Shown piece after piece: positions 1-64,000 of a stretch of DNA of 64,000 nt. The notes under the pieces are model-generated. The model was not told the DNA's origin and made no database searches. It was given only the letters and a program-made list of their open reading frames with translations. This stretch comes from Candidatus Algichlamydia australiensis. Lineage in GTDB: Bacteria > Chlamydiota > Chlamydiia > Chlamydiales > JAJFMI01. Made by a program: the position numbers and the translations under genes. Position 1 is the stretch's first letter. Every line of letters starts with the position of its first letter. The DNA lies in the NCBI GenBank assembly GCA_033977065.1, contig JAXCHI010000002.1, positions 96,001-160,000 of the forward strand, written 5' to 3'.

Positions 1-202
1 ACGCGCGGTGCGCTCGATGGCTTCAGATTGGCTTTGAAAAATTGCGGTGCAGGAGGAAGAAGTAGTGCTTTGCACGGTTTTCCGACGAAACGCAATTTGG
101 CATGCCAAGATGAAGCTCAAAGGGCAGCGGGGATTTGCCCGACTGTCTCTATTGGCTGTTTTTTTTAAATTAAACACTAAGATTTTCTGTTACAGAGCAC
201 TA
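1..202. mobile_element. Right part of MITE-like element B (second copy, truncated by window edge)
   Basis: Matches 14492-14692 with only ~4 differences; ends in the terminal repeat TTTTCTGTTACAGAGCAC-TA, 4 bp from the stop of the next gene. Confidence 0.85.
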
Positions 203-206
203 ACTT

Positions 207-1523
207 TTAGAAGGGGAGCATGAGGCCATCGAAGGCCATGCGGACCTGTACGTCTAAGTGGCACTCATCTAAGATATCGCGCAGAAGTTGAATTTTTACT
301 TGTAGGTCGCGATCCGAGTGCTGCGGATCGTGATGGGTGATGATCCAATTTTTGCAACCTGTAGCAGCGATAAGAGCTACAGCGTTGGAGATGGAAGAGT
401 GTCCCCAACCGACGCGGCGGCGGTACTCTTCTGGAAAGTATTGCGCTTCATGAACGATGATATCACAATCGCGCAAGAAGGTGATAAGACGCTTGTGCGG
501 CTCAAGCATTGGATGATTTTTACCAATATCTTTGGGGTGACCATGAAAACCCATGAGGACTTCGTTATCAGTGACATAGCCAATGGTGTGATGCGGGGAT
601 TTGATCTTAAAGCAGAGGGTGTCACCAGGATGATAGGCGTAGTGCGTTTCTAGGGTAAGTTGCCCAATTTGAATCTGTTGGTTATCACGAATTTCTTTAA
701 ATGTAAGGTCGGCCATCACATCATCAAGACGAACAGGAAAGAAGGCGTGAGCGAGCATTTCTGTAAAAATCGCTTTTGGACTGCGATCAAATCCTACAGG
801 TGCATGCACATTGATTTTTGTCGTATTGCGGTAGATCGGCTGAAAGAAGGGAAAGCCAGTGATGTGATCCCAGTGCGTGTGCCCAATAAAAAGATTGAGC
901 TCTCCGTTAAGTTGAATCTCTTCACCAAGAGGGCGGATACCGGTGCCTGCATCAATGATGAAGAGATCATCATTATAGCGCACCTCGAGACAACAAGTAT
1001 TGCCGCCGTAGCGGATGTATTTGGGGCCAGAGACGGGATTGGAGCCGCGTGTGCCCCAAAATTTTAAGTAGGTGGTACTGACTGTAGGAGTCGGGTGGTA
1101 GATCGCCTCCTCTTTGGTAATCTCAGGACCGACGTAGCTGCTGCTCTTTAAAGTTCCCTGGAAAAAAGCTTCTACTCTTCCAAAAAAATCTTCCGCAGAG
1201 AAAGGCTTTTGCAGATAGTCATCAGCGCCTCGCTCAAGAGCTGCGCGATGGTTTTGAATCATTGTCTGTGCCGAAGTAACAAAAACACCAAGCATTTTAT
1301 TGCGACCACCAAGCCGATCTAGTATTTCAATGGCGTGCATCTCTGGAAGCATGAGTTCAACAAGCAGAAGGTCGGGCTTAAATCTCTCTAAACGATCCAG
1401 GCATTCCGGACCACTTCGTGCCGTCTCAATTTCGTAATTTGCCGCCTTAGGATCGCGCAAGATCAGCTCAAGTGTCTTGGTGCAGGGGTCCGCGATGAGG
1501 ATATGGCGCTTTTTATTTTCCAC
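207..1523 (-). CDS. Response-regulator receiver fused to metallo-beta-lactamase-fold (RNase Z-like) hydrolase
   Basis: N-terminal REC fold (ILIAD, PDLLLVE, GADDYLQKPF); C-terminal FWGTRGS, IIDAGTG, HTHWDH, THHDP motifs; GTG start. Confidence 0.85.
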   Translation of the reverse strand: MENKKRHILIADPCTKTLELILRDPKAANYEIETARSGPECLDRLERFKPDLLLVELMLPEMHAIEILDRLGGRNKMLGVFVTSAQTMIQNHRAALERGADDYLQKPFSAEDFFGRVEAFFQGTLKSSSYVGPEITKEEAIYHPTPTVSTTYLKFWGTRGSNPVSGPKYIRYGGNTCCLEVRYNDDLFIIDAGTGIRPLGEEIQLNGELNLFIGHTHWDHITGFPFFQPIYRNTTKINVHAPVGFDRSPKAIFTEMLAHAFFPVRLDDVMADLTFKEIRDNQQIQIGQLTLETHYAYHPGDTLCFKIKSPHHTIGYVTDNEVLMGFHGHPKDIGKNHPMLEPHKRLITFLRDCDIIVHEAQYFPEEYRRRVGWGHSSISNAVALIAATGCKNWIITHHDPQHSDRDLQVKIQLLRDILDECHLDVQVRMAFDGLMLPF

Positions 1524-1558
1524 ACCCTCAAATTAAATATTTGTCATTGAGAAGTCAA

Positions 1559-3445
1559 TTAGCTTTTATCAGCTTTATAGTCTACAAGCTTTCCATGTTT
1601 ATAAAGGTAGGTCTCTACTATCTCTTTAAGATAGCATATAGGATAAGAGCTGGTGCTTTTCTGTAGGCCAAGAAAAAGTGTGGTTGTCACTTTTACTTCA
1701 AAGCTATTAGAATCTTCCTTTTCAACAACATCCATTTGAAATTTAGGAGCAACATTAAAATAATAGCCTTTGCTACTCATATCTTTATTACCCTCTTCTG
1801 TAGATAAGGTATCAAGTCCCATTACCATGGCACTTCCTATAATATTTTCATTACAGCCTCTATATCCATGCTGATTTAGAATTGTTTCTAGAAATTCAGT
1901 TTTCTTTTTAGAAAAGAGTTGAGAAATTGTATCGTGCTCGATAAATAGTTTGCTACCGAAGCGGCCTAAATTTAGAAAATTTTTCTCTCTTAAGGCAATA
2001 AAGCAAGGATTTCGCATGTTATCAACAGCAAAACTTTGCACGATTTCGGGATCAGTTCTTTTAGCTTTGTAGCGATCTTCTATATTCTTATTTTTTGTTT
2101 CTATTGATACTTTTTTCGTCTTATCTTGGTTCGCAGTAGATATTTGTTTATTTATTGCGTGATCTAATTTTTTACAAAATGTTTCCCCTTTTTCAGCAAG
2201 AGTTTCTCTTTCCTTCCAATCAAAGGGAAGAGACTCGGGAATGCTTCTAGAAATAATCTCCTTCCTGTTTTTTGAAATCTGGAAGTTTTTTTGAAACACA
2301 AAAGCCTTCTGTATTTCTGCTTGTCGGTATTCATCATGAATTGCATCAATCTGCTTTTGTGTAACTCTAGCTCCTGCAGAGACAAGTTGTGCTGCGATTG
2401 TATAACAATTTTTGCTTAGTGCTAGCTCTAATGGGGAGAGTTGCACGGCAGTCTCGTGGGCAGAGTCATCTGCTAAAAGTTCATCAGGCTCTCTCTCTTC
2501 TGGAGTTTCTGTTTTTTCAGGTTGATAGGCGCCGTGTTGTAGGAGAAGATAGACGATATTGATATCGCCGGTTGCTATGGCAAAGTGAAGAGGTGTCCAA
2601 CCGAAAGGGGGCAATTTTTTATAAAGGTCAGCACGTTGGTAGATCGCTTCACGAACTTTTATAAAATTGCTTGTGAAAATCCCTTCGCGCAATTTGGCGT
2701 CGGGGTTTTCACCAATTGCTCTTGGGGAGATAGTAGGAAAATCTTTCATCGAAAGAGGTTGCTCAAGTTCAGGGCTTACTGCAGTTAGGGTCTCATAGAT
2801 ATCAGCAAGAGGAAAAGTTTGTCCTGTGATTCGCTCATAAACCGAAGCGGCAAGAAGTTTTTTATCAGCACTCCAACTGGCATTTATAATTTTTGTTAAG
2901 TTTGTATCTTTATTTTCTTTAAATCCGCTGATGAGCTTCTGGTAATTTTTCATCAAAGGGTGCGTGTATTCGCTTTCATGCTGTTTAAAAAAGAGTAGAT
3001 GATCAAGTAGCTCGAAGTAGGAAAAGGTATCTTTTGTCCTTTGAAATTTTTCTATGACTCGGTTAGTTGCTTTAACTCTTCTTGGGCCTTCAGGACTCTT
3101 TTTTTCAACTGCCTCTTTGGGAGTCTCTTCTTGCTTGTTAAATATGCTGCGAAAATGGGGATGAGTCTCCAGGACTTTTTGGGCTTTTTCTATTGTTTTT
3201 GTATCAGCAGGCTCTTCACTCACATGGGTTTCTGCAAATTGCTCCGCTTTTTTGATAAGGAACTCTTTCTTTTTTGCGAACTGCGCTTTGCTCAAGCTTG
3301 TTCGCGCTTTTTCATAAATAGCTTGTGTGGTCTTCTCATATTGAAGAAATTCTCCTGAATCAGTAATTTCACCGGAGAGAAAAGGGATCGCATCAGGTGT
3401 GAGTTGTGCTACTAATTGAGCAAAGGTATTCTTATCAATAACCAT
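1559..3445 (-). CDS. Ankyrin-repeat protein, possible secreted effector
   Basis: GWTPLHFAIATGDINIVYLLLQHGA and LSPLELALSKNCYTIAAQLVSAGA repeats; remainder unrecognised. Confidence 0.7.
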   Translation of the reverse strand: MVIDKNTFAQLVAQLTPDAIPFLSGEITDSGEFLQYEKTTQAIYEKARTSLSKAQFAKKKEFLIKKAEQFAETHVSEEPADTKTIEKAQKVLETHPHFRSIFNKQEETPKEAVEKKSPEGPRRVKATNRVIEKFQRTKDTFSYFELLDHLLFFKQHESEYTHPLMKNYQKLISGFKENKDTNLTKIINASWSADKKLLAASVYERITGQTFPLADIYETLTAVSPELEQPLSMKDFPTISPRAIGENPDAKLREGIFTSNFIKVREAIYQRADLYKKLPPFGWTPLHFAIATGDINIVYLLLQHGAYQPEKTETPEEREPDELLADDSAHETAVQLSPLELALSKNCYTIAAQLVSAGARVTQKQIDAIHDEYRQAEIQKAFVFQKNFQISKNRKEIISRSIPESLPFDWKERETLAEKGETFCKKLDHAINKQISTANQDKTKKVSIETKNKNIEDRYKAKRTDPEIVQSFAVDNMRNPCFIALREKNFLNLGRFGSKLFIEHDTISQLFSKKKTEFLETILNQHGYRGCNENIIGSAMVMGLDTLSTEEGNKDMSSKGYYFNVAPKFQMDVVEKEDSNSFEVKVTTTLFLGLQKSTSSYPICYLKEIVETYLYKHGKLVDYKADKS

Positions 3446-3500
3446 ATAATTAATTTTAGCATAAAATTAATTATAATTTAAATTTGATAAATAACTGTTA

Positions 3501-5798
3501 TTAAAGGAGTTCGGTAGAATCTACTAAGACTTTTCGAGGTCTTGAGCCCTCTTGGGGACCAATAATGCCACGACTCTCTAGCTCATCCATAAGAGAGGCG
3601 GCTCTTGCATAGCCAATTTTAAGCTTACGCTGGAGGAAGGTGGTCGAGGCAGTTTTGCTCTGCAGAACGATGGTTAGAGCAGAATCAAAGAGTTCGTCAC
3701 GAGGCTCTTCGGACTCTCCTCCCATGCTGGAGAGATCCTCACGGCTCATATTATCAAAGGATTTAATGAGATAGTTAGGACCTGCTTGGTCTGCGATGTA
3801 GGAGATCACGCGATTGATATCTTCATCGCGGATGTAGGCGCCCTGAGCGCGGATCAGTTGGGATGTACCGGGAGGAAGAAAGAGGGCATCTCCATTTCCA
3901 AGTAGGCTCTCTGCTCCGTTCTCATCCAAAATAATTTGGCTATTCACGCGGCTGGCTACTTTAAATGCGATGCGCGTAGGGAAGTTTGCTTTGATGATTC
4001 CTGTGATCACTTCACGAGAGGGGCGCTGGGTGGCAAGAATCAGGTGGATACCCACAGCGCGGGCCATCTGGGCAATGCGAGCAATGGGGGTCTCTAAGTC
4101 AGAACTTGATGTCATCATCAGGTCTGCAAATTCATCGATAATGCAGACGATCATCGCCATTTTCTTGGGGACTTCAAAGGTAAGAGACTCTTCTAATTCG
4201 CGATTGGGTTTGCGATTGTTAAATGCGGTGATATTGCGTAGTCCCAACTGTTTTAAAATTTCGTAGCGATGCTGCATCTCTTTGACAAGCCAGCTCAAAG
4301 AAGCGTAAGCTCCGTGTGCTTCTGTGATGACAGGGGCAATCATATGAGGAAGCTTGGAGTAGGGAGTGAGCTCGACTTTTTTAGGATCAATTAAAATCAA
4401 TTTGATTTCATCGGGGCGTGCATTCATGAGAATGGACATGATGAGCGTATTGATACAAACTGATTTTCCAGATCCTGTCGCACCAGCAATAATCGCATGG
4501 GGCCATTTTGCCAACTCACAGGTAACATCTTCTCCACTAACAGTTTTTCCAAGAAGGATGGGAATATGAAACTTGCGTGAATTTTTCTTATAGGTGGCGA
4601 GCATCTCTTTGAATCCGACTTCTTGTGGATGCAGAGAGGGAATTTCAACCCCAACAGCTGCTTTTCCAGGAATCGGGGCAATAATGCGAATGGAGGGAGC
4701 CTCCATATTCAGCGCTAAATCATTCTCTAAAGCCTTGATTTTTTGAACCTTTACGCCAACAGCGGGATGAACCTCAAAAGAGGTAATTGTTGGACCACAG
4801 TTGACCTCTCCCACCTTTGCTTCGATCCCAAAGCTCTCTAAAGTCTCTTCTAAAACTTGTGCTTGGCGTTGTAGATCTTTTTTTAGGGTAGGCTGGTCGA
4901 TTTTTTTTGCGTTGGTTAGCAGGGTAAGGGGCGGGAGTCTGTAGGAGTTGTATTCACCCTTATACCGTTTTTTTTCAACGGTCGGTTTCTCCATTTTGGG
5001 CTTCGGTTTGGTCGATTCAATGAGCTCAGGAAGAGGATCTTTTGTAACGAATTCCTCTTGAACTGGGGGCTCCTCTTGTACTTGTGGAAGAGTTTTAGGG
5101 GGTTCAAATTGGGGTTTGAATTTTTTTGAAGAGGGCTCGCGCTTCGGTCGCTTCACTCTATCTGGCTCTAAATCGGGAAGACGGAAAGATTGAGCGAGTT
5201 TGCGGAAAAAATAGAAGGAAGCGAGTGCGGCGCGTTTAGCAATATCTCCAATATCGCGCAGTTGTAGATTGAACAGCAGAAGTGTGGAGAGGGCAGCGCT
5301 CATTGAGAAGAGGAAGAAGATGCCAATATTACTTAGAATCGCCTGCAAATTATAGCGAGGAAGGTCGGTGTAAAGATAGTAGAAGGGAATGCCACCGAGG
5401 TAGTAACGTGTCTGCTTGTGAAAAAGGTTTAGTGTAAACTCTCTTGTCACAACGCGATCGCGGAAAAAAGAGTATTCCAGCCCCTGTGTTTCAGCAAAGA
5501 GGTTGGCAAGCAGGCAGATCGAAAGAAGAATAAGAGAGCTGTAAAGAATTTTAAAAAGAGGTCTTTCGATTTTTTGACGCAAAAGAATTTTGACTCCCCA
5601 ATAGAAGCCGAAGCTAAGGATAAGATAGGAGCCGATGCCAAAGAGAAATGTTTGCAGGTAGCCGAGGTAGTAGCCAAAAAGGCCTAGCCAGTTCACTTCG
5701 GGGTGCTGGTAGAAAAAACTCATTTGCGAGAGCAGAAGAGTTGTAAATCCTCCTAAGACGAGGAGGCCCTTAATTTCTGGGTTTTTTGGCTTACTCAT
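3501..5798 (-). CDS. ftsK: DNA translocase FtsK
   Basis: N-terminal TM region, GATGSGKS Walker A, IIDEFADLM, ATQRPS, gamma domain LQRKLKIGYARAA. Confidence 0.97.
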   Translation of the reverse strand: MSKPKNPEIKGLLVLGGFTTLLLSQMSFFYQHPEVNWLGLFGYYLGYLQTFLFGIGSYLILSFGFYWGVKILLRQKIERPLFKILYSSLILLSICLLANLFAETQGLEYSFFRDRVVTREFTLNLFHKQTRYYLGGIPFYYLYTDLPRYNLQAILSNIGIFFLFSMSAALSTLLLFNLQLRDIGDIAKRAALASFYFFRKLAQSFRLPDLEPDRVKRPKREPSSKKFKPQFEPPKTLPQVQEEPPVQEEFVTKDPLPELIESTKPKPKMEKPTVEKKRYKGEYNSYRLPPLTLLTNAKKIDQPTLKKDLQRQAQVLEETLESFGIEAKVGEVNCGPTITSFEVHPAVGVKVQKIKALENDLALNMEAPSIRIIAPIPGKAAVGVEIPSLHPQEVGFKEMLATYKKNSRKFHIPILLGKTVSGEDVTCELAKWPHAIIAGATGSGKSVCINTLIMSILMNARPDEIKLILIDPKKVELTPYSKLPHMIAPVITEAHGAYASLSWLVKEMQHRYEILKQLGLRNITAFNNRKPNRELEESLTFEVPKKMAMIVCIIDEFADLMMTSSSDLETPIARIAQMARAVGIHLILATQRPSREVITGIIKANFPTRIAFKVASRVNSQIILDENGAESLLGNGDALFLPPGTSQLIRAQGAYIRDEDINRVISYIADQAGPNYLIKSFDNMSREDLSSMGGESEEPRDELFDSALTIVLQSKTASTTFLQRKLKIGYARAASLMDELESRGIIGPQEGSRPRKVLVDSTELL

Positions 5799-5838
5799 AG
5801 CCTTACAGATAGCAGAATAGACATTTCAAAAAAAGGTG

Positions 5839-5913
5839 GGCGACCGACGGGACTTGAACCCGCGACCCCTGGAATCACAATCCAGTGCTCTAACCAGCTG
5901 AGCTACGGTCGCC
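5839..5913 (-). tRNA. tRNA-His(GTG)
   Basis: Cloverleaf GGCGACCG-TAGCTCAGCTGGTTAGAGC-CTGGATT GTG ATTCCAG-GGTTCAAGTCC-CGGTCGCC; G-1/C73 pair; CCA not encoded. Confidence 0.95.
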
Positions 5914-7306
5914 AGAGGCCCCATTTTCGCCTAAAACTCCCTATAAAGTCAACTCTTACTAGTGTGAAGAGAGTGAGAAGGAGAATAACGACTTCAAGAG
6001 TCAAAAAAGGAGTATGAAGAGTAAAGTCTAATTTCTTTGGGGGATGCTGGGTAAAGACAAGAAGGTTTTTAGCTACGAATTCGACAAGAGGAAAGAGAAA
6101 GGGGCAGAGAAATGAAGAGAGCAGAAGGAAGAGAAGTAGAGCTACACCAAGAGGAAAAAAGAAATTATAAAAAAGACTTAATAGGGGAAATTTTCCAAAA
6201 ACCAGAAGGGTCAAGGGAAGTGTTATGAGAGTTGCTGAAAGAGTGAGGGTGATAGCAAGGCGGAAAAAAGTAACAAGGAGGTAGCCATGTTTATCGGCTA
6301 GACTTAGTGCAAGGGCCTCCTCTTTGGTACGGATATGGAGTACATGTCCTACGAGTTTGCAGAGCGGTTCATACAGAGCTAAGATCCCATAAGTTGCAAG
6401 GTAGCTAAGCTGAAAACCCAAATTTGTTAGGGCAAGAGGATGGAGCAAAAGAGCGATAATAGCGGCAAGGGCAAGAGCGTTTAGTGGTGGCATTTTTAAA
6501 TCAAAAAATTGCCCGATCATAGGAAGCAAAATTGTAATTCCTGCACGCATTACAGAAGCGGTCGGCCCCATGTAGAGGTAAAATAGGCAGAGGAGCATTA
6601 GTAGAAAAGAGCCAGCTATTTTTTTGGGTAGTAATCGTATAAATATTTTTCCGATGAAAAGCGCGAGCAGAGAGAAATGAAAACCAGAAATCGCAAGAAG
6701 ATGCATAAGTCCCAAGCGCCCAAAGTCGTAAGCAAGAGATTTTTCCATTAGCTCACCTGTTGCAAGTGCTGCTACTAATTGAAATGCTTGCTTGTCGCGA
6801 ATTTTTTTTCTTAAATAAGCACGGACCCATTTTTTTGCTAAAAAGCGCTTTTCAGCCATTCGAAAAGTTCCTGGTACAGCCCTCCATTTTTTCACTTTGA
6901 AATTTGATTGAAAGCGATCCCGAATCTTTTGCTCTCCTTCCACTATGTAGTCCTGATTCATCAAAATTTTCCTCCCGTTATAAGGGAGATAAATTGAGCA
7001 AGGAAAAGACCCTTCTTCTGTAGTGAGAGATCCTGCAGCAAGAGCGTACATGCCAAAAGGGGAACGACCCGCTTTCATAAGCTTTGGGCGAAAGTAGCCA
7101 GTTTTTGCTTCTACAGTTGGAGGGAGATGAAAAACAGCAAAAAAGTAACTTGCCACTGAAACAATTAGAAGTAGAAGCGCACGCGGCCGCTCTTGCCAAA
7201 AGAGGAGGATAAAAGCGGGAAGCAAGATCCAAGGCCGCTCTAAAAAAGCGGTTCCCATTCCTAAAACAAGTGCAAAAGCGTAAGGGAGTGCGGGTGCCAC
7301 GCACAA
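5903..7306 (-). CDS. comEC: ComEC/Rec2 family membrane protein (no C-terminal MBL domain)
   Basis: GLMHLLAISGFH, ASVMRA, GFQLSYLAT competence-domain motifs. Confidence 0.88.
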   Translation of the reverse strand: MCVAPALPYAFALVLGMGTAFLERPWILLPAFILLFWQERPRALLLLIVSVASYFFAVFHLPPTVEAKTGYFRPKLMKAGRSPFGMYALAAGSLTTEEGSFPCSIYLPYNGRKILMNQDYIVEGEQKIRDRFQSNFKVKKWRAVPGTFRMAEKRFLAKKWVRAYLRKKIRDKQAFQLVAALATGELMEKSLAYDFGRLGLMHLLAISGFHFSLLALFIGKIFIRLLPKKIAGSFLLMLLCLFYLYMGPTASVMRAGITILLPMIGQFFDLKMPPLNALALAAIIALLLHPLALTNLGFQLSYLATYGILALYEPLCKLVGHVLHIRTKEEALALSLADKHGYLLVTFFRLAITLTLSATLITLPLTLLVFGKFPLLSLFYNFFFPLGVALLLFLLLSSFLCPFLFPLVEFVAKNLLVFTQHPPKKLDFTLHTPFLTLEVVILLLTLFTLVRVDFIGSFRRKWGLWRP

Positions 7307-7340
7307 TGATAAATCTATTTTTGTTTTTAATTCAAAGTCG

Positions 7341-7657
7341 TTATCTACCGCGATGTTTTTTCTTTTCCAACTCTTCGCGCATATAATCTTGAGATAACGT
7401 AGAAGCTTTGCTTATTTCTTTGAGTTTTTCACTTCACGGTGCACTTCTTTTTGAACTTTTTTGGAATTCATTCCTTTGATCTGAAGAGTGAATTTCTTTG
7501 GTGCCTCAAAATTCAATTCTTGATAGTGTTTGAGCACAAATTCATAAATTTCTGGATCAGTGGGCTCAGCTCCAAAAATATGTCTTGCAACAGCGTAACC
7601 CTCTTTATCTGTGCGCTCAAAGGTTCCTACCCAAAAAGATTTCTCATAAGATAGCAT
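7341..7657 (-). pseudogene. Degraded YjdF/DUF2992 family gene
   Basis: FWVGTFER...FGAEPTDPEIYEFV motif; premature stop at 7412; remnants STLSQDYMREELEKK and KHRGR* lie downstream out of frame. Confidence 0.65.
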
Positions 7658-7699
7658 TTTTGCTATTTCGTGAGAAATAATTGTATAAGTTGTTGGCAA

Positions 7700-8986
7700 T
7701 TAGTTGGTTATTTTTGTGCCTCGACCTTTTGGAAGGTCTTCTTCAATGGAACGGTTGATGAGGCGTGCGCCGCGGATACCTGTAAGATAGTGAAAGAACC
7801 ATTCGAGCATTACGCTAAAGCGATTGCGGAAGCCGATAAGATAGCCAACATGAAGACCGGCCCAAAAGATCCAGGCAAATATACCTTTAAATTTGATTTT
7901 GCCAAGGAATCCAACAGCTTTGAACTTTCCAATTGTGGCCATGCTTCCCTTGTCAAAGTAGCGAAAAGGCTTGCGCTTCTCTTTTGAGATTTTTTTCTTG
8001 ATGATTTTGGCTACATAGCGACCTTGTTGGATGGCCGCAGGTGCGATACCGGGAAGAGGATTCCCCTTTTTATCCTTAGCAAAGGCGGCGTCTCCGATAA
8101 CAAATACTTCTGGGTAGTCGGGAATAGAGAGATCAGATTCAACAATAACGCGACCTTGGCGATCTAACTCAGTATCAAGTTTACGGAGAAGCGGAGAAGC
8201 TTGGTTTCCAGCTGCCCAAATAATATTTTTCGCTTCGATTGTTTGATTACCAAACTTGACTCCCTCCGGTGTAATTTCAGAGACAATGGTTCCCGTGAGA
8301 ACACTTACACCTAATTTTTCAAGATCTTGGCGCGCTTTATCTGAAAGAGTTTCAGGATAGGGGGGAAGAACACGGGGAGCTCCTTCTATAAGGAAAATTT
8401 TTGATTTTTCCGGTTTAATTCTCCGGAAATTTTTAAACATAGTTTTATGGGCAATTTCAGCAATCGCTCCTGCCATTTCTACGCCTGTAGGTCCCGCACC
8501 GATAATCACAAAATTGAGGTATTTTGCAGCTTCTTGCAGACTGTCAGAACGCTCTGCTTTTTCAAACGAGAGAAGTACTTTTTCTCGAATTTGAAGCGCA
8601 TCTTTAACAGTTTTGAGACCAGGTGCTACATCTTCCCACTCATCGTGGCCGAAATAGGAGTGACGCGCCCCAACAGCAAGCACGAGATAGTCATAGCCAA
8701 CAAGATCTCCATTTCCAAGTGTAACCAGACGTTTTTCTTTGTCGATATCAACGACATCGCCCATAATTACAGTCGTATTCGTTTGACCACGGAGGATTTC
8801 TCGCAGTGGTATGGCAACATCAGCAGGGGAGAGAGCAGCACTTGCTACTTGATACAGAAGAGGTTGAAAGAGGTGATGGTTGGTTTTATCAACAAGATAA
8901 ATGTCTAAAGGCGCCCGCTTTAGCTTTTTTGCTACTTGCAAGCCGCCAAAACCGCCTCCAACTATAACCACTTTTGTATATACCAT
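7700..8986 (-). CDS. ndh: Type II NADH dehydrogenase (NAD(P)/FAD oxidoreductase)
   Basis: GGGFGG, HLFQPLLYQVA, GAGPTGVEMAG, DKGSMATIG. Confidence 0.92.
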   Translation of the reverse strand: MVYTKVVIVGGGFGGLQVAKKLKRAPLDIYLVDKTNHHLFQPLLYQVASAALSPADVAIPLREILRGQTNTTVIMGDVVDIDKEKRLVTLGNGDLVGYDYLVLAVGARHSYFGHDEWEDVAPGLKTVKDALQIREKVLLSFEKAERSDSLQEAAKYLNFVIIGAGPTGVEMAGAIAEIAHKTMFKNFRRIKPEKSKIFLIEGAPRVLPPYPETLSDKARQDLEKLGVSVLTGTIVSEITPEGVKFGNQTIEAKNIIWAAGNQASPLLRKLDTELDRQGRVIVESDLSIPDYPEVFVIGDAAFAKDKKGNPLPGIAPAAIQQGRYVAKIIKKKISKEKRKPFRYFDKGSMATIGKFKAVGFLGKIKFKGIFAWIFWAGLHVGYLIGFRNRFSVMLEWFFHYLTGIRGARLINRSIEEDLPKGRGTKITN

Positions 8987-9045
8987 ATTACTATTAATAT
9001 ATAATTCTTCGAAAAAAAAGTAAATCAGGATAAAGTAGGTTAATT

Positions 9046-9966
9046 GTGAAGCTTAGTGAATTTATACAAGAATTTGGACAGGAAATTGGACTCATGGGAC
9101 AGGTGAGTTGCGAAGCTCCTCTCACTTCTCCTGACGTACACCGACCTGGACTTGCGATTACGGGCTATCTAAAGGGATTCTCACCCAAGCGTATACTTGT
9201 TATTGGAAAAAATGAGATTGAGTATTTAAAGGGGGTTTCAGATTCGAGAGAGAGACTCAAGAGTTTTCTTACAAGCGAAATTCCTGCGATTATTGTCGCT
9301 CGACGTCTTCGTCCTCCTGAAGAGCTTGCGCAAATTTGTGCAGAACTTAAAATCCCACTTTTGCGCTCCTCTCTAACCACAACTGTTTTAGTGCGCAAAT
9401 TGACTCTAGCTCTTTCAGAAGCATTTGCTCCAAAGAAAAGTTGTCACGGAACACTAGTTCAGATCCATGGACTTGGGGTGTTGATTCAAGGGGAGTCTTC
9501 AGTGGGTAAGAGCGAAACGGCGCTGGGCCTGATTGAGCGCGGGCACCGCTTGATTTCTGATGATATCGTCCAAATTCGAAAAAAAGAGGAAGCTTATCTG
9601 GAAGGGGTTGCTCCAGAATTAACGAAACACTTGTTGGAAATAAGAGGAATTGGCATCATTAATGTGGCTCATCTGTTTGGAGCTGTGTGTGTAAACGAAA
9701 GCGCACGAATTGATCTCATTGTTAGGCTAGAGATTTGGAATGAGAAGCATTTTTATGATCGTGTTGGATTGGAAGAACATTATGAAAACTTGCTCGGTGT
9801 TAAAGTCCCGCTTCATGTGGTCCCCGTTAAACCGGGGCGAGATATGGTTCTTCTTCTTGAAACGATTGCTCTCAACTATCGCCTTAAAAAAATGGGATAC
9901 CATTCGGCTAAAGAATTTAATGCAAAGTTATTAGATGCCATCGCAAGAAGGAGTAAAACAGACTAG
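9046..9966 (+). CDS. hprK: HPr kinase/phosphorylase
   Basis: GESSVGKSETALGLIERGHRLISDD, LEIRGIGIINV. Confidence 0.95.
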   Translation: MKLSEFIQEFGQEIGLMGQVSCEAPLTSPDVHRPGLAITGYLKGFSPKRILVIGKNEIEYLKGVSDSRERLKSFLTSEIPAIIVARRLRPPEELAQICAELKIPLLRSSLTTTVLVRKLTLALSEAFAPKKSCHGTLVQIHGLGVLIQGESSVGKSETALGLIERGHRLISDDIVQIRKKEEAYLEGVAPELTKHLLEIRGIGIINVAHLFGAVCVNESARIDLIVRLEIWNEKHFYDRVGLEEHYENLLGVKVPLHVVPVKPGRDMVLLLETIALNYRLKKMGYHSAKEFNAKLLDAIARRSKTD

Positions 9967-11473
9967 TCAAGAGATTATTCTCAAGGGCGTTTCTATCAGC
10001 CCAGGTATTGCTTGGGGTACTTTGCACCGCCTCCTTCCCCTTGCCCCTGAGCCTGGTACTACGATTACTGGTGCACAAGTAGAGACGGAGATCGCCCGCT
10101 TTCGAAAAGCAGTTGCCTCCTCTCGTAGAGATTTAAAAAATCTCCAAGGAAATATGCGAGAAAAAGAAGAGATCTTCACTATTCTTGATACGCATATCAA
10201 AATGCTTGATGATCCTAAAATTACAAGAAAAGTAGAGGAGCGCATTCGTGGATCGCTTCTTGGGAAAGAGACGGTTTTTCGCCAAGTAGTTGGGGAGATT
10301 GAAAAGCGTTTTTCAGCTATGTCAAGCAGCATTTTTCGTGAACGCTTTCTTGATGTGAAAGATCTCTCCCGTCGTATTTTAGGCCACTTGAGAGAAAAAC
10401 GGATAAACTTCACCAAAACTCCTAAGAAAAATAAGATTATTTGGTCAGAAGAGTTAATGCCCTCGGACATTGTTGAAGAAGAAATTCTAGGGTATGTCAG
10501 CCATCTTGGAGGTAGAACCTCTCATGCGGCTCTACTTGCAAGAGCTCGTGGTGTTCCCTTTATTTCGGGGATAGAACTGGAAAAAGAGCATGATGGAAAA
10601 GAAATTTTTCTTGATGGTGAGGAAGGAGTTGTTGTGATCAATCCAACTGAAGAGAGAAAGCAGAGTAAAAAGGGAAGAAAAAAAACCGACTATTTTCCAC
10701 CTAATGAAGAGATTAAAATTTTTGCCAATATCGATAGCCTAGAAAACCTACATCTTCTTGCAAAAGCACCAATTCATGGTATTGGACTTGTGCGAACAGA
10801 ATTTCTTTTTCCTCCCAGTGAACTTTTTTCTGTGAGTGTACAGGAGCAAGCTGATGTGTATGAGAAGATCATTGAAGCAGCAAATGGTATGCCAGTAAAC
10901 TTTCGCATATTTGATGTAGGAGCAGATAAGAGAAATGGGATTTTCGAACCCAATCCAGCACTTGGTATGCGCGGTATTCGCTATCATCTGCATTTTTCTC
11001 AATTTTTCCGTCGCCAACTTTCAGCACTCTTTTCTGCTGCAAAAGAAGAGCTGCGAATCATGTTGCCCATGATTGCTGATTTAGAAGAACTGCGCCTTGC
11101 AAAAAAGATTATTTTTGAAGTGCAAAAAGAACTGCAATACAAAGGCTTGCTCCAAATTGGGGTTATGATCGAACTACCCTCAAGTGCCATTTTAGCAGAT
11201 TTAATTGCCCAAGAGTGTGACTTTCTCTCTATTGGAAGCAACGATCTTACTCAGTACACACTTGCATGCGATCGTTTGAGCCCCTATGTTGCCTACTCAC
11301 CAATTCACGAATCTCTGCTACGCTTGTTCAAAATGATAATAGAAAAGGCAGGAGATGTTCCTGTTTGTTTATGCGGCGAAATTGCATCTGATCTTGAGCA
11401 TCGCAAAACGCTTATTGAAGTAGGAATTAAAAGCTTTTCTTGTTCTATAGCCCGAATGGAAGGCCTGGAATAG
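9935..11473 (+). CDS. ptsI: PTS enzyme I
   Basis: GGRTSHAALLAR phospho-His motif, GIGLVRTEF, EPNPALGMRGIR, SIGSNDLTQY. Confidence 0.92.
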   Translation: MPSQEGVKQTSQEIILKGVSISPGIAWGTLHRLLPLAPEPGTTITGAQVETEIARFRKAVASSRRDLKNLQGNMREKEEIFTILDTHIKMLDDPKITRKVEERIRGSLLGKETVFRQVVGEIEKRFSAMSSSIFRERFLDVKDLSRRILGHLREKRINFTKTPKKNKIIWSEELMPSDIVEEEILGYVSHLGGRTSHAALLARARGVPFISGIELEKEHDGKEIFLDGEEGVVVINPTEERKQSKKGRKKTDYFPPNEEIKIFANIDSLENLHLLAKAPIHGIGLVRTEFLFPPSELFSVSVQEQADVYEKIIEAANGMPVNFRIFDVGADKRNGIFEPNPALGMRGIRYHLHFSQFFRRQLSALFSAAKEELRIMLPMIADLEELRLAKKIIFEVQKELQYKGLLQIGVMIELPSSAILADLIAQECDFLSIGSNDLTQYTLACDRLSPYVAYSPIHESLLRLFKMIIEKAGDVPVCLCGEIASDLEHRKTLIEVGIKSFSCSIARMEGLE

Positions 11474-11738
11474 AGAGTGAAGAGCCCTCCTCTTCAATTT
11501 TTTTGTATGCATCTTTAAAAGCACCAAAAATAAGGTCTTCTAATCCTTCAGCGTCTTCGAGGCATTCAGGGGAGATTTGAATCTTTTTCAGCTCTTTTTC
11601 ACCGTTAAGAGTGATCTGAACGAGATTGCCGCCTGCAGTCCCAACAACTTCTTTTTTCTTTAATTCATCAGATAGCTGGCGCATTTGATCTTCCATCATG
11701 CGCGCCTGCTTTTTCATTTTTGAAAATCCACTTCCCAT
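11445..11738 (-). CDS. ybaB: YbaB/EbfC nucleoid-associated protein
   Basis: GTAGGNLVQITLNG, LEDLI motifs; downstream of dnaX. Confidence 0.9.
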   Translation of the reverse strand: MGSGFSKMKKQARMMEDQMRQLSDELKKKEVVGTAGGNLVQITLNGEKELKKIQISPECLEDAEGLEDLIFGAFKDAYKKIEEEGSSLSIPGLPFGL

Positions 11739-11786
11739 AGAGCCATTCTACCACAGCTTTGATTAAAATAATAATCTTTATTTTTT

Positions 11787-11949
11787 AAACTCAAGTTACT
11801 ACCCCCTTCCCCCTCTGGAGAGACCCTTTTTGCGATCTGTTTAGTTTAAAATTTCAGAAATGTTTAACAAACATTCCTTCAATTTGAAATTAAACATCTC
11901 ATCAAAAATCCCTCTCTCCATAGGAGAAACTGGGTAGCAACTTGAGTTT
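11787..11949. repeat. 163-bp imperfect hairpin (MITE-like) element, type C
   Basis: Termini AAACTCAAGTTACTACCC / GGGTAGCAACTTGAGTTT; arms pair along the whole length around the loop in AATGTTT-AAC-AAACATT. Confidence 0.85.
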
Positions 11950-11955
11950 TTTAAA

Positions 11956-13494
11956 TCATTTGTTTACAGATCCATTGAGCTCGACACCCGCAAAGCGCAA
12001 AAGCGTATCGTAATTCGCAGCCTCTTTTTGAGGTGTTTCTACTTTTGGAGCAGTAGGGATTTCGGCTACAGGTTTAGGAGTTTCAATTTTTACGGTAGGG
12101 GAGGCTGCAGCTTTTGGGGCAGGCGAAGCTTCAACTTTTTGTGTAGAAGCAGTTTCAACTATAGGCTTTGGAGGGTCAGCCTTAGGAGCAGCGGTGGGTT
12201 CAGCTATAGGTTTAGGAGTTTCAGTTTTTGTAGTAGGGGGAGCTTCAACTATAGGCTTTGGAGGTTCAATCTTAGGAGCAGCAGGGGTTTCGGTTACAGG
12301 TTTAAGGGGTTCTATTTTTGGGCTAGGGGGGGCTGCAACTTTTGGGGTAGAAATAGTTTCAACTATAGGCTTTGGAGTTGCGACACCTGATGCGGGTTGA
12401 GAGAGCTCTTTTTCCAATTTTTCTAGTCTTTCTACCAACAACTCTGGGTGCAGGCGTTTTTGCATGCGCAAAAGCTTTAAAAGGATCACTTCTAGGTGAA
12501 TAAAAGAGATTGTTTGAGAAGAGAGAGCATTGACCAATAGATCGAGACCTTGGATCAAAAAATCCTTGCTTAGAGCGACTTGTTTGCCTGTCAATGAGGC
12601 GCGTAAATGCAAGCGCAGATGTTCGGAGAGACCAACAAGAAAGGCTTTTGGTTCTTTTCCTTCCTCTTTTAGCTTTTCAACTAAGGTAAAGGCAAAGTTT
12701 AAGTTGTGCTCTTTTGCAGCGGCGTCAAACGAAATGAAGTCTTCATCTGTTGGAAGACCAAGTACTTCCTCGATATTTTGTTTTGTTAGTTGCGTGTCTG
12801 TAAAGAGGAGCATCTTTTCAAGTAGTGATTCTGCATCGCGTACACTACCTTGAGCAAGCTTTGCTAAAGACTCCAATGCATCTTTTTCTGCTGGCACGCC
12901 ATATGCATCACAAATCCCACTTAATTTTTTTCCGATCTCCTCTCCACTTAGGCTTTTAAGAGGGAAGCGCTGGCAGCGACTTAGAATTGTAGTGGGAACT
13001 TTTTGGGGCTCAGTTGTGGCAAAGAAGAATTTTACTGTTGCAGGAGGCTCCTCTAATGTTTTCAAAAGCGCATTGAAAGCCTCTTTTGTTAGCATATGAA
13101 CTTCGTCAATAATATAAATCTTGAATTTACCTTGAGAGGGGGCATACGCAGCACTCTCCGTAATTTGGCGCACATCATCAATCCCGCGATTTGAAGCACC
13201 ATCAATCTCAATTACATCAAGCGAACTGCCCGACATGATCTCTTTACACGAGGCGCACTCATTGCACGGCTCTCCATCAACGCCTCTATTTTGACAATTC
13301 AAGGCTTTGGCAAAAATTCGAGCTAATGTCGTCTTTCCTGTACCGCGAATTCCTGAAAAGAGGTAGGCATACCCGACACGGCCTTTTATTAAAGAGTTTT
13401 TAAGAACTTCAACAACGCTGTTCTGACCCAGTACTTCTGAAAAAGTTTTGGGTCGATATTTTCTTGTGATGGGGATGTAGTGTTCCATATCCAC
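11956..13494 (-). CDS. dnaX: DNA polymerase III gamma/tau
   Basis: RKYRPKTF, GIRGTGKT, CNECASC, IDEVHML, SRCQRF. Confidence 0.97.
   Translation of the reverse strand: MDMEHYIPITRKYRPKTFSEVLGQNSVVEVLKNSLIKGRVGYAYLFSGIRGTGKTTLARIFAKALNCQNRGVDGEPCNECASCKEIMSGSSLDVIEIDGASNRGIDDVRQITESAAYAPSQGKFKIYIIDEVHMLTKEAFNALLKTLEEPPATVKFFFATTEPQKVPTTILSRCQRFPLKSLSGEEIGKKLSGICDAYGVPAEKDALESLAKLAQGSVRDAESLLEKMLLFTDTQLTKQNIEEVLGLPTDEDFISFDAAAKEHNLNFAFTLVEKLKEEGKEPKAFLVGLSEHLRLHLRASLTGKQVALSKDFLIQGLDLLVNALSSQTISFIHLEVILLKLLRMQKRLHPELLVERLEKLEKELSQPASGVATPKPIVETISTPKVAAPPSPKIEPLKPVTETPAAPKIEPPKPIVEAPPTTKTETPKPIAEPTAAPKADPPKPIVETASTQKVEASPAPKAAASPTVKIETPKPVAEIPTAPKVETPQKEAANYDTLLRFAGVELNGSVNK
12030..12380 (-). 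repeat. Degenerate ~45-bp tandem coding repeats (Pro/Lys/Thr-rich linker) in dnaX
   Basis: Recurring ~15-aa units such as PKPIVEAPPTTKTET and PKPIAEPTAAPKADP; TTCAACTATAGGCTTTGGAG occurs three times. Confidence 0.8.
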
Positions 13495-13663
13495 TCAATA
13501 TACCCCACTTTCGAATAAAAAAATCAGTATGAAAATAAGTCGGGGGTCAGCCCCCCGCGCCCCCTTCGTCTCCATCTCGCTTCATAGAATCGCGTCCTCG
13601 GCTTAGGGGTGTACGCAGTACTACCCCGTGCGCCTGCGGTACGATTCTATTTTGCGATAATAT

Positions 13664-13830
13664 GCCAGCCGAGATATTGCTCTCTTCCCCTTTTGGAAAA
13701 ATTCTTTTTGCGATCTGTGCAATTCCGATTTTCAGAAATGTTTTTTTAAACATTCCTTTCAAATTGCAATCACACATCTCATCAAAAATTATTTCCTCCA
13801 AAAGAGGAAGAGAGCAATATCTTGGCTGGC
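13664..13830. repeat. 167-bp imperfect hairpin element, type D (core shared with type C)
   Basis: Termini GCCAGCCGAGATATTGCTCTCTTCC / GGAAGAGAGCAATATCTTGGCTGGC; core TTTTTGCGATCTGT...TTTCAGAAATGTTT...AAACATTCCTT...ACATCTCATCAAAAAT as in 11787-11949. Confidence 0.85.
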
Positions 13831-14117
13831 CCCGTGGTTCCACTTCGCGCCCAAGCAGCTTTTTTCGAAAAAACAAAAAAATTAGTCGCACATGTTGACG
13901 CGAGAAGGGGCCTGCGAAGTGAAAGCGCAATTATTCACTGTTTTCTCCAATGGTAAACGCGAAACAACAACCTATAATTGTTATGTGATATACCTGATTG
14001 CGCCTACCGGTAATTCCAACAAACGTTTTTCTTTCTGGACCTAGAGGATAAACGTTTATTTTTTCGCTCGTTTTCCCTTGGGATGTCCATGTTGTTTTAA
14101 CAGTAACAGAAATCGAC

Positions 14118-14286
14118 CTAGTACTCTGTAACAGAAATTTTTAGCATTATTTTTACGTCAAAGCCTCGGGATTGAACTATCGAAAATCACCTCGTATTTG
14201 ATTAATACTAGGTGACTTGCGATAGCCCAATCGCGAGAGCTTTCACGTTAAAAAGAATAGCAAAAATTTTTGTTACAGAGTACTAG
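14118..14286. mobile_element. MITE-like hairpin unit A1
   Basis: CTAG-TACTCTGTAACAG...TGTTACAGAGTA-CTAG; ~80-bp imperfect arms with short loop. Confidence 0.9.
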
Positions 14287-14693
14287 TACTCTGTAACAGA
14301 AAATTTTAGTATTATTTTTAACGTGAAAGCCTTCGCATAAAAATGGATCCCAAACGTGAAAAGTAAAGCGATTGTATGTGATTGAAAAAGCTGTCTAGAC
14401 CTTGCAAAGTTTTCTGCAAAACAAAAAAAAACAGCCGCGCAAGCGACGTGAAAGGGGCCCCTCCCGAAACAAAGTGGAGGGTGGGGAATGAACGCGCGAT
14501 GCGCTCGATGGCTTCAGATTGGCTTTGAAAAATTGCGGTGCAGGAGGAAGAAGTAGTGCTTTGCACGGTTTTCCGACGAAACGCAATTTGGCATGCCAAG
14601 GTGAAGCTCAAAGGGCAGCGGGGATTTGCCCGACTGTCTCTATTGGCTGTTTTTTTAAATTAAACACTAAGATTTTCTGTTACAGAGTACTAG
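14283..14693. mobile_element. MITE-like unit B (411 bp, same terminal inverted repeats, GC-rich cargo)
   Basis: Same TIR as A at both ends; right half repeated at 1-202; no transposase-like ORF. Confidence 0.85.
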
Positions 14694-14858
14694 TACTCTG
14701 TAACAGAAAATTTTAGCATTATTTTTACGTCAAAGCCTCGGGATTGAACTATCGAAAATCACCTCGTATTTGGTTAATACTAGGTGACTTGCGATAGCCC
14801 AATCGCGAGAGCTTTCACGCTAAAAAGAATAGCAAAATTTTCTGTTACAGAGTACTAG
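14690..14858. mobile_element. MITE-like hairpin unit A2
   Basis: Direct repeat of A1 with ~5 differences in 169 bp; CTAG at both ends. Confidence 0.9.
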
Positions 14859-15268
14859 TAGGATGCTGATTTACTACATAAACTCTAGATCCATAATTTC
14901 CACCAACATGTATGTGCTCTAAGCGCGCATAGCCTCCGCAATTATTGACTTGTCCATCGTCTGCAACCTTGATACTTTCGTCGTGAAGGTCTGTCCATGA
15001 ATCATCTTCTTCGTAGAATGGTAGCGGGTTCTCGGTTTCATTTATTCCGTAAGCAGGATTGAAAAGTCCAGCAGCACATGAGACCAACAAAACAAAAAAA
15101 GGCATTTTTTTTACGTTCATTTTAAACTCCTATCTATTGGGTGGCTTCTAAAAAACTCAAGTTCTAAAAAAAGTTCCTTTAAGCCCTGGAACAGGTTAAT
15201 GAATTCTTTTTGCCTTGGCAAGAAATTTTTAATCTATTGCTTTCCCTAGAATGTGCCCTTAAACTTAT

Positions 15269-15435
15269 CTAGATAGTGTCGTCAAAAGGCTATAATCAGA
15301 TTATTTTTCATGTTTGCAGCTTATTTTTGTGCGGAAATTGAAGCTGAATTTGTAAATTCCGCTTCATTTGAGCACAAAAATGGAGCCCAAACATGAAAAA
15401 TAAGATGGTTGTATGCTTTTGACGACGCTATCTAG
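15269..15435. repeat. 167-bp CTAG-bounded hairpin element, type E
   Basis: CTAGATAGTGTCGTCAAAAG...CTTTTGACGACGCTATCTAG; arms pair throughout. Confidence 0.85.
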
Positions 15436-15565
15436 ACATCGTCTAAAAATTCACCCAAAGAAAATTAGCCCCGTCCCAGTATAGCAGCTACTTTTATTTT
15501 TTTTTAAATGAATTCTTAAAAGGAGGTTTGCGGGGAAATAGTGGGGGGAGTAGAATGTAAACTGT

Positions 15566-17668
15566 ATGGCAGACGAAGCCAAAGAGAGGAAATCTCTCAA
15601 ATTTTTTCGTTACCTCAAGGAACGTGACCGAGGAAAGCGCTTCGCGATTGGTTTTGCGCTTTTAATTACTCTTACTCTTTTCTTGCACTTTCGCGAAGTG
15701 CGCGTGGAAATGCTTGACCCTGGATCAATGGCGCAGCGCTATGTTGTCGCCCAGGTCGACTTTGATTATGCAGATAAACAGGCGACCAATATTTTGCGCC
15801 AGCAAGCAATGGCCGAAATTGGACCGATCTACAAGCTTTTTACAAAAGAGATCAACCAGAAACGTTTAGAGTTTGAAGAGTCTATTGGTGAGGGCAAAAT
15901 TTCTACAAAAGGGGCAAGTGCTCAAGACCTTTTTAATGCAAGCGATGAGGTCGATAATGCACTTACTCTCCTTCTCTTCACGACACCGGCTACAAAGAAA
16001 AAAATGGAAGAGGTGGGCATCGATGTCTCTAGAGTAGAAAATCTACCTTCGATACAAAGCAATGAGACAGTTAGCCTTCCTCCAGTTGTTTGGCAGCAGG
16101 TACGTATCAAGGGAAAGAATCTTAATCCCAGAGCGCTCGATATTGTTATCCAATACTACAGTCAATTTGGGTGGTCACTAAAAGAGGATGTCGCAGAAGA
16201 GCAGAGTGTTCGTGATTTGATTGCTTCTCAGGTTCCAGAAAAACGCCTGCGAGTCAAAGCGGGTAGTTCAATTGTCGAGCAGGGCGAAAGGGTGACTTCG
16301 CGCCATGTTAATATGATGCAGGGAATGAAGGAAGCTCTATCTGAAAAGCAGAGTCTCCTCCACCCCATGACGATTTTAGGAAGCTTTGTCTTTGCGCTAA
16401 TCATTGTTGTTCTAGGTGCCTTTTATTTTGAAATTTATAAAAGAAAGTTCTTTGAATCGACAAGACAGATGGGGCTCTATTGCACAATTGTCATCGTCAC
16501 TTTGATTTTGGCAAAAGTCACAGAGTATACACTGCTGCATAGTAGCAATCATCTGATTGACTTGGCGCGCTACCCCCTCTTCACACCATTTCTTGCTATT
16601 TTGCTCTGTATTTTGCTCGACCAAGAGATTGCTCTTTTTTCCGCTCTTTTCTACTCAGCAATCATTGCAATCTCTCTCTCTTTCGACAGCAATCGCGTGC
16701 TTATTTTAAATTTTATTGCGGCAATTGTCGCAATTTTAGCTACGCGTAATTTGCGCCGTCGTAAAGAGGTTTTTGTAGTATGTGCAAAAGTATGGCTTGC
16801 TACTCTGCCTATCTTAATTGGGTTTAATCTTGTTTTTAATGCCGTTTGGAGTCTTTCCACATTAACAGACTTAATTTCCACTCTTGTCTTTCTTGTTGCA
16901 ACAGCCATCATTGTTGCTGGAATTCTTCCCATTTTTGAATCTATTTTTCATACAACAACAGACATCACGTTGATGGAATATACAGATCCCAATAATGAAC
17001 TCCTCAGAAGGTTGAGCATTGAAGCCCCAGGGACTTATCAGCACTGCCTTGTTGTTGGATCGTTAGCAGAGGCGGCCGCGCAAGCAATCGGTGCCAATGG
17101 TCTTTTCTGTCGCGTTGCTACTCTCTATCACGATATTGGAAAACTCAATAATCCCCACTACTTTACGGAAAATCAGATGGGTGGTTTTAACATCCATCAA
17201 CTGCTAACCCCACTTGAATCGACTCAAGTTATTATTTCTCATGTGCCTGATGGAGCAGCTTTAGGACGTAAACATGGTCTTCCAGAAAGCTTTATTGATG
17301 TGATTGAGCAGCATCATGGAACAACGCTTGTCTACTACTTTTATTGCAAACAGATCGAGCAGATGGGGGGGGATGCAGATAGTGTTAATGAGTCACAATT
17401 CCGTTATCCAGGACCCAAACCGGGTTCAAAAGAGACTGCAATCATCATGATTGCAGATACAGTTGAGGCAGCTTCCCGCTCACTTGAAGATGTGAACGAA
17501 GAGAAACTCATGGAGATGGTTAACCGTCTCATTTCAGACAAGGCCGAAGAGGGGCAATTTGATGAGTGTGACCTCACCTTCCAAGAGCTGGGAAAAATCA
17601 AAAAGGCTCTTGTCAAAACGCTCTCTCTCGCCTTCCACACCAGGATTGTTTACCCTAAACGGAAGTAG
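15566..17668 (+). CDS. 7TM-HD phosphohydrolase (PgpH-like cyclic-di-AMP phosphodiesterase family)
   Basis: Extracellular domain, TM bundle, EAPGTYQH, YHDIGK, QHHGT, IMIADTVEAASR. Confidence 0.88.
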   Translation: MADEAKERKSLKFFRYLKERDRGKRFAIGFALLITLTLFLHFREVRVEMLDPGSMAQRYVVAQVDFDYADKQATNILRQQAMAEIGPIYKLFTKEINQKRLEFEESIGEGKISTKGASAQDLFNASDEVDNALTLLLFTTPATKKKMEEVGIDVSRVENLPSIQSNETVSLPPVVWQQVRIKGKNLNPRALDIVIQYYSQFGWSLKEDVAEEQSVRDLIASQVPEKRLRVKAGSSIVEQGERVTSRHVNMMQGMKEALSEKQSLLHPMTILGSFVFALIIVVLGAFYFEIYKRKFFESTRQMGLYCTIVIVTLILAKVTEYTLLHSSNHLIDLARYPLFTPFLAILLCILLDQEIALFSALFYSAIIAISLSFDSNRVLILNFIAAIVAILATRNLRRRKEVFVVCAKVWLATLPILIGFNLVFNAVWSLSTLTDLISTLVFLVATAIIVAGILPIFESIFHTTTDITLMEYTDPNNELLRRLSIEAPGTYQHCLVVGSLAEAAAQAIGANGLFCRVATLYHDIGKLNNPHYFTENQMGGFNIHQLLTPLESTQVIISHVPDGAALGRKHGLPESFIDVIEQHHGTTLVYYFYCKQIEQMGGDADSVNESQFRYPGPKPGSKETAIIMIADTVEAASRSLEDVNEEKLMEMVNRLISDKAEEGQFDECDLTFQELGKIKKALVKTLSLAFHTRIVYPKRK

Positions 17669-18455
17669 TAGGATAGCGCTTTCTTATCACTCTCTGTAAG
17701 AACTTTTCTACAAGTGCTGACGGAAACAGATAGTGTGCTAGAAAGAGCCCAAGACGGTAGTGCCAATTAAAAACGTAAAGAGCTTTCTCTTTTTCTATCT
17801 GTTTTAACAAGAGTCTTGCAGCTTTAGAAGAAGAAATAGCCCCACGGGCAGGGCGCTGTGGGTAGTTTTTTGCTGCTTTTACACGAAATGCGGTTTCAAT
17901 CTGGCCTGGGCAAGCGCAGAGAATACGGATACCAGAATTTTTTAGCTCCTGATCAAGACCTCTAGAAAAGTTTGTCACAAACGCTTTTGAAGCGCTGTAA
18001 ACGCAAAAAGTGGGATAGCTAAAGAATGATGCTGCAGATGAGATATTTAGGATAATTCCGCGTTTACCCGCTCTCTTCAACATTTTGGCACCAGCAAGTG
18101 TAATCTCTAAAAGAGCGTTGGCGTTGATATCCACAATTTCAATTTGCTCTTCGATTGTGTGCATAAGTGCTGGTCCATAGAGTCCCTTTCCCGCATTGTT
18201 GATAATAAGCTCCGGTTTATGCTCATTTATCAGAGTAGCAATCTCTTTGCGCGTTTCATCTTTTAAAAGGTTTCCTATATGTGTTGTTACGGCTGTTTTC
18301 TTTTGTAAGACCTGTTTGAGCTCAAGAAGGGATTCTTTTGATTTTGCCGTTAAGATAAGCTCTACTCCTCTTGATGCAAGCTGTTCTGCAACGCGAATAC
18401 CAAGATCGGAGGTCGCTCCTGTAATGAGAGCTTTTTTTATTTCATTAAGTTGCAT
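17655..18455 (-). CDS. Short-chain dehydrogenase/reductase
   Basis: [18 protein letters not shown]. Confidence 0.92.
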
Positions 18456-20065
18456 AGAAGCTGACCTCGTTTCTCAAGTTCTTGCTCTAGAGAGTTGATT
18501 TCATCTCCATGAAGAGAGAGATAGACTTTGATTTTAGGCTCTGTTCCTGAAGGTCTTAAGATAATGCGACTTTTATCTTCTAAGTAGAAAAGAAGCACAT
18601 TGGATTTAGGAAGTGGAGTCTCACCCAAATAATCAATACTTTTCACAACTTTTTTTCCAAAAAATTCTTTTGGTAATTCTCTTCGTATCTTTTCGACAGT
18701 TCCACTTTTTAATGGGAAAGAAAATACTTTTTCACGATAGACTCCAAACTGCTTGTAAATCGCAAGTAAAGCATCATAGAGTGTTTTCCCTTCGCGCTTT
18801 AATTTAAGAGCGATTTCACTCACAAGACAAGCCATCACAGTTGCATCTTTATCGCGACAGTGTGTGCCGATAAGATAGCCCATCGACTCTTCAGCTCCAA
18901 ATAGAAAAGTATGAGAGCCATCTTCCCACTCTCGAATTTTTTCGCCAATGTATTTAAATCCTGTTAGAACTTCAAAAGAGGCTACACCAAAAGATTTTGC
19001 TAATTCGCTAAAAAGTTTTGTTGTCACGATTGTTGTGACGCATGCGCCATTTTTAGGAGGAGGTCTTGAAGAGAGGATGTGGTGCAGGCAGATCACAGCC
19101 AATTCATTCCCATTTAATCGAATGACCTTATCATGATGCAAAATAGCTACACCGATGCGGTCTGCATCGGGATCATTTGCAATAAGAAGGTCAAGGCCAA
19201 GCTTTTTTAATTGTGTTGTCCCAAGTTTAAGCCCCTCTTCTGATTCTGGATTAGGGGATTGTGTCGTGGGAAAATTTCCATCAGGAACACACTGCTCTTT
19301 GACAAGTGTAACATTTGTAAATCCCCAATTTTCTAATGCCTTTGGTGTGAGCGTAATCCCAGATCCATGCAAAGATGTGTAAAGAATATTTAACTCACTC
19401 CCATATTTTTGGTTTTCTTTAGGATAAAATGCTAGGGGAGAAATCGCCTGGTAATACTTTTCATACAGATCCTCAGGTGAAGAGAGAATTTTCCCTTCTC
19501 CTTCAAGCTGAACTTGGGAAATATCTACTATCTCTTTTACGGCTTCCACAATAGCAGTATCGTGCGGAGCTACCACTTGTGCACCATCTTGCCAATAGAC
19601 TTTATAACCGTTGTACGGAGGTGGATTGTGCGAGGCAGTGATCATCACAGCAGTATGACACTGAAGTTCTCTACAAGCAAAAGAGGTGAAGGGTGTAGAA
19701 CAGAGCTTATCTGGTAAGAAGACTTCAAAGCCATTTGCGGCTAGAACTTTCGCAGCTTCTCTTGCAAATTCTTTGGAGTGGTGTCGGCTGTCATACCCTA
19801 CAAAGGCTCGTAAAGACGCATTTGGGAAAGCTTTTTGTGCTGCTTTCGCCAAGCCTTGTGTGGCCATTTGAATGGTATAGCGATTCATGCGTGCAGTACC
19901 AACGCCCATGACTTCTCGCATTCCCCCCGTGCCAAATTTCAGAGTTGAGCCAAAGGCTTTTTCTAATTCTTCCGGGTCTTCTTTTTGGCGTCTACGAATC
20001 TCATCCTTTGTCTCATCATCGTAGGGACCCTCAAGCCACTTTTTGATTTCACTACTTGCATCCAT
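18437..20065 (-). CDS. Phosphoglucomutase/phosphomannomutase
   Basis: [35 protein letters not shown]. Confidence 0.93.
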
Positions 20066-20111
20066 TCTCCAAAACGTAACAATTTTTCTCTAACCGTGCA
20101 AGCTGCTTAGT

Positions 20112-21068
20112 TCAAAAGGCGCCCTGCTTTTTTGTTTCATTAATGTAAGAGCCAAGTACCACTTTGATTCCGCCAAAAATAATGAGTGCTGACCCAATTA
20201 AAGTAGAGAGAGGGGCGATCTCTCTTGTCATAATCCAACTCAGTACCTCGGTAAAGAAAATCAGTGAATACCCAGCTACGCCGATTACATAGGGCTCTGT
20301 GTAAAAAGCTGATTGGATAAAACAGTAGAGCGCATAGGCAAATGCAATGCCTAAGAAAATAGAAATGACAATCTCTCTTGGATGGGGAAATTGAATCGTA
20401 TCAATAAAATAAAAAATCGATAAAAGGGTTAAGGAGAAGAGACATCCAATTACTCCATGGTAAAAACCGATTCGAGATGTATGGTCTGTTTTGACAATGG
20501 AGTAAGTAATTAAAATAATTACTGCAAGAGAGGCTCCTGAAGTGAGTCCAAAAGCAAAACCTGGAAGATCATTCCAGCCATGATAGTTATTTGTATAGAT
20601 GATACCGACTCCAAAAATAGAGACCGCGATTCCAACCCAGGAGAGTTTGCTAAGCTTGTGCTTGGCAATTAAAAGAAGCAGAACAGCCCAGAGGGGATCA
20701 ATGCTATAGAGAACGCTATGATCGAGAACCTCCGACCAATTTTTTGCAAAGGTGTAGGCATAAAAACTCCCTACTCCTAAAACCCCTCGCAAAATAATCA
20801 ATTTTTTGTTGTTACAGGTAAAAAACTGCAAGCCGTATGGGATACTAAAGAAAAAAAAGACAATGAGGATACCTAGGTGAAAAAAGAAGAAGTTGACAAC
20901 GCCCGGAGATTCATAGAGGGTAACCTGTTCGCTAAGTAGAATCGTGATAAAGGCAACAATGAACCAGCCCATTGTGGCAAGAACAAGTCCGAGATGTCTC
21001 TGCCCTGAATAAGTTGGCGGCATCAGGTGATGACGCCTGATAGCGTGAAAAATCTTTTGAGAATTCAA
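20112..21068 (-). CDS. DMT/EamA family transporter
   Basis: ~10 hydrophobic segments with two-repeat layout; start uncertain. Confidence 0.7.
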   Translation of the reverse strand: MNSQKIFHAIRRHHLMPPTYSGQRHLGLVLATMGWFIVAFITILLSEQVTLYESPGVVNFFFFHLGILIVFFFFSIPYGLQFFTCNNKKLIILRGVLGVGSFYAYTFAKNWSEVLDHSVLYSIDPLWAVLLLLIAKHKLSKLSWVGIAVSIFGVGIIYTNNYHGWNDLPGFAFGLTSGASLAVIILITYSIVKTDHTSRIGFYHGVIGCLFSLTLLSIFYFIDTIQFPHPREIVISIFLGIAFAYALYCFIQSAFYTEPYVIGVAGYSLIFFTEVLSWIMTREIAPLSTLIGSALIIFGGIKVVLGSYINETKKQGAF

Positions 21069-21129
21069 TTTTCAATTCGGTTGTAAAAAATGAACCTTAA
21101 CACAGTCTTGAATTTTTGCTAATAAATTT

Positions 21130-21513
21130 TCAATTAATCGTAAAAATTTCCCCATCGGGGTGGTCAATCCCTTCGCAATAAGAGCGAGCACTCTCCCAAT
21201 CTTTTTTAGAGCGCAAGAGAGAGGGCCAGAAAGGAAAAGTGCGGCACTGCTTAGGTCTTGCAGCGTAAACGGTGCATCGATTCTCTTTTAAAAAGACACA
21301 GTCAAAAGTTGTAGAATCTTCTAGTAACGAGATGCGCTTACCAACTTGTCTTGTATAACGGCGCAGAAAAGCGCTGCGTGAAATTTTTAAATAGGAGATA
21401 AGAGCTTCAATATCTTTTTCCTCGAGCCAGACATAGCCAGGGCTTCCTGTGCAGCAACCTCCACACTCTGTGCATTTGAAGCGCAGTCCACCTGAATACC
21501 AAGGTTTACTCAT
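21130..21513 (-). CDS. YkgJ family cysteine-cluster protein
   Basis: FKCTECGGCC, CVFL, CTVYAARPKQCRTFPFW; start placed at MSKPWY. Confidence 0.88.
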   Translation of the reverse strand: MSKPWYSGGLRFKCTECGGCCTGSPGYVWLEEKDIEALISYLKISRSAFLRRYTRQVGKRISLLEDSTTFDCVFLKENRCTVYAARPKQCRTFPFWPSLLRSKKDWESARSYCEGIDHPDGEIFTIN

Positions 21514-22385
21514 AAAGAGAACTTCTCCTCTTGAACACAATTCCAATTTGTTCCGTGGCGGCAAGTAGATTCGAAGACCTCTATTTTTGCACTCTTTTCA
21601 TCCAGCTCAAGGAGGTTCCAAGAACCGTGTGTAGCGTGAGAAGTGCTTCCACTATCTAAGACGATAGGGAGCTGATCGCCGCGTAGATCGGCAATAACAC
21701 GCCTATGAGTATGCCCGTGGAGATAAAAAAGAATATTGGGTGTTTCGCGTAGCAATCCTTCTAAGCGCTTTCCACCTATCAAGCGGCGCTTATAAGAGTC
21801 ATTACAGAAGAAGGGAAAGTGATTCAACATAAGAATCTTTGCATCATTAGGAATTTTTTTGAGAATTCCGCGCAAATTTGCCTCAATTGATTCAGAAAAA
21901 TCTCCTGTTGCATCGATAAAAGGGGTGTACATAGTGGTATCAAGCGTTACTACCCAGTAATAACTTGTAAGGGGAAAAGCGCTAACGCGATCCATTTTGA
22001 TTGCATTTTCTGGAACGGGTTGAGGAATTTCTTCATAAAAAGCGCGGCGCTTTACGGCACCTTTTGTATAGTGGTCGTGATTACCTGGAATCATCACAAC
22101 ACGGAAATTTTTCTTTCTAAACTCATCAATGAGTTTACGGGCAAGATGGTACTCGCTCTTTTGCGATGTAGTGGTAAAGTCGCCGGTAATAAAAATGTCT
22201 GTAATTTTCTTTTTTTCAAAGAAGTCAGGGAGAGAAAAGGGCTTGTCGTTGAGATAGATACGTCCTCGTTTCAAGAGAAGGTTCGCATTTCCCAAAAGGC
22301 GTTTTGAAAAAATCTGCAGGGGATTTAAGCAAATTTTTGAAAAGTGCAAATCAGAGATATGTGCAATGCGAATCGGGCCCTTCAT
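21510..22385 (-). CDS. Calcineurin-like metallophosphoesterase
   Basis: HISDLH, TGD, PGNHD, HGHTH. Confidence 0.9.
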   Translation of the reverse strand: MKGPIRIAHISDLHFSKICLNPLQIFSKRLLGNANLLLKRGRIYLNDKPFSLPDFFEKKKITDIFITGDFTTTSQKSEYHLARKLIDEFRKKNFRVVMIPGNHDHYTKGAVKRRAFYEEIPQPVPENAIKMDRVSAFPLTSYYWVVTLDTTMYTPFIDATGDFSESIEANLRGILKKIPNDAKILMLNHFPFFCNDSYKRRLIGGKRLEGLLRETPNILFYLHGHTHRRVIADLRGDQLPIVLDSGSTSHATHGSWNLLELDEKSAKIEVFESTCRHGTNWNCVQEEKFSL

Positions 22386-22611
22386 AGAAGAGCCATTCTA
22401 TCACATTACTTCTTTTTGAGAGCTATGTAATAATTGAACTGTAACAAACGAATCATAGAGCAATTTTGTTGTTAATTGTGATATGGGATTCGATCAAGTT
22501 TCTAGTTCTTTTGATTCAAAGTAATTATAGACTTTCTGTGAGTTAGCTTTCGCATAAAAGCAAACTATAAGCCTGCAAAATAATTTCTTCATAGCGATTT
22601 AACGATACTAT

Positions 22612-22914
22612 CTAGCATTTTGTTTGAGTATTGGGCGACCGGGGAGGGAGTTGGCTCATCTGGAGAACATATTCGTCTACCCTTTTTAAAAGATTCTCTC
22701 TGAATTCTACTGCCTCATCTAAGAGTTTTATATTATTATTAGCCGTTTCTTTGGATTCAGAAAATTCTTCAATGGCTTCTAGGGCTTTTTTGAACCTATT
22801 AAATATTTCTTCTGATCTGTTTAGTACTTCTTCTTTAGTAATGTTTCTCACAAAAATTTTTTCTTGCATCTGAGAAAAGAACTCACTTAGTGTCACGGAC
22901 GTAGTTGTATGCAT
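22612..22914 (-). CDS. Hypothetical helical protein coupled to the upstream kinase-like gene
   Basis: 100-aa ORF starting 1 nt after the stop at 22916. Confidence 0.55.
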   Translation of the reverse strand: MHTTTSVTLSEFFSQMQEKIFVRNITKEEVLNRSEEIFNRFKKALEAIEEFSESKETANNNIKLLDEAVEFRENLLKRVDEYVLQMSQLPPRSPNTQTKC

Positions 22915-22915
22915 T

Positions 22916-24076
22916 TTATCCCCTTTTCATTTTTATCGCTCCGCTGTGAGAGCATCTTATCCAATTTTCTTCTAAATGTAAATGAAAAACTGGTATTTCA
23001 ATTACTTGTGGGGGATTTGTGAGTTCTTTTGATCTTTGTAATTCAAAATTTATTTTTTCTGTAGCATTCTCTTCCTCAAATAAATTATTAATTTTATCTC
23101 GAATCATTTCGATCGAAGGATTATCTTTTTCATCTAATTCTAAAATTTTATTTTTAATTAAAAAATTTGAAAACAATAGAATGTGATAATCATAAACATT
23201 ATCTGGTGTATTTAATCGAAAGTTGCCAACTTTAGTAATTGGATTAAACATTTTCCACGCTCTCCATTCATCTTCATCAAGTAAAATTAGATTTTGATAT
23301 TTATCCGTTCCACAAAAAATTAGTCTTGTTGGTATAGATTTTAACTCTTTAATGAACTTATTGGCCAGAGAATCAACAATATCTTTTTTTTGTTTTTCAA
23401 TTTTTTTTTCTACTCCTTCCATTAAAGAATTCAAATTTTTAGAGGATTTTGTGCAAAAAATTTCTGCGTCGATAAAATAAAGATACCCTTTCTCATCAAT
23501 TAGAAAATTATCTTGATGCGTGTCTTCAAATCCAAATCTTGCCAAGGTATAAATCAAATTAATATTTTCTTTTTTTGCGTTTTCTTCACTCAGAAGCTCA
23601 ACTAATTGCACTTCTAAATTCTCCCCTCTTTGGCAAAGATGCTCTCCCACAATAAAACCGTCGTAACCATATTGTTCACAGTTTAGTATTGGTCTGGGTT
23701 CTTTTTTGTTTAAATCTTTCAGAAAATTTTCTAAATGTATTTCAGGTGCTAAACTTCGTGGTTTGTAGACGACTTTGGAGAAATTGCCATTACTATCATA
23801 GAAAGTAATATAAAGTGCTACCTTGCCGCCGTAGTGGCGTTCTTTGCCAGCAATTGAGATTTCAAGGTTTTCTATAGATCCGAGATCTTTTTTTATAAAA
23901 AACGTATCTACAATTTTTTCGTAATCATTTTTGAGGTTTTCTTGAACTTCTTGGAAAAATGCTTCGGATAGAGTTTCAGGATTTAGGGCATTCTCAATTG
24001 CTGTGAAAAAATCAGTTTTTCTGTTTTCGAGAATAAGGTATTCATTAAGTCTATTTGGCCTGATTGGTGATGTCAT
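22916..24076 (-). CDS. Stand-alone LanM-dehydratase-like (DUF4135-type) kinase-fold protein
   Basis: ERHYGGK, KVVYKPRSLAPE, YGYDGFI, EDTHQDNFLI, FIDAE in the order seen in the LanM N-terminal domain; very AT-rich. Confidence 0.65.
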   Translation of the reverse strand: MTSPIRPNRLNEYLILENRKTDFFTAIENALNPETLSEAFFQEVQENLKNDYEKIVDTFFIKKDLGSIENLEISIAGKERHYGGKVALYITFYDSNGNFSKVVYKPRSLAPEIHLENFLKDLNKKEPRPILNCEQYGYDGFIVGEHLCQRGENLEVQLVELLSEENAKKENINLIYTLARFGFEDTHQDNFLIDEKGYLYFIDAEIFCTKSSKNLNSLMEGVEKKIEKQKKDIVDSLANKFIKELKSIPTRLIFCGTDKYQNLILLDEDEWRAWKMFNPITKVGNFRLNTPDNVYDYHILLFSNFLIKNKILELDEKDNPSIEMIRDKINNLFEEENATEKINFELQRSKELTNPPQVIEIPVFHLHLEENWIRCSHSGAIKMKRG

Positions 24077-24230
24077 TAATTAAATATTTTATTTTATTTT
24101 TAAAATAAAATATTTAATCTGTCAACAAGTGTAAGACCTATAAGCTATTCTTTAAATAACTAAAGCTGTTCCCCTAAAAATATGTAAAAAAACGCAGTAA
24201 TGAGTACCGCCAATTTTATTATAACTCTTT

Positions 24231-24614
24231 TTAACGTTTTTTCATGACTTTGTTTACAAGACGTTTACCGTGATCGATGGTTTGTTTTCGCACGACCTCC
24301 ATCCAACGGGTTCCCTCAAAGTGGATGTGTTCTGGCTCTGTTTCGTATTCGACTTCATTGCTATTTTGTCTCTTTGAGCGCTTCTTTTTAAATAGCTTTG
24401 CCTTTTTACGGCGCATGCCTTTTTTCATGGAGTCAATCTCTTGGGAGAGATGTTTTTCAAGAGCTGCTTTTTTTGGATCGAGGCTAGGTTTTTGGTAGTG
24501 TTTCTCAATATTTTCCAAGTTATGTGGTTCAGAGTCAGGAGTGTAGGGGGGCTTCATGTTCTGACGAACAAGTTTATTACGTTTATGATTATATTTATGT
24601 GGAGAATTTTTCAT
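24231..24614 (-). CDS. Hypothetical basic protein
   Basis: 127-aa Lys/Arg-rich ORF with AGGTG upstream. Confidence 0.6.
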   Translation of the reverse strand: MKNSPHKYNHKRNKLVRQNMKPPYTPDSEPHNLENIEKHYQKPSLDPKKAALEKHLSQEIDSMKKGMRRKKAKLFKKKRSKRQNSNEVEYETEPEHIHFEGTRWMEVVRKQTIDHGKRLVNKVMKKR

Positions 24615-24644
24615 AATAACACCTATTTCTATTCTATTATTTAA

Positions 24645-25499
24645 TTAATTAGTAAATAATTTCAAGAAGTTAGTTAAAACTTTCTGAACAGAAATAAGTT
24701 TTTTCCACTGCTCTTCTCGATAGCGCTTGGGGTAGAGTTTTGAGGGAAGTACTACATGATTTGTGTAAAAGCTTGGGCGCCAAAGAGAAATGTGCTGATG
24801 ACGATTGGAGAGAGTGAGAGTAGGAATTCTAAGTGCAGAGGCTAAATGTCCTAAACCTGAGTCATTTCCAATAAAACTCCCTGATTCATAGAGAAATGCC
24901 GCTGTTTCGGAAAGGTTCGCTAAGTGAGGAGTCTCATAGCCCCAATTCTCCCACTCCTCTTGCGACATCACAAACTGCGGATCAAATCCGCGCTTTTTGA
25001 GTTCCTCGGCAAGTTTTAGAAATTTTTCTTTAGGCCAGTTGCGAAAATTTTCACGGCTCGTGGGGTGAATCGCTACTCGCGTAGTATATTTTTTATGTAC
25101 GAGATTTGACGGAGGAATAAGGCCGCTTTTGCATGGCATGGAAAGGGTCTTGGATAGACTCGTGGCAATAGGAGCATTCGTTCCGAGGTAAAAATCCTGC
25201 GAGCGAATTGCGGGGTGTTTTTTCTCTTCGTGGTTGTGATAGAGAATATGGACATGTTCAAGACTTCGGAATTTTTCTGCGCGTGGGGCGTTTTCATTTT
25301 GGTAAAAAATGCATTCGTAGTCTGTTTGGATTGCATTTCCAGGTTTAAGAATAAATTCAGGTAACCAGGGAGAAAGGGAGGGGAGAATGTTGTGATAAAT
25401 CGTTGTCTGAAAACCCTGTTTTTTTAGATAGTTTGCAGCGATCAACATGATAATGCCATCGCCTAAACCTTTACAGGGAATGAGCGCAGCACGTTTCAT
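24645..25499 (-). CDS. Glycosyltransferase family 9 (heptosyltransferase-like)
   Basis: GLGD, AIHPTS..RNWP, FIGNDSGLGHLASAL. Confidence 0.88.
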   Translation of the reverse strand: MKRAALIPCKGLGDGIIMLIAANYLKKQGFQTTIYHNILPSLSPWLPEFILKPGNAIQTDYECIFYQNENAPRAEKFRSLEHVHILYHNHEEKKHPAIRSQDFYLGTNAPIATSLSKTLSMPCKSGLIPPSNLVHKKYTTRVAIHPTSRENFRNWPKEKFLKLAEELKKRGFDPQFVMSQEEWENWGYETPHLANLSETAAFLYESGSFIGNDSGLGHLASALRIPTLTLSNRHQHISLWRPSFYTNHVVLPSKLYPKRYREEQWKKLISVQKVLTNFLKLFTN

Positions 25500-26388
25500 A
25501 AAACTTAAGGAATTTTTTTGTTACAACTCTCACGGGCAAGAACGCTTGCCAGCAGTTTTCGCGCATGCGAAAACCCATGCCCTTGAAATTGGGTAGAGGA
25601 AAGGGGAGTGTGGCGATTTCATTAATGGTGAAATCGGGCCGCCAGAGCAGAACTCTTTTTTTATTCCCTGAAATCGTAAAGGTAGGGATACCAAGATTGG
25701 ATGCGAGGTGACCAATGCCAGAATCATTGCCGATAAGAGCGCCTGATTCGTAGATGTGGGCGGCCGTCTCATGTAGGTTTGCAAAATAGGGGAGAGAAAT
25801 TCCTTCTTCTTCGACAAATTCCCAATAAGGGCGCTCATCTGGACTTGTGGCAAAGCTGATTGTAAATCCTTTTTTTTGTAGACGCCTTGCGAGTTCTACA
25901 AACTGTTTTGGTAACCAGTTGCGTTTTATATCTGCTGAGGTGGGGTGAATCACAATCTGTTTTTTGTTTTTGCGAAAGGTTCCTTGAGGCAGCGCAATCC
26001 CGTTTTCTCGGCCCACTTTTTTCTGTAAAATATGGCTTAAAGCATTTTGTAGGTTTGTTGCAACAGGGGTTTTAGAATCGAAAAGATAATCTTGGGGCTG
26101 CATCGCTTTGCATGGTGTGGGAAAAAGAAAGCGGAGTGCCGGATATTTTCTTCTATTGCGTAAAAGTTCCCAAGCGCGTTTTGAGTTGTCATTCAAAACA
26201 AGAATCAGGTCAGCATCAAGACTCTCTTCTGGGAAGCAAATTTTTCTATTGGGGAAAAGGGGAATGAGCAGATCCGCTTTTTCATGGTAGAGCGTGGTCT
26301 CATATCTCGCTTGTTGCAATTGATGATGGGCAATCATCATCAATAATCCATCGCCGATTCCGTTTGGGGAGAGAAGAAGCGCTTTCAC
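25471..26388 (-). CDS. Glycosyltransferase family 9 (heptosyltransferase-like), paralog
   Basis: GIGD, VIHPTS..RNWL, LIGNDSGIGHLASNL. Confidence 0.88.
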   Translation of the reverse strand: MKALLLSPNGIGDGLLMMIAHHQLQQARYETTLYHEKADLLIPLFPNRKICFPEESLDADLILVLNDNSKRAWELLRNRRKYPALRFLFPTPCKAMQPQDYLFDSKTPVATNLQNALSHILQKKVGRENGIALPQGTFRKNKKQIVIHPTSADIKRNWLPKQFVELARRLQKKGFTISFATSPDERPYWEFVEEEGISLPYFANLHETAAHIYESGALIGNDSGIGHLASNLGIPTFTISGNKKRVLLWRPDFTINEIATLPFPLPNFKGMGFRMRENCWQAFLPVRVVTKKFLKFYETCCAHSL

Positions 26389-27947
26389 AACTCCTCTTCT
26401 TCTGCCTCTCCAATCAACGCTTCAGAGCGCCAAATAACACTTGCTGCTGAGGCGCTACTTTTTAGAGATTCCATCACAACTTTTGCAGGATCTAAAACTC
26501 CGGCATGAATCAAATCTTCCATCTGACCATTTTTGGCGTTGAACCCAAAGGCCCCTTCATGCGATTTAGCTTCGTGAAGAAGAGGAGCTGCCTCATATCC
26601 TGAGTTCTCTACAATTTGGCGGAAGGGGGCTTCACACGCTTTTGCTAAAATCGTAGCACCTATCTGCTCATCAGCAGAAAGACCCAATTCACCTATGCTA
26701 TCTGCGGCGCGCAGAAGTGCAATCCCTCCACCCACAACAATGCCTTCTTCGATAGCTGCACGAGTAGCGTTTAAACTATCTTGAAAACGCTGTTTAATCG
26801 CTTTCATTTCAGGTTCTGTTGGTGCTCCTACCTCAATTACAACAACTCCACCCAAAAGTTTTGCCTTGCGTTTCTCTAATTTCTCTTTTTCAAAAGAAAC
26901 TTCGGTACTTTGCAGTGCGTGATCAATCTCTGCTGCTCTATCGACAGGATTGCCCGCTCCGCCTAAAATTAGGGTGCGATCTTTTGTGATTTCAATGCGG
27001 CTTGCTGATCCTAAAACATCGACGTCTGCTGTTTTAAGTTGCATGCCCTTCTCTTCAGAAACAGAAGTAGCCCCAGTAAGAGCAGCTAGGTCTTCAAGCT
27101 GCGCTTTGCGCTCCTCTCCAAATCCTGGTGCCTTGATTGCGGCAATACGAAGAGAGCCTCGCAGACGATTGATGACAAGAGTAGAAAGAGCATCACCCTC
27201 AATATCCTCTGCAATAATCAGTAATGGCTGTCCCGATCCAGAAATCGCTTGCAAGATGGGTAAAATCTCTTGCACAGAAGAGATCTTTTTATCGGTGATT
27301 AAGATTTTGGGATTTTCTAAAACTGCTTTAAGATCTTCGGTGCAAAAGTGGCGAGAGAGGTAGCCGCGGTCAATCTCTAAGCCTTCAACAGTTTTGATTT
27401 CACTTGAAGTGCCGCGTCCCTCTTCAATAGTAATGACTCCCTCTTTGCCCGCTTTTTCAAAGGCTTTTGCAATCATCTCACCAATTTCTTGATTTCCCGA
27501 TGCTGAAACGGTGGCAATCGATGCAATCTGTTTTTCAATTTGAGTAGCGTTTGCGTGCACATTTTCTACAATGGCATCTAAAGCTTTTTCCATACCACGC
27601 AGCAAAAGAGTAGGACTGTGACCAGCAGCAATTTGTTTAACTCCTTCAGAGGCCAAACTATCTAGAAGAATAAGGCCTGTCGTGGTTCCATCACCGCAGC
27701 GATCTTTAATTTTTTGCGCAACTTCTTTTCCAAGGGAGATTCCCATATTGTAGTACTGATCGCGATCTTCGATCTCATCGACAATACTGCCGCCATCATC
27801 TGTAATTTTAGGGGCTCCCCATGAGACATCAAGTCCTACAGATCGACCTTTTGGCCCAAGAGTGGGAGCGACAACGTCGCGTAACTTTTTTACACCTTTT
27901 TTCAGTTTTTCTCTCGCTTCTTCTTCAAACAGAATTTCTTTGGCCAT
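26385..27947 (-). CDS. groEL: Chaperonin GroEL, divergent paralog (GroEL3-like position)
   Basis: TLGPKGR, GDGTTT, KAPGFG; no GGM tail; near murF as in chlamydiae. Confidence 0.92.
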   Translation of the reverse strand: MAKEILFEEEAREKLKKGVKKLRDVVAPTLGPKGRSVGLDVSWGAPKITDDGGSIVDEIEDRDQYYNMGISLGKEVAQKIKDRCGDGTTTGLILLDSLASEGVKQIAAGHSPTLLLRGMEKALDAIVENVHANATQIEKQIASIATVSASGNQEIGEMIAKAFEKAGKEGVITIEEGRGTSSEIKTVEGLEIDRGYLSRHFCTEDLKAVLENPKILITDKKISSVQEILPILQAISGSGQPLLIIAEDIEGDALSTLVINRLRGSLRIAAIKAPGFGEERKAQLEDLAALTGATSVSEEKGMQLKTADVDVLGSASRIEITKDRTLILGGAGNPVDRAAEIDHALQSTEVSFEKEKLEKRKAKLLGGVVVIEVGAPTEPEMKAIKQRFQDSLNATRAAIEEGIVVGGGIALLRAADSIGELGLSADEQIGATILAKACEAPFRQIVENSGYEAAPLLHEAKSHEGAFGFNAKNGQMEDLIHAGVLDPAKVVMESLKSSASAASVIWRSEALIGEAEEEEL

Positions 27948-28054
27948 TCAATCTCCTCCTGAATGAAGAAGATACTAAAATTGGAGGAAATAGGCAAATT
28001 TTTCCTATTTTCCTCATTTCTTTAGTAAAGTATATTAAAAATAGAGGGAGTTCT

Positions 28055-28663
28055 ATGCGTATTTTTGTTTTTTGTTTGTTTTTTTTAGTTTCTGTTTTTG
28101 CAACAGAGGTAAAAAACTTCGAATCATATAAAAGTGAATATATAACGATTAAAAAAGAGCTTTCCTCCCTTTGTGGTGAAGCAGAACTTTTGGAGAAGCG
28201 CTACAAAGAGTATGCGCAAGAATTTGCAAGTGAGTTAGAGGCCGCAGAGGTGAAATTCACACAAATCCAAGAAGAGATGGTTCGCCTTCGAAAGAGCCCT
28301 GCCCTCGGGTTTGAAGGTCGCAGAAATGAGAATCAGTACATCGAGAATAAAAAAGCAATTGTCACAGTAAGAAAACAACTTATCTATCTGCAAAACAAAG
28401 GAAAGAAAAAACTAGAATCTTACAAAACAGCCTTGCAGGAGACGCAAAAGCGCATGCAGTATCTTGAGAAGCGCCAAGCAGAAATTAAAACCCATCTTTA
28501 CGAGAGTGTTGACTTAGCGCAAAAAGAGATGATTGCTTCAAAAAAAGCACTGCTTTCAGCTCTTAAGTCACGAAAAACAGGACTCGAGACCTACCAAGAG
28601 GCGTATCAGAATGCGTTGCAAAATTATAGGTCAATAAAAGAAAAAATCGACTCTTATTTGTAA
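28055..28663 (+). CDS. Secreted coiled-coil hypothetical protein
   Basis: GAGGGAG RBS then MRIFVFCLFFLVSVFA signal peptide; heptad-rich body. Confidence 0.7.
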   Translation: MRIFVFCLFFLVSVFATEVKNFESYKSEYITIKKELSSLCGEAELLEKRYKEYAQEFASELEAAEVKFTQIQEEMVRLRKSPALGFEGRRNENQYIENKKAIVTVRKQLIYLQNKGKKKLESYKTALQETQKRMQYLEKRQAEIKTHLYESVDLAQKEMIASKKALLSALKSRKTGLETYQEAYQNALQNYRSIKEKIDSYL

Positions 28664-28664
28664 C

Positions 28665-29459
28665 TTAAGTTTTATAGAGGTTTTTTTTGGAGATGCCTTT
28701 GAGTTCAGCAGCTACTTTTATTGCCTCTTTGCGCATGAGGGTAAATTCTTGCTCAAGTTTTTCCATTAGTTCTTCGGCAGAGAGGTCTTCAAAAGCTTTG
28801 GTCTGGCCTTCACCTTTGAGAATCAGAACCATTTCACCTTTGGGTTCTCTGTTTTGAAAATGTGCCACCAGATCTTTTGCCCTATCAAATAGAAATTCCT
28901 CAAACTTTTTTGTGAGCTCGCGGCAGACCGCAACCTCCATTTCAGGAGGGAGTGCTTCTAAGGCTTTTTTTAAGTGGTGAGGAGTTTCATAAAAAAGCGA
29001 AAGACCGGGGTAGCAGTAGGCTTTGGCAAAGAGCTTTTTCATTTCGCCTGTTTTTTTGGGGACAAACCCAAGAAACTGGAATGGAGTTGCCTCTAAGCCA
29101 GAGAGGGAGAGAGCAGTGGGAATGGCGCAAGGACCGGGAAGAGCAGTAATAGAAATGTTTTCTTGATGGCAGCGTGCAACTAGTCGCGTACCGGGATCCT
29201 GAATAAGTGGCGTTCCCGCATCACTAATTAAGGCAATTTGCTCGCCATTTTGCAGTTTTTGTACAATTTCTTCTTCGCGTTTGGCCTCAGAAAAACTATG
29301 AAAAGAGAGGGTCTTTGTTGCAATTTCATATTTTTTTAAAAGTGTTGAGGCGTGACGTGTATCTTCGCACAGAATGAGATCGCACTCTTTCAAAACACGG
29401 ATTGCGCGCAGAGTCATATCTTCTAAGTTGCCGATAGGTGTAGGGACAATGTAGAGCAT
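28665..29459 (-). CDS. rsmI: 16S rRNA C1402 2'-O-methyltransferase
   Basis: MLYIVPTPIGNLEDMT, CEDTR, SDAGTP, RELTKKFEE. Confidence 0.95.
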   Translation of the reverse strand: MLYIVPTPIGNLEDMTLRAIRVLKECDLILCEDTRHASTLLKKYEIATKTLSFHSFSEAKREEEIVQKLQNGEQIALISDAGTPLIQDPGTRLVARCHQENISITALPGPCAIPTALSLSGLEATPFQFLGFVPKKTGEMKKLFAKAYCYPGLSLFYETPHHLKKALEALPPEMEVAVCRELTKKFEEFLFDRAKDLVAHFQNREPKGEMVLILKGEGQTKAFEDLSAEELMEKLEQEFTLMRKEAIKVAAELKGISKKNLYKT

Positions 29460-29465
29460 AAGATA

Positions 29466-29536
29466 AGGTGGCACCCAGATTCGAACTGGGGATAGAGGCT
29501 TTGCAGGCCCCGGCCTTACCACTTGGCTATGCCACC
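29466..29536 (-). tRNA. tRNA-Cys(GCA)
   Basis: GGTGGCATAGCCAAGTGGTAAGGCCGGGGCCT GCA AAGCCTCTATCCCCAGTTCGAATCTGGGTGCCACCT. Confidence 0.95.
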
Positions 29537-29545
29537 ACTACGGAA

Positions 29546-29699
29546 ATACTGAACAACTCGGACTTTCCAATAAGGTCTTGAAAATTGGCCAAATTCAATT
29601 TTTCGAACTCGCTAACTCTTGTGGAGTTAGTTCCGCTCTGTAAAATTGATTTTGTCACAATTTTGAAGCCCTTCTTGAAAAGAGCACTTGCTTCAGTAT
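29546..29699. repeat. 154-bp TA-bounded hairpin element, type F
   Basis: ATACTGAA...TTCAGTAT termini; arms pair around CTAACTC-TTGTG-GAGTTAG. Confidence 0.75.
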
Positions 29700-29772
29700 C
29701 TCCTCATCAAGACATTATACATTTGGAAGAATTATCTCGCAAACAAGTGGAAAGGTTTCTCGCAATTCCAGT

Positions 29773-30966
29773 ATGGTTGGAGACATGAGAGTTGCAATTG
29801 ATAGCCGGCAAGTTCGTCCTGGAATGACCTTTTTTGCCTTGAAGGGGGAGAAAGTGGATGGACACTCTTTTTTAGAAGAGGCGGCGAAAAGAGGTGCTGT
29901 AAAGGCAATAGTTGAAGAAGGATATCAAGGTCCGGACTTTGGAATGGAGCTTGCTTCTGTCTCTGATGTAGAAGAGGAGTTGCAGAGACAGGCAAAGGAG
30001 TTTCGCAAAAAAATTCAGGCAAAAGTAGTTGGGGTTACGGGATCAGTTGGTAAAACAACAGCTAAAGAATTTATTGCTACTCTTCTAGAATCTTCTTTTC
30101 GTGTGGATAAGAGTGTTGGGAGTTTCAACTCCCAATTGACACTCCCTCTTTCTATTTTAAATGCCGATCTTGACGCAGAGGTGCTAGTTCTCGAAATGGG
30201 GATGAGCAAACCAGGAGAGTTGGCAAAGCTTACGGAAATTGCACAGCCGGAAATTGCAGTTATAACAAAGATCGCTTACTCGCATAGCGAGAACTTTGCA
30301 GATCTAAATGGAATAGCGCAAGCAAAGGCAGAAATTTTGCAAAGTCCTCGCTTAAAAAAAACGTTTGTAGGAAAGCAGGCGAAGAGCTTTTCTCCATTTT
30401 CGTCCGGAGAGGTCCCAGAAGAGTCCAGCATTGTGCTGCCATTTGAAGCTTACCATTTGCAAGAAAATTTTATTCTTGCAAAAGCTGTTGCAGAGTATCT
30501 CGGAGTCCCTTTTTTAGAAATTTGCAAGCAGGCAAAAAAGCTCTCCCCTTTTTCTCATAGATTTGAGAGAATAACCTTAGGTGGCATCACTTTTATTGAC
30601 GATTCTTACAATGCAAATCCTGCATCTATGAAGGCAGCGTTGCAAAATTTACCTGAAGGTAAACGGAGGATTGCTGTACTGGGTGAGATGCGTGAATTGG
30701 GAAAATTTTCTCAAATATCACATGAACAGATAGGAAGCATTGCGGCAGAAGAGGTGGACCTCCTCTTTACTTTGGGTGAAGAGGCAAAGGTGCTCTTTGA
30801 CCGTTTTGCTCTTTCAAAAAAGATGGCCTGCCACTTTACAGATAAAGAGAAGCTACTGCAAGCTCTTCGCTCCGAGGTTTGTGCAGGTGATGTAGTGCTT
30901 CTAAAAGGCTCAAACTCTTTACAAATGTGGACGTTACTTGATCACTTCTCTTCTACAATGGTTTGA
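29773..30966 (+). CDS. murF: UDP-MurNAc-tripeptide--D-Ala-D-Ala ligase
   Basis: IDSR, GVTGSVGKTTAKE, DDSYNANPASM, LGEMRELG, LLKGS; start 29773 or 29785. Confidence 0.95.
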   Translation: MVGDMRVAIDSRQVRPGMTFFALKGEKVDGHSFLEEAAKRGAVKAIVEEGYQGPDFGMELASVSDVEEELQRQAKEFRKKIQAKVVGVTGSVGKTTAKEFIATLLESSFRVDKSVGSFNSQLTLPLSILNADLDAEVLVLEMGMSKPGELAKLTEIAQPEIAVITKIAYSHSENFADLNGIAQAKAEILQSPRLKKTFVGKQAKSFSPFSSGEVPEESSIVLPFEAYHLQENFILAKAVAEYLGVPFLEICKQAKKLSPFSHRFERITLGGITFIDDSYNANPASMKAALQNLPEGKRRIAVLGEMRELGKFSQISHEQIGSIAAEEVDLLFTLGEEAKVLFDRFALSKKMACHFTDKEKLLQALRSEVCAGDVVLLKGSNSLQMWTLLDHFSSTMV

Positions 30967-32041
30967 ACAAGCGGGATGGCATGTGCCGGCTGTTTTCTTT
31001 TATCTCTCCACGCGCATGATTCTTGCTGCGCTCTTTTCCCTCATGTTTACGATTTGTTTCGGTCCTTTTTTTATTCGCAAGCTTACAGAATTGAAAATGG
31101 GGCAGCCGATTCGCAAAACAGAAGCACCTCGCTTAGGAGAGTTGCATGCAAAAAAAGATAATACTCCAACGATGGGAGGGATTCTTATTGTTGCTTCCGG
31201 TCTATCATCTCTGCTTCTCTTTTCGCGGTTAACCACTCCTTACACTTGGATTCTTTTTATCTCAACAATCTGGCTCGGGGTCATTGGTGGGTATGATGAT
31301 TACTTGAAACTGAAGCATAAAAATCCCAAAGGACTTTCGGGAAGAAAAAAATTTTTGGGACAGCTCTTGCTCGCTATTGGGATTGGAGTCTATCTTTTTT
31401 GGCCCGCAAAAGAGTCCATTCCTTACTTCTTTCCTTTTTTCAAAAATCCTATTTTTATCCTCTCTGGAGTTGGTCTGATCGTCGCATTTTTGATTACGCT
31501 TTTTGTTATTGTAGGAGGCTCAAACAGCGTCAATTTAACAGACGGCTTAGATGGTTTAGCTTCAGGGCTTTTGGTTTTTGTCTTTCTTGTCTTTGCGCTT
31601 ATAGCTTTTTTAAGTAATAATCTTAAGATCGCAAATTACCTCAATCTTCTCTATATCGAAGGGAGCGGTGAGATTGCTGTTTACTTAAGTGCTCTTTTTG
31701 GGGCATCTCTCGGATTTTTGTGGTTTAACGGCCATCCTGCACAAGTTTTTATGGGAGATGTGGGATCGCTCACTTTGGGGGGAATCATGGGAGTTTCGGC
31801 TGTTTTACTCAGACGCGAATTTCTTCTCGCAATTGTAGGTGGGATTTTTGTTGCAGAGGCGCTTTCGGTCATTTTGCAGGTGGGGTTCTATAAATGGAAA
31901 AAGCGGCGCATTTTTCTTTGCGCGCCTCTGCACCACCATTTTGAGTACAAAGGCTGGCCCGAAACAAAAGTTGTCTTGCGTTTTTGGATCATTGGACTTA
32001 TTCTAGCTATGCTGGGCTTAGCGTCCATTAAGTTTCAATGA
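30938..32041 (+). CDS. mraY: Phospho-MurNAc-pentapeptide transferase
   Basis: TPTMGG, NLTDGLDGL, FMGDVGS, APLHHHFE. Confidence 0.97.
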   Translation: MITSLLQWFEQAGWHVPAVFFYLSTRMILAALFSLMFTICFGPFFIRKLTELKMGQPIRKTEAPRLGELHAKKDNTPTMGGILIVASGLSSLLLFSRLTTPYTWILFISTIWLGVIGGYDDYLKLKHKNPKGLSGRKKFLGQLLLAIGIGVYLFWPAKESIPYFFPFFKNPIFILSGVGLIVAFLITLFVIVGGSNSVNLTDGLDGLASGLLVFVFLVFALIAFLSNNLKIANYLNLLYIEGSGEIAVYLSALFGASLGFLWFNGHPAQVFMGDVGSLTLGGIMGVSAVLLRREFLLAIVGGIFVAEALSVILQVGFYKWKKRRIFLCAPLHHHFEYKGWPETKVVLRFWIIGLILAMLGLASIKFQ

Positions 32042-33141
32042 AAAAAGCACTGATCATAGGGATGGGAAAAAGTGGCAAAGCTGCAAAAGCTTTGCTAGAA
32101 AAGAAGGGGTACTACCCTGTCTGTTTTGATGGGAAGGGGGGAGAGTTACCAAAAAATTTGGATCTTGTCATTCTCTCTCCAGGAGTGCCTCCTTCACATA
32201 CACTTGTGCAGCAAGCTCAAGCTGCGAGTGTTGAGGTGATTGGAGAGATGGAGCTCGGTTTGCGTTATTTGCAGCAGCGAGCAATTGGAATTACAGGGAC
32301 AAATGGCAAGACGACAACAACTCTTTTGATCACACACGCTTTGCAGTCTAGCAGGATAAAGGCGCGGGCAGTCGGCAATGTTGGATTGCCGCTCTGCGAA
32401 TATTTGCTTGCCCCCAACCTTAAAGAGACTCTTGTGTTGGAATTTAGCTCGTTTCAGTTAGAGACGTGCACGACTAAAGCTTTAGAAAGTGCCATTTTGC
32501 TCAATATAACGCCTGATCATCTTGATCGTTATGAGAATTTTGAAGCGTATGCAAAAACGAAATTTCGTATAGGAGAGTTGTGCGAGACCCTTTGGCTGGG
32601 AGAGGATGTAAAAAAAATATTTGAAACATATTCCCCAACGCGTGACACTCGGGAGTATAACGAAGTCTCTTTTTTGCAAAGCATTGGTGCGGATGCTGCC
32701 CAAGCAAGAGAGAGTTTTGTTTACCCTCAGCATCGCTTTGAGCGCTTAAAAACCCTGCACGGGGTGGAGTTTGTGAACGATAGCAAAGCGACAAATGTAG
32801 AGGCTGTTCTGCATGCACTGAAGCAGGTGGATCGCTCCGTACTCCTTTTAGTTGGAGGGCGCGATAAGGGAGCAAATTTTATGGATTTACTCCCTTCCTT
32901 AAAAAAAGTTCGTAAAATCTTTGCATTTGGTGAAGCAGGGGGTAAAATAGAGATGGCGCTTAAAGGGTCGTGTGAGATTTCACGCTTTGGTACCCTCGAA
33001 GAGAGTTTTGCTCAGGCTGCAAAAGAGGCAAAAGAGGGAGAGATGGTTCTCCTTTCGCCAGCTTGCAGTAGTTTGGATGCCTTCGCCAATTTTGAAAAGA
33101 GGGGAGAGAAGTTTAAACAGATGGTAGAGGAATTATCATGA
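32038..33141 (+). CDS. murD: UDP-MurNAc-L-Ala--D-Glu ligase
   Basis: ITGTNGKTTT, EFSSFQL, PDHLDRY, NDSKATN, LLSPACSS. Confidence 0.95.
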   Translation: MKKALIIGMGKSGKAAKALLEKKGYYPVCFDGKGGELPKNLDLVILSPGVPPSHTLVQQAQAASVEVIGEMELGLRYLQQRAIGITGTNGKTTTTLLITHALQSSRIKARAVGNVGLPLCEYLLAPNLKETLVLEFSSFQLETCTTKALESAILLNITPDHLDRYENFEAYAKTKFRIGELCETLWLGEDVKKIFETYSPTRDTREYNEVSFLQSIGADAAQARESFVYPQHRFERLKTLHGVEFVNDSKATNVEAVLHALKQVDRSVLLLVGGRDKGANFMDLLPSLKKVRKIFAFGEAGGKIEMALKGSCEISRFGTLEESFAQAAKEAKEGEMVLLSPACSSLDAFANFEKRGEKFKQMVEELS

Positions 33142-33755
33142 ATCGAAGAGATATCATTATCACAGCAGTTTTAATCAATGCAGGTCTACTTATTGTCCTC
33201 TTCATTAGTTCACTCAAGAGTCACGATCCAAAAGAGCTTGTGATGACAAAAAAAGAGGTTGTAGAGAAGAAACCAAAAGTTGCAGCAGCAAAAAAAGAGG
33301 TGGCACCTGCCCCTCCAAAGACGCCTCTTGATAAAGCGCTGGCCGCTCATAAAGCTGCAGAGCCAAAAAAAGAGGTGGCAAAAAAGCCTGAAGCAAAAGT
33401 TGCTGCAAAGCCTGAAGCACTCGCAGTTGTAGAGGTGAGTAGTGGGGATGCTTTAGAAAAGATTGCACGTCGCCATAATGTTGATGTTGATGAGCTGATG
33501 CGCATCAACAATCTGACCTCCGCAAGATTGCAGATTGGCCAAAAACTCAAAGTTCCTTCTGCAAAAAAAGTAGCGCAGAAAACAGAAGCAAAGCGCGATG
33601 AAAAAGGAGAATACTATATCATTCGTCATGGAGACAACCTCTGGAATATAGCGCGTGAACATAAGATTAAATTTGAAGAGCTTCTAGATCTGAATAATCT
33701 CGACGAAGAAAAATCGCGAAGACTTAAGCCAGGTGAACGCATTCGTATCAAATGA
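33138..33755 (+). CDS. LysM-domain protein (chlamydial NlpD-like position)
   Basis: N-terminal anchor and two LysM motifs (GDALEKIARR, GDNLWNIARE). Confidence 0.88.
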   Translation: MNRRDIIITAVLINAGLLIVLFISSLKSHDPKELVMTKKEVVEKKPKVAAAKKEVAPAPPKTPLDKALAAHKAAEPKKEVAKKPEAKVAAKPEALAVVEVSSGDALEKIARRHNVDVDELMRINNLTSARLQIGQKLKVPSAKKVAQKTEAKRDEKGEYYIIRHGDNLWNIAREHKIKFEELLDLNNLDEEKSRRLKPGERIRIK

Positions 33756-34846
33756 ATCGTAGCTGGCTATTTGGAATAACTCTTGCCCTCTTTTTTATTG
33801 GGCTAGTGTTGATCTACAACACCACTTCAGCTGAGGTCATTGACCGAGAGCTAGCGCTCTCTCCCTTTAACGCAACAATCAAGCAGTTTCTCTACGCAAT
33901 TTTTGCTCTTTTTGTCTGTGGGGGTATCTGGTTTGTCGGTTATGAAAGGCTGATTGATTTGAGTCCGAAGCTCATGACCTACACAGTGATCTTTTTGCTG
34001 CTCGTTTTTTTTCCTGGAATTGGAATGAAAATTAATGGGGCGCGTCGCTGGATAGGGTTTGGAGGATTCTCTTTCCAACCTTCGGAGCTCGCAAAAGGAG
34101 TGATCCCGCTCTACTTTATTTTTTTAACTACAAGTGAAGAGAAGTTTGGTTTAAACGCTTTCGTCCACTTTCTTTTTCGCATTTCTCTACCGCTTTTTCT
34201 TATTTTAATCGAGCCCGATAACGGCACAACAGCTTTGATTTTGGCGACACTCTGCGTTCTCTTTTTTTTGAGCGAGGTGAAGATGAGTTGGTGGGCAACC
34301 CCCCTCTGCTTCTTGACTCTTTTCGGAGCTTTGATTGCCTCACAAATGAGCCATGTTGCGGCCCGGATTAAAATTTACCTTCATCCTGAATTAGACCTTC
34401 TTGGCCGTGGGCATCAACCCTATCAAGCAAAAATTGCCTCTGGTTCGGGGGGATTTTTTGGACGAGGCCTTGGAGAGAGCTTGCAAAAACTGAACTATCT
34501 TCCCGAAGCGCGTAGCGACTATATTGCAGCGATCTATGCTGAAGAATTTGGTTTTGTGGGAGTGGTTATTTTAATCCTCCTCTATGTTGCCATTGGCTAC
34601 TTTGGCTTTCGCATCGCCATGAAAGCACCAACGAAACGCGGCTTCTTAGTGGCAGCTATAGTTACTTTTCTGATTACATTCCAGGCCTTTATCAATTTAG
34701 GTGTAGTCTCGGCTCTTTTGCCAAGCAAAGGGATGAGCCTACCTTTTCTTAGCCAAGGAGGAACATCCTTGCTCTTCAATATGATCCTGATGACTCTACT
34801 TTTTCAAGTAGGAACGGAGGAGAGGTGCGCCCAAAAATCTTACTAG
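33752..34846 (+). CDS. ftsW: SEDS peptidoglycan polymerase FtsW
   Basis: NGARRWI, FQPSELAK, LPEARSDYI, LPFLSQGGTS. Confidence 0.93.
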   Translation: MNRSWLFGITLALFFIGLVLIYNTTSAEVIDRELALSPFNATIKQFLYAIFALFVCGGIWFVGYERLIDLSPKLMTYTVIFLLLVFFPGIGMKINGARRWIGFGGFSFQPSELAKGVIPLYFIFLTTSEEKFGLNAFVHFLFRISLPLFLILIEPDNGTTALILATLCVLFFLSEVKMSWWATPLCFLTLFGALIASQMSHVAARIKIYLHPELDLLGRGHQPYQAKIASGSGGFFGRGLGESLQKLNYLPEARSDYIAAIYAEEFGFVGVVILILLYVAIGYFGFRIAMKAPTKRGFLVAAIVTFLITFQAFINLGVVSALLPSKGMSLPFLSQGGTSLLFNMILMTLLFQVGTEERCAQKSY

Positions 34847-35730
34847 CTGCAGGTGGTACAGGAGGGCATATTTTACCCGCCCTTAAAATTCAGCAGGAGC
34901 TTTCTGATTTTTGTGATGTAAAAATTGCTGGAGTTGGTTTAAAAGAGGGGATTGCTATTCCTGGTGGACCGCTCTCACCCCGCTCTTTGCCACAAATTGC
35001 TTGGGGCATTCTAGCCTCTGAAAAACTCCTCCGCAACTTTTCACCTGATCTTGTTATTGGGTTTGGAAGCTATCATAGTTTTCCTCTTGTTGCTGCAGCG
35101 CGTCGACGTAAAATTCCTCTCTGGCTTTTTGAAGCAAATCGTGTGATGGGACGTGTAAATGGACTTTTTGCTAAAAAAGCCAAAGTTTTTTCTCTTTTCC
35201 CGAGTAGTTTTGCTACAGCTATTTCCATGCCTCAGCCACCTCTCATTAAAAGTTGTCAATCCTCTCCTACGATTCTTGTTATTGGCGGTTCACAAGGTGC
35301 CAAGGCATTAAATGAAAGAGTTCCCCCCATCTTAGATTCTATGGAGGGGATTCAAGTCGTGCACTTAACGGGAAGAGGCAAAAGAGCTACCTATCAAAAA
35401 ACTCCTGCAAAAGTCATTGAGTACGAGAGCCAAATGGAGAGAGTGTATGGGGCAGCTGATTTTGTCATTGCGCGAGGAGGAGCTAGCACTGTTGCCGAAA
35501 TTTTGCACTATAAAATTCCCTCTCTTCTCATTCCTCTACCAGGTGCAATACGTGATCATCAGGCAGAAAATGCCATCTATTTGCAAGACTTAGGAGTTGC
35601 AACGATGGTACGGGAGGAGGACCTAAATTCGCAAATTGTAAAAAGTGCATTTGCCAATCGCAAAAAAAATTCTTTTCCTCAGCAAGATTTTCCCAATTTC
35701 ATCAACCTTATCCGTAAGGAAGTTCTATGA
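34825..35730 (+). CDS. murG: Lipid II GlcNAc transferase
   Basis: GGTGGHILPA, GGSQGA, RGGASTVAE, HQAENA. Confidence 0.93.
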   Translation: MRPKILLAAGGTGGHILPALKIQQELSDFCDVKIAGVGLKEGIAIPGGPLSPRSLPQIAWGILASEKLLRNFSPDLVIGFGSYHSFPLVAAARRRKIPLWLFEANRVMGRVNGLFAKKAKVFSLFPSSFATAISMPQPPLIKSCQSSPTILVIGGSQGAKALNERVPPILDSMEGIQVVHLTGRGKRATYQKTPAKVIEYESQMERVYGAADFVIARGGASTVAEILHYKIPSLLIPLPGAIRDHQAENAIYLQDLGVATMVREEDLNSQIVKSAFANRKKNSFPQQDFPNFINLIRKEVL

Positions 35731-36974
35731 CACACTTCATTGGAATTGGAGGAATAGGAATGAGCGCCTTGGCTCACCTTCTGCTTGATCAAGGAAAAAC
35801 TGTAACAGGCAGTGATCGTAAAGCTTCATCTATCACTAAAGAGTTAGAAAAGCGCGGAGCAAAAATTGATCTTACAGGGAGGGGAAAATATGTAGAGCAA
35901 GCGGATGAGATCGTTGTAAGTACTGCCATTTCAAAAGATCATCCGGAGATACTTTTAGCAAAAGCGCCTATTTTACATCGCTCCGAACTTTTAGAAAAAG
36001 AGACAGAAAAACAGAAACTTCTTGCCGTGACGGGAAGTCACGGTAAAACAAGTACATCAGCACTCCTTGCTCATACTCTGCAAAATCTTGATTCAAGCTA
36101 TGTTGTGGGAGGGATTGTACCAACACTACCAGCTCATGGACACTTTGGGAAAGGGGAGTATTTTGTTGCGGAGGCAGATGAGAGCGATGGCTCTTTTTTA
36201 CGAGGAACTCCATACGGTGCCATTATTACTTCAACAGAACCGGACCACCTCGATTTCTGGAAAACACCTAAAAGACTTGAAGAGGCTTACGCAACCTTTA
36301 GTAAGAATGTTTCTGGCCCGCTCTTTCACTATAATAAAAATTATGGCTATGGGAGTGATTGGCAATTAGAGAGCTGTAAACAGCTGGGGCCAAAAATTCA
36401 CTTTACCATCTCCTACAAAGGAAAGACTTTTTTACCCCTTACACTTAACGCAATTGGTGAGCACCAAGCGCTCAATGCCTTAGCTGTCTTTGCACTCTGC
36501 ATTGAACTGGGGCTTTCAGAAAGGGATCTGCAAAAGTCTTTTGCCTCATTTCGTGGAGTGAAAAGACGCGCAGAGTATTTAGGAGAGCACCTTGGGGCTT
36601 ATTTTTACGATGATTATGCGCATCATCCTACTGAAGTAAAAGCCATTTTGAAATCCCTCCGTGCTGCATACCCGACAAGACGCATTGTGGCCCTTTTCCA
36701 ACCGCACCGTTACTCCCGCTTTGCCCATGAATGGGAAGCCTTTTCTAAGAGTTTTACCGATGCTGATAAGCTCATCATTACAGATGTGTGGGAGGCTGGA
36801 GAGGCGCCTATAGAGAGGATTTGTCCCAAGAGATTCGCACAAGAAATCGGAAGTTGCTATCTTAGGCGGGATCAGCTACCGGGAAAGATTCAGAAAAACG
36901 ATCTGGTTGTTACCCTAGGTGCCGGAGATATCACATGCGTGTTAAGAAAAAAGTTCCTCTGCCAAAAGCGCTAG
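35727..36974 (+). CDS. murC: UDP-MurNAc--L-Ala ligase (not fused to Ddl)
   Basis: HFIGIGGIGMSALA, GSHGKTST, EADESDGSF, DDYAHHPTE, FQPHRYSR. Confidence 0.95.
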   Translation: MTHFIGIGGIGMSALAHLLLDQGKTVTGSDRKASSITKELEKRGAKIDLTGRGKYVEQADEIVVSTAISKDHPEILLAKAPILHRSELLEKETEKQKLLAVTGSHGKTSTSALLAHTLQNLDSSYVVGGIVPTLPAHGHFGKGEYFVAEADESDGSFLRGTPYGAIITSTEPDHLDFWKTPKRLEEAYATFSKNVSGPLFHYNKNYGYGSDWQLESCKQLGPKIHFTISYKGKTFLPLTLNAIGEHQALNALAVFALCIELGLSERDLQKSFASFRGVKRRAEYLGEHLGAYFYDDYAHHPTEVKAILKSLRAAYPTRRIVALFQPHRYSRFAHEWEAFSKSFTDADKLIITDVWEAGEAPIERICPKRFAQEIGSCYLRRDQLPGKIQKNDLVVTLGAGDITCVLRKKFLCQKR

Positions 36975-37741
36975 CCATCATCGTCTTTTCTACACTACTC
37001 ATTTCAGGCTCAGGCTATTTCTGCTTACGCTCCTGGCAAAAACACCAAGTAAAACGGGCTCTTGATCCCGCTTATAATCTGCGCTATATCCAGGCAAAGG
37101 GCGATCTTCCTAGCCACTATATAGAAGAACTTTTGGGGTTATCTAAAGAGATTCAAGTCTCCTATTATCAATTTGATGAAAAAGAGGCAGAAGAGCATCT
37201 CTTGCGCTATCCAACAATTGCAAAAGCGGAGGTAAAAAAACTCTTTCCTCAAACCTTAAAAGTTCACATAAAAGTGCGCAAACCAATTGCGAAGCTCCAT
37301 GACTTTGAAAATACCCTTGTGGATGAAGAAGGACACTTGATTCCGCAACACCCGCTCTTCTCGGCTCAGAAGCTTCCGCAAATCTATCTTGGGCTACAAG
37401 ATTTTGATCAGACGATCTACCAGAATGAAGAGTTTTGGCAAGAGCAGCTCTCTGGAGAAGATTTTGACCTCTCTTTGCGTTTTATTAAACTGCTTTTGAA
37501 CCGTGATTTTTCCTTGTCGCGCGTTGATCTTTCCAATCGGCAGAACTTAAGCCTTGGAAAAAGAGAGATTGTCTTAATGCTTAGGAATCAGGATGGTACA
37601 ACCCACGCGCTGCGGCTTCCAACAAAGGATTGGGAAAAGCAGTTATCCAACTATCTCTCTATGCGCGAAGAGTGTGATTTTTTTGGCAAAGACCGCGTGA
37701 TCGACATGCGCCTGCCGTCTCTTGCCTATATCAGCGAATAG
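36935..37741 (+). CDS. FtsQ/DivIB-like POTRA protein
   Basis: Single TM, POTRA-like IAKAEVKKLFPQTLKVHI, C-terminal IDMR; follows murC. Confidence 0.7.
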   Translation: MRVKKKVPLPKALAIIVFSTLLISGSGYFCLRSWQKHQVKRALDPAYNLRYIQAKGDLPSHYIEELLGLSKEIQVSYYQFDEKEAEEHLLRYPTIAKAEVKKLFPQTLKVHIKVRKPIAKLHDFENTLVDEEGHLIPQHPLFSAQKLPQIYLGLQDFDQTIYQNEEFWQEQLSGEDFDLSLRFIKLLLNRDFSLSRVDLSNRQNLSLGKREIVLMLRNQDGTTHALRLPTKDWEKQLSNYLSMREECDFFGKDRVIDMRLPSLAYISE

Positions 37742-38221
37742 ACATCTCAAAATATGATTCTATTGCTGCAGTAAGGAGAGCTTGTGCATTTATTCTTTAA
37801 TCTGGTTCTGCCACAACTTCTGTGATAAATGGTACGCGAGATCGACAAATGCAGATTTCGCGTACCAAAATCATTTTAAATATTTAGAAATTAACATGTT
37901 GTGAATACAGAAAAAAGAGCCCCTCTCTATTTGGAGGGAAACAGAAATCCAAAGGACATCAACCTCCAAAGCAGACTGATCTAAAAGCGACCAATAATTA
38001 GAAAGGGGCAAGTGTTTATTATTAAATGTTATTATCAGTTAACCAAATAGTATCAAATTAGAATTAAACTGTAATAAATATTATTTAGTGTTGTAGGTAA
38101 AGAGGTTAGTGCTGATGGATTCGATTTTTCTTTTGTCTTTTTGTTCCGATTTCTGCTATGCTTGGGCGTGAGAGTCAAACAAGGGCTCTAATATTTTGAA
38201 CTTTTACGGAGCGTCTGAGCC

Positions 38222-38385
38222 ATGAACCTATCCAACTAAACATGCTTTTGCCTTTTTCCACATTTTTGGCTGGATTTTGAGCTATTTTTTCAAACAACTT
38301 AATTAAGTTGTTTTCAAAAAGATCCCAAAATCCTTCTCAAAACTGAGAAAAAATTTCAAAAGCAGCTTTAGTTGGATAGGTTCAT
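38222..38385. repeat. 164-bp hairpin element, type G
   Basis: Perfect 19-bp termini ATGAACCTATCCAACTAAA / TTTAGTTGGATAGGTTCAT; central palindrome AAACAACTTAATTAAGTTGTTT. Confidence 0.85.
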
Positions 38386-38413
38386 TCAGTCCCTCCCTTA
38401 CAACTTGAGAATT

Positions 38414-38644
38414 ATGAAAGATTTTATTGCTTATATTATTAAAAACATTGTGTCTAAACCCGATGATGTGAACATTGAAGTAAACGAGGGAGAGCAAAGT
38501 ACTGTTGTCGATATTCATGTTGACAAAGAGGACATCTCCAAAGTAATTGGTAAACAGGGCCGTACCATTAAAGCGATCCGCACAATTGCGCTTGCTGTAG
38601 GTGCCCGCTACGGACGTAAAGTCCGCATTGAGGTAATTCAATAG
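38414..38644 (+). CDS. khpA: KH-domain RNA-binding protein (KhpA family)
   Basis: IVSKPDDV, DISKVIGKQGRTIKAIRT. Confidence 0.88.
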   Translation: MKDFIAYIIKNIVSKPDDVNIEVNEGEQSTVVDIHVDKEDISKVIGKQGRTIKAIRTIALAVGARYGRKVRIEVIQ

Positions 38645-38645
38645 T

Positions 38646-38987
38646 ATGACAACAATTAAAATTCGCGAAGAGAAGATCAAGGGGTGTCCTGTTCTTAAAG
38701 TGGAAGGACGTCTTGACGCGGCTTCAACAGCAACACTTGAAGCGCGCTTAAGCTCTCATCTTGAAAAGGGAGTTGATAAGATTTTAATCGACTTTTCAAA
38801 GATCGAATACTTGAGTAGTGCTGGCATGCGTCTTCTTCTCTCTGTGAATAAGCGTCTTCAGGAGGCAGGAGGCTTTTTAGGTCTCTACTCCTTGCGTGAG
38901 AGCGTAAGAGAGATTGTCAAACTTGCTGGATTTGAAAAGATTTTGACAATCTATGCAGACGAGAAAGAAGTAATTCAGACGATCTAA
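38646..38987 (+). CDS. rsbV: STAS anti-sigma-factor antagonist
   Basis: GRLDA, IDFSKIEYLSSAGMR. Confidence 0.85.
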   Translation: MTTIKIREEKIKGCPVLKVEGRLDAASTATLEARLSSHLEKGVDKILIDFSKIEYLSSAGMRLLLSVNKRLQEAGGFLGLYSLRESVREIVKLAGFEKILTIYADEKEVIQTI

Positions 38988-39994
38988 TGTCACAAGATTT
39001 TGGTACTTCGCCTCTTATCTCTCCTAAACGCTCACATATACAGCCTTCCCCTAAAAAGGGGAAGGTTTTGGTTTTAGCAGGCCCGACAGCAACGGGTAAA
39101 ACCAAAATAGGCATTGAAGTTGCTAAAAAACTTTCTGGTGAAATTATTTCTGCCGATTCTATGCAAGTCTATCTCGGCATGGACATCGGTACAGCCAAAG
39201 CCTCCCTCGAAGAACGCCTGGAAATCCCACATCACCTCATCGATATTTGCGAAATAGCAGACCCATTCAATGTAGCTAAATTTCACACAGAAGCCACTCG
39301 TCTCATAGAGGGGATTATTGCACGCGATCAGGTCCCGATTGTTGTAGGAGGAACTGGGTTTTACATTCACGCTCTTCTCTATGGACCACCGCAAGGACCG
39401 CCCTCAGATGAAAAAACGCGTATGGAGCTTGAAGAAGAGCTTGGTGAAAAGGGGGTAGAAGAGCTCTACGAAAGATTAAAAAGTTTAGATCCTGAGTATG
39501 CGAAGACGATTACACCACAAGATCGTGTAAAAATTGTACGCGCTTTAGAAATCATCAAGCTCTCTGATGAAAAAGTTTCAAAATTTAAAATTACCCTTCC
39601 TTCCCAGGCGATATCTCCATTTGATTTTCACTGCTGGTTTTTACACTATCCACGAGAAATATTATATCCACGAATAGAGATGCGCTGTGATGAGATGATT
39701 GCTAAAGGCTTTGTTAAAGAGGTAGAAGCTCTTTTGCGAAGAGGGTTGAGGGAGAATCGAAGTGCAGCTCTCTCCATCGGATACCGGCAATGTATAGAAT
39801 TTTTGGAGTCCGATCGTACGTCTCAGGAATTTGAAAAATTTATTTGGAGCTTCAAACAGGCCTCGCGGCGCTATGCAAAACGGCAATTTACCTGGTTTCG
39901 CAAAGAGCCCCTCTTTCATTGGCTTGATCTTTCCGAGCAGGGTGAAGAAGCTGCGATCGATCTTATCGTAGAAGAGTTCATTTCCTCGATATGA
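38987..39994 (+). CDS. miaA: tRNA dimethylallyltransferase
   Basis: GPTATGKT, SADSMQVY, VGGTGFY, YAKRQFTWF. Confidence 0.97.
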   Translation: MSQDFGTSPLISPKRSHIQPSPKKGKVLVLAGPTATGKTKIGIEVAKKLSGEIISADSMQVYLGMDIGTAKASLEERLEIPHHLIDICEIADPFNVAKFHTEATRLIEGIIARDQVPIVVGGTGFYIHALLYGPPQGPPSDEKTRMELEEELGEKGVEELYERLKSLDPEYAKTITPQDRVKIVRALEIIKLSDEKVSKFKITLPSQAISPFDFHCWFLHYPREILYPRIEMRCDEMIAKGFVKEVEALLRRGLRENRSAALSIGYRQCIEFLESDRTSQEFEKFIWSFKQASRRYAKRQFTWFRKEPLFHWLDLSEQGEEAAIDLIVEEFISSI

Positions 39995-40095
39995 ACCTAA
40001 ATTTTTGCCCAGTTTTGCTCGATTTTTCGGCTTCTTTTCAAAAAGAGCAATTATTCAGTGGTTCCTAATTTACAAAATTGTTAACATATTCTTCT

Positions 40096-41622
40096 ATGGC
40101 TGAAAGTGCATTTACTGCTTTGCAAGAAGCGATTAAAAACAAGGAAAACGTCGAAGATAAGATCCGTGCGGTGATCGACTTTATGAAGGGAGCGATCTCC
40201 TCTTCCGAAAGTCCTCGATTTAAAGATTTTTGGAATGCGAAAGAGCTTGCCTTAACCCTATTTAAAGAAAAGCTCAATCCAGGACTTCGCTCCGAATTTT
40301 GGAAAGAGTACACTTCTCTTATCGAAGAGGCGCGTCGTTTAAAAGAAGTATTTGATGAGCAAGCAACATTTGCTCTTGAGCAGATCGACCTTGCGATTAA
40401 TGCTTTTACAGAGAGTTTGGAAGAAAAAGAGGAAAAAGTAGCGGCAATCAAATCTCTCTCTTTTCCCAAAAGTGCTTACCATTTAAATCAAAATCATAAA
40501 CTCTACGATCCCCATTATCGCGAGTTAAAGTTTTTAACCAGCTTAGGAGAGAGGCTAAAAGCGCTTCGTAAGGAAGTTTTAGGAACGGAGATGCGTATTC
40601 GTTTCAAAAATAAAATCTTGCAAAAGCTCTCCGCACTAGGAGATCAAATTTTTCCTCGTCGTCGTGTTCTTATCGATGAGATCTCTGCACAATTTATTGA
40701 AGATGTAAAGAGATTCTCTGATAAGCATTTTGGCAATGGCGCATCTGCTAAAGGATTTCAGCTTCGCGATGAGATCAAGGCTTTTCAAGAGTATGCAAAA
40801 GTTTTGACAATCTCAAGTACGATCTTTCAACAAGCGCGTAAAATATTGAGCGCTTGCTGGGATAAAATCAAAGAGGGTGATAAAGAGCGCAAAAAAGAGT
40901 ACGAAGAGAAAAAAGATCTCTTTGATGCCAATGCTGCCAAAATTCAAGAACTTATAGCACCTCTTGAAGAAGAGAAAGAGAAGTTGACGCTTGACGAGAC
41001 AAGCAAGAGAGTCGACGCCATCCTTAAGGAGATGCGTGAAACAGAGCTCTCTTTTGAAGCGATCAAAAAATTTAAAGATCTTCTTCACGGAATCCGTCGG
41101 GAAAAAATGGCAAAAGTAGAAGAAGAGGCTAAGAAGCGCCGCAGTATAGAAAAAGAGAAGATGGAGCAGCGCAAAAAAGAGCTCGATGATCTCTATGCTG
41201 ATTGGAGTCAATTCTTAGAGAGTTCTCCGGAAAAAACCCTTCTTTCAGAGGCCCCAAGTGTCTGGGAAGAGAAGTTGCAAACTCTGCAGGTTGTTGAGCA
41301 TGAACGCGAGCCATTCTCTGTTCTTTTTGACCAACTTGAAGATCTAAATTTAGTCCATAAAGAGGGCGAACTTTTAGAAGTTACTGACATCAATGAAGAC
41401 TATTTAGAAGCTCTAGAGAGTGCGCTAGCTCAGCGTATCGAATTTCGTGACCGTATAAAAATGCGATTAGAACTCTTGCGAAAAGAGGCGGGAGGATCTA
41501 GTCTAGACTTTGAAAGGGCAATCAAGGCGCAAGAGCACGTTAACAGAGAAAAGACGCGGCTTACGCATGCAAATGACGCGATTGCTCAACTTGAGAGTCG
41601 CATTGATGAGATCACAGAGTAA
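40096..41622 (+). CDS. Chlamydial-type coiled-coil hypothetical protein
   Basis: Long helical ORF between miaA and nadD/rsfS; ATG at 40096. Confidence 0.75.
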   Translation: MAESAFTALQEAIKNKENVEDKIRAVIDFMKGAISSSESPRFKDFWNAKELALTLFKEKLNPGLRSEFWKEYTSLIEEARRLKEVFDEQATFALEQIDLAINAFTESLEEKEEKVAAIKSLSFPKSAYHLNQNHKLYDPHYRELKFLTSLGERLKALRKEVLGTEMRIRFKNKILQKLSALGDQIFPRRRVLIDEISAQFIEDVKRFSDKHFGNGASAKGFQLRDEIKAFQEYAKVLTISSTIFQQARKILSACWDKIKEGDKERKKEYEEKKDLFDANAAKIQELIAPLEEEKEKLTLDETSKRVDAILKEMRETELSFEAIKKFKDLLHGIRREKMAKVEEEAKKRRSIEKEKMEQRKKELDDLYADWSQFLESSPEKTLLSEAPSVWEEKLQTLQVVEHEREPFSVLFDQLEDLNLVHKEGELLEVTDINEDYLEALESALAQRIEFRDRIKMRLELLRKEAGGSSLDFERAIKAQEHVNREKTRLTHANDAIAQLESRIDEITE

Positions 41623-42187
41623 AATTGCATTTTTCGGTGGGTCTTTTGACCCTGTCCATCTTGGCCATTTAAATCTTATTGTCTCAATGAGAGAGAGGTG
41701 GGAATTAGATGAAATCATCATCAGTCCTGTTTTTTGTTCTCCGTTCAAAGAGAATGACCCTCCGATCGCATCTCCTGAACATCGCCTAAAAATGTGTGAA
41801 ATTGCTTTCTCAGATATTCCAGGTGTGCACGTTTCCGATAGAGAAGTAAAGAGAGGGGGGCCTTCATTTACTATTGAAAGCATTGAAACTCTCTATGAAG
41901 ATCATAAAGAAAAAATTTTTCTTATACTAAGTGAAGATGTAGCAGAACATCTTCTGAATTGGAAAAACGCAAAAAAATTACTTGAAATCTCAACTCCTTT
42001 GATTTGCGATCGGAAATTAGGACGATTAGACAGCCTACCTCTCGAGATCAAAAAAAATATTACCACACTTCCGCTCTTCGAAGTCTCTAGCACTGAAGTG
42101 CGTGCGCGCCTCAAAAAAAAGCTTTATTGTAGGCATCTTCTTCCAAGTAAAGTCCTGGACTACATATATCAAAATGATTTATACTAG
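41606..42187 (+). CDS. nadD: Nicotinate-nucleotide adenylyltransferase
   Basis: FGGSFDPVHLGH, VSSTEVR. Confidence 0.93.
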   Translation: MRSQSKIAFFGGSFDPVHLGHLNLIVSMRERWELDEIIISPVFCSPFKENDPPIASPEHRLKMCEIAFSDIPGVHVSDREVKRGGPSFTIESIETLYEDHKEKIFLILSEDVAEHLLNWKNAKKLLEISTPLICDRKLGRLDSLPLEIKKNITTLPLFEVSSTEVRARLKKKLYCRHLLPSKVLDYIYQNDLY

Positions 42188-42195
42188 TACCCATC

Positions 42196-42555
42196 ATGAG
42201 TACAGACAAAGAACAAAACATTCAACTTGCAGCTAAAATTATTTCTGACAAAAAGGGGGACAATATTGTCGGCCTTGATGTCAGCGAAGTCTCTTCAATG
42301 ACCAACCATATTCTCATTGCAGAGGGGATGATCGATCGCCATGTTGTTGCGATGGCTAAAACTCTGCAAGCAGAAATGAAGGAGGCCGGAAACCCTCCGA
42401 CACGTGTAGAGGGAGTAGAAAGTGGTGATTGGGTTGTGCTTGACTTTGTTGACTTAATCGTTCATATTTTCACTCCACAGATGAGGGAGCTTTTTCAGCT
42501 CGAAAAGCTCTTCCAATCTGCAAAACCTCTCAACTTAAATTTACAAAACGCATGA
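42196..42555 (+). CDS. rsfS: Ribosome silencing factor
   Basis: DKKGDNI, WVVLDF, VHIF, LEKLF; follows nadD. Confidence 0.92.
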   Translation: MSTDKEQNIQLAAKIISDKKGDNIVGLDVSEVSSMTNHILIAEGMIDRHVVAMAKTLQAEMKEAGNPPTRVEGVESGDWVVLDFVDLIVHIFTPQMRELFQLEKLFQSAKPLNLNLQNA

Positions 42556-43799
42556 AGAAAAAAAGAGTAGTTGTTACGGGAATGGGGCTAGTTTCCTGTT
42601 TCGGAAGTGACATTGATACATTTTACGAAAAGCTATTGAAAGGGGAGAGTGGTATCTCTTCTATCGAATCTTTTGATGTTTCTGATTACCCTACGCGCTT
42701 CGCTGGAGAGATCAAAGAAGTTGACTCTGAAGGCTACATCGATAAGAAGCAGGCAAGACGGGTCGATCCCTACATTCGCTACACTATGGTCGCGGGAAAT
42801 CGCGCAATCGAAAATGCAAACCTTGATGATAGCAGAATCAATAAGGAGCGTGTTGGTGTTATTATCGGTTCTGGCATGGGAGGCATGCATACTTTTGAAA
42901 ATGGTGTACACACTCTTACAAATCGCGGTTTTAATCGGTTAACCCCATTTTTTATTCCCTATGTGATCACAAATATGGGAGGATCGCTTCTCGCCACAGA
43001 TCACGGTTACATGGGTCCCAATTACTCGATTTCAACCGCTTGTGCAACAGCAAACTACTCAATTGTGGCAGCAGCGAACCATATCCGAAATGGCGATGCA
43101 GATGTGATGCTCTGTGGAGGGGCAGAAGCACCTCTTACGCCAGTTGGAGTGGCAGGCTTTGTCGTGATCAAAGCGCTTTCTACACGTAATGAAGAGCCTG
43201 AAAAAGCGGGACGTCCTTGGGACAAATCGCGTGATGGATTTGTGATGGGAGAGGGTTGCGGAGTCCTAGTACTTGAAAGTCTAGAACACGCTCAAGCTCG
43301 TGGAGCGACGATTCTTGCCGAATATCTCGGTGGTGCTTACTCCTGCGATGCCTATCATATGACAAGCCCGCGTGAAGATGGTTCAGGTGTTGCGATCTGT
43401 ATTGAAAATGCAATTAAAGATGCGGAAATTTCTCCTGAGCAAATCAATTATGTCAATGCCCACGCTACATGTACTCCAGTTGGAGATCTGTGTGAAATCC
43501 GTGCAATGAAAAAAGTCTTTGGTGGTCATATCAACAATATCGCGATCAATGCAACAAAGCCGATGACAGGGCACTGTCTCGGTGCCGCTGCCGCGATTGA
43601 GGGAGTTGCAACAATCAAAGCAATTCAAACAGGAAGGGTCCATCCGACGATCAATTGCGAAGATCCTGAAGATGAAGTAGCTGGTATCGACCTTGTGCGT
43701 GATGGCGCAAAAGAGATGAAAATTACAGCAGCCGCTTCAAATTCCTTTGGGTTTGGTGGGCATAACTCCACAGTCATTTTTGCACCCTACAATGGATAA
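42552..43799 (+). CDS. fabF: Beta-ketoacyl-ACP synthase II
   Basis: RVVVTGMG, TACAT, NAHAT, SNSFGFGGHN. Confidence 0.96.
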   Translation: MKKKRVVVTGMGLVSCFGSDIDTFYEKLLKGESGISSIESFDVSDYPTRFAGEIKEVDSEGYIDKKQARRVDPYIRYTMVAGNRAIENANLDDSRINKERVGVIIGSGMGGMHTFENGVHTLTNRGFNRLTPFFIPYVITNMGGSLLATDHGYMGPNYSISTACATANYSIVAAANHIRNGDADVMLCGGAEAPLTPVGVAGFVVIKALSTRNEEPEKAGRPWDKSRDGFVMGEGCGVLVLESLEHAQARGATILAEYLGGAYSCDAYHMTSPREDGSGVAICIENAIKDAEISPEQINYVNAHATCTPVGDLCEIRAMKKVFGGHINNIAINATKPMTGHCLGAAAAIEGVATIKAIQTGRVHPTINCEDPEDEVAGIDLVRDGAKEMKITAAASNSFGFGGHNSTVIFAPYNG

Positions 43800-44205
43800 G
43801 GAGATTTCCTTCGGCATTCTACCTCTTCGCAAGAGAGAAAAGGGATGGGAACTCTTTCTTGTACAGCATAAAAATGGCAATTTTTGGGGTTTCCCCAAAG
43901 GGCATGCGGATAAAGGAGAGTCTCCCTTTCAAACAGCTGCTCGAGAGTTAAAAGAGGAGACAGATCTTGATATAGAAAAATTTCTTACACTAAAGCCCTA
44001 CTCAGAAAATTACTCCTTTATGCGAGATGGACGCAGAATTAAAAAAGAGGTACACTACTACTCAGCCCTAGTAGAAGGGGAAGGCAAGCGGTGTCAGGAA
44101 GAACTTCTAGATGCTGGCTGGTTCCCCATTGATGAAGTAGAAAAAAAACTTACCTACCTAGAGGCAAAAAAAATATTTACTCGATTAAAAGAGGACTTAA
44201 AATGA
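43792..44205 (+). CDS. NUDIX hydrolase (Ap4A hydrolase-like)
   Basis: WGFPKGH...AARELKEET Nudix box. Confidence 0.9.
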   Translation: MDKEISFGILPLRKREKGWELFLVQHKNGNFWGFPKGHADKGESPFQTAARELKEETDLDIEKFLTLKPYSENYSFMRDGRRIKKEVHYYSALVEGEGKRCQEELLDAGWFPIDEVEKKLTYLEAKKIFTRLKEDLK

Positions 44206-44729
44206 TCAAAACTTTAGCACAGATTAAAAACAAAACTTTTGCAAAAGATGCTATACTCGTAGTTGGTGCTTCTCTTCTTATTGGGCTCTCTGCAAAAGTC
44301 CATATTCCTTTAGGGTTTACCCCCATTCCTCTTGCAATTCGCTCTCAACTCATTCTGTTTTTGGCACTTTTTTTAGGCCCAAAGCGTGCTGCTCTAGCAA
44401 CAGCAGGCTTCCTTCTTCAAGGGATTGCGGGTCTCCCAGTGTTTATGGGAGCTGGTCTAACGGGGCCGATGGCGGGCTATCTACTTGGGTATGTGGGCGC
44501 TGCCTATATAACAGGAAAACTTGCAGAAAGCTCTACAACTTATAAGCAAAATTTTATTGCAATGGGCGTAGGAGCGCTCGTGATCTATCTCTTTGGTGTG
44601 ATTGGATTAACTCCTTACGTTGGAAGCGTGCAAAAAGCTGTGTTACTTGGAGTGCTACCGTTTCTTCCAGGAGATCTACTAAAACTCGTACTTGCAACTA
44701 AGATTTCACAGCTTCGATTGAAGTTTTGA
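44202..44729 (+). CDS. bioY: Biotin transporter BioY
   Basis: PLGFTPIP, GLPVF, GYLLG, PFLPGDLLK. Confidence 0.9.
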   Translation: MIKTLAQIKNKTFAKDAILVVGASLLIGLSAKVHIPLGFTPIPLAIRSQLILFLALFLGPKRAALATAGFLLQGIAGLPVFMGAGLTGPMAGYLLGYVGAAYITGKLAESSTTYKQNFIAMGVGALVIYLFGVIGLTPYVGSVQKAVLLGVLPFLPGDLLKLVLATKISQLRLKF

Positions 44730-44951
44730 TCTAGTTTCAGTTACTCTCTGATCCGTTTTTCTAGTCGCTTCGGCGGTGCCTTTTGTAAACTTATGTGCAC
44801 CAATGATAACTTTACTGCGCTCGGTATTAACAGAAGGTTGAGCGCTTTTCCAAACACTCTTTGTTTTTTCTGACCCTCTACTCATCGCTTCGCTCTCATC
44901 AGGTTTTTTGGGTGCAGGTGTTCCGCCAGGGCCATTAACAGGTGTTGTCAT
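44706..44951 (-). CDS. Small hypothetical protein with effector-like N-terminus
   Basis: GGAG RBS 6 nt upstream; MTTPVNGPGGTPAP start; hydrophilic. Confidence 0.6.
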   Translation of the reverse strand: MTTPVNGPGGTPAPKKPDESEAMSRGSEKTKSVWKSAQPSVNTERSKVIIGAHKFTKGTAEATRKTDQRVTETRSKLQSKL

Positions 44952-45136
44952 AACTATCTCCTTCGTTTGTATCTATACTAGTTAATATAGTAAATTTTAG
45001 AAGTCAATCGATTTTATTTGGAAATCGTAAGAAATGTATCTAATTTTCATTACAAAATCATCCTTTTGTCTTCAACCTAAACACTTTGCCCTTTTTAAAT
45101 TTTTCAGATTTTTCTGAATGTGGTATGCTAGGAGCT

Positions 45137-47800
45137 ATGCAGCTACTATTTAAAATTCTCTCCAAGTTTCTCCTTACTATTTTAAAATTGCGCTACCGCT
45201 TCAAAGTTAAGGGTTTTAAGGAACTCAACCGCAAAGGAAGAGGCTATCTCTTTCTACCCAATCACCCCGCAGAAATTGACCCCATTATCATGATGGCTTT
45301 TTTAGGTGGTGATTTCCGTCCACGCCCTCTGGCAGTTGATCACTTCTATTACATGAAAGGTGCCAAACCTTTTATGGATTTTGTCAAAGCTCTTCCTATT
45401 CCTAATTTTGAGACCTCTGCTAACAGCTGGAAAATTAAGAGAGGGGAGAAGTGCCTCAAAGAGGTAGAAGAGGGACTGCGTCGTGGAGAAAACTTTTTAA
45501 TTTATCCTTCAGGAAATTTGCGCCGTTCTCCTCGTGAACGCATTGGGGGAAGCTCTTTTGTACATACGATTACAAAAGAAGTTCCTGAAGCGAATATAGT
45601 TTTAATTCGCACGACTGGGCTTTGGGGATCGATGTTTTCACGAGCCATCACAGGGAAGTCTCCCGACTTTTGGAAGACCCTTTCCACTGGATTCAAGTCG
45701 ATTTTAAAAAATGGAATCTTCTTTGTTCCTAAGCGTGAAGTGGAGATTGAATTTTTCCAGCCTAAAGAGCAACTGCCTCGGAACGAAGATCGCATGGTTT
45801 TTAACCGCTACTTAGAAAATTGGTACAATCAATATGGCGCCCCAGAGATCACTGGTGAACCGTTAAAACTTATCTCGTTGAGTCGCTTTAAAGAAGAGCT
45901 CCCGGAAGTGATTCCAATTGAAAAACAGCGTTTAACACGTGAGCAAGAAGTACCCGAGAATATTCGCCAAGATATCTATGCAAAGTTAGCGGAAACAGCA
46001 GAAATTGATATCGCTAAAATTTCTGATGAGAAAGATCTCTCTTCCGACCTGGGTCTTGACTCTCTAGATGTTGCCGACATGCTTGCCTATCTTGATCACA
46101 AATATGAGGTGCAGAGCAATCGTCCAGGTGATCTGCTTACAGTACGCGATCTTTTGGACGTGGCAATGGGAGAGAAAATTTCAGAAGAAGAGGCCTCGCC
46201 TCTACCACCTGATCTTACTTGGGAAGAAGAAGCGAGTCGTCCTAATCCCGGTTTTGCACAAGGAGAGACAATACCTGAAGCCTTTTTAACAACATGCAAA
46301 AAAATGGGAGATCATGCTGCTGGAGCTGATGCCAATTCAGGGATCTTGTCTTACAAACGGATGCGAAAGGGTGCTTTTGTTTTGGCAGAGTATTTCAAAA
46401 CTCTACCAGGTGAGAACATCGGTGTGATGATTCCTGCTTCAGCCGCAACCTACATCGTTGTGCTTGCGTGCTATTTTGCGAAAAAAACGCCTGTGATGCT
46501 CAACTGGACGGTAGGACCGCGCAATCTCAGTCATGCAGTTAACGTGGCTGAAGTTGAGGTTATTTTGACCTCACGGCGCTTTTTGGAGCGTGCCGAAACT
46601 CTTGAAATTGGGGACCTTGATGAGAAGCTTAAAATGTTGGAAGATATAAAAGCAGAGCTCTCTTTAAAACAGAAATTGACAGGTGTTTTCAAAACATTTA
46701 CCAAACCTAAGTTTCCAAATCCTAAAGATACTGCAGTACTGCTCTTCACAAGCGGTACAGAAAACCTTCCAAAAGCAGTTCCTCTTACTCATAAAAATAT
46801 TTTAGAAAATCAGCGCGCCGCTCTAAGTTGCATCGATCCGTGCACAACCGATGTCATGCTCGGCTGTCTGCCTCCTTTTCACTCTTTTGGCTTCTCTGTC
46901 ACAGGACTCCTGCCTCTTCTCTCGGGCTTCCGTGTCTTCTATTCACCTGACCCAACAGATAGCAAACTTTTAGCAGAAATGTGTGGACAGTGGCGCATTA
47001 CAATGACCTGCTTAGCGCCAAGTTTTTATCGCAATTTAATCAAGCTTGCAACAGCTGAGCAGCTTGCTTATGTGCGCTATTTTGTCACTGGAGCAGAAAA
47101 GGCACCGGAAGAGCTCTATCGGGAAGTTGAACGTCGCTTCCCTAATGGGCAAGTGATTGAAGGGTACGGTATTACAGAGTGTGCCCCAATCGTAACAATG
47201 ACCCGTCCTGAGCTCTCTCCACGCGGTGTTGGGCAGCCACTTCCTGGAATTGATCTCTGCGTCATCCACCAGGAAACAGAAAAAGTTCTGTCACAAGGCG
47301 AATCGGGAGAAGTCTGCATCAAAGGTCCCAACGTCTTTCCCGGCTACCTCGGTAAAGATGCGCCCAACCCTTTTATTGAAATCGAAGGAGAGCGCTGGTA
47401 CCGTAGTGGCGACATTGGTCGCTTAGATGAAGAGAACTTTTTGCTTTTTGAAGGACGACTGAAGCGCTTTGTGAAAATTGGCGGAGAGATGCTGAGCCTG
47501 AACGCAATGGAAAATGTTCTGCTTGAAGAGGGGGCAAAGCGTAACTGGTTTGATGCAGAACACGACAAATACCCTCTAGCTGTCTGCGCCTTGGAAGAGG
47601 GCGAAACAGCACAACTCATCCTGGTTACAACCTTTGACTTGGAAAAAGAGGAGGCGAACCGCGCTTTGCGAGAAGGAGGCCTTGGCCGTATTGCCAAAGT
47701 TTCTACTGTCAAGCGTGTGGAAGAAATTCCTTTAACTGGAACGGGAAAAGTGCACTTAAAAGGATTAATTGATTTAGTTGAGAAGCTTGTTCATGGTTAA
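45137..47800 (+). CDS. aas: Acyltransferase-ACP-acyl-AMP ligase fusion (Aas-like)
   Basis: NHPAEID and YPSG acyltransferase motifs, DLGLDSLD carrier motif, FTSGTENLPK, EGYGITE, YRSGD; AGGAG before ATG at 45137. Confidence 0.88.
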   Translation: MQLLFKILSKFLLTILKLRYRFKVKGFKELNRKGRGYLFLPNHPAEIDPIIMMAFLGGDFRPRPLAVDHFYYMKGAKPFMDFVKALPIPNFETSANSWKIKRGEKCLKEVEEGLRRGENFLIYPSGNLRRSPRERIGGSSFVHTITKEVPEANIVLIRTTGLWGSMFSRAITGKSPDFWKTLSTGFKSILKNGIFFVPKREVEIEFFQPKEQLPRNEDRMVFNRYLENWYNQYGAPEITGEPLKLISLSRFKEELPEVIPIEKQRLTREQEVPENIRQDIYAKLAETAEIDIAKISDEKDLSSDLGLDSLDVADMLAYLDHKYEVQSNRPGDLLTVRDLLDVAMGEKISEEEASPLPPDLTWEEEASRPNPGFAQGETIPEAFLTTCKKMGDHAAGADANSGILSYKRMRKGAFVLAEYFKTLPGENIGVMIPASAATYIVVLACYFAKKTPVMLNWTVGPRNLSHAVNVAEVEVILTSRRFLERAETLEIGDLDEKLKMLEDIKAELSLKQKLTGVFKTFTKPKFPNPKDTAVLLFTSGTENLPKAVPLTHKNILENQRAALSCIDPCTTDVMLGCLPPFHSFGFSVTGLLPLLSGFRVFYSPDPTDSKLLAEMCGQWRITMTCLAPSFYRNLIKLATAEQLAYVRYFVTGAEKAPEELYREVERRFPNGQVIEGYGITECAPIVTMTRPELSPRGVGQPLPGIDLCVIHQETEKVLSQGESGEVCIKGPNVFPGYLGKDAPNPFIEIEGERWYRSGDIGRLDEENFLLFEGRLKRFVKIGGEMLSLNAMENVLLEEGAKRNWFDAEHDKYPLAVCALEEGETAQLILVTTFDLEKEEANRALREGGLGRIAKVSTVKRVEEIPLTGTGKVHLKGLIDLVEKLVHG

Positions 47801-49193
47801 ATTTTTTAATACTCACACGCGCAAAAAAGAGAGTCTCAAACCGCAATCAGGGAAAACTTTTCGCATCTACACCTGCGGTCCTACAGTTTACGACTATGCA
47901 CACATCGGCAATTTTAGGACCTATGTTTTTGAGGACCTGCTGCGCCGCACCCTCCAATACTTTGGCTATAAAGTGCACCAAGTGATGAATATCACAGACG
48001 TGGATGATAAAACTATCCGAGGAGCATTGGCAAAGAAGCAGAGTCTCTCTGATTACACCAAACCCTACACAAAAGCCTTTTTTGAGGATTTGAAAACCCT
48101 CTTCATCGAACCAGTGGAAAGCTATCCAAAAGCGACCGACCACTTTCCAGAAATGATCGCCATGATCGAAACTCTTCTCAAAAAAGAGATCGCCTACAAA
48201 GGCTCTGACAATTCAATCTACTTTCGCATTGCAAGTTTTTCAAGCTACGGGAATCTCTCCCATCTTAAGCTTGATGAACTTGAACAGGGTGCCTCTGAGC
48301 GCGTAGCAAGTGATGAATATGAGAAAGAGACAGCAGCAGATTTTGTTCTCTGGAAAGCGTATGATGAGAAGCGAGACGGCAATATCTTTTGGGAGAGTCC
48401 ATTTGGCAAGGGTAGACCAGGCTGGCACCTTGAGTGCTCTGCTATGGCACGAAAACATTTAGGTGACACACTCGATATTCACTGCGGAGGAGTCGACAAC
48501 ATCTTTCCCCACCATGAAAATGAAATCGCCCAGTCAGAATGCTGCACAGGAAAAACCTTTGCGCGTCACTGGATGCACTCCGAGCATCTACTCGTCGACA
48601 ATAAAAAAATGAGCAAAAGCCTCGGAAATTTTTACACTCTGCGCAATCTTCTTGATAAAGGTTACAGTGGTAGAGAGGTGCGCTACCTGCTGCTTTCCAC
48701 CCACTACCGCACTCAGCTCAATTTTACTCTTGATGGCCTCACCGCCGCACGAAATTCGCTTAAACGCCTCGATGACTTTGTTCAGCGCCTAAAGCAAGCC
48801 CACGGAGCCGGCAACGCCACTGCCCTTATCACGGAAACTGAAAAACGCTTCTCTGATGGCTTAGCTGACGACCTCAATATTTCCGTCTCCTTAGCTGCCC
48901 TCTTTGATCTTGTGCGTGATGTAAACAGACTTATCGACAAACAAGAGTTGAGTGAGGAAGGGGCTCAAGAAGTTTTTTCCCTATTACAAAAATTCAATAC
49001 CGTTCTAGCTGCCCTAAATTTTGAAAAAAAAGAGTTATCCGTCCCAGCTGAGGTAGAAGAGCTTTTAACAAAACGCAATGCTGCGCGTAGCGCCAAAAAT
49101 TGGGCAGAAGCAGACCGTTTCCGCGATCAGATATTAGAGAAAGGCTTTACAATTGTTGATGAGCCTGGTGGGTCGCATCTTAAGGCGCTTTAA
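47793..49193 (+). CDS. cysS: Cysteine--tRNA ligase
   Basis: CGPTVYDYAHIGN, GRPGWHLEC, KMSKS. Confidence 0.97.
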   Translation: MVKFFNTHTRKKESLKPQSGKTFRIYTCGPTVYDYAHIGNFRTYVFEDLLRRTLQYFGYKVHQVMNITDVDDKTIRGALAKKQSLSDYTKPYTKAFFEDLKTLFIEPVESYPKATDHFPEMIAMIETLLKKEIAYKGSDNSIYFRIASFSSYGNLSHLKLDELEQGASERVASDEYEKETAADFVLWKAYDEKRDGNIFWESPFGKGRPGWHLECSAMARKHLGDTLDIHCGGVDNIFPHHENEIAQSECCTGKTFARHWMHSEHLLVDNKKMSKSLGNFYTLRNLLDKGYSGREVRYLLLSTHYRTQLNFTLDGLTAARNSLKRLDDFVQRLKQAHGAGNATALITETEKRFSDGLADDLNISVSLAALFDLVRDVNRLIDKQELSEEGAQEVFSLLQKFNTVLAALNFEKKELSVPAEVEELLTKRNAARSAKNWAEADRFRDQILEKGFTIVDEPGGSHLKAL

Positions 49194-49203
49194 GATTTCT
49201 TCT

Positions 49204-49260
49204 AAACTCAAGTTGCTACCCAGTCTCTCCAGAGGGGGAACGGGGTAGCAACTTGAGTTT
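49204..49260. repeat. 57-bp internally deleted copy of hairpin type C; probable terminator for cysS
   Basis: AAACTCAAGTTGCTACCC...GGGTAGCAACTTGAGTTT, inverted relative to 11787-11949; 10 bp after the cysS stop. Confidence 0.85.
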
Positions 49261-49396
49261 CTAATCCTTTGTATTATAAAAAATAAATATTATTTAATTT
49301 TTTAATTACTGTTGAGTCAAAAATAGTCTGCGTTTACATGTTTTTTAATTGGTAATGTGGTAAGATATTCTTTTTATAATTCATTAAGGGAGTAGC

Positions 49397-50242
49397 ATGA
49401 AAAAGCTTGGGACGTCATTTTTTATCTTTTTTAGCCTATTTGGATCGATTGATCTTGGAAAGACCCCTCAACGAGCTAAATTTGTACAACAAGAGGTGTT
49501 TACAGTCTCTTTAAAAGAGCGTTATCGACTGAACAATCGTACTTTTCACGTTGTCTTAGAGGCTCCAGAAATTTCTTATACTCCTGGCTCTGTAATTGCT
49601 ATTTATCCTGAAAGCTCTTCGGAGACATTTCGGCCTCGCCATCGCTACTATTCAATTGCATCTTCATTAAAAGCAACTCCAGGAGAAATTCATTTAACAG
49701 TTGTCACATTTACAAAAGAGAAAGATGGTCATAAAACTCCTGGTCTTTGTAGCAACTTTCTTTGCAAAGAGGCAAAAATTGGACAGAAAATTAACTGCTT
49801 TATTCCAAGTAAAAAAAAGTTTTCCCCGCCAAAAAGTCCCGATTCGCCTGTTATCATGATTAGTTCAGGCGCAGGCATTGCTCCATTTCGTGGCTTTATG
49901 CAAGAGCGCAGTCAGACCCCCTCAAAGAATTGGCTTATCCATGGGGGACGCACTTACAAAGATGATTTTTACTACCAAGAGGAGTGGGAAAGACTCATAG
50001 CTTCAGATCATCTAAAAGTGACAACAGCATTTTCGCGAGATCAGGATGAAAAAATTTATGTTCAACACCGCATGCATGAGCACGCAGAAGAGATTCGCAA
50101 GTGGATTGATGAAGGCGCTGTAGTGTACATCTGTGGAAACTCAAAACAGATGGTGAAAGATGTGACAAAAACACTAGAAGAGATCTTAGGTAGCAAAGAA
50201 CAGGTAGATAGCTTGCGAAAAGCGGGCCGCCTCTTTCCTTAA
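49397..50242 (+). CDS. Truncated CysJ/ferredoxin-NADP reductase-like flavoprotein
   Basis: RYYSIASS, GLCSNFL, SGAGIAPFRGF, AFSRDQ, YICG; no flavodoxin domain. Confidence 0.8.
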   Translation: MKKLGTSFFIFFSLFGSIDLGKTPQRAKFVQQEVFTVSLKERYRLNNRTFHVVLEAPEISYTPGSVIAIYPESSSETFRPRHRYYSIASSLKATPGEIHLTVVTFTKEKDGHKTPGLCSNFLCKEAKIGQKINCFIPSKKKFSPPKSPDSPVIMISSGAGIAPFRGFMQERSQTPSKNWLIHGGRTYKDDFYYQEEWERLIASDHLKVTTAFSRDQDEKIYVQHRMHEHAEEIRKWIDEGAVVYICGNSKQMVKDVTKTLEEILGSKEQVDSLRKAGRLFP

Positions 50243-50258
50243 CCTATTCAGTGATTCT

Positions 50259-51617
50259 TTAATTGGCTTTTTTAGCTAAAGGAGAAAACCCTGAAGGAGC
50301 GCCTTTTTCAACAAGAAAATCATGTAGGCCATGGAGCTTATTCTTGTCTGCTTCTAAAACTTCGTCAGAATTAAGGTTATTTGTGATGATTCTAGTTATT
50401 GCTAGTCCCTTATCATCACGCTTATTTAGCAATTCTGAAAGTTGTTCAGGGTTTTTTTGGAACATGATATCGATAAATTGACGAAAGTTATCCAAATCTA
50501 CCAATCCATCGATTAAAACATAAATTAGAGATTGGTAAATATTGTATACACGAAAATCATAACCTAGATCAAAAAAGTTATGCAGTATGTCAGGAGGGGT
50601 TGAAACAGAAATATCTGTTATTTTAGGGAGGAGAGGTTCGATTTTATTTGGATACTCTTCAAGCAAAAGCCTCATTATTTTGAAAGTTACCTCATTAATT
50701 TTCTCTTCAAATTGATCTCGTCGGAATGAATAACAATCGGCTGGAACCCAACAGCCGTTAAACAAGAGTTCAATAAAGGTGGTTTTTTCTGAGCTCTTTG
50801 CATCAAGAGTATGAGAATTGATCTCTAATAAAAACAAAAAGGAATCGTAGTTTAATATTGTCCATTTATATAAAAAGTTGTCGAATAACTTAGGTGTACT
50901 TAACTCATTTTTGACCTTTTCTCCCGAAGAAGGCTCATTAAATTTATACAGTGTTTTCGCTTCTTCGAGATTATTAGATTCTATGAAAGCCCAGAAGAAA
51001 GAAGATGCATTTTTACGGATAAGATCGGGATGATTTTTTTTAAGAAACTGGTAGCAACTAGTTTGATTGGCACTAGTAATATTCGAAACTACCTGAGATA
51101 TGAGGGTTTCTTCAAATTTACTAGACATATTTATGTATCCAAACCCATTTCCAATTTTTAAATACCATTCGATATAGGTTGGGTCATCATTTTTAAAGCT
51201 ATCTAACGCTTTAAAAATTTTGTTTCTAGCATTGAATATTGAGAAGAAAATATTTCCAACTGTTAACACGGTTAAAAAGGAAATGAATACTTGTGATGAT
51301 TTTCCAGAAAATTCTAAATTTGTAGAGTTGCATTTTTTAAAAATAGGTCTAAAAATATTAAATAGGGCAAAATTAAAATAAATAGAGAACTTTATTCCCG
51401 CAATTATATAAGGAATAGAAAGCTTTTGCACCCTCTCTCTTTTCTCAATTGGACCTACAAGATGATCTTCATTAAGTGCTCTTCCAACTGAATCAATGAG
51501 CACATTTATTGCCACAGCGGTTACTGTAGCTCTGTTTAAATACAGAGGTGCTAATCTCTGAATACCAGATAAGGAGAAAGCAGCGCATTTAGAAAGCGCA
51601 CACGTAATATTACTCAT
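50259..51617 (-). CDS. AT-rich hypothetical protein, paralog of 51674-53059
   Basis: Shared motifs including FLVEKGAPSGF. Confidence 0.75.
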   Translation of the reverse strand: MSNITCALSKCAAFSLSGIQRLAPLYLNRATVTAVAINVLIDSVGRALNEDHLVGPIEKRERVQKLSIPYIIAGIKFSIYFNFALFNIFRPIFKKCNSTNLEFSGKSSQVFISFLTVLTVGNIFFSIFNARNKIFKALDSFKNDDPTYIEWYLKIGNGFGYINMSSKFEETLISQVVSNITSANQTSCYQFLKKNHPDLIRKNASSFFWAFIESNNLEEAKTLYKFNEPSSGEKVKNELSTPKLFDNFLYKWTILNYDSFLFLLEINSHTLDAKSSEKTTFIELLFNGCWVPADCYSFRRDQFEEKINEVTFKIMRLLLEEYPNKIEPLLPKITDISVSTPPDILHNFFDLGYDFRVYNIYQSLIYVLIDGLVDLDNFRQFIDIMFQKNPEQLSELLNKRDDKGLAITRIITNNLNSDEVLEADKNKLHGLHDFLVEKGAPSGFSPLAKKAN

Positions 51618-51673
51618 TTTATCATCTCTCGGGGTTTGTATTTTGTTTCATAGAACTAAATATTAATTTTATT

Positions 51674-53059
51674 TTAATTCATAGCAGCACTCTTAGTCGG
51701 ATTTGGGAATCCTGAAGGAGCACCTTTTTCTACTAAAAACACGTGTAGATCACTAATTAAGCCTTTTTGCTCTTCTGAAATTTGGATATGCTCATTAGTA
51801 GTAATCATTTTTACAAGAGAGAGTGTAAAATATTTGCCTTTTATTAATTCAGAAAAGCCCGAAGGATCGATTTCTTCTACTAATTCAATAAATTCTTTGA
51901 ATTTTGTGATCTTTTCTTTATCGAAGTTAGCAGTTCTAAGTATGGGACCATAAAACCCTTGGGTGTGTAAATCTATTGCTGAATTAGAGAACGTTCTATA
52001 AAGAGTTGTTTTTTGAACTCTATATCCAATATCATATAGTTTGGGAAGAATTTCTGGAGCTTCAAAAAAAGAAAAAGAATTAATCTTTGGAAAATATTCT
52101 TTTACTGATTCTGGGTAGTGTTCTATTATATGGCTTTTAGTCCTTAATCTCTCATTTTCTATTTCTTCATCTGCAATATTGGGATTCCATGTATTTACAA
52201 AAATAGATTTATTGAGAGTATGACCATGACTGTTTTTTATTTTGAATAAGTTGGGGTTAATTTTAAGTAAAAAGACGAGGGATTCATAAGTTAAATAGTC
52301 CCAAGACAAAAACTCTCCCTTGAAAATATTATTTGTTGTGAGAATATTTATTATTCCATTTTTATCGCAATACGATTTATGAAACTCAAATAACTCCCTT
52401 GCTTTTTCCAAATTTTTCGAAATTATAAAACGTTTGAAAAAGGCAGAAACATGTTCGTGGATAAATTTGGGATGGGTATCCTTTACATACTGATAAACTT
52501 CTACTTGGCCGTTTTCAATATTCAAGCAAAGATTTCTGCTTAGCAAACTATTGAAATAATCTATTTTTTTAAAAATATTAAGAGCATAGTTAGCTGTAAA
52601 AAAGGTGCCAATATAGGTTGTATTATTATTTTCAAAACTTTTTTGAAGTTTATTTTCAATATAAGACTTGATTTTTTCTCTGCCATTTATAATAGATAAA
52701 CCAATATTTCCAATAGTTATTGCCAACAACACTACACCAAACTGTTTTGTTAAACTCTTATGAATTGGATTCTCAAAACCCTCAGGTAAGTTTTCTGGAA
52801 TATTTAAAAAAACAAGGCCAACTACCGATAAATCATATAGTACAAACCTAGTAAGAAGTTGTGTTTCATTAAAAATTTTATTAAATCGACTAGGATACCC
52901 ATTTGCTCCAATGATGTGTGCTTCACCAAAAATTTTATAACCTGCACATTCAATTAAGATATTCACAGCAAGTGTTGTGATAACAGCTGCGTTACGAGAA
53001 ACCGGAGTTAAAGCTCGGTACCCAGAGCTTATAAGAGAACTACATTGAGAAAGCTGCAT
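51674..53059 (-). CDS. AT-rich hypothetical protein, paralog of 50259-51617
   Basis: Shared motifs including FLVEKGAPSGF. Confidence 0.75.
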   Translation of the reverse strand: MQLSQCSSLISSGYRALTPVSRNAAVITTLAVNILIECAGYKIFGEAHIIGANGYPSRFNKIFNETQLLTRFVLYDLSVVGLVFLNIPENLPEGFENPIHKSLTKQFGVVLLAITIGNIGLSIINGREKIKSYIENKLQKSFENNNTTYIGTFFTANYALNIFKKIDYFNSLLSRNLCLNIENGQVEVYQYVKDTHPKFIHEHVSAFFKRFIISKNLEKARELFEFHKSYCDKNGIINILTTNNIFKGEFLSWDYLTYESLVFLLKINPNLFKIKNSHGHTLNKSIFVNTWNPNIADEEIENERLRTKSHIIEHYPESVKEYFPKINSFSFFEAPEILPKLYDIGYRVQKTTLYRTFSNSAIDLHTQGFYGPILRTANFDKEKITKFKEFIELVEEIDPSGFSELIKGKYFTLSLVKMITTNEHIQISEEQKGLISDLHVFLVEKGAPSGFPNPTKSAAMN

Positions 53060-53060
53060 T

Positions 53061-53480
53061 TTAATTCCTATCTTTCAAGGTTCTATATCTCTCTCCACAA
53101 AAAAACCAAGAGTCTTCTAACTTCCAGCTAAATGGATTATACTTGTAGACGTGCTTATCCACCTCTTGGAAAAAACTTAGGTCAGCATCATGCTTTGCAT
53201 AGTGATGCACTTTCGCCGCAGCAATTGTTAAGACATTTAGAATGGCAAATGAATAAAAGAGTTGTGCTGGAAAAGATTTCCGCGGTGTATCGAATAAGTT
53301 CTTTATTCCTGCATAAACTACTACAGCGGATGTAAAGACTCCAAATTTATTAACCTGAGTTGCCTCTTTTGCTGTCCACACATTTGCTGCTACAAGAGCA
53401 ATGGTTGCTACGGCGTCTGTGCCTTGAACAAATTTGGGATCTATTTTAGGGATAAAATTTTGTACTGTTTTAATATTCAT
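53061..53480 (-). CDS. Small hydrophobic hypothetical protein
   Basis: ATGA-coupled to the upstream ORF; hydrophobic segments. Confidence 0.65.
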   Translation of the reverse strand: MNIKTVQNFIPKIDPKFVQGTDAVATIALVAANVWTAKEATQVNKFGVFTSAVVVYAGIKNLFDTPRKSFPAQLFYSFAILNVLTIAAAKVHHYAKHDADLSFFQEVDKHVYKYNPFSWKLEDSWFFCGERYRTLKDRN

Positions 53481-53869
53481 TTTTTTAATTCATCCTCGGG
53501 ATAGTAAATTGGAGAGGTATTCTCTTTATTTTCAAAAAAACTATTTATGAAAGAGGCTGTTTCCCTTCCAAGATTTTGTGAGGTTTCTATGAGTTCGTTT
53601 GATTTATTGTAAGCGTATATTAAGACGTTCATAGCAGTTAAAAGATAGAAGAGGGGATTGAGTTTGGTAAAGTGGCAAGAAGCTAGCCCCAATGCTATAT
53701 TTGGTCCTGTAAGCGATCTTTGAATCAAATAGGGATTTTCGTTTCTATACTGGTTGTCAAAGTAAATATTTGAAATAAGCGCTGCAACTTTAGTTGTAAC
53801 TTTTAATGTATGTGTTATTTGCTCTACTGTAGGAAGGGGGAGATATCTCCCTAAGACTGCAGCTGACAT
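53477..53869 (-). CDS. Small hydrophobic hypothetical protein
   Basis: AGGAG RBS; first gene of a tight four-gene run. Confidence 0.65.
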   Translation of the reverse strand: MSAAVLGRYLPLPTVEQITHTLKVTTKVAALISNIYFDNQYRNENPYLIQRSLTGPNIALGLASCHFTKLNPLFYLLTAMNVLIYAYNKSNELIETSQNLGRETASFINSFFENKENTSPIYYPEDELKK

Positions 53870-53939
53870 AGATCGGTCTCCTGATTTATAGAGAAAATTT
53901 TACCACAGATAGAGATATACTAAAATAGTATTAAAATTT

Positions 53940-56174
53940 TTATTCCTCGGGGCGCATAACAGGAAAGAAGACCACGTCGCGAATACTGGTTTCTCCTGTA
54001 AAGAGCATGGTAAGACGATCGATGCCGATACCAAAGCCGCCAGTAGGAGGCATTCCCTGGCAGATCGCTTCAAGGAACTCTTCATCGAGGGGACTCGCCT
54101 CTTCATCACCTGCTTCGCGCTTTTCATTTTGCTGGACGAGCAGTTGGCGTTGGATTTCTGGGTCGTTGAGTTCGGTGTAGGCGTTGCAAAATTCAAAGCC
54201 AAGGATGAATGTTTCAAAACGCTCAACGATCTGCTCTTCGCGCTCTTTCGGATTGCGATGCAGCTTGCAGAGAGGAGTCGTTTCAATCGGGTGATCGATG
54301 ATGTGTGTAGGCTGAATAAGATGATGTTCAACGAGTTCTTCAAAGAGCATAGCGATCAGTTTGCCGCGTGGAGCGTTGTCGATCGCTTCTTGTTCAAGAT
54401 CGGATTTGTCGGAGAGAGTCTTGCGTATCTGCTCATCTGAGAGTTTTTCAACATTGATATTGGCATACTCTTGGATGCTATCTTTCATTGTGATGCGCTT
54501 CCAAGGGCGTTGCAGGTTGATTGCGTGCTCTTTTCCCTCTTTATCTTTGCGCATGCCGATCTGTGTGGTGCCGAAAAGGGCGAGAGCGACATCTTCAAAG
54601 ATTTTTTCTACAAAGTCCATCACATCATTGTAATCCCAGTATGCCGCGTAGGCTTCGAGCATAGTGAATTCGGGATTGTGTGTGCGGTCGATACCCTCAT
54701 TGCGAAAAACTTTTGCGAGTTCATAGACGCGCTCAAAGCCTCCTACAATGAGTTTTTTGAGAGGAAGCTCAAGAGAGATGCGCAAAAACATCTCTAGGTT
54801 GAGGGCGTTGAGGTGCGAGACGAAGGGACGCGCTTCGGCACCGCCATACATGTTTTGCAGAACGGGATTTTCGACTTCCAGAAACTTTGTCTCCTCCATT
54901 GTTTTGCGAATGGTGGAGAGGATTTTTGAGCGAACTTTAAATGTCTCGATCGACTGTTTGTTGGTGATCAGGTCGAGCCAGCGCTTGCGGTAGCGTGTGC
55001 CTTTATCGGTTAGGCCGTGATGCTTGTCGGGAAGCGGAAGAAGAGATTTTGTAAGAAGAGTGACCTCTTTAGCATAGAGAGTAAGCTCGCCTTTTTGCGT
55101 GCGAAAGAGGTGGCCTGAGACGCCAATAATATCGCCAAGGTCGATCTTCTTTTCAATAAATTTTATTGCTGATTCCCCATCGGGCAGCCCGCAAACAGTT
55201 GTATGATCGCGGTTGAACATCACTTGAACGCGCTCTCCCTCTTCTTGCAGATGGGCAAAAGCGTTTTTTCCCATAGCGCGAAAGAGCATGAGACGGCCAG
55301 CGACACAGCTCTCAGGTGTGGTCCCACTTGCTGCTGCTTCGCTATCTGCTAACTCCTCTTTTTCATATTTACTATTGAGGTCGCGAATCGCGTGAGTGGG
55401 AGAGTACTTGTGCGGATAGGGATTCATTCCTGATGCGCGAATCTCAGCTAGTTTTTCTGAGCGCTTTTTAAAGTCGTCCCACCGAAAGTAATCGGGAAGG
55501 GGGTTGGCAATGATGATTTTTTCTTCAACAAAGCCGCCGCAATATTTTTCGATCAGGGTTTTAAGCTCAAGAGTAGCCTGGCGCAGCTCTTCTTTAGTCG
55601 TGCTTTCTAAACCCTCAATAACAAAGTTTGCGTTAGTTGTATTCTCAGTGACTTTACTCTTCTCACATTCACGATAGTTCCAAGAGCGACAGAGTACTTC
55701 CTCATCGTCGCGGTAGATAACCTCACCGGGATTCACATTTACCGTTTTGTCACCACCCAAAATAGTGAAGGGCTCATTACCTTCTGCAACCGTTAGTTCA
55801 ATTTTTCCCTTCACGTGATCAAGGTCATCAGAACCAGCTGCTAGGGTATGCTTTAAAGAGATAAGGTTGTAGAGATTGACAAGGGGATTGATGTCGGGAA
55901 GCTCTTTACCCTGCAAAGCGCGACGCGTGAGCGCTTCAACAGAGCTGCGATCTTTAGAACCAAAAGCGCGGTAGGCTTCACGCCAATCTTTAATCTTAGG
56001 CACCTGAGAAATTTTTTCAATTTCATAGCGCTCGCGAATCTCTTTTTCAGCAACGCGTAGCTGCTCCAAGATTTCTGCATGCGCTTTGCGATTATTGGCA
56101 CCGCGAACGGTAACAACCCCAAGCTTGGCATGGGGGAATTTCTTTTTAATTTCTGGGGCTATTTGTACGATCAT
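53940..56174 (-). CDS. lysS: Lysine--tRNA ligase (class II) with N-terminal B3/4 domain
   Basis: aa ~1-220 B3/4-like (WREAYRAFG, SSVEALTRR, INPLVNLYNLISL, GEVIYRDD, WNYRE); then RYRKRWLDL, FRNEGIDRTHNPEFT, GMPPTGGFGIGIDRL. Confidence 0.95.
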   Translation of the reverse strand: MIVQIAPEIKKKFPHAKLGVVTVRGANNRKAHAEILEQLRVAEKEIRERYEIEKISQVPKIKDWREAYRAFGSKDRSSVEALTRRALQGKELPDINPLVNLYNLISLKHTLAAGSDDLDHVKGKIELTVAEGNEPFTILGGDKTVNVNPGEVIYRDDEEVLCRSWNYRECEKSKVTENTTNANFVIEGLESTTKEELRQATLELKTLIEKYCGGFVEEKIIIANPLPDYFRWDDFKKRSEKLAEIRASGMNPYPHKYSPTHAIRDLNSKYEKEELADSEAAASGTTPESCVAGRLMLFRAMGKNAFAHLQEEGERVQVMFNRDHTTVCGLPDGESAIKFIEKKIDLGDIIGVSGHLFRTQKGELTLYAKEVTLLTKSLLPLPDKHHGLTDKGTRYRKRWLDLITNKQSIETFKVRSKILSTIRKTMEETKFLEVENPVLQNMYGGAEARPFVSHLNALNLEMFLRISLELPLKKLIVGGFERVYELAKVFRNEGIDRTHNPEFTMLEAYAAYWDYNDVMDFVEKIFEDVALALFGTTQIGMRKDKEGKEHAINLQRPWKRITMKDSIQEYANINVEKLSDEQIRKTLSDKSDLEQEAIDNAPRGKLIAMLFEELVEHHLIQPTHIIDHPIETTPLCKLHRNPKEREEQIVERFETFILGFEFCNAYTELNDPEIQRQLLVQQNEKREAGDEEASPLDEEFLEAICQGMPPTGGFGIGIDRLTMLFTGETSIRDVVFFPVMRPEE

Positions 56175-56294
56175 TTCTCAGTTCCTTCCCTCCCATTCTA
56201 GAGAGTTGCCTCTCTTTTGGCAAGGGTTCACAATTTTTCTTTACCTGTATGTAAATTTTTGATAAACTCAGGGAGTTTTTGGATTTGGAGAAAG

Positions 56295-58238
56295 ATGCAA
56301 TTACAAGATTTGCAAAAGCTCGTAGTTAAGGGAGAGTCTGAAACCCTTGAATTTAAAAAAACAACTGGACAAAGATGTGAGGCAGCGAAAACAATTTGTG
56401 CATTTTTGAATGGAGTTGGTGGGTATGTGCTTTTTGGTATTTCCGACGATGGAAAACTTATTGGACAGCAAATAACAACAAAAACTTTAGAAGATATTAC
56501 GCATGAAATACGCAAATTGGAGCCTCCTGCATTTCCAGAAATAGAAATTGTTGGGGTTCGGTCAAATAGGTCAGTGATTGTTGTGCGAGTCCCAGGAAAA
56601 TTTGGGACGTTTTCCTATTGTGGACGGCCTTATATTCGACTTGGCTCTACAACACAGATCATGCCGCGTGAAGAGTATGAAAAACGTATATTGGATAAAT
56701 TTCATGCTCATCGAAGATGGGAAAATGAGCTTGCTCCTGATTGGGTGACAATCGCGGATTTGGATGAGGAAGAGATAGAGACTACATTGCAAAATGCGAT
56801 TCAGCTTGGGAGGATGAGGCAACCTTCTAAAACAGATTCTGAGTCAATTTTAAGGGGGTTAGGTCTCATAGATCAGAATCGGTTGATCAATGCAGCTATT
56901 GCTTTATATGGGAAAAGTGAAAAATTATTTTCGTGCTTTCCTCAGCTTATGATGAAACTGGCTAGATTTCGAGGAGCTGATCGGTTGCAAGGATTTATTG
57001 ATAATCGCGAATACTGGGGGAGTGCTTTTTCTTTGTTAAAAAGAAGTGAGCAGTTTTTACTTGATCATGTTCCTATTGCAGGTAGGGTAGTTCCTGGGAA
57101 AATGATTCGTGAAGATTATCCACTATTTCCCCCACTTGCTATTCGTGAGGCGATGGCAAATGCAATTTGCCATCGGGATTATACCACTTCTGGGGGAGCG
57201 GTTGGTATTGCCATGTATGATGATCATCTTGAAGTAATCAATCCGGGAACATTTCATTTTGATATTACACCTGAAAAACTCTCTTTACCACACGAATCCA
57301 AACCTTGGAATCCCATTATTGCAAGTGTGTTATATCGGGCGGGTGTGATAGAAAAGTGGGGAACAGGAACTTTAAATATCATTGAATGGTGTGTTAAAAA
57401 CAAAAATCCAGCTCCAGAATGGAAAGTACGGTCCCAATCTGTTGTAACGACTTTTTACCCTTCATCAGTGTTTAGTGGATACAAAAAACCCGAGTTGAGG
57501 CCCGAGTCATTAGAGGCAGAGGTGGTAAAATTGCTTCAAAAAGGAGCTCTCTCAAAGTCTGAAATAGCCCAATCTTTAGGGCATAAAAAGATATCTGGTG
57601 CATTGAAGAAAACACTCGATCAGCTGCTTAAGAAAAAAGAGATTTTTTATACAATCCCCGAAAAACCAAATAGTAAATTTCAGAAATATAAAAGTCCTGA
57701 ATCGGGGCCCGAGTTGAGGCCCGAGTTGAGGCCCGAGTTGAGGCCCGAGTTGAGGCCCGAGTCATTAGAGACTGAGGTGGTAAAGTTGCTTCAAAAAGGA
57801 GCTCTCTCAAAGTCTGAAATAGCCCAATCTTTAGGGCATAAAAAGATATCTGGTGCATTGAAGAAAACACTCGATCAGCTGCTTAAGAAAAAAGAGATTT
57901 TTTACACAATTCCTGAGAAACCAAATAGTAGACTTCAAAAATACAAAAGGCCCGAGTCGAGGCCCGAGTTGAGGCCCGAGTCGAGGCCCGAGTCGAGGCC
58001 TGAGTCGAGGCCTGAGTCGAGGCCTGAGTCAAGGCCTGAGTCACTCGAAATGGCTATATTAAAATTACTAGGAGAGAAGCCTCGATCAAAATCTGAAATT
58101 GCTGCTGCTTTAGGTCACAAGCACGTTTCTGGGGGGCTGAAAAAATTGCTTCTTCTTCTGTTGCAACAAGGCAAAATTGCTTACACGATTCCTGAAAAGC
58201 CAAATAGTAGGTTGCAAAAATACCGATTAGAAAATTAA
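56295..58238 (+). CDS. AlbA_2/Schlafen-domain protein with RecG-C/HATPase-like region and three C-terminal HTH repeats
   Basis: GESETLEFK, CAFLNGVGG..LFGISDDG; REAMANAICHRDY, NPG, WNPIIA, EKWGTG; three copies of SKSEIA..LGHK...YTIPEKPNS..QKY; GGAG before ATG at 56295. Confidence 0.85.
   Translation: MQLQDLQKLVVKGESETLEFKKTTGQRCEAAKTICAFLNGVGGYVLFGISDDGKLIGQQITTKTLEDITHEIRKLEPPAFPEIEIVGVRSNRSVIVVRVPGKFGTFSYCGRPYIRLGSTTQIMPREEYEKRILDKFHAHRRWENELAPDWVTIADLDEEEIETTLQNAIQLGRMRQPSKTDSESILRGLGLIDQNRLINAAIALYGKSEKLFSCFPQLMMKLARFRGADRLQGFIDNREYWGSAFSLLKRSEQFLLDHVPIAGRVVPGKMIREDYPLFPPLAIREAMANAICHRDYTTSGGAVGIAMYDDHLEVINPGTFHFDITPEKLSLPHESKPWNPIIASVLYRAGVIEKWGTGTLNIIEWCVKNKNPAPEWKVRSQSVVTTFYPSSVFSGYKKPELRPESLEAEVVKLLQKGALSKSEIAQSLGHKKISGALKKTLDQLLKKKEIFYTIPEKPNSKFQKYKSPESGPELRPELRPELRPELRPESLETEVVKLLQKGALSKSEIAQSLGHKKISGALKKTLDQLLKKKEIFYTIPEKPNSRLQKYKRPESRPELRPESRPESRPESRPESRPESRPESLEMAILKLLGEKPRSKSEIAAALGHKHVSGGLKKLLLLLLQQGKIAYTIPEKPNSRLQKYRLEN
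57693..57764 (+). repeat. 12-bp coding tandem repeat x6 (RPEL/RPES)
   Basis: AGGCCCGAGTTG-type units. Confidence 0.9.
57948..58043 (+). repeat. 12-bp coding tandem repeat x8 (RPES)
   Basis: AGGCC(C/T)GAGTC(G/A)-type units. Confidence 0.9.
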
Positions 58239-58242
58239 TCGT

Positions 58243-60478
58243 TCAAAAGTGGGTCGACTGTGGGTCGATGTCAATTGTGTAGCGCGTCTCTTTTGGCGTT
58301 TTCAGTTTTGTTTGCAGGTTGATCAGGGCGTTGGAAAGAGTAAATCCTTTTTTAGGTCCTTTGATTAGGAATTGAAAGCGGTAGCGGTCGCGGATTTTGG
58401 CGTAGCCACAGGGGACGACAGGCAATATTTCGTAAGTAGGCGGTAGGAGTTTAAGGAGGATGTCGCGCGCATCTTTGGCAAAGCTCATTGTTGCACCATC
58501 TTTTAGTCCGGAGAAGATCAGCCGGGCGATTTGTGTGAACGGGGGATAGTGAAAGAGTTTGCGCTCTTCGATTTCTTGTGTATAAAAATTTTCATAATCA
58601 TCTTTGGCAGCGAGTTGAATGAGCGGATGTGTGGGCATGCGACTTTGGATGATCACTTCTCCTTCAAGTAGGCTGCGCCCGGAGCGGCCAGCGACTTGGG
58701 TGACAAGTTGAAAAAGGTTTTCACTAGAGCGAAAGTCGGGAATGTTCATGGCACCATCGGAGTTGAGGACACCGACAAGGGTAACAGCGGGAAAATGGAG
58801 GCCTTTGGCGATCATTTGGGTGCCGATGAGCACGTCGGCTTTTCCAGAACGAAACTGTTTGAAGAGTTCATCGTGGCTTCCTTTATGGCGGGTTGTATCC
58901 GCATCCATGCGCAGAGTGCGTATTTCAGGAAAGATGGCCTTGAGGGTGCGTTCCACTTGTTCTGTTCCGGCGCCGCGGTAGTTGAGGGTTTCAGCTGCGC
59001 ATTTGGGGCATTTGCGTGGGGGAGGATTGAGGGTGTAATCGCAGAGGTGGCAGGTAAGCAAGTTTTCTTTTTTGTGAAAAGTAAGGGAGAGTTCGCAGTG
59101 GGGGCATTTGATGCTCTCATTGCACTCGGAGCAGAGCAAAAAAGAGTTATAGCCGCGGCGGTTAAGAAAAAGCAAACTCTGCTCGCCAAGTGCAGTGCGT
59201 TTTTCAATTGCTGCAAGAAGAGGGGCAGAGAGCAGAGGGATGCGTTTCTCTTTTTCTGCTTCGCGCATCAAATCTACGAGCGTGATTTTGGGGCGGCGCG
59301 CGTTTTTAGGGCGGTTTTTCAAAATACTTAATTTGTATTTGCCGTTTTTCGCATTGGTGTAACTCTCTAAGCTTGGTGTAGCAGAGCCAAGGAGGCAGAC
59401 GGCGTTTTCGAGTTTTGCACGCATGATTGCGACATCACGACCGTTGTAGCAGGGCATTTCATCTGTCTGTTTGTAGGAGTTGTCGTGCTCTTCATCGACG
59501 ATAATGAGGCCAAGATTGGGTAGGGGGGGAGAAGAGTGCCGAGCGGGCACCGACGACAATGGGAATTTCACCGCGCGCAATGCGTACCCAACTATCATAG
59601 CGCTCTCCAAAGGAGAGACGGTGGTGGAGTATTGCAATTTTTTCTTGAAAACGACTTTTGAGGCGCTCTGCTGTTTGGGTAGTGAGGGCAATTTCAGGAA
59701 CAAGCATGAGTACAGAGCGTCCCAGTTGCATCGTTTCGGCCATTGCTTGAAGGTAGACTTCAGTTTTTCCTGAACCGGTAATACCGTGCAGGAGATGGGT
59801 GGAAAAGTTTTTTGATTTGATGTCTGCAAGTAGGCAGTCAAGTGCGCTTTGTTGCTGGCTTGAGAGGGTTTTTGGCTTCGTGGGAAAGTAGGGGAATTCA
59901 TCAAAGGGCGTGCGGTCGACTTCAACCTCGCGAATCTCAATCACTCCCTGCTTTTCAAGGGTCTCTACAGGACTTATTGAGCCTTTTGTCTGCTGCAAAA
60001 GCTCTGAAAGAAAGAGTCCTTTTGGTTTTTTTAACAGGGTTTCTAAAACTTTTGCTTGTGCGGGCTTTTTTCTTTGTAGTTCTTTGCAGAGAGCCGTGAG
60101 CTCAGCGAGGGGTTTTTTGCGGCTAATGCGTTTTTGCATTTTTGCTTTTGCTTTGCCGCGCATGGCGGAGGGCAAAAATAGTTTGAGTACGCGCCGCATC
60201 GGTGTAGCGTAGTAGTGGCTGATCCATTCAGCGAGCTGAAAGAGTTCATCTGTGAGTTTGCCCTCTTCATCTAAAATTTCAAGAGCGGTCTGCAACTTGG
60301 CAAAAGCGCTCTTTTTTTTAATTTCGATGATCGTGCCTTTGACTTTTCGCCCGCGAATCGTGACAAGTACGCGCAGGCCGGGGCGCAAATTTTCCCACTC
60401 GTTTGGAGCAAGGTAGTCGAGTGGCCTGTCGAGGGCTTCGTCGAGTTGAACGTTTAGGATTGTCGTAGTCTTTCCCAA
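58243..60478 (-). CDS. priA: Primosomal protein N' (PriA), split by a 1-nt frameshift at a G7 run (59523-59529)
   Basis: GITGSGKTEVY and VLMLVPEIAL in one frame; IIVDEEHD, GSATPSLES, Cys clusters, GTQMIAKG, QVAGRSGR in another. Confidence 0.9.
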
Positions 60479-60618
60479 AATTTCTCAATACCCCTTGACC
60501 TATTTTTTTTCACTTGGCTTTGTGCTCGAACTCGTAAACTTATTTAAGTTTACTTCGTTCTCCGCACTTTGCCAATTAAAAAAATCTAGGCGCAATTGGC
60601 ATTAAGAAATTTTAGGAA
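60472..60618. repeat. ~147-bp hairpin element, type H
   Basis: AAAATTTCTCAAT...ATTAAGAAATTTT termini; centre GTAAACTTA-TT-TAAGTTTAC. Confidence 0.75.
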
Positions 60619-61304
60619 CCACTACTGAGGGTTTTGCATAACACCGTCCAGAGGGAGCGTTTAAGGAGGGGATCTTTAATATATAGAGAGGGATCGGGGA
60701 GGAGTAAGAGCGACTTGTCGCCAAGTGTACGCGCCTTTTTTTGTGGGATTTCTTGGTAGTGAGAGAGCATTTTTGGGTGGGAAAAGAGAAGTTGGTCGGG
60801 GCAGATGATCAGGCGCAAGGTTGGGGAGGCGAGCAGCGCTTCCCATTTTTCTTGCTTGTCAAGTCTAACTACATCAACGAGTTTGCAGCTGCCAAGGCGT
60901 GTGTCGATGGCGCGCGCGATGCTAGAGAGTAGGGGATGAAATTTAGCGTAGTGGGGGGAGCTTATGAGCAAAATTTCTGGCGCACCCGCTTTTACACGCG
61001 AAGCGATTTTCGCTTTTTTGGCTGATTCATCAGAGGGGGGGGCTTTGTGCAGATGGACGGTTGGGGCGATTTTTCCCAAGATGTTGCCCCACTTGCTGTC
61101 GACTTTTGCCTCTTCAAGTTTTGGCTTTTCAAGAGTGAGCTCTGGCTCTGACTCCGGTTTAGGTGGGGGTGGGGGAACTTCTTGCTTTTTGGGCTTAGGC
61201 GGAGGCGGGAGTTTAATAGCAGGAACAGGTTTTTTTTTAGCAGGAAGATCTTGCAATAGCCAAGCTTTGGCGTCGCGTGTGAGTTCAAGAAGCTCATCTC
61301 TCAT
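60612..61304 (-). CDS. Chlamydial-type hypothetical protein upstream of priA
   Basis: Pro-rich linker; ends YIKDPLLKRSLW; ATGA-coupled to ftsY. Confidence 0.7.
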   Translation of the reverse strand: MRDELLELTRDAKAWLLQDLPAKKKPVPAIKLPPPPKPKKQEVPPPPPKPESEPELTLEKPKLEEAKVDSKWGNILGKIAPTVHLHKAPPSDESAKKAKIASRVKAGAPEILLISSPHYAKFHPLLSSIARAIDTRLGSCKLVDVVRLDKQEKWEALLASPTLRLIICPDQLLFSHPKMLSHYQEIPQKKARTLGDKSLLLLPDPSLYIKDPLLKRSLWTVLCKTLSSGS

Positions 61305-62206
61305 TTTTGGAAGAGTGCCTCAGCAAAGATTTTTTCATCAAATGGAAGAAGATCTTCTGCTTTTTCGCCTACTCCAAGGTAGCAAATTGGCACGCCAAGT
61401 TTGCGATAGATTGAGAGGACGATTCCACCTTTGGCGCTGCCATCGATTTTGGTCAGAGCGATGCCGGTTAGCGGGGTGAACTGATTAAAGGTGATCGCTT
61501 GATCAAGGGCATTTTGTCCTGTTGTTGCATCAAGCACAAGTAGCGCTTCGTGTGGAGCGCTATCTAGTTGTTTTTTACAGACTTGCTCTACTTTTCCTAG
61601 CTCATGCATCAGCTCTGTTTTCGCCTGCAGTCGACCTGCAGTGTCGGCAATGAGCACATCATAGCCCGATTTTGCTTTGGCAATTGCGTCATAGAGAACA
61701 GCCGCGCTATCTCCTCCAGCTCTTCCTTTGACAATGTCAATTTTGAGGCGCTTTGCCCAAATTTCTAGCTGCTCAACTGCAGCTGCACGAAAGGTGTCAC
61801 CTGCAGCAACTAGAACTTTTTTGCCCTCATCACGATAGCGCTTTGCGAGTTTTGCAACAGTTGTTGTCTTACCTGAGCCGTTTACGCCTACAACTAAGAT
61901 GACTTTGGGTTCTCCCTCTTTTGGCTCCTTTGGCCCAATGTCTGTAGGAGTTTGAAGGATTTTTTCTGCATGTGTAGCAAAGCCTTCTAAAATCTCCTCT
62001 TTGGGCAGATGGCGGGCGAGGTTTGTAAACTCCTCTGCAAGTTCTGGACCAAGATCGGACTCATAAAGGATCTCCTCTAGAGCGATAAAGGTCTCATCAT
62101 TAAGGGGATTTTTAAATAGGGAACGAATTTGATCGCCTAATAAAGATCTTGTTTTATTTAGTGCTTTTTTTAATTTTTGCGCGCTAGTTTTTATTAAGTT
62201 AAACAT
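61301..62206 (-). CDS. ftsY: SRP receptor FtsY
   Basis: GVNGSGKTTT, DTFRAAA, DTAGR, TKIDGSAKGG. Confidence 0.97.
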   Translation of the reverse strand: MFNLIKTSAQKLKKALNKTRSLLGDQIRSLFKNPLNDETFIALEEILYESDLGPELAEEFTNLARHLPKEEILEGFATHAEKILQTPTDIGPKEPKEGEPKVILVVGVNGSGKTTTVAKLAKRYRDEGKKVLVAAGDTFRAAAVEQLEIWAKRLKIDIVKGRAGGDSAAVLYDAIAKAKSGYDVLIADTAGRLQAKTELMHELGKVEQVCKKQLDSAPHEALLVLDATTGQNALDQAITFNQFTPLTGIALTKIDGSAKGGIVLSIYRKLGVPICYLGVGEKAEDLLPFDEKIFAEALFQK

Positions 62207-62249
62207 TTAATAGTATTAGAAAAAACCTCTTTATATTAATAAGAAAATT

Positions 62250-63422
62250 ATGAATACCCACGAGTACCAAGCCAAGAAAGTTCTAGCCCAATATAACATA
62301 CCTGTTCCGGAAAGCAAACTGATCCGTGATCCGGATGAGATTGAGGGCGCGATCACCGCTTTAGGAAAGGATCAGGCAATTGTTAAAATCCAGGTGCATG
62401 CTGGAGGCCGCGGCAAAGCAGGCGGTGTGAAGTTTGCCAAATCGAAGGACGAAATTCGCAAATATGCAAATGAGATGCTTGGCATGAAAATTGTCAATAA
62501 TCAGACAGGTCCCGATGGCATTGTCGCACATGAGGTGCTTCTCTCCGATCCTGTGGACATTGCAAAAGAGTATTATATTGGTGCCATTATCGATCGCGCA
62601 AATGCACAGGCCATTTTGATCGCTTCTCCTGAAGGGGGAATGGAGATTGAAGAAGTAGCGGAAAAAACTCCAGAAAAAATTTTGAAGCTTCCCATCAGTT
62701 TGGAGGGAGATCTAAGTGATGATCAGCTGTTAAAGCTTGTTGAATTTATGGGATGGGAGGGTGAAACAGCCCAGCAGGGGCGCCAGATAGCGGCAGGACT
62801 TGCAAAAGCATTTATTGAAAGCGATGGCGATCTTTTGGAGATCAACCCTCTTGTTGAAACACCAGATGGAAAGATCTGGGCCGTTGATGCAAAGCTCTCG
62901 ATCGATGATAACGCGCTCTATCGCCAAAAAGAGATTGCGGCTTTCTACGATCCAACACAAATCAGTGAGAATGAGGTACGTGCGAAAGAGCACGACCTTG
63001 CCTACATTGGTTTGCATGGGGAGATTGGTTGTATGGTCAACGGTGCTGGTCTTGCGATGGCAACGATGGATATTATCCACTTTTATGGTGGGGCGCCTGC
63101 CAATTTCCTCGATGTGGGAGGCAGTGCGACCAAAGAAAAGGTAGCCTACGGTTTCAAAATTATTCTTTCCGATCCGGAAGTCAAAGCGATCTTTGTCAAT
63201 ATCTTTGGTGGCATCATGAGCTGCGCTACCATTGCTGAGGGAGTGATCCATGCGGCAAAAGAGCTGGCACTCAAAGTGCCACTGATTGTCCGTCTTGAGG
63301 GAACAAATGTTGATGAAGGAAAAAGATTGCTGCGCGAGTCGGGACTTAAAATCATTGCGGCAGAAGATCTGGCTGATGGAGCCAAAAAAGCAGTAGATAG
63401 TGTGAAAAATGGGGATGCGTAA
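62250..63422 (+). CDS. sucC: Succinyl-CoA synthetase beta subunit
   Basis: [32 protein letters not shown]. Confidence 0.97.
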
Positions 63423-64000
63423 TGGCAATATTAGTGAATAAAGAGACAAAGATCATCACACAAGGTCTGACGGGAAAAGCGGGCAGCTTCCACACGGAGC
63501 AGGGCCTTAAGTATGGTTCAAAATTTGTGGGAGGGGTGACGCCCAAAAAAGGAGGAACAACCCACCTCGGTCTTCCTGTTTTTAATAGTGTTGCAGAATC
63601 GGTTAGGGCTGTGCAGCCCGATGCTACACTCATTTTTGTGCCGCCTCCCTTTGCAGCAAGTGCGATTTTAGAAGCAGAAAGCGCAAATATTCCCTTGATT
63701 ATCTGCATTACAGAAGGAATTCCGATTCGAGATATGTTGAAAGTTACCCAAGTGATGCGCGCCTCCAAAAGTTCGCGCCTCATTGGTCCCAACTGTCCTG
63801 GCATTATCACTCCTGGTGAGTGCAAAATTGGGATTATGCCGGGCTACATTCACAAAAAAGGAAGAATTGGCATTGTTTCGCGCTCTGGAACGCTCACTTA
63901 TGAAGCGGTTTGGCAAACATCAGAGCTCGGCCTTGGTCAAAGCACCTGTGTGGGAATTGGAGGAGATCCTCTTAATGGCACAAACTTTATCGACGTACTC
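63422..64000 (+). CDS. sucD: Succinyl-CoA synthetase alpha subunit (runs off window end)
   Basis: Hand translation: [50 protein letters not shown]. Confidence 0.95.

Follow-up and report, generated by a model that had tools for sequence, protein, structure and literature searches.

The only lysyl-tRNA synthetase (LysRS) found in the genome of Candidatus Algichlamydia australiensis is a fusion protein, in which a complete class II LysRS is preceded by a domain of the type of CtdA, the free-standing B3/4 aminoacyl-tRNA deacylase, and this fusion probably represents a so far undescribed step of lysine error correction. Judging from the sequence and the predicted fold, we suggest with moderate confidence that the domain is a tethered post-transfer editing module, which would clear a cationic lysine look-alike from tRNA-Lys. 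Our literature searches returned no published description of a B3_4/CtdA-LysRS fusion, save one table row without comment, that of a putative case from Alteribacillus persepolensis in the supplement of PMC12449066.

In the window, i.e. the whole stretch of 64,000 nucleotides that was analysed, the ORF listing gives the fusion as one frame of 744 aa on the minus strand, with an ATG start and no internal stop. As for the start codon, homologues are alignable from residue 1. The gene and its parts are as follows.

53940..56174, minus strand: fusion gene (CtdA-type domain, linker and class II LysRS), stop codon included; ORF, Pfam, NCBIfam
55524..56174, minus strand: CtdA-type free-standing B3/4 aminoacyl-tRNA deacylase domain, residues 1-217; Pfam, PDB sequence search, AF2, Foldseek
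55566-55964, minus strand: Pfam B3_4 core, residues 71-203; Pfam E 1.5e-23, 83.7 bits against a cut-off of 29.3
55620..55868 (span), minus strand: codons of the predicted aminoacyl pocket (N103, G114, D116, C162, E169, V185); alignment to CtdA
55479..55523, minus strand: linker between the domain and the LysRS body, residues 218-232; AF2 pLDDT drop
53940..55478, minus strand: complete class II LysRS, residues 233-744; Pfam, NCBIfam
55053-55304, minus strand: OB anticodon-binding domain (tRNA_anti-codon), residues 291-374; Pfam
53955-55004, minus strand: class II catalytic domain (tRNA-synt_2), residues 391-740; Pfam E 9.5e-86
56195..56223, minus strand: promoter-like sigma-70 site TTGCCA-17-TAGAAT, just 5' of the ATG (read 56223-56195), a consensus match only (10/12)

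The LysRS body is of the ordinary bacterial class II kind (LysS/LysU type): over residues 233-744 it scores above both the equivalog and the subfamily cut-offs of NCBIfam, and the lysine--tRNA ligase models cover residues 234/235-743 (PRK00484, 646 bits against a cut-off of 468; TIGR00499, 563.2 bits against 427.6). The motifs of class II show no variation among 37 fused proteins in a MAFFT alignment, which split the N- and C-terminal domains into different columns and was used for the invariant LysRS columns only. Neither a second class II LysRS nor a class I LysRS (PF01921) was found in the genome (1.8 Mb, 93.4% complete), where EpmA is the only other LysRS-like match (317.5 bits against a cut-off of 286.9), and the fusion protein, as the only LysRS found at this completeness, serves as the housekeeping enzyme. 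Another known LysRS fusion, LysX (MprF + LysRS), is unrelated to it (NF002821 gives 501 bits, the cut-off being 742). A review (PMC11415595) lists LysRS among the synthetases without a post-transfer editing domain, and the fusion protein differs from the bacterial class II LysRS in this respect, as it bears a domain of editing type.

The preliminary description, which named no strand, had seen an uninterrupted 744-aa frame, with some 220 aa akin to stand-alone B3/4 proteins ahead of a complete class II LysRS, and this picture has held: Pfam and NCBIfam resolve the first part into a domain of ~217 aa and a linker of ~15 aa, and a kinship to the free-standing B3/4 protein CtdA is seen at the levels of both sequence and fold. 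The PDB sequence search with the domain matched the CtdA structures 9f7e from P. canavaninivorans (E 2.2e-23) and 9mkl from S. enterica (E 6.4e-21). An AF2 model of the domain (pLDDT 96.4, pTM 0.91) was aligned by Foldseek to 9mkl_A with TM 0.86/0.88 and rmsd 2.5 over 229 columns, and to 9f7e_A with TM 0.87/0.88; across residues 221-232, in the linker, pLDDT goes down to 79 and then to 52. The domain thus has the B3/B4 fold together with the CtdA-specific helical insert, in common with CtdA over the whole ~230 aa, with 25-29% of the residues identical when the structures are aligned.

The likeness extends to the pocket. Mapped through the CtdA alignment of the PDB sequence search (chain numbering +2), residues N103, G114, D116, C162, E169 and V185 correspond to N105, G116, E118, C166, Q173 and I189 of S. 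enterica CtdA, of which N103, G114 and C162 are identical, while Glu is replaced by D116, Gln by E169 and Ile by V185, each time conservatively. The pattern N/G/acid/C/acid-or-amide/aliphatic is common to both, and the pocket has the strictly conserved Cys of the CtdA-1 clade. The importance of N105, G116, C166 and Q173 has been demonstrated by mutation of CtdA, and a Glu at the Q173 position is reported as tolerated in C. perfringens CtdA (PMC12449066). As read off its sequence, the window protein also keeps 15 of the 16 family-wide conserved residues, the invariant E151 among them. Unlike the free-standing CtdA, our domain is neither a stand-alone single-domain protein that acts in trans nor associated with ArgRS, but sits covalently on LysRS in one ORF; it has Asp for Glu at E118 and Glu for Gln at Q173, and it belongs to a chlamydial clade which is absent from the descriptions in the CtdA papers (PMC10018355, PMC12449066).

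The B3/4 domain of the PheRS beta chain is a more distant relative, with a homologous fold and the catalytic-site Asn in common (Pfam; PMC12449066), and provides a precedent for this fold as a synthetase's own post-transfer editing site. However, TM to PheRS beta chains in the Foldseek comparison is just 0.53-0.60 (query-normalised) at 10-17% identity, the inserts and the pocket are unlike, and the G318/H265 logic reported for them (PMC12449066) is reversed. The PheRS domain is internal and docked within a heterotetramer; in the window protein and its relatives, by contrast, we deal with a terminal add-on that may be found at either end.

A survey of the B3_4 + tRNA-synt_2 architecture found it to be recurrent. 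Of 40 database matches 36 join B3_4 to a class II LysRS, with the domain N-terminal in 16 and C-terminal in 20. Among 400 genomes of the order, 32 have the domain in a frame of at least 684 aa. The domain is dispensable for chlamydial life in general, since LysRS is unfused in 36 of 41 related genomes (in one more, no match reached LysRS level) and since 343 of these 400 genomes have no match to the domain. Free-standing orthologues with 50-52% identity exist in other chlamydial genomes (L018, L019 and L020). Elsewhere in the domain tree there are further class II LysRS fusions, namely P0072, P0105 and P0095, the last one named as Babeliales, another lineage of protist endosymbionts. Class I LysRS carries the domain at either end (P0066 at the N-terminus, P0051 and P0040 at the C-terminus), and CtdA-type domains are also fused to ArgRS in 20 proteins and to TyrRS in 5. 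Linkers measure 15 aa in the window protein, 15-34 aa in other chlamydial N-fusions and 5-34 aa over the fusions at either terminus, the Babeliales protein P0095 (50 aa) aside. On the strongly supported branches of the domain tree, the N-fused class II state must have changed at least 4 times, and the C-fused class II and the class I states at least 3 times each; the domain appears to have joined LysRS of both classes, ArgRS and TyrRS independently. With the class II LysRS form, the ArgRS, class I LysRS and TyrRS fusions have in common one domain family, short linkers and partners for which the review lists no editing domain (PMC11415595), and they differ from it in partner enzyme, pocket variant and tree position alike; our literature searches found no characterisation of any of these three kinds.

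Trees of the LysRS body and of the domain give the same sub-clades and the concatenated tree of both is well resolved, which is what we mean by saying that, as far as the trees tell, the domain and the body co-diverge. C-fused proteins group with P0019/P0027 at bootstrap 98/94 (domain) and 100/100 (domain + body); as to an origin of the C-terminal from within the N-terminal forms, a single N-fused group, which was named post hoc, was not rejected (AU p 0.081 and 0.157).

In the nearest relatives of the window protein the pocket erodes, reading N-D-N-C-K-V in P0001, H-G-V-R-E-I in P0003 and N-G-D-S-E-V in P0002, so that the function of the domain seems not to be indispensable in this sub-clade. 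It could be argued, then, that the domain here is no longer a hydrolase, or is one marginally, and persists as a relic or as a structural, dimerising or tRNA-binding appendage. All three nearest relatives have at least one deviation in the pocket, and the congener (G001, the source of P0001, with the gene on 4 contigs) has lost 18 residues (132-149) and with them the invariant Gly-Glu (G150K, E151D), while the rest of its domain is kept in frame at ~77-80% identity; from these changes its catalysis is probably lost, with the gene still fused. Class II LysRS is a dimer. CtdA is reported to be one too (PMC12449066), which makes a structural role of the domain conceivable. Against this, the window copy has all six pocket positions in allowed states along with nearly all of the family-conserved residues, N-G-D-C-E is kept in 31 of 36 chlamydial fusions, and the replacement of Cys by Ser, as in P0002, left CtdA active (PMC12449066). 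In the comparison with the congener dN/dS of the domain (0.093) exceeds that of the body (0.034), i.e. the domain evolves ~2.7 times faster by this measure, with dS of ~1.8 near saturation, and the low value for the domain itself also speaks against a relic. We consider a domain devoid of catalysis unlikely for the window protein.

Another view would leave the domain with the canonical job of CtdA, the clearing of canavanyl- or other mischarged tRNA-Arg in trans, with LysRS as a mere carrier for co-expression or tRNA affinity. The pocket is indeed nearly that of CtdA-1, with the strict Cys and the Glu variant of the Q173 position known from C. perfringens CtdA; the tether is loose in its geometry, with the domain at either end; and the B3_4 matches of the genome are PheT and the fusion gene, so neither an ArgRS fusion nor any free CtdA-like gene besides was found in it. 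But this type of domain sits directly on ArgRS in 20 other proteins, which indicates that lineages in need of an ArgRS editor place it there, and LysRS of both unrelated classes has acquired it repeatedly. The composition of the pocket points in the same direction. At the position of CtdA E118 there is Glu in all 21 ArgRS-fusion rows, Asp in 33 of 36 chlamydial LysRS fusions and in 2 of 3 class I LysRS fusions, and His in 4 of 5 TyrRS fusions, and two more columns split the chlamydial Lys from the Arg fusions (Q159, E versus G; Q172, K versus R). The C166 position is Cys in Lys and Arg fusions and Thr in 4 of 5 Tyr fusions. In the aligned sequences the pocket thus follows the partner at the E118 position, with Asp being no universal mark of a lysine partner, since non-chlamydial class II LysRS fusions have Glu in 3 of 4 rows. 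These differences from the ArgRS-fused domains, partner by partner, suggest another specificity, and the substrate is probably unlike the canavanyl-tRNA-Arg of CtdA, although a pocket so near to those of canavanyl-tRNA-Arg deacylases could still accept a canavanyl or arginyl residue instead of a lysine analogue. Taken as a whole, the service to tRNA-Arg seems to us quite improbable.

From the above it would be logical to suggest the following working of the tethered editing module, for which we infer from pocket, partner and recurrence that it hydrolyses, that its substrate is carried by tRNA-Lys and what kind of amino acid it removes. The LysRS body would charge tRNA-Lys and at times transfer to it a near-cognate cationic amino acid, a look-alike of lysine or arginine, for which thia-, oxa- or hydroxy-lysine, ornithine, a shorter diamino acid, homoarginine or arginine are candidates. 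The tethered domain would capture the 3' end of the mischarged tRNA-Lys and hydrolyse the ester in its CtdA-like pocket, where Asn103 may stand near the ester, Gly114 and Val185 may set the size, Cys162 may line the side chain, and the acidic Asp116 and Glu169 may face its positive end. Correct Lys-tRNA-Lys would escape owing to a poorer fit and to protection by EF-Tu and the synthetase, in the way in which CtdA is reported to be kept off the cognate Arg-tRNA-Arg (PMC12449066). Proofreading in cis of tRNA-Lys mischarged with a lysine analogue met in the host was proposed in the preliminary description, and we retain a part of this proposal: the putative link to tRNA-Lys is strongly backed by comparison, through the recurrent fusions to both LysRS classes, the co-divergence and the partner-tuned pocket; the host may or may not be where the analogue is met; and the cis geometry agrees less well with a domain found at either end of LysRS on short and variable linkers. 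This arrangement fits a trans-type editor better than a fixed cis channel, and the domain probably acts as such an editor, held at high local concentration, with no fixed channel for shuttling of the CCA end.

The same chemistry might be turned to a regulatory brake, i.e. to hydrolysis of the correct Lys-tRNA-Lys, of another lysyl-ester or of lysyl-adenylate. When much enzyme is present, CtdA is reported to act weakly even on the cognate Arg-tRNA-Arg (PMC12449066), and a tether makes for a higher local concentration, yet the cell would pay heavily for a futile cycle on its only LysRS found, CtdA is reported to be kept off the cognate product by the synthetase and EF-Tu (PMC12449066), and nothing in the neighbourhood of the fusion gene points to regulation, so that we regard a brake as very unlikely.

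The junction between B3_4 and LysRS is real and no artefact. A contig of 19205 nt from run X1 covers 53900-56250 and a contig of 2927 nt from run X2, at a word depth of 639, covers 54181-56250, both with 0 differences and no indels; since both runs may be the source sample, they are not independent support. Independent support is provided by the collinear N-terminal fusion in 4 of 41 related genomes and in 16 database proteins of other assemblies, with single-contig genomes among its holders. No RNA run turned up among the sequencing runs listed for the stretch. A false joining of two neighbour genes by assembly or gene calling, for which one may cite the metagenome-type assembly and the possible identity of the runs with its own source, has a negligible chance in view of the single open frame, the deep contigs free of variants and these many independent assemblies.

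On a larger scale, we may tentatively see in CtdA-type domains a modular plug-in proofreading unit, which would have been added many times independently to synthetases regarded as devoid of an editing domain (LysRS of class II and of class I, ArgRS and TyrRS), and whose LysRS form in environmental chlamydiae would have been retained while at least 4 families radiated, shifted from end to end and also found as a free-standing protein. If this is true, host cells, protist or animal, would repeatedly expose their bacteria to a specific natural lysine antimetabolite, and the textbook account of lysine decoding would be missing a step of post-transfer editing. According to the review (PMC11415595), it is chiefly loss of editing for which intracellular microbes are known; the obligate intracellular lineage described here has gained and kept an editing-type module on the only LysRS found. 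With an active domain, the fidelity map of the genetic code would gain one more proofreading step, deacylase-guided antimetabolite discovery would give a direct handle on the natural lysine look-alike that threatens translation in the host cell, and its partner-tuned Lys, Arg and Tyr variants could be explored for the specificity of the CtdA pocket and for genetic-code engineering. The relocation of the domain from end to end within one clade may be taken as a natural experiment on the need for a fixed editing geometry.

Some leads on the substrate may come from the genes next to the free-standing chlamydial copies, where all named matches of the L018 and L020 neighbours are below cut-off and are leads only. 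We considered a synthesis of 2,3-diaminopropionate (SbnA/SbnB) beside L018 and rejected it, as the SbnB match has 103.8 bits where 326.9 are required, and as the PLP enzyme adjacent to L018 looks like a threonine/serine dehydratase or EutB and not like SbnA. The neighbours are a dehydratase with an imine reductase or cyclodeaminase (L018) and, at L020, a PLP enzyme resembling hydroxy-arginine enzymes (GntC, 277 against a cut-off of 415; VioD, 221 against 391), which gives a hint of hydroxylated or cyclisable basic amino acids as the substrate class.

A single reading frame joining a B3/4-type domain to a class II lysyl-tRNA synthetase (LysRS), as claimed in the preliminary description, is indeed present: it occupies 53940-56174 on the minus strand, starts with ATG and runs for 744 residues without interruption. 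A promoter-like site with 10/12 matches lies directly upstream of the ATG, and the alignment of homologues with the protein begins at residue 1. According to Pfam, the protein contains B3_4 (residues 71-203, E 1.5e-23), an OB anticodon-binding domain (291-374) and a class II catalytic domain (391-740, E 9.5e-86), and residues 234/235-743 pass the NCBIfam lysS models (646 bits against a cut-off of 468; 563 against 428).

The junction, which was also proposed for checking in sequencing runs, is covered by contigs of two runs with 0 differences and 0 indels over the ORF; a first-run contig of 19205 nt spans 53900-56250, and a second-run contig of 2927 nt (word depth 639) spans 54181-56250, junction included. 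Since these runs are possibly the window's own source sample, this agreement means consistency only, and the independent evidence for a real junction comes from the fusion in other assemblies. Of 41 genomes from the order, 4 carry the collinear fusion: the window's own, one of its genus, one of its family and one from a different family. Another 36 have a LysRS match that begins between query residues 201 and 234, the frames being 514-601 aa long, and one genome gives no LysRS-level match. A relative of the domain occurs in 57 of 400 scored genomes of the order, 32 times in a frame of at least 684 aa, and these long frames are distributed across four families (3 in f1, 4 in f28, 8 in f8, 17 in f44). 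The LysRS body is present in all five long frames fetched from this set, and those of genomes G001, G002 and G029 were matched collinearly in the 41-genome comparison. The fusion is real and well conserved, and an artefact is hardly conceivable.

The N-terminal part is not a copy of the PheRS editing domain. Among all PDB sequences its sole two hits are structures of CtdA, the free-standing canavanyl-tRNA-Arg deacylase (9f7e, E 2.2e-23; 9mkl, E 6.4e-21). An AF2 model built from 81 sequences has pLDDT 96.4 and pTM 0.91, with confidence falling only in the linker (residues 221-232), and Foldseek ranks the CtdA structures at the top (TM 0.86-0.88, with an rmsd of about 2.5 across roughly 229 columns), followed by PheRS beta subunits (TM 0.53-0.60). 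These results identify it as a B3/4 domain of the free-standing CtdA type, complete with the helical insert. The aminoacyl pocket of CtdA consists of N105, G116, E118, C166, Q173 and I189, of which N105, G116, C166 and Q173 matter by mutation, and C. perfringens CtdA has Glu at the Q173 position, as described in PMC12449066. The corresponding residues here are N103, G114, D116, C162, E169 and V185.

Both parts are known, and their combination is undescribed as far as we searched: the literature searched gave no description of a CtdA-domain plus LysRS architecture, and a term search of main texts on CtdA or deacylase-guided discovery, PMC12449066 among them, gave no mention of synthetase fusion. 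In the text part of the PMC12449066 supplement one CtdA-homologue row is named 'Lysyl-tRNA synthetase, class 2' (Alteribacillus persepolensis), without comment, and chlamydial CtdA rows are absent. New here are class II LysRS as the partner in Chlamydiae, the occurrence of both geometries within one co-diverging clade, free-standing chlamydial orthologues, and erosion of the pocket among the closest relatives.

A survey of the architecture across taxa, also suggested earlier, finds it recurring in Chlamydiae and beyond. In the length class searched, 36 of 40 proteins sharing the domain at E <=1e-5 combine B3_4 with class II LysRS; by BLAST of both halves the domain is N-terminal in 16 (17 with the query) and C-terminal in 20. 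The names of close relatives are Simkaniaceae, Rhabdochlamydiaceae, Parachlamydiales, Chlamydiae and Ca. Anoxychlamydiales. Chlamydial linkers measure 15-34 aa in N-fusions and 5-13 aa in C-fusions. In one C-fused protein, P0035 (733 aa), the domain halves are swapped (query 91-224 at 505-638, query 5-87 at 652-733), either by circular permutation or by misassembly. Searched exhaustively with HMMER, 1.84 billion representatives yielded 3080 hits at E <=0.001; among the best 150 of these, 40 exceed 300 aa and all 40 were classified. ArgRS is the partner in 20, always with the domain N-terminal; one of these has a tandem pair of domains and three are fragments. Class II LysRS is the partner in 4 and in one further fragment, class I LysRS in 2 (one N-terminal and one C-terminal fusion), and a TyrRS/TrpRS-type catalytic domain in 5, of which three carry TyrRS C-terminal domains and a fourth bears the name TyrRS in its source. 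The remainder are 2 GNAT fusions, 1 amidase fusion, 4 proteins with B3_4 only and 1 spurious repeat protein. The close-homologue search added a third class I LysRS fusion, P0040. By source names, one non-chlamydial class II fusion belongs to Candidatus Babeliales and one ArgRS fusion to Ca. Shapirobacteria.

In the domain tree (192 rows, quick search) one clade of 42 rows (SH-aLRT 89) gathers all chlamydial LysRS-fused domains and six short rows labelled free, of which P0071 is probably a fragment; the other LysRS fusions are placed outside it. Strongly supported branches force at least 4 state changes for N-fused class II, 3 for C-fused class II, 3 for class I, 7 for ArgRS and 2 for TyrRS. 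The LysRS-body tree (47 rows, with 8 unfused chlamydial enzymes) gives the same sub-clades, with the unfused enzymes nested among the fused ones. Body and domain have co-evolved as one unit that was lost or split in several lineages. Both trees place 19 C-fused proteins as the sister group of the N-fused pair P0019/P0027, a relation that careful searches support at 98/94 (domain) and 100/100 (domain plus body). By AU test, trees with a single N-fused group cannot be rejected (p 0.081 and 0.157). One switch of end is enough, in one direction or the other.

The pocket varies with the partner. Its Asn and Gly are near-invariant in every fused group, and the E118 position is Glu in 21/21 ArgRS-fusion rows, Asp in 33/36 chlamydial and 2/3 class I LysRS fusions and His in 4/5 TyrRS fusions; counter to this, 3/4 other class II LysRS rows have Glu. 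At the C166 position Lys and Arg fusions have Cys and 4/5 Tyr fusions Thr. Chlamydial Lys fusions differ from Arg fusions in two further columns, with E against G at Q159 and K against R at Q172. Such a partner-linked pocket is the pattern that would be expected of a live active site fitted to the mischarging of each synthetase.

From these sequence comparisons we suggest that the domain probably gives lysine decoding a post-transfer proofreading step. The enzyme would be a LysRS with a tethered trans-type editor, putatively stripping a cationic near-cognate amino acid off what we presume to be tRNA-Lys; two acidic pocket residues and a CtdA-like Cys may suit a long basic side chain. Correctly charged tRNA would escape in the way that Arg-tRNA-Arg escapes CtdA, where EF-Tu and the synthetase contribute (PMC12449066). 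A single fixed shuttling path is disfavoured because of the two tether positions and variable linkers. The own genome (1.8 Mb, 7 contigs, 93.4% complete) yielded no other LysRS, class I included; its second LysRS-like gene is EpmA (317.5 bits against a cut-off of 286.9), and its only other B3_4 domain is in PheT. lysA (TIGR01048) was likewise not found in it, so lysine is probably imported from the host. A review (PMC11415595) lists no post-transfer editing domain for LysRS and describes editing loss mainly in intracellular microbes.

The four ORFs and the Schlafen-type gene next to lysS give no functional hint; they are listed here together with priA:
50001-54000: low-GC block (0.33-0.34 vs 0.40-0.49 elsewhere), directly downstream of lysS
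Within this block, minus strand: four ORFs of 130, 139, 461 and 452 aa, no Pfam match
56217-58238, plus strand: 673-aa Schlafen AlbA_2 + HATPase_c_4 protein, upstream of and divergent from lysS
58243-60478, minus strand: priA, read as a pair of overlapping ORFs, of which 59492-60478 has 3'BD and DEAD, and 58243-59940 the zinc ribbon, Helicase_C and PriA_C
The Schlafen/AlbA_2-type protein also carries three winged-helix repeats of the Fic-like_C type and several stretches of PE(L/S)RPE repeats; the priA split is possibly a frameshift or sequencing error.

Among the alternatives, a relic or re-used non-catalytic appendage in the window's sub-clade survives best. The motif N-G-D-C-E is kept in 31/36 chlamydial fusions, and the five exceptions include all three nearest relatives, whose pockets read N-D-N-C-K-V (P0001, the orthologue in the same-genus relative G001), N-G-D-S-E-V (P0002) and H-G-V-R-E-I (P0003). 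P0001, seen on 4 contigs, lacks window residues 132-149 (18 residues) and carries G150K, E151D, G114D, D116N and E169K, E151 being the only column that is invariant throughout the family alignment of 81 sequences; the rest of its domain is in frame and about 77-80% identical. It is probably a natural catalytic knock-out. The deletion and the pocket deviations weaken the editing reading for this sub-clade. The window copy itself is intact, with 15/16 family-conserved residues when read against the same alignment and A112 where most have Pro. Overall the domain is still under constraint: between the window's species and the same-genus relative, dN/dS is 0.093 for the domain (202 codons) and 0.034 for the body (509 codons), but dS of about 1.8 is near saturation. 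We consider the reading as a relic or re-used appendage unlikely.

Slightly less probable still is canonical canavanyl-tRNA-Arg editing in trans, which shares the CtdA-like pocket with the proposed proofreading of tRNA-Lys and would have to be reconciled with the residues separating chlamydial Lys from Arg fusions. Two other chlamydial genomes encode free-standing orthologues (233-265 aa, 50-52% identity), and the stretches examined around these contain no lysS. A brake on Lys-tRNA-Lys, set beside the sparing of the cognate product by CtdA, is very improbable.

One free-standing copy (L018; G241:C91, 3066-5706, minus strand; 233 aa, 50% identity) abuts two genes on the same strand, an OCD/mu-crystallin-family gene (EutC-like) and a threonine/serine-dehydratase-like PLP gene (EutB/BhcB-like); the pair is of dehydratase plus imine-reductase type, all named matches being below cut-off. 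Another (L020; G258:C56, 2401-4834, plus strand; 265-aa frame) comes after a YheO-like regulator (PAS_6+HTH_22) and a PLP enzyme of aminotransferase fold, whose best named matches, GntC (gamma-hydroxy-arginine cyclodehydratase) and VioD (capreomycidine synthase), are both below cut-off. A more distant chlamydial homologue (L026 2538-3701, minus strand; G221:C41) is fused to ankyrin repeats in a 388-aa frame. Outside these, P0042 (1124 aa) is an ArgRS with two tandem CtdA-type domains, and P0157 (825 aa) a TyrRS/TrpRS-type enzyme with YbaK-type tRNA_edit and CtdA-type domains at its N-terminus. The domain is also joined to an amidase (P0086) and, at either end, to GNAT acetyltransferases (P0039, P0087, P0174); as a canavanine-selective GNAT is described in PMC10416765, deacylation in these fusions may be coupled to detoxifying the released analogue.
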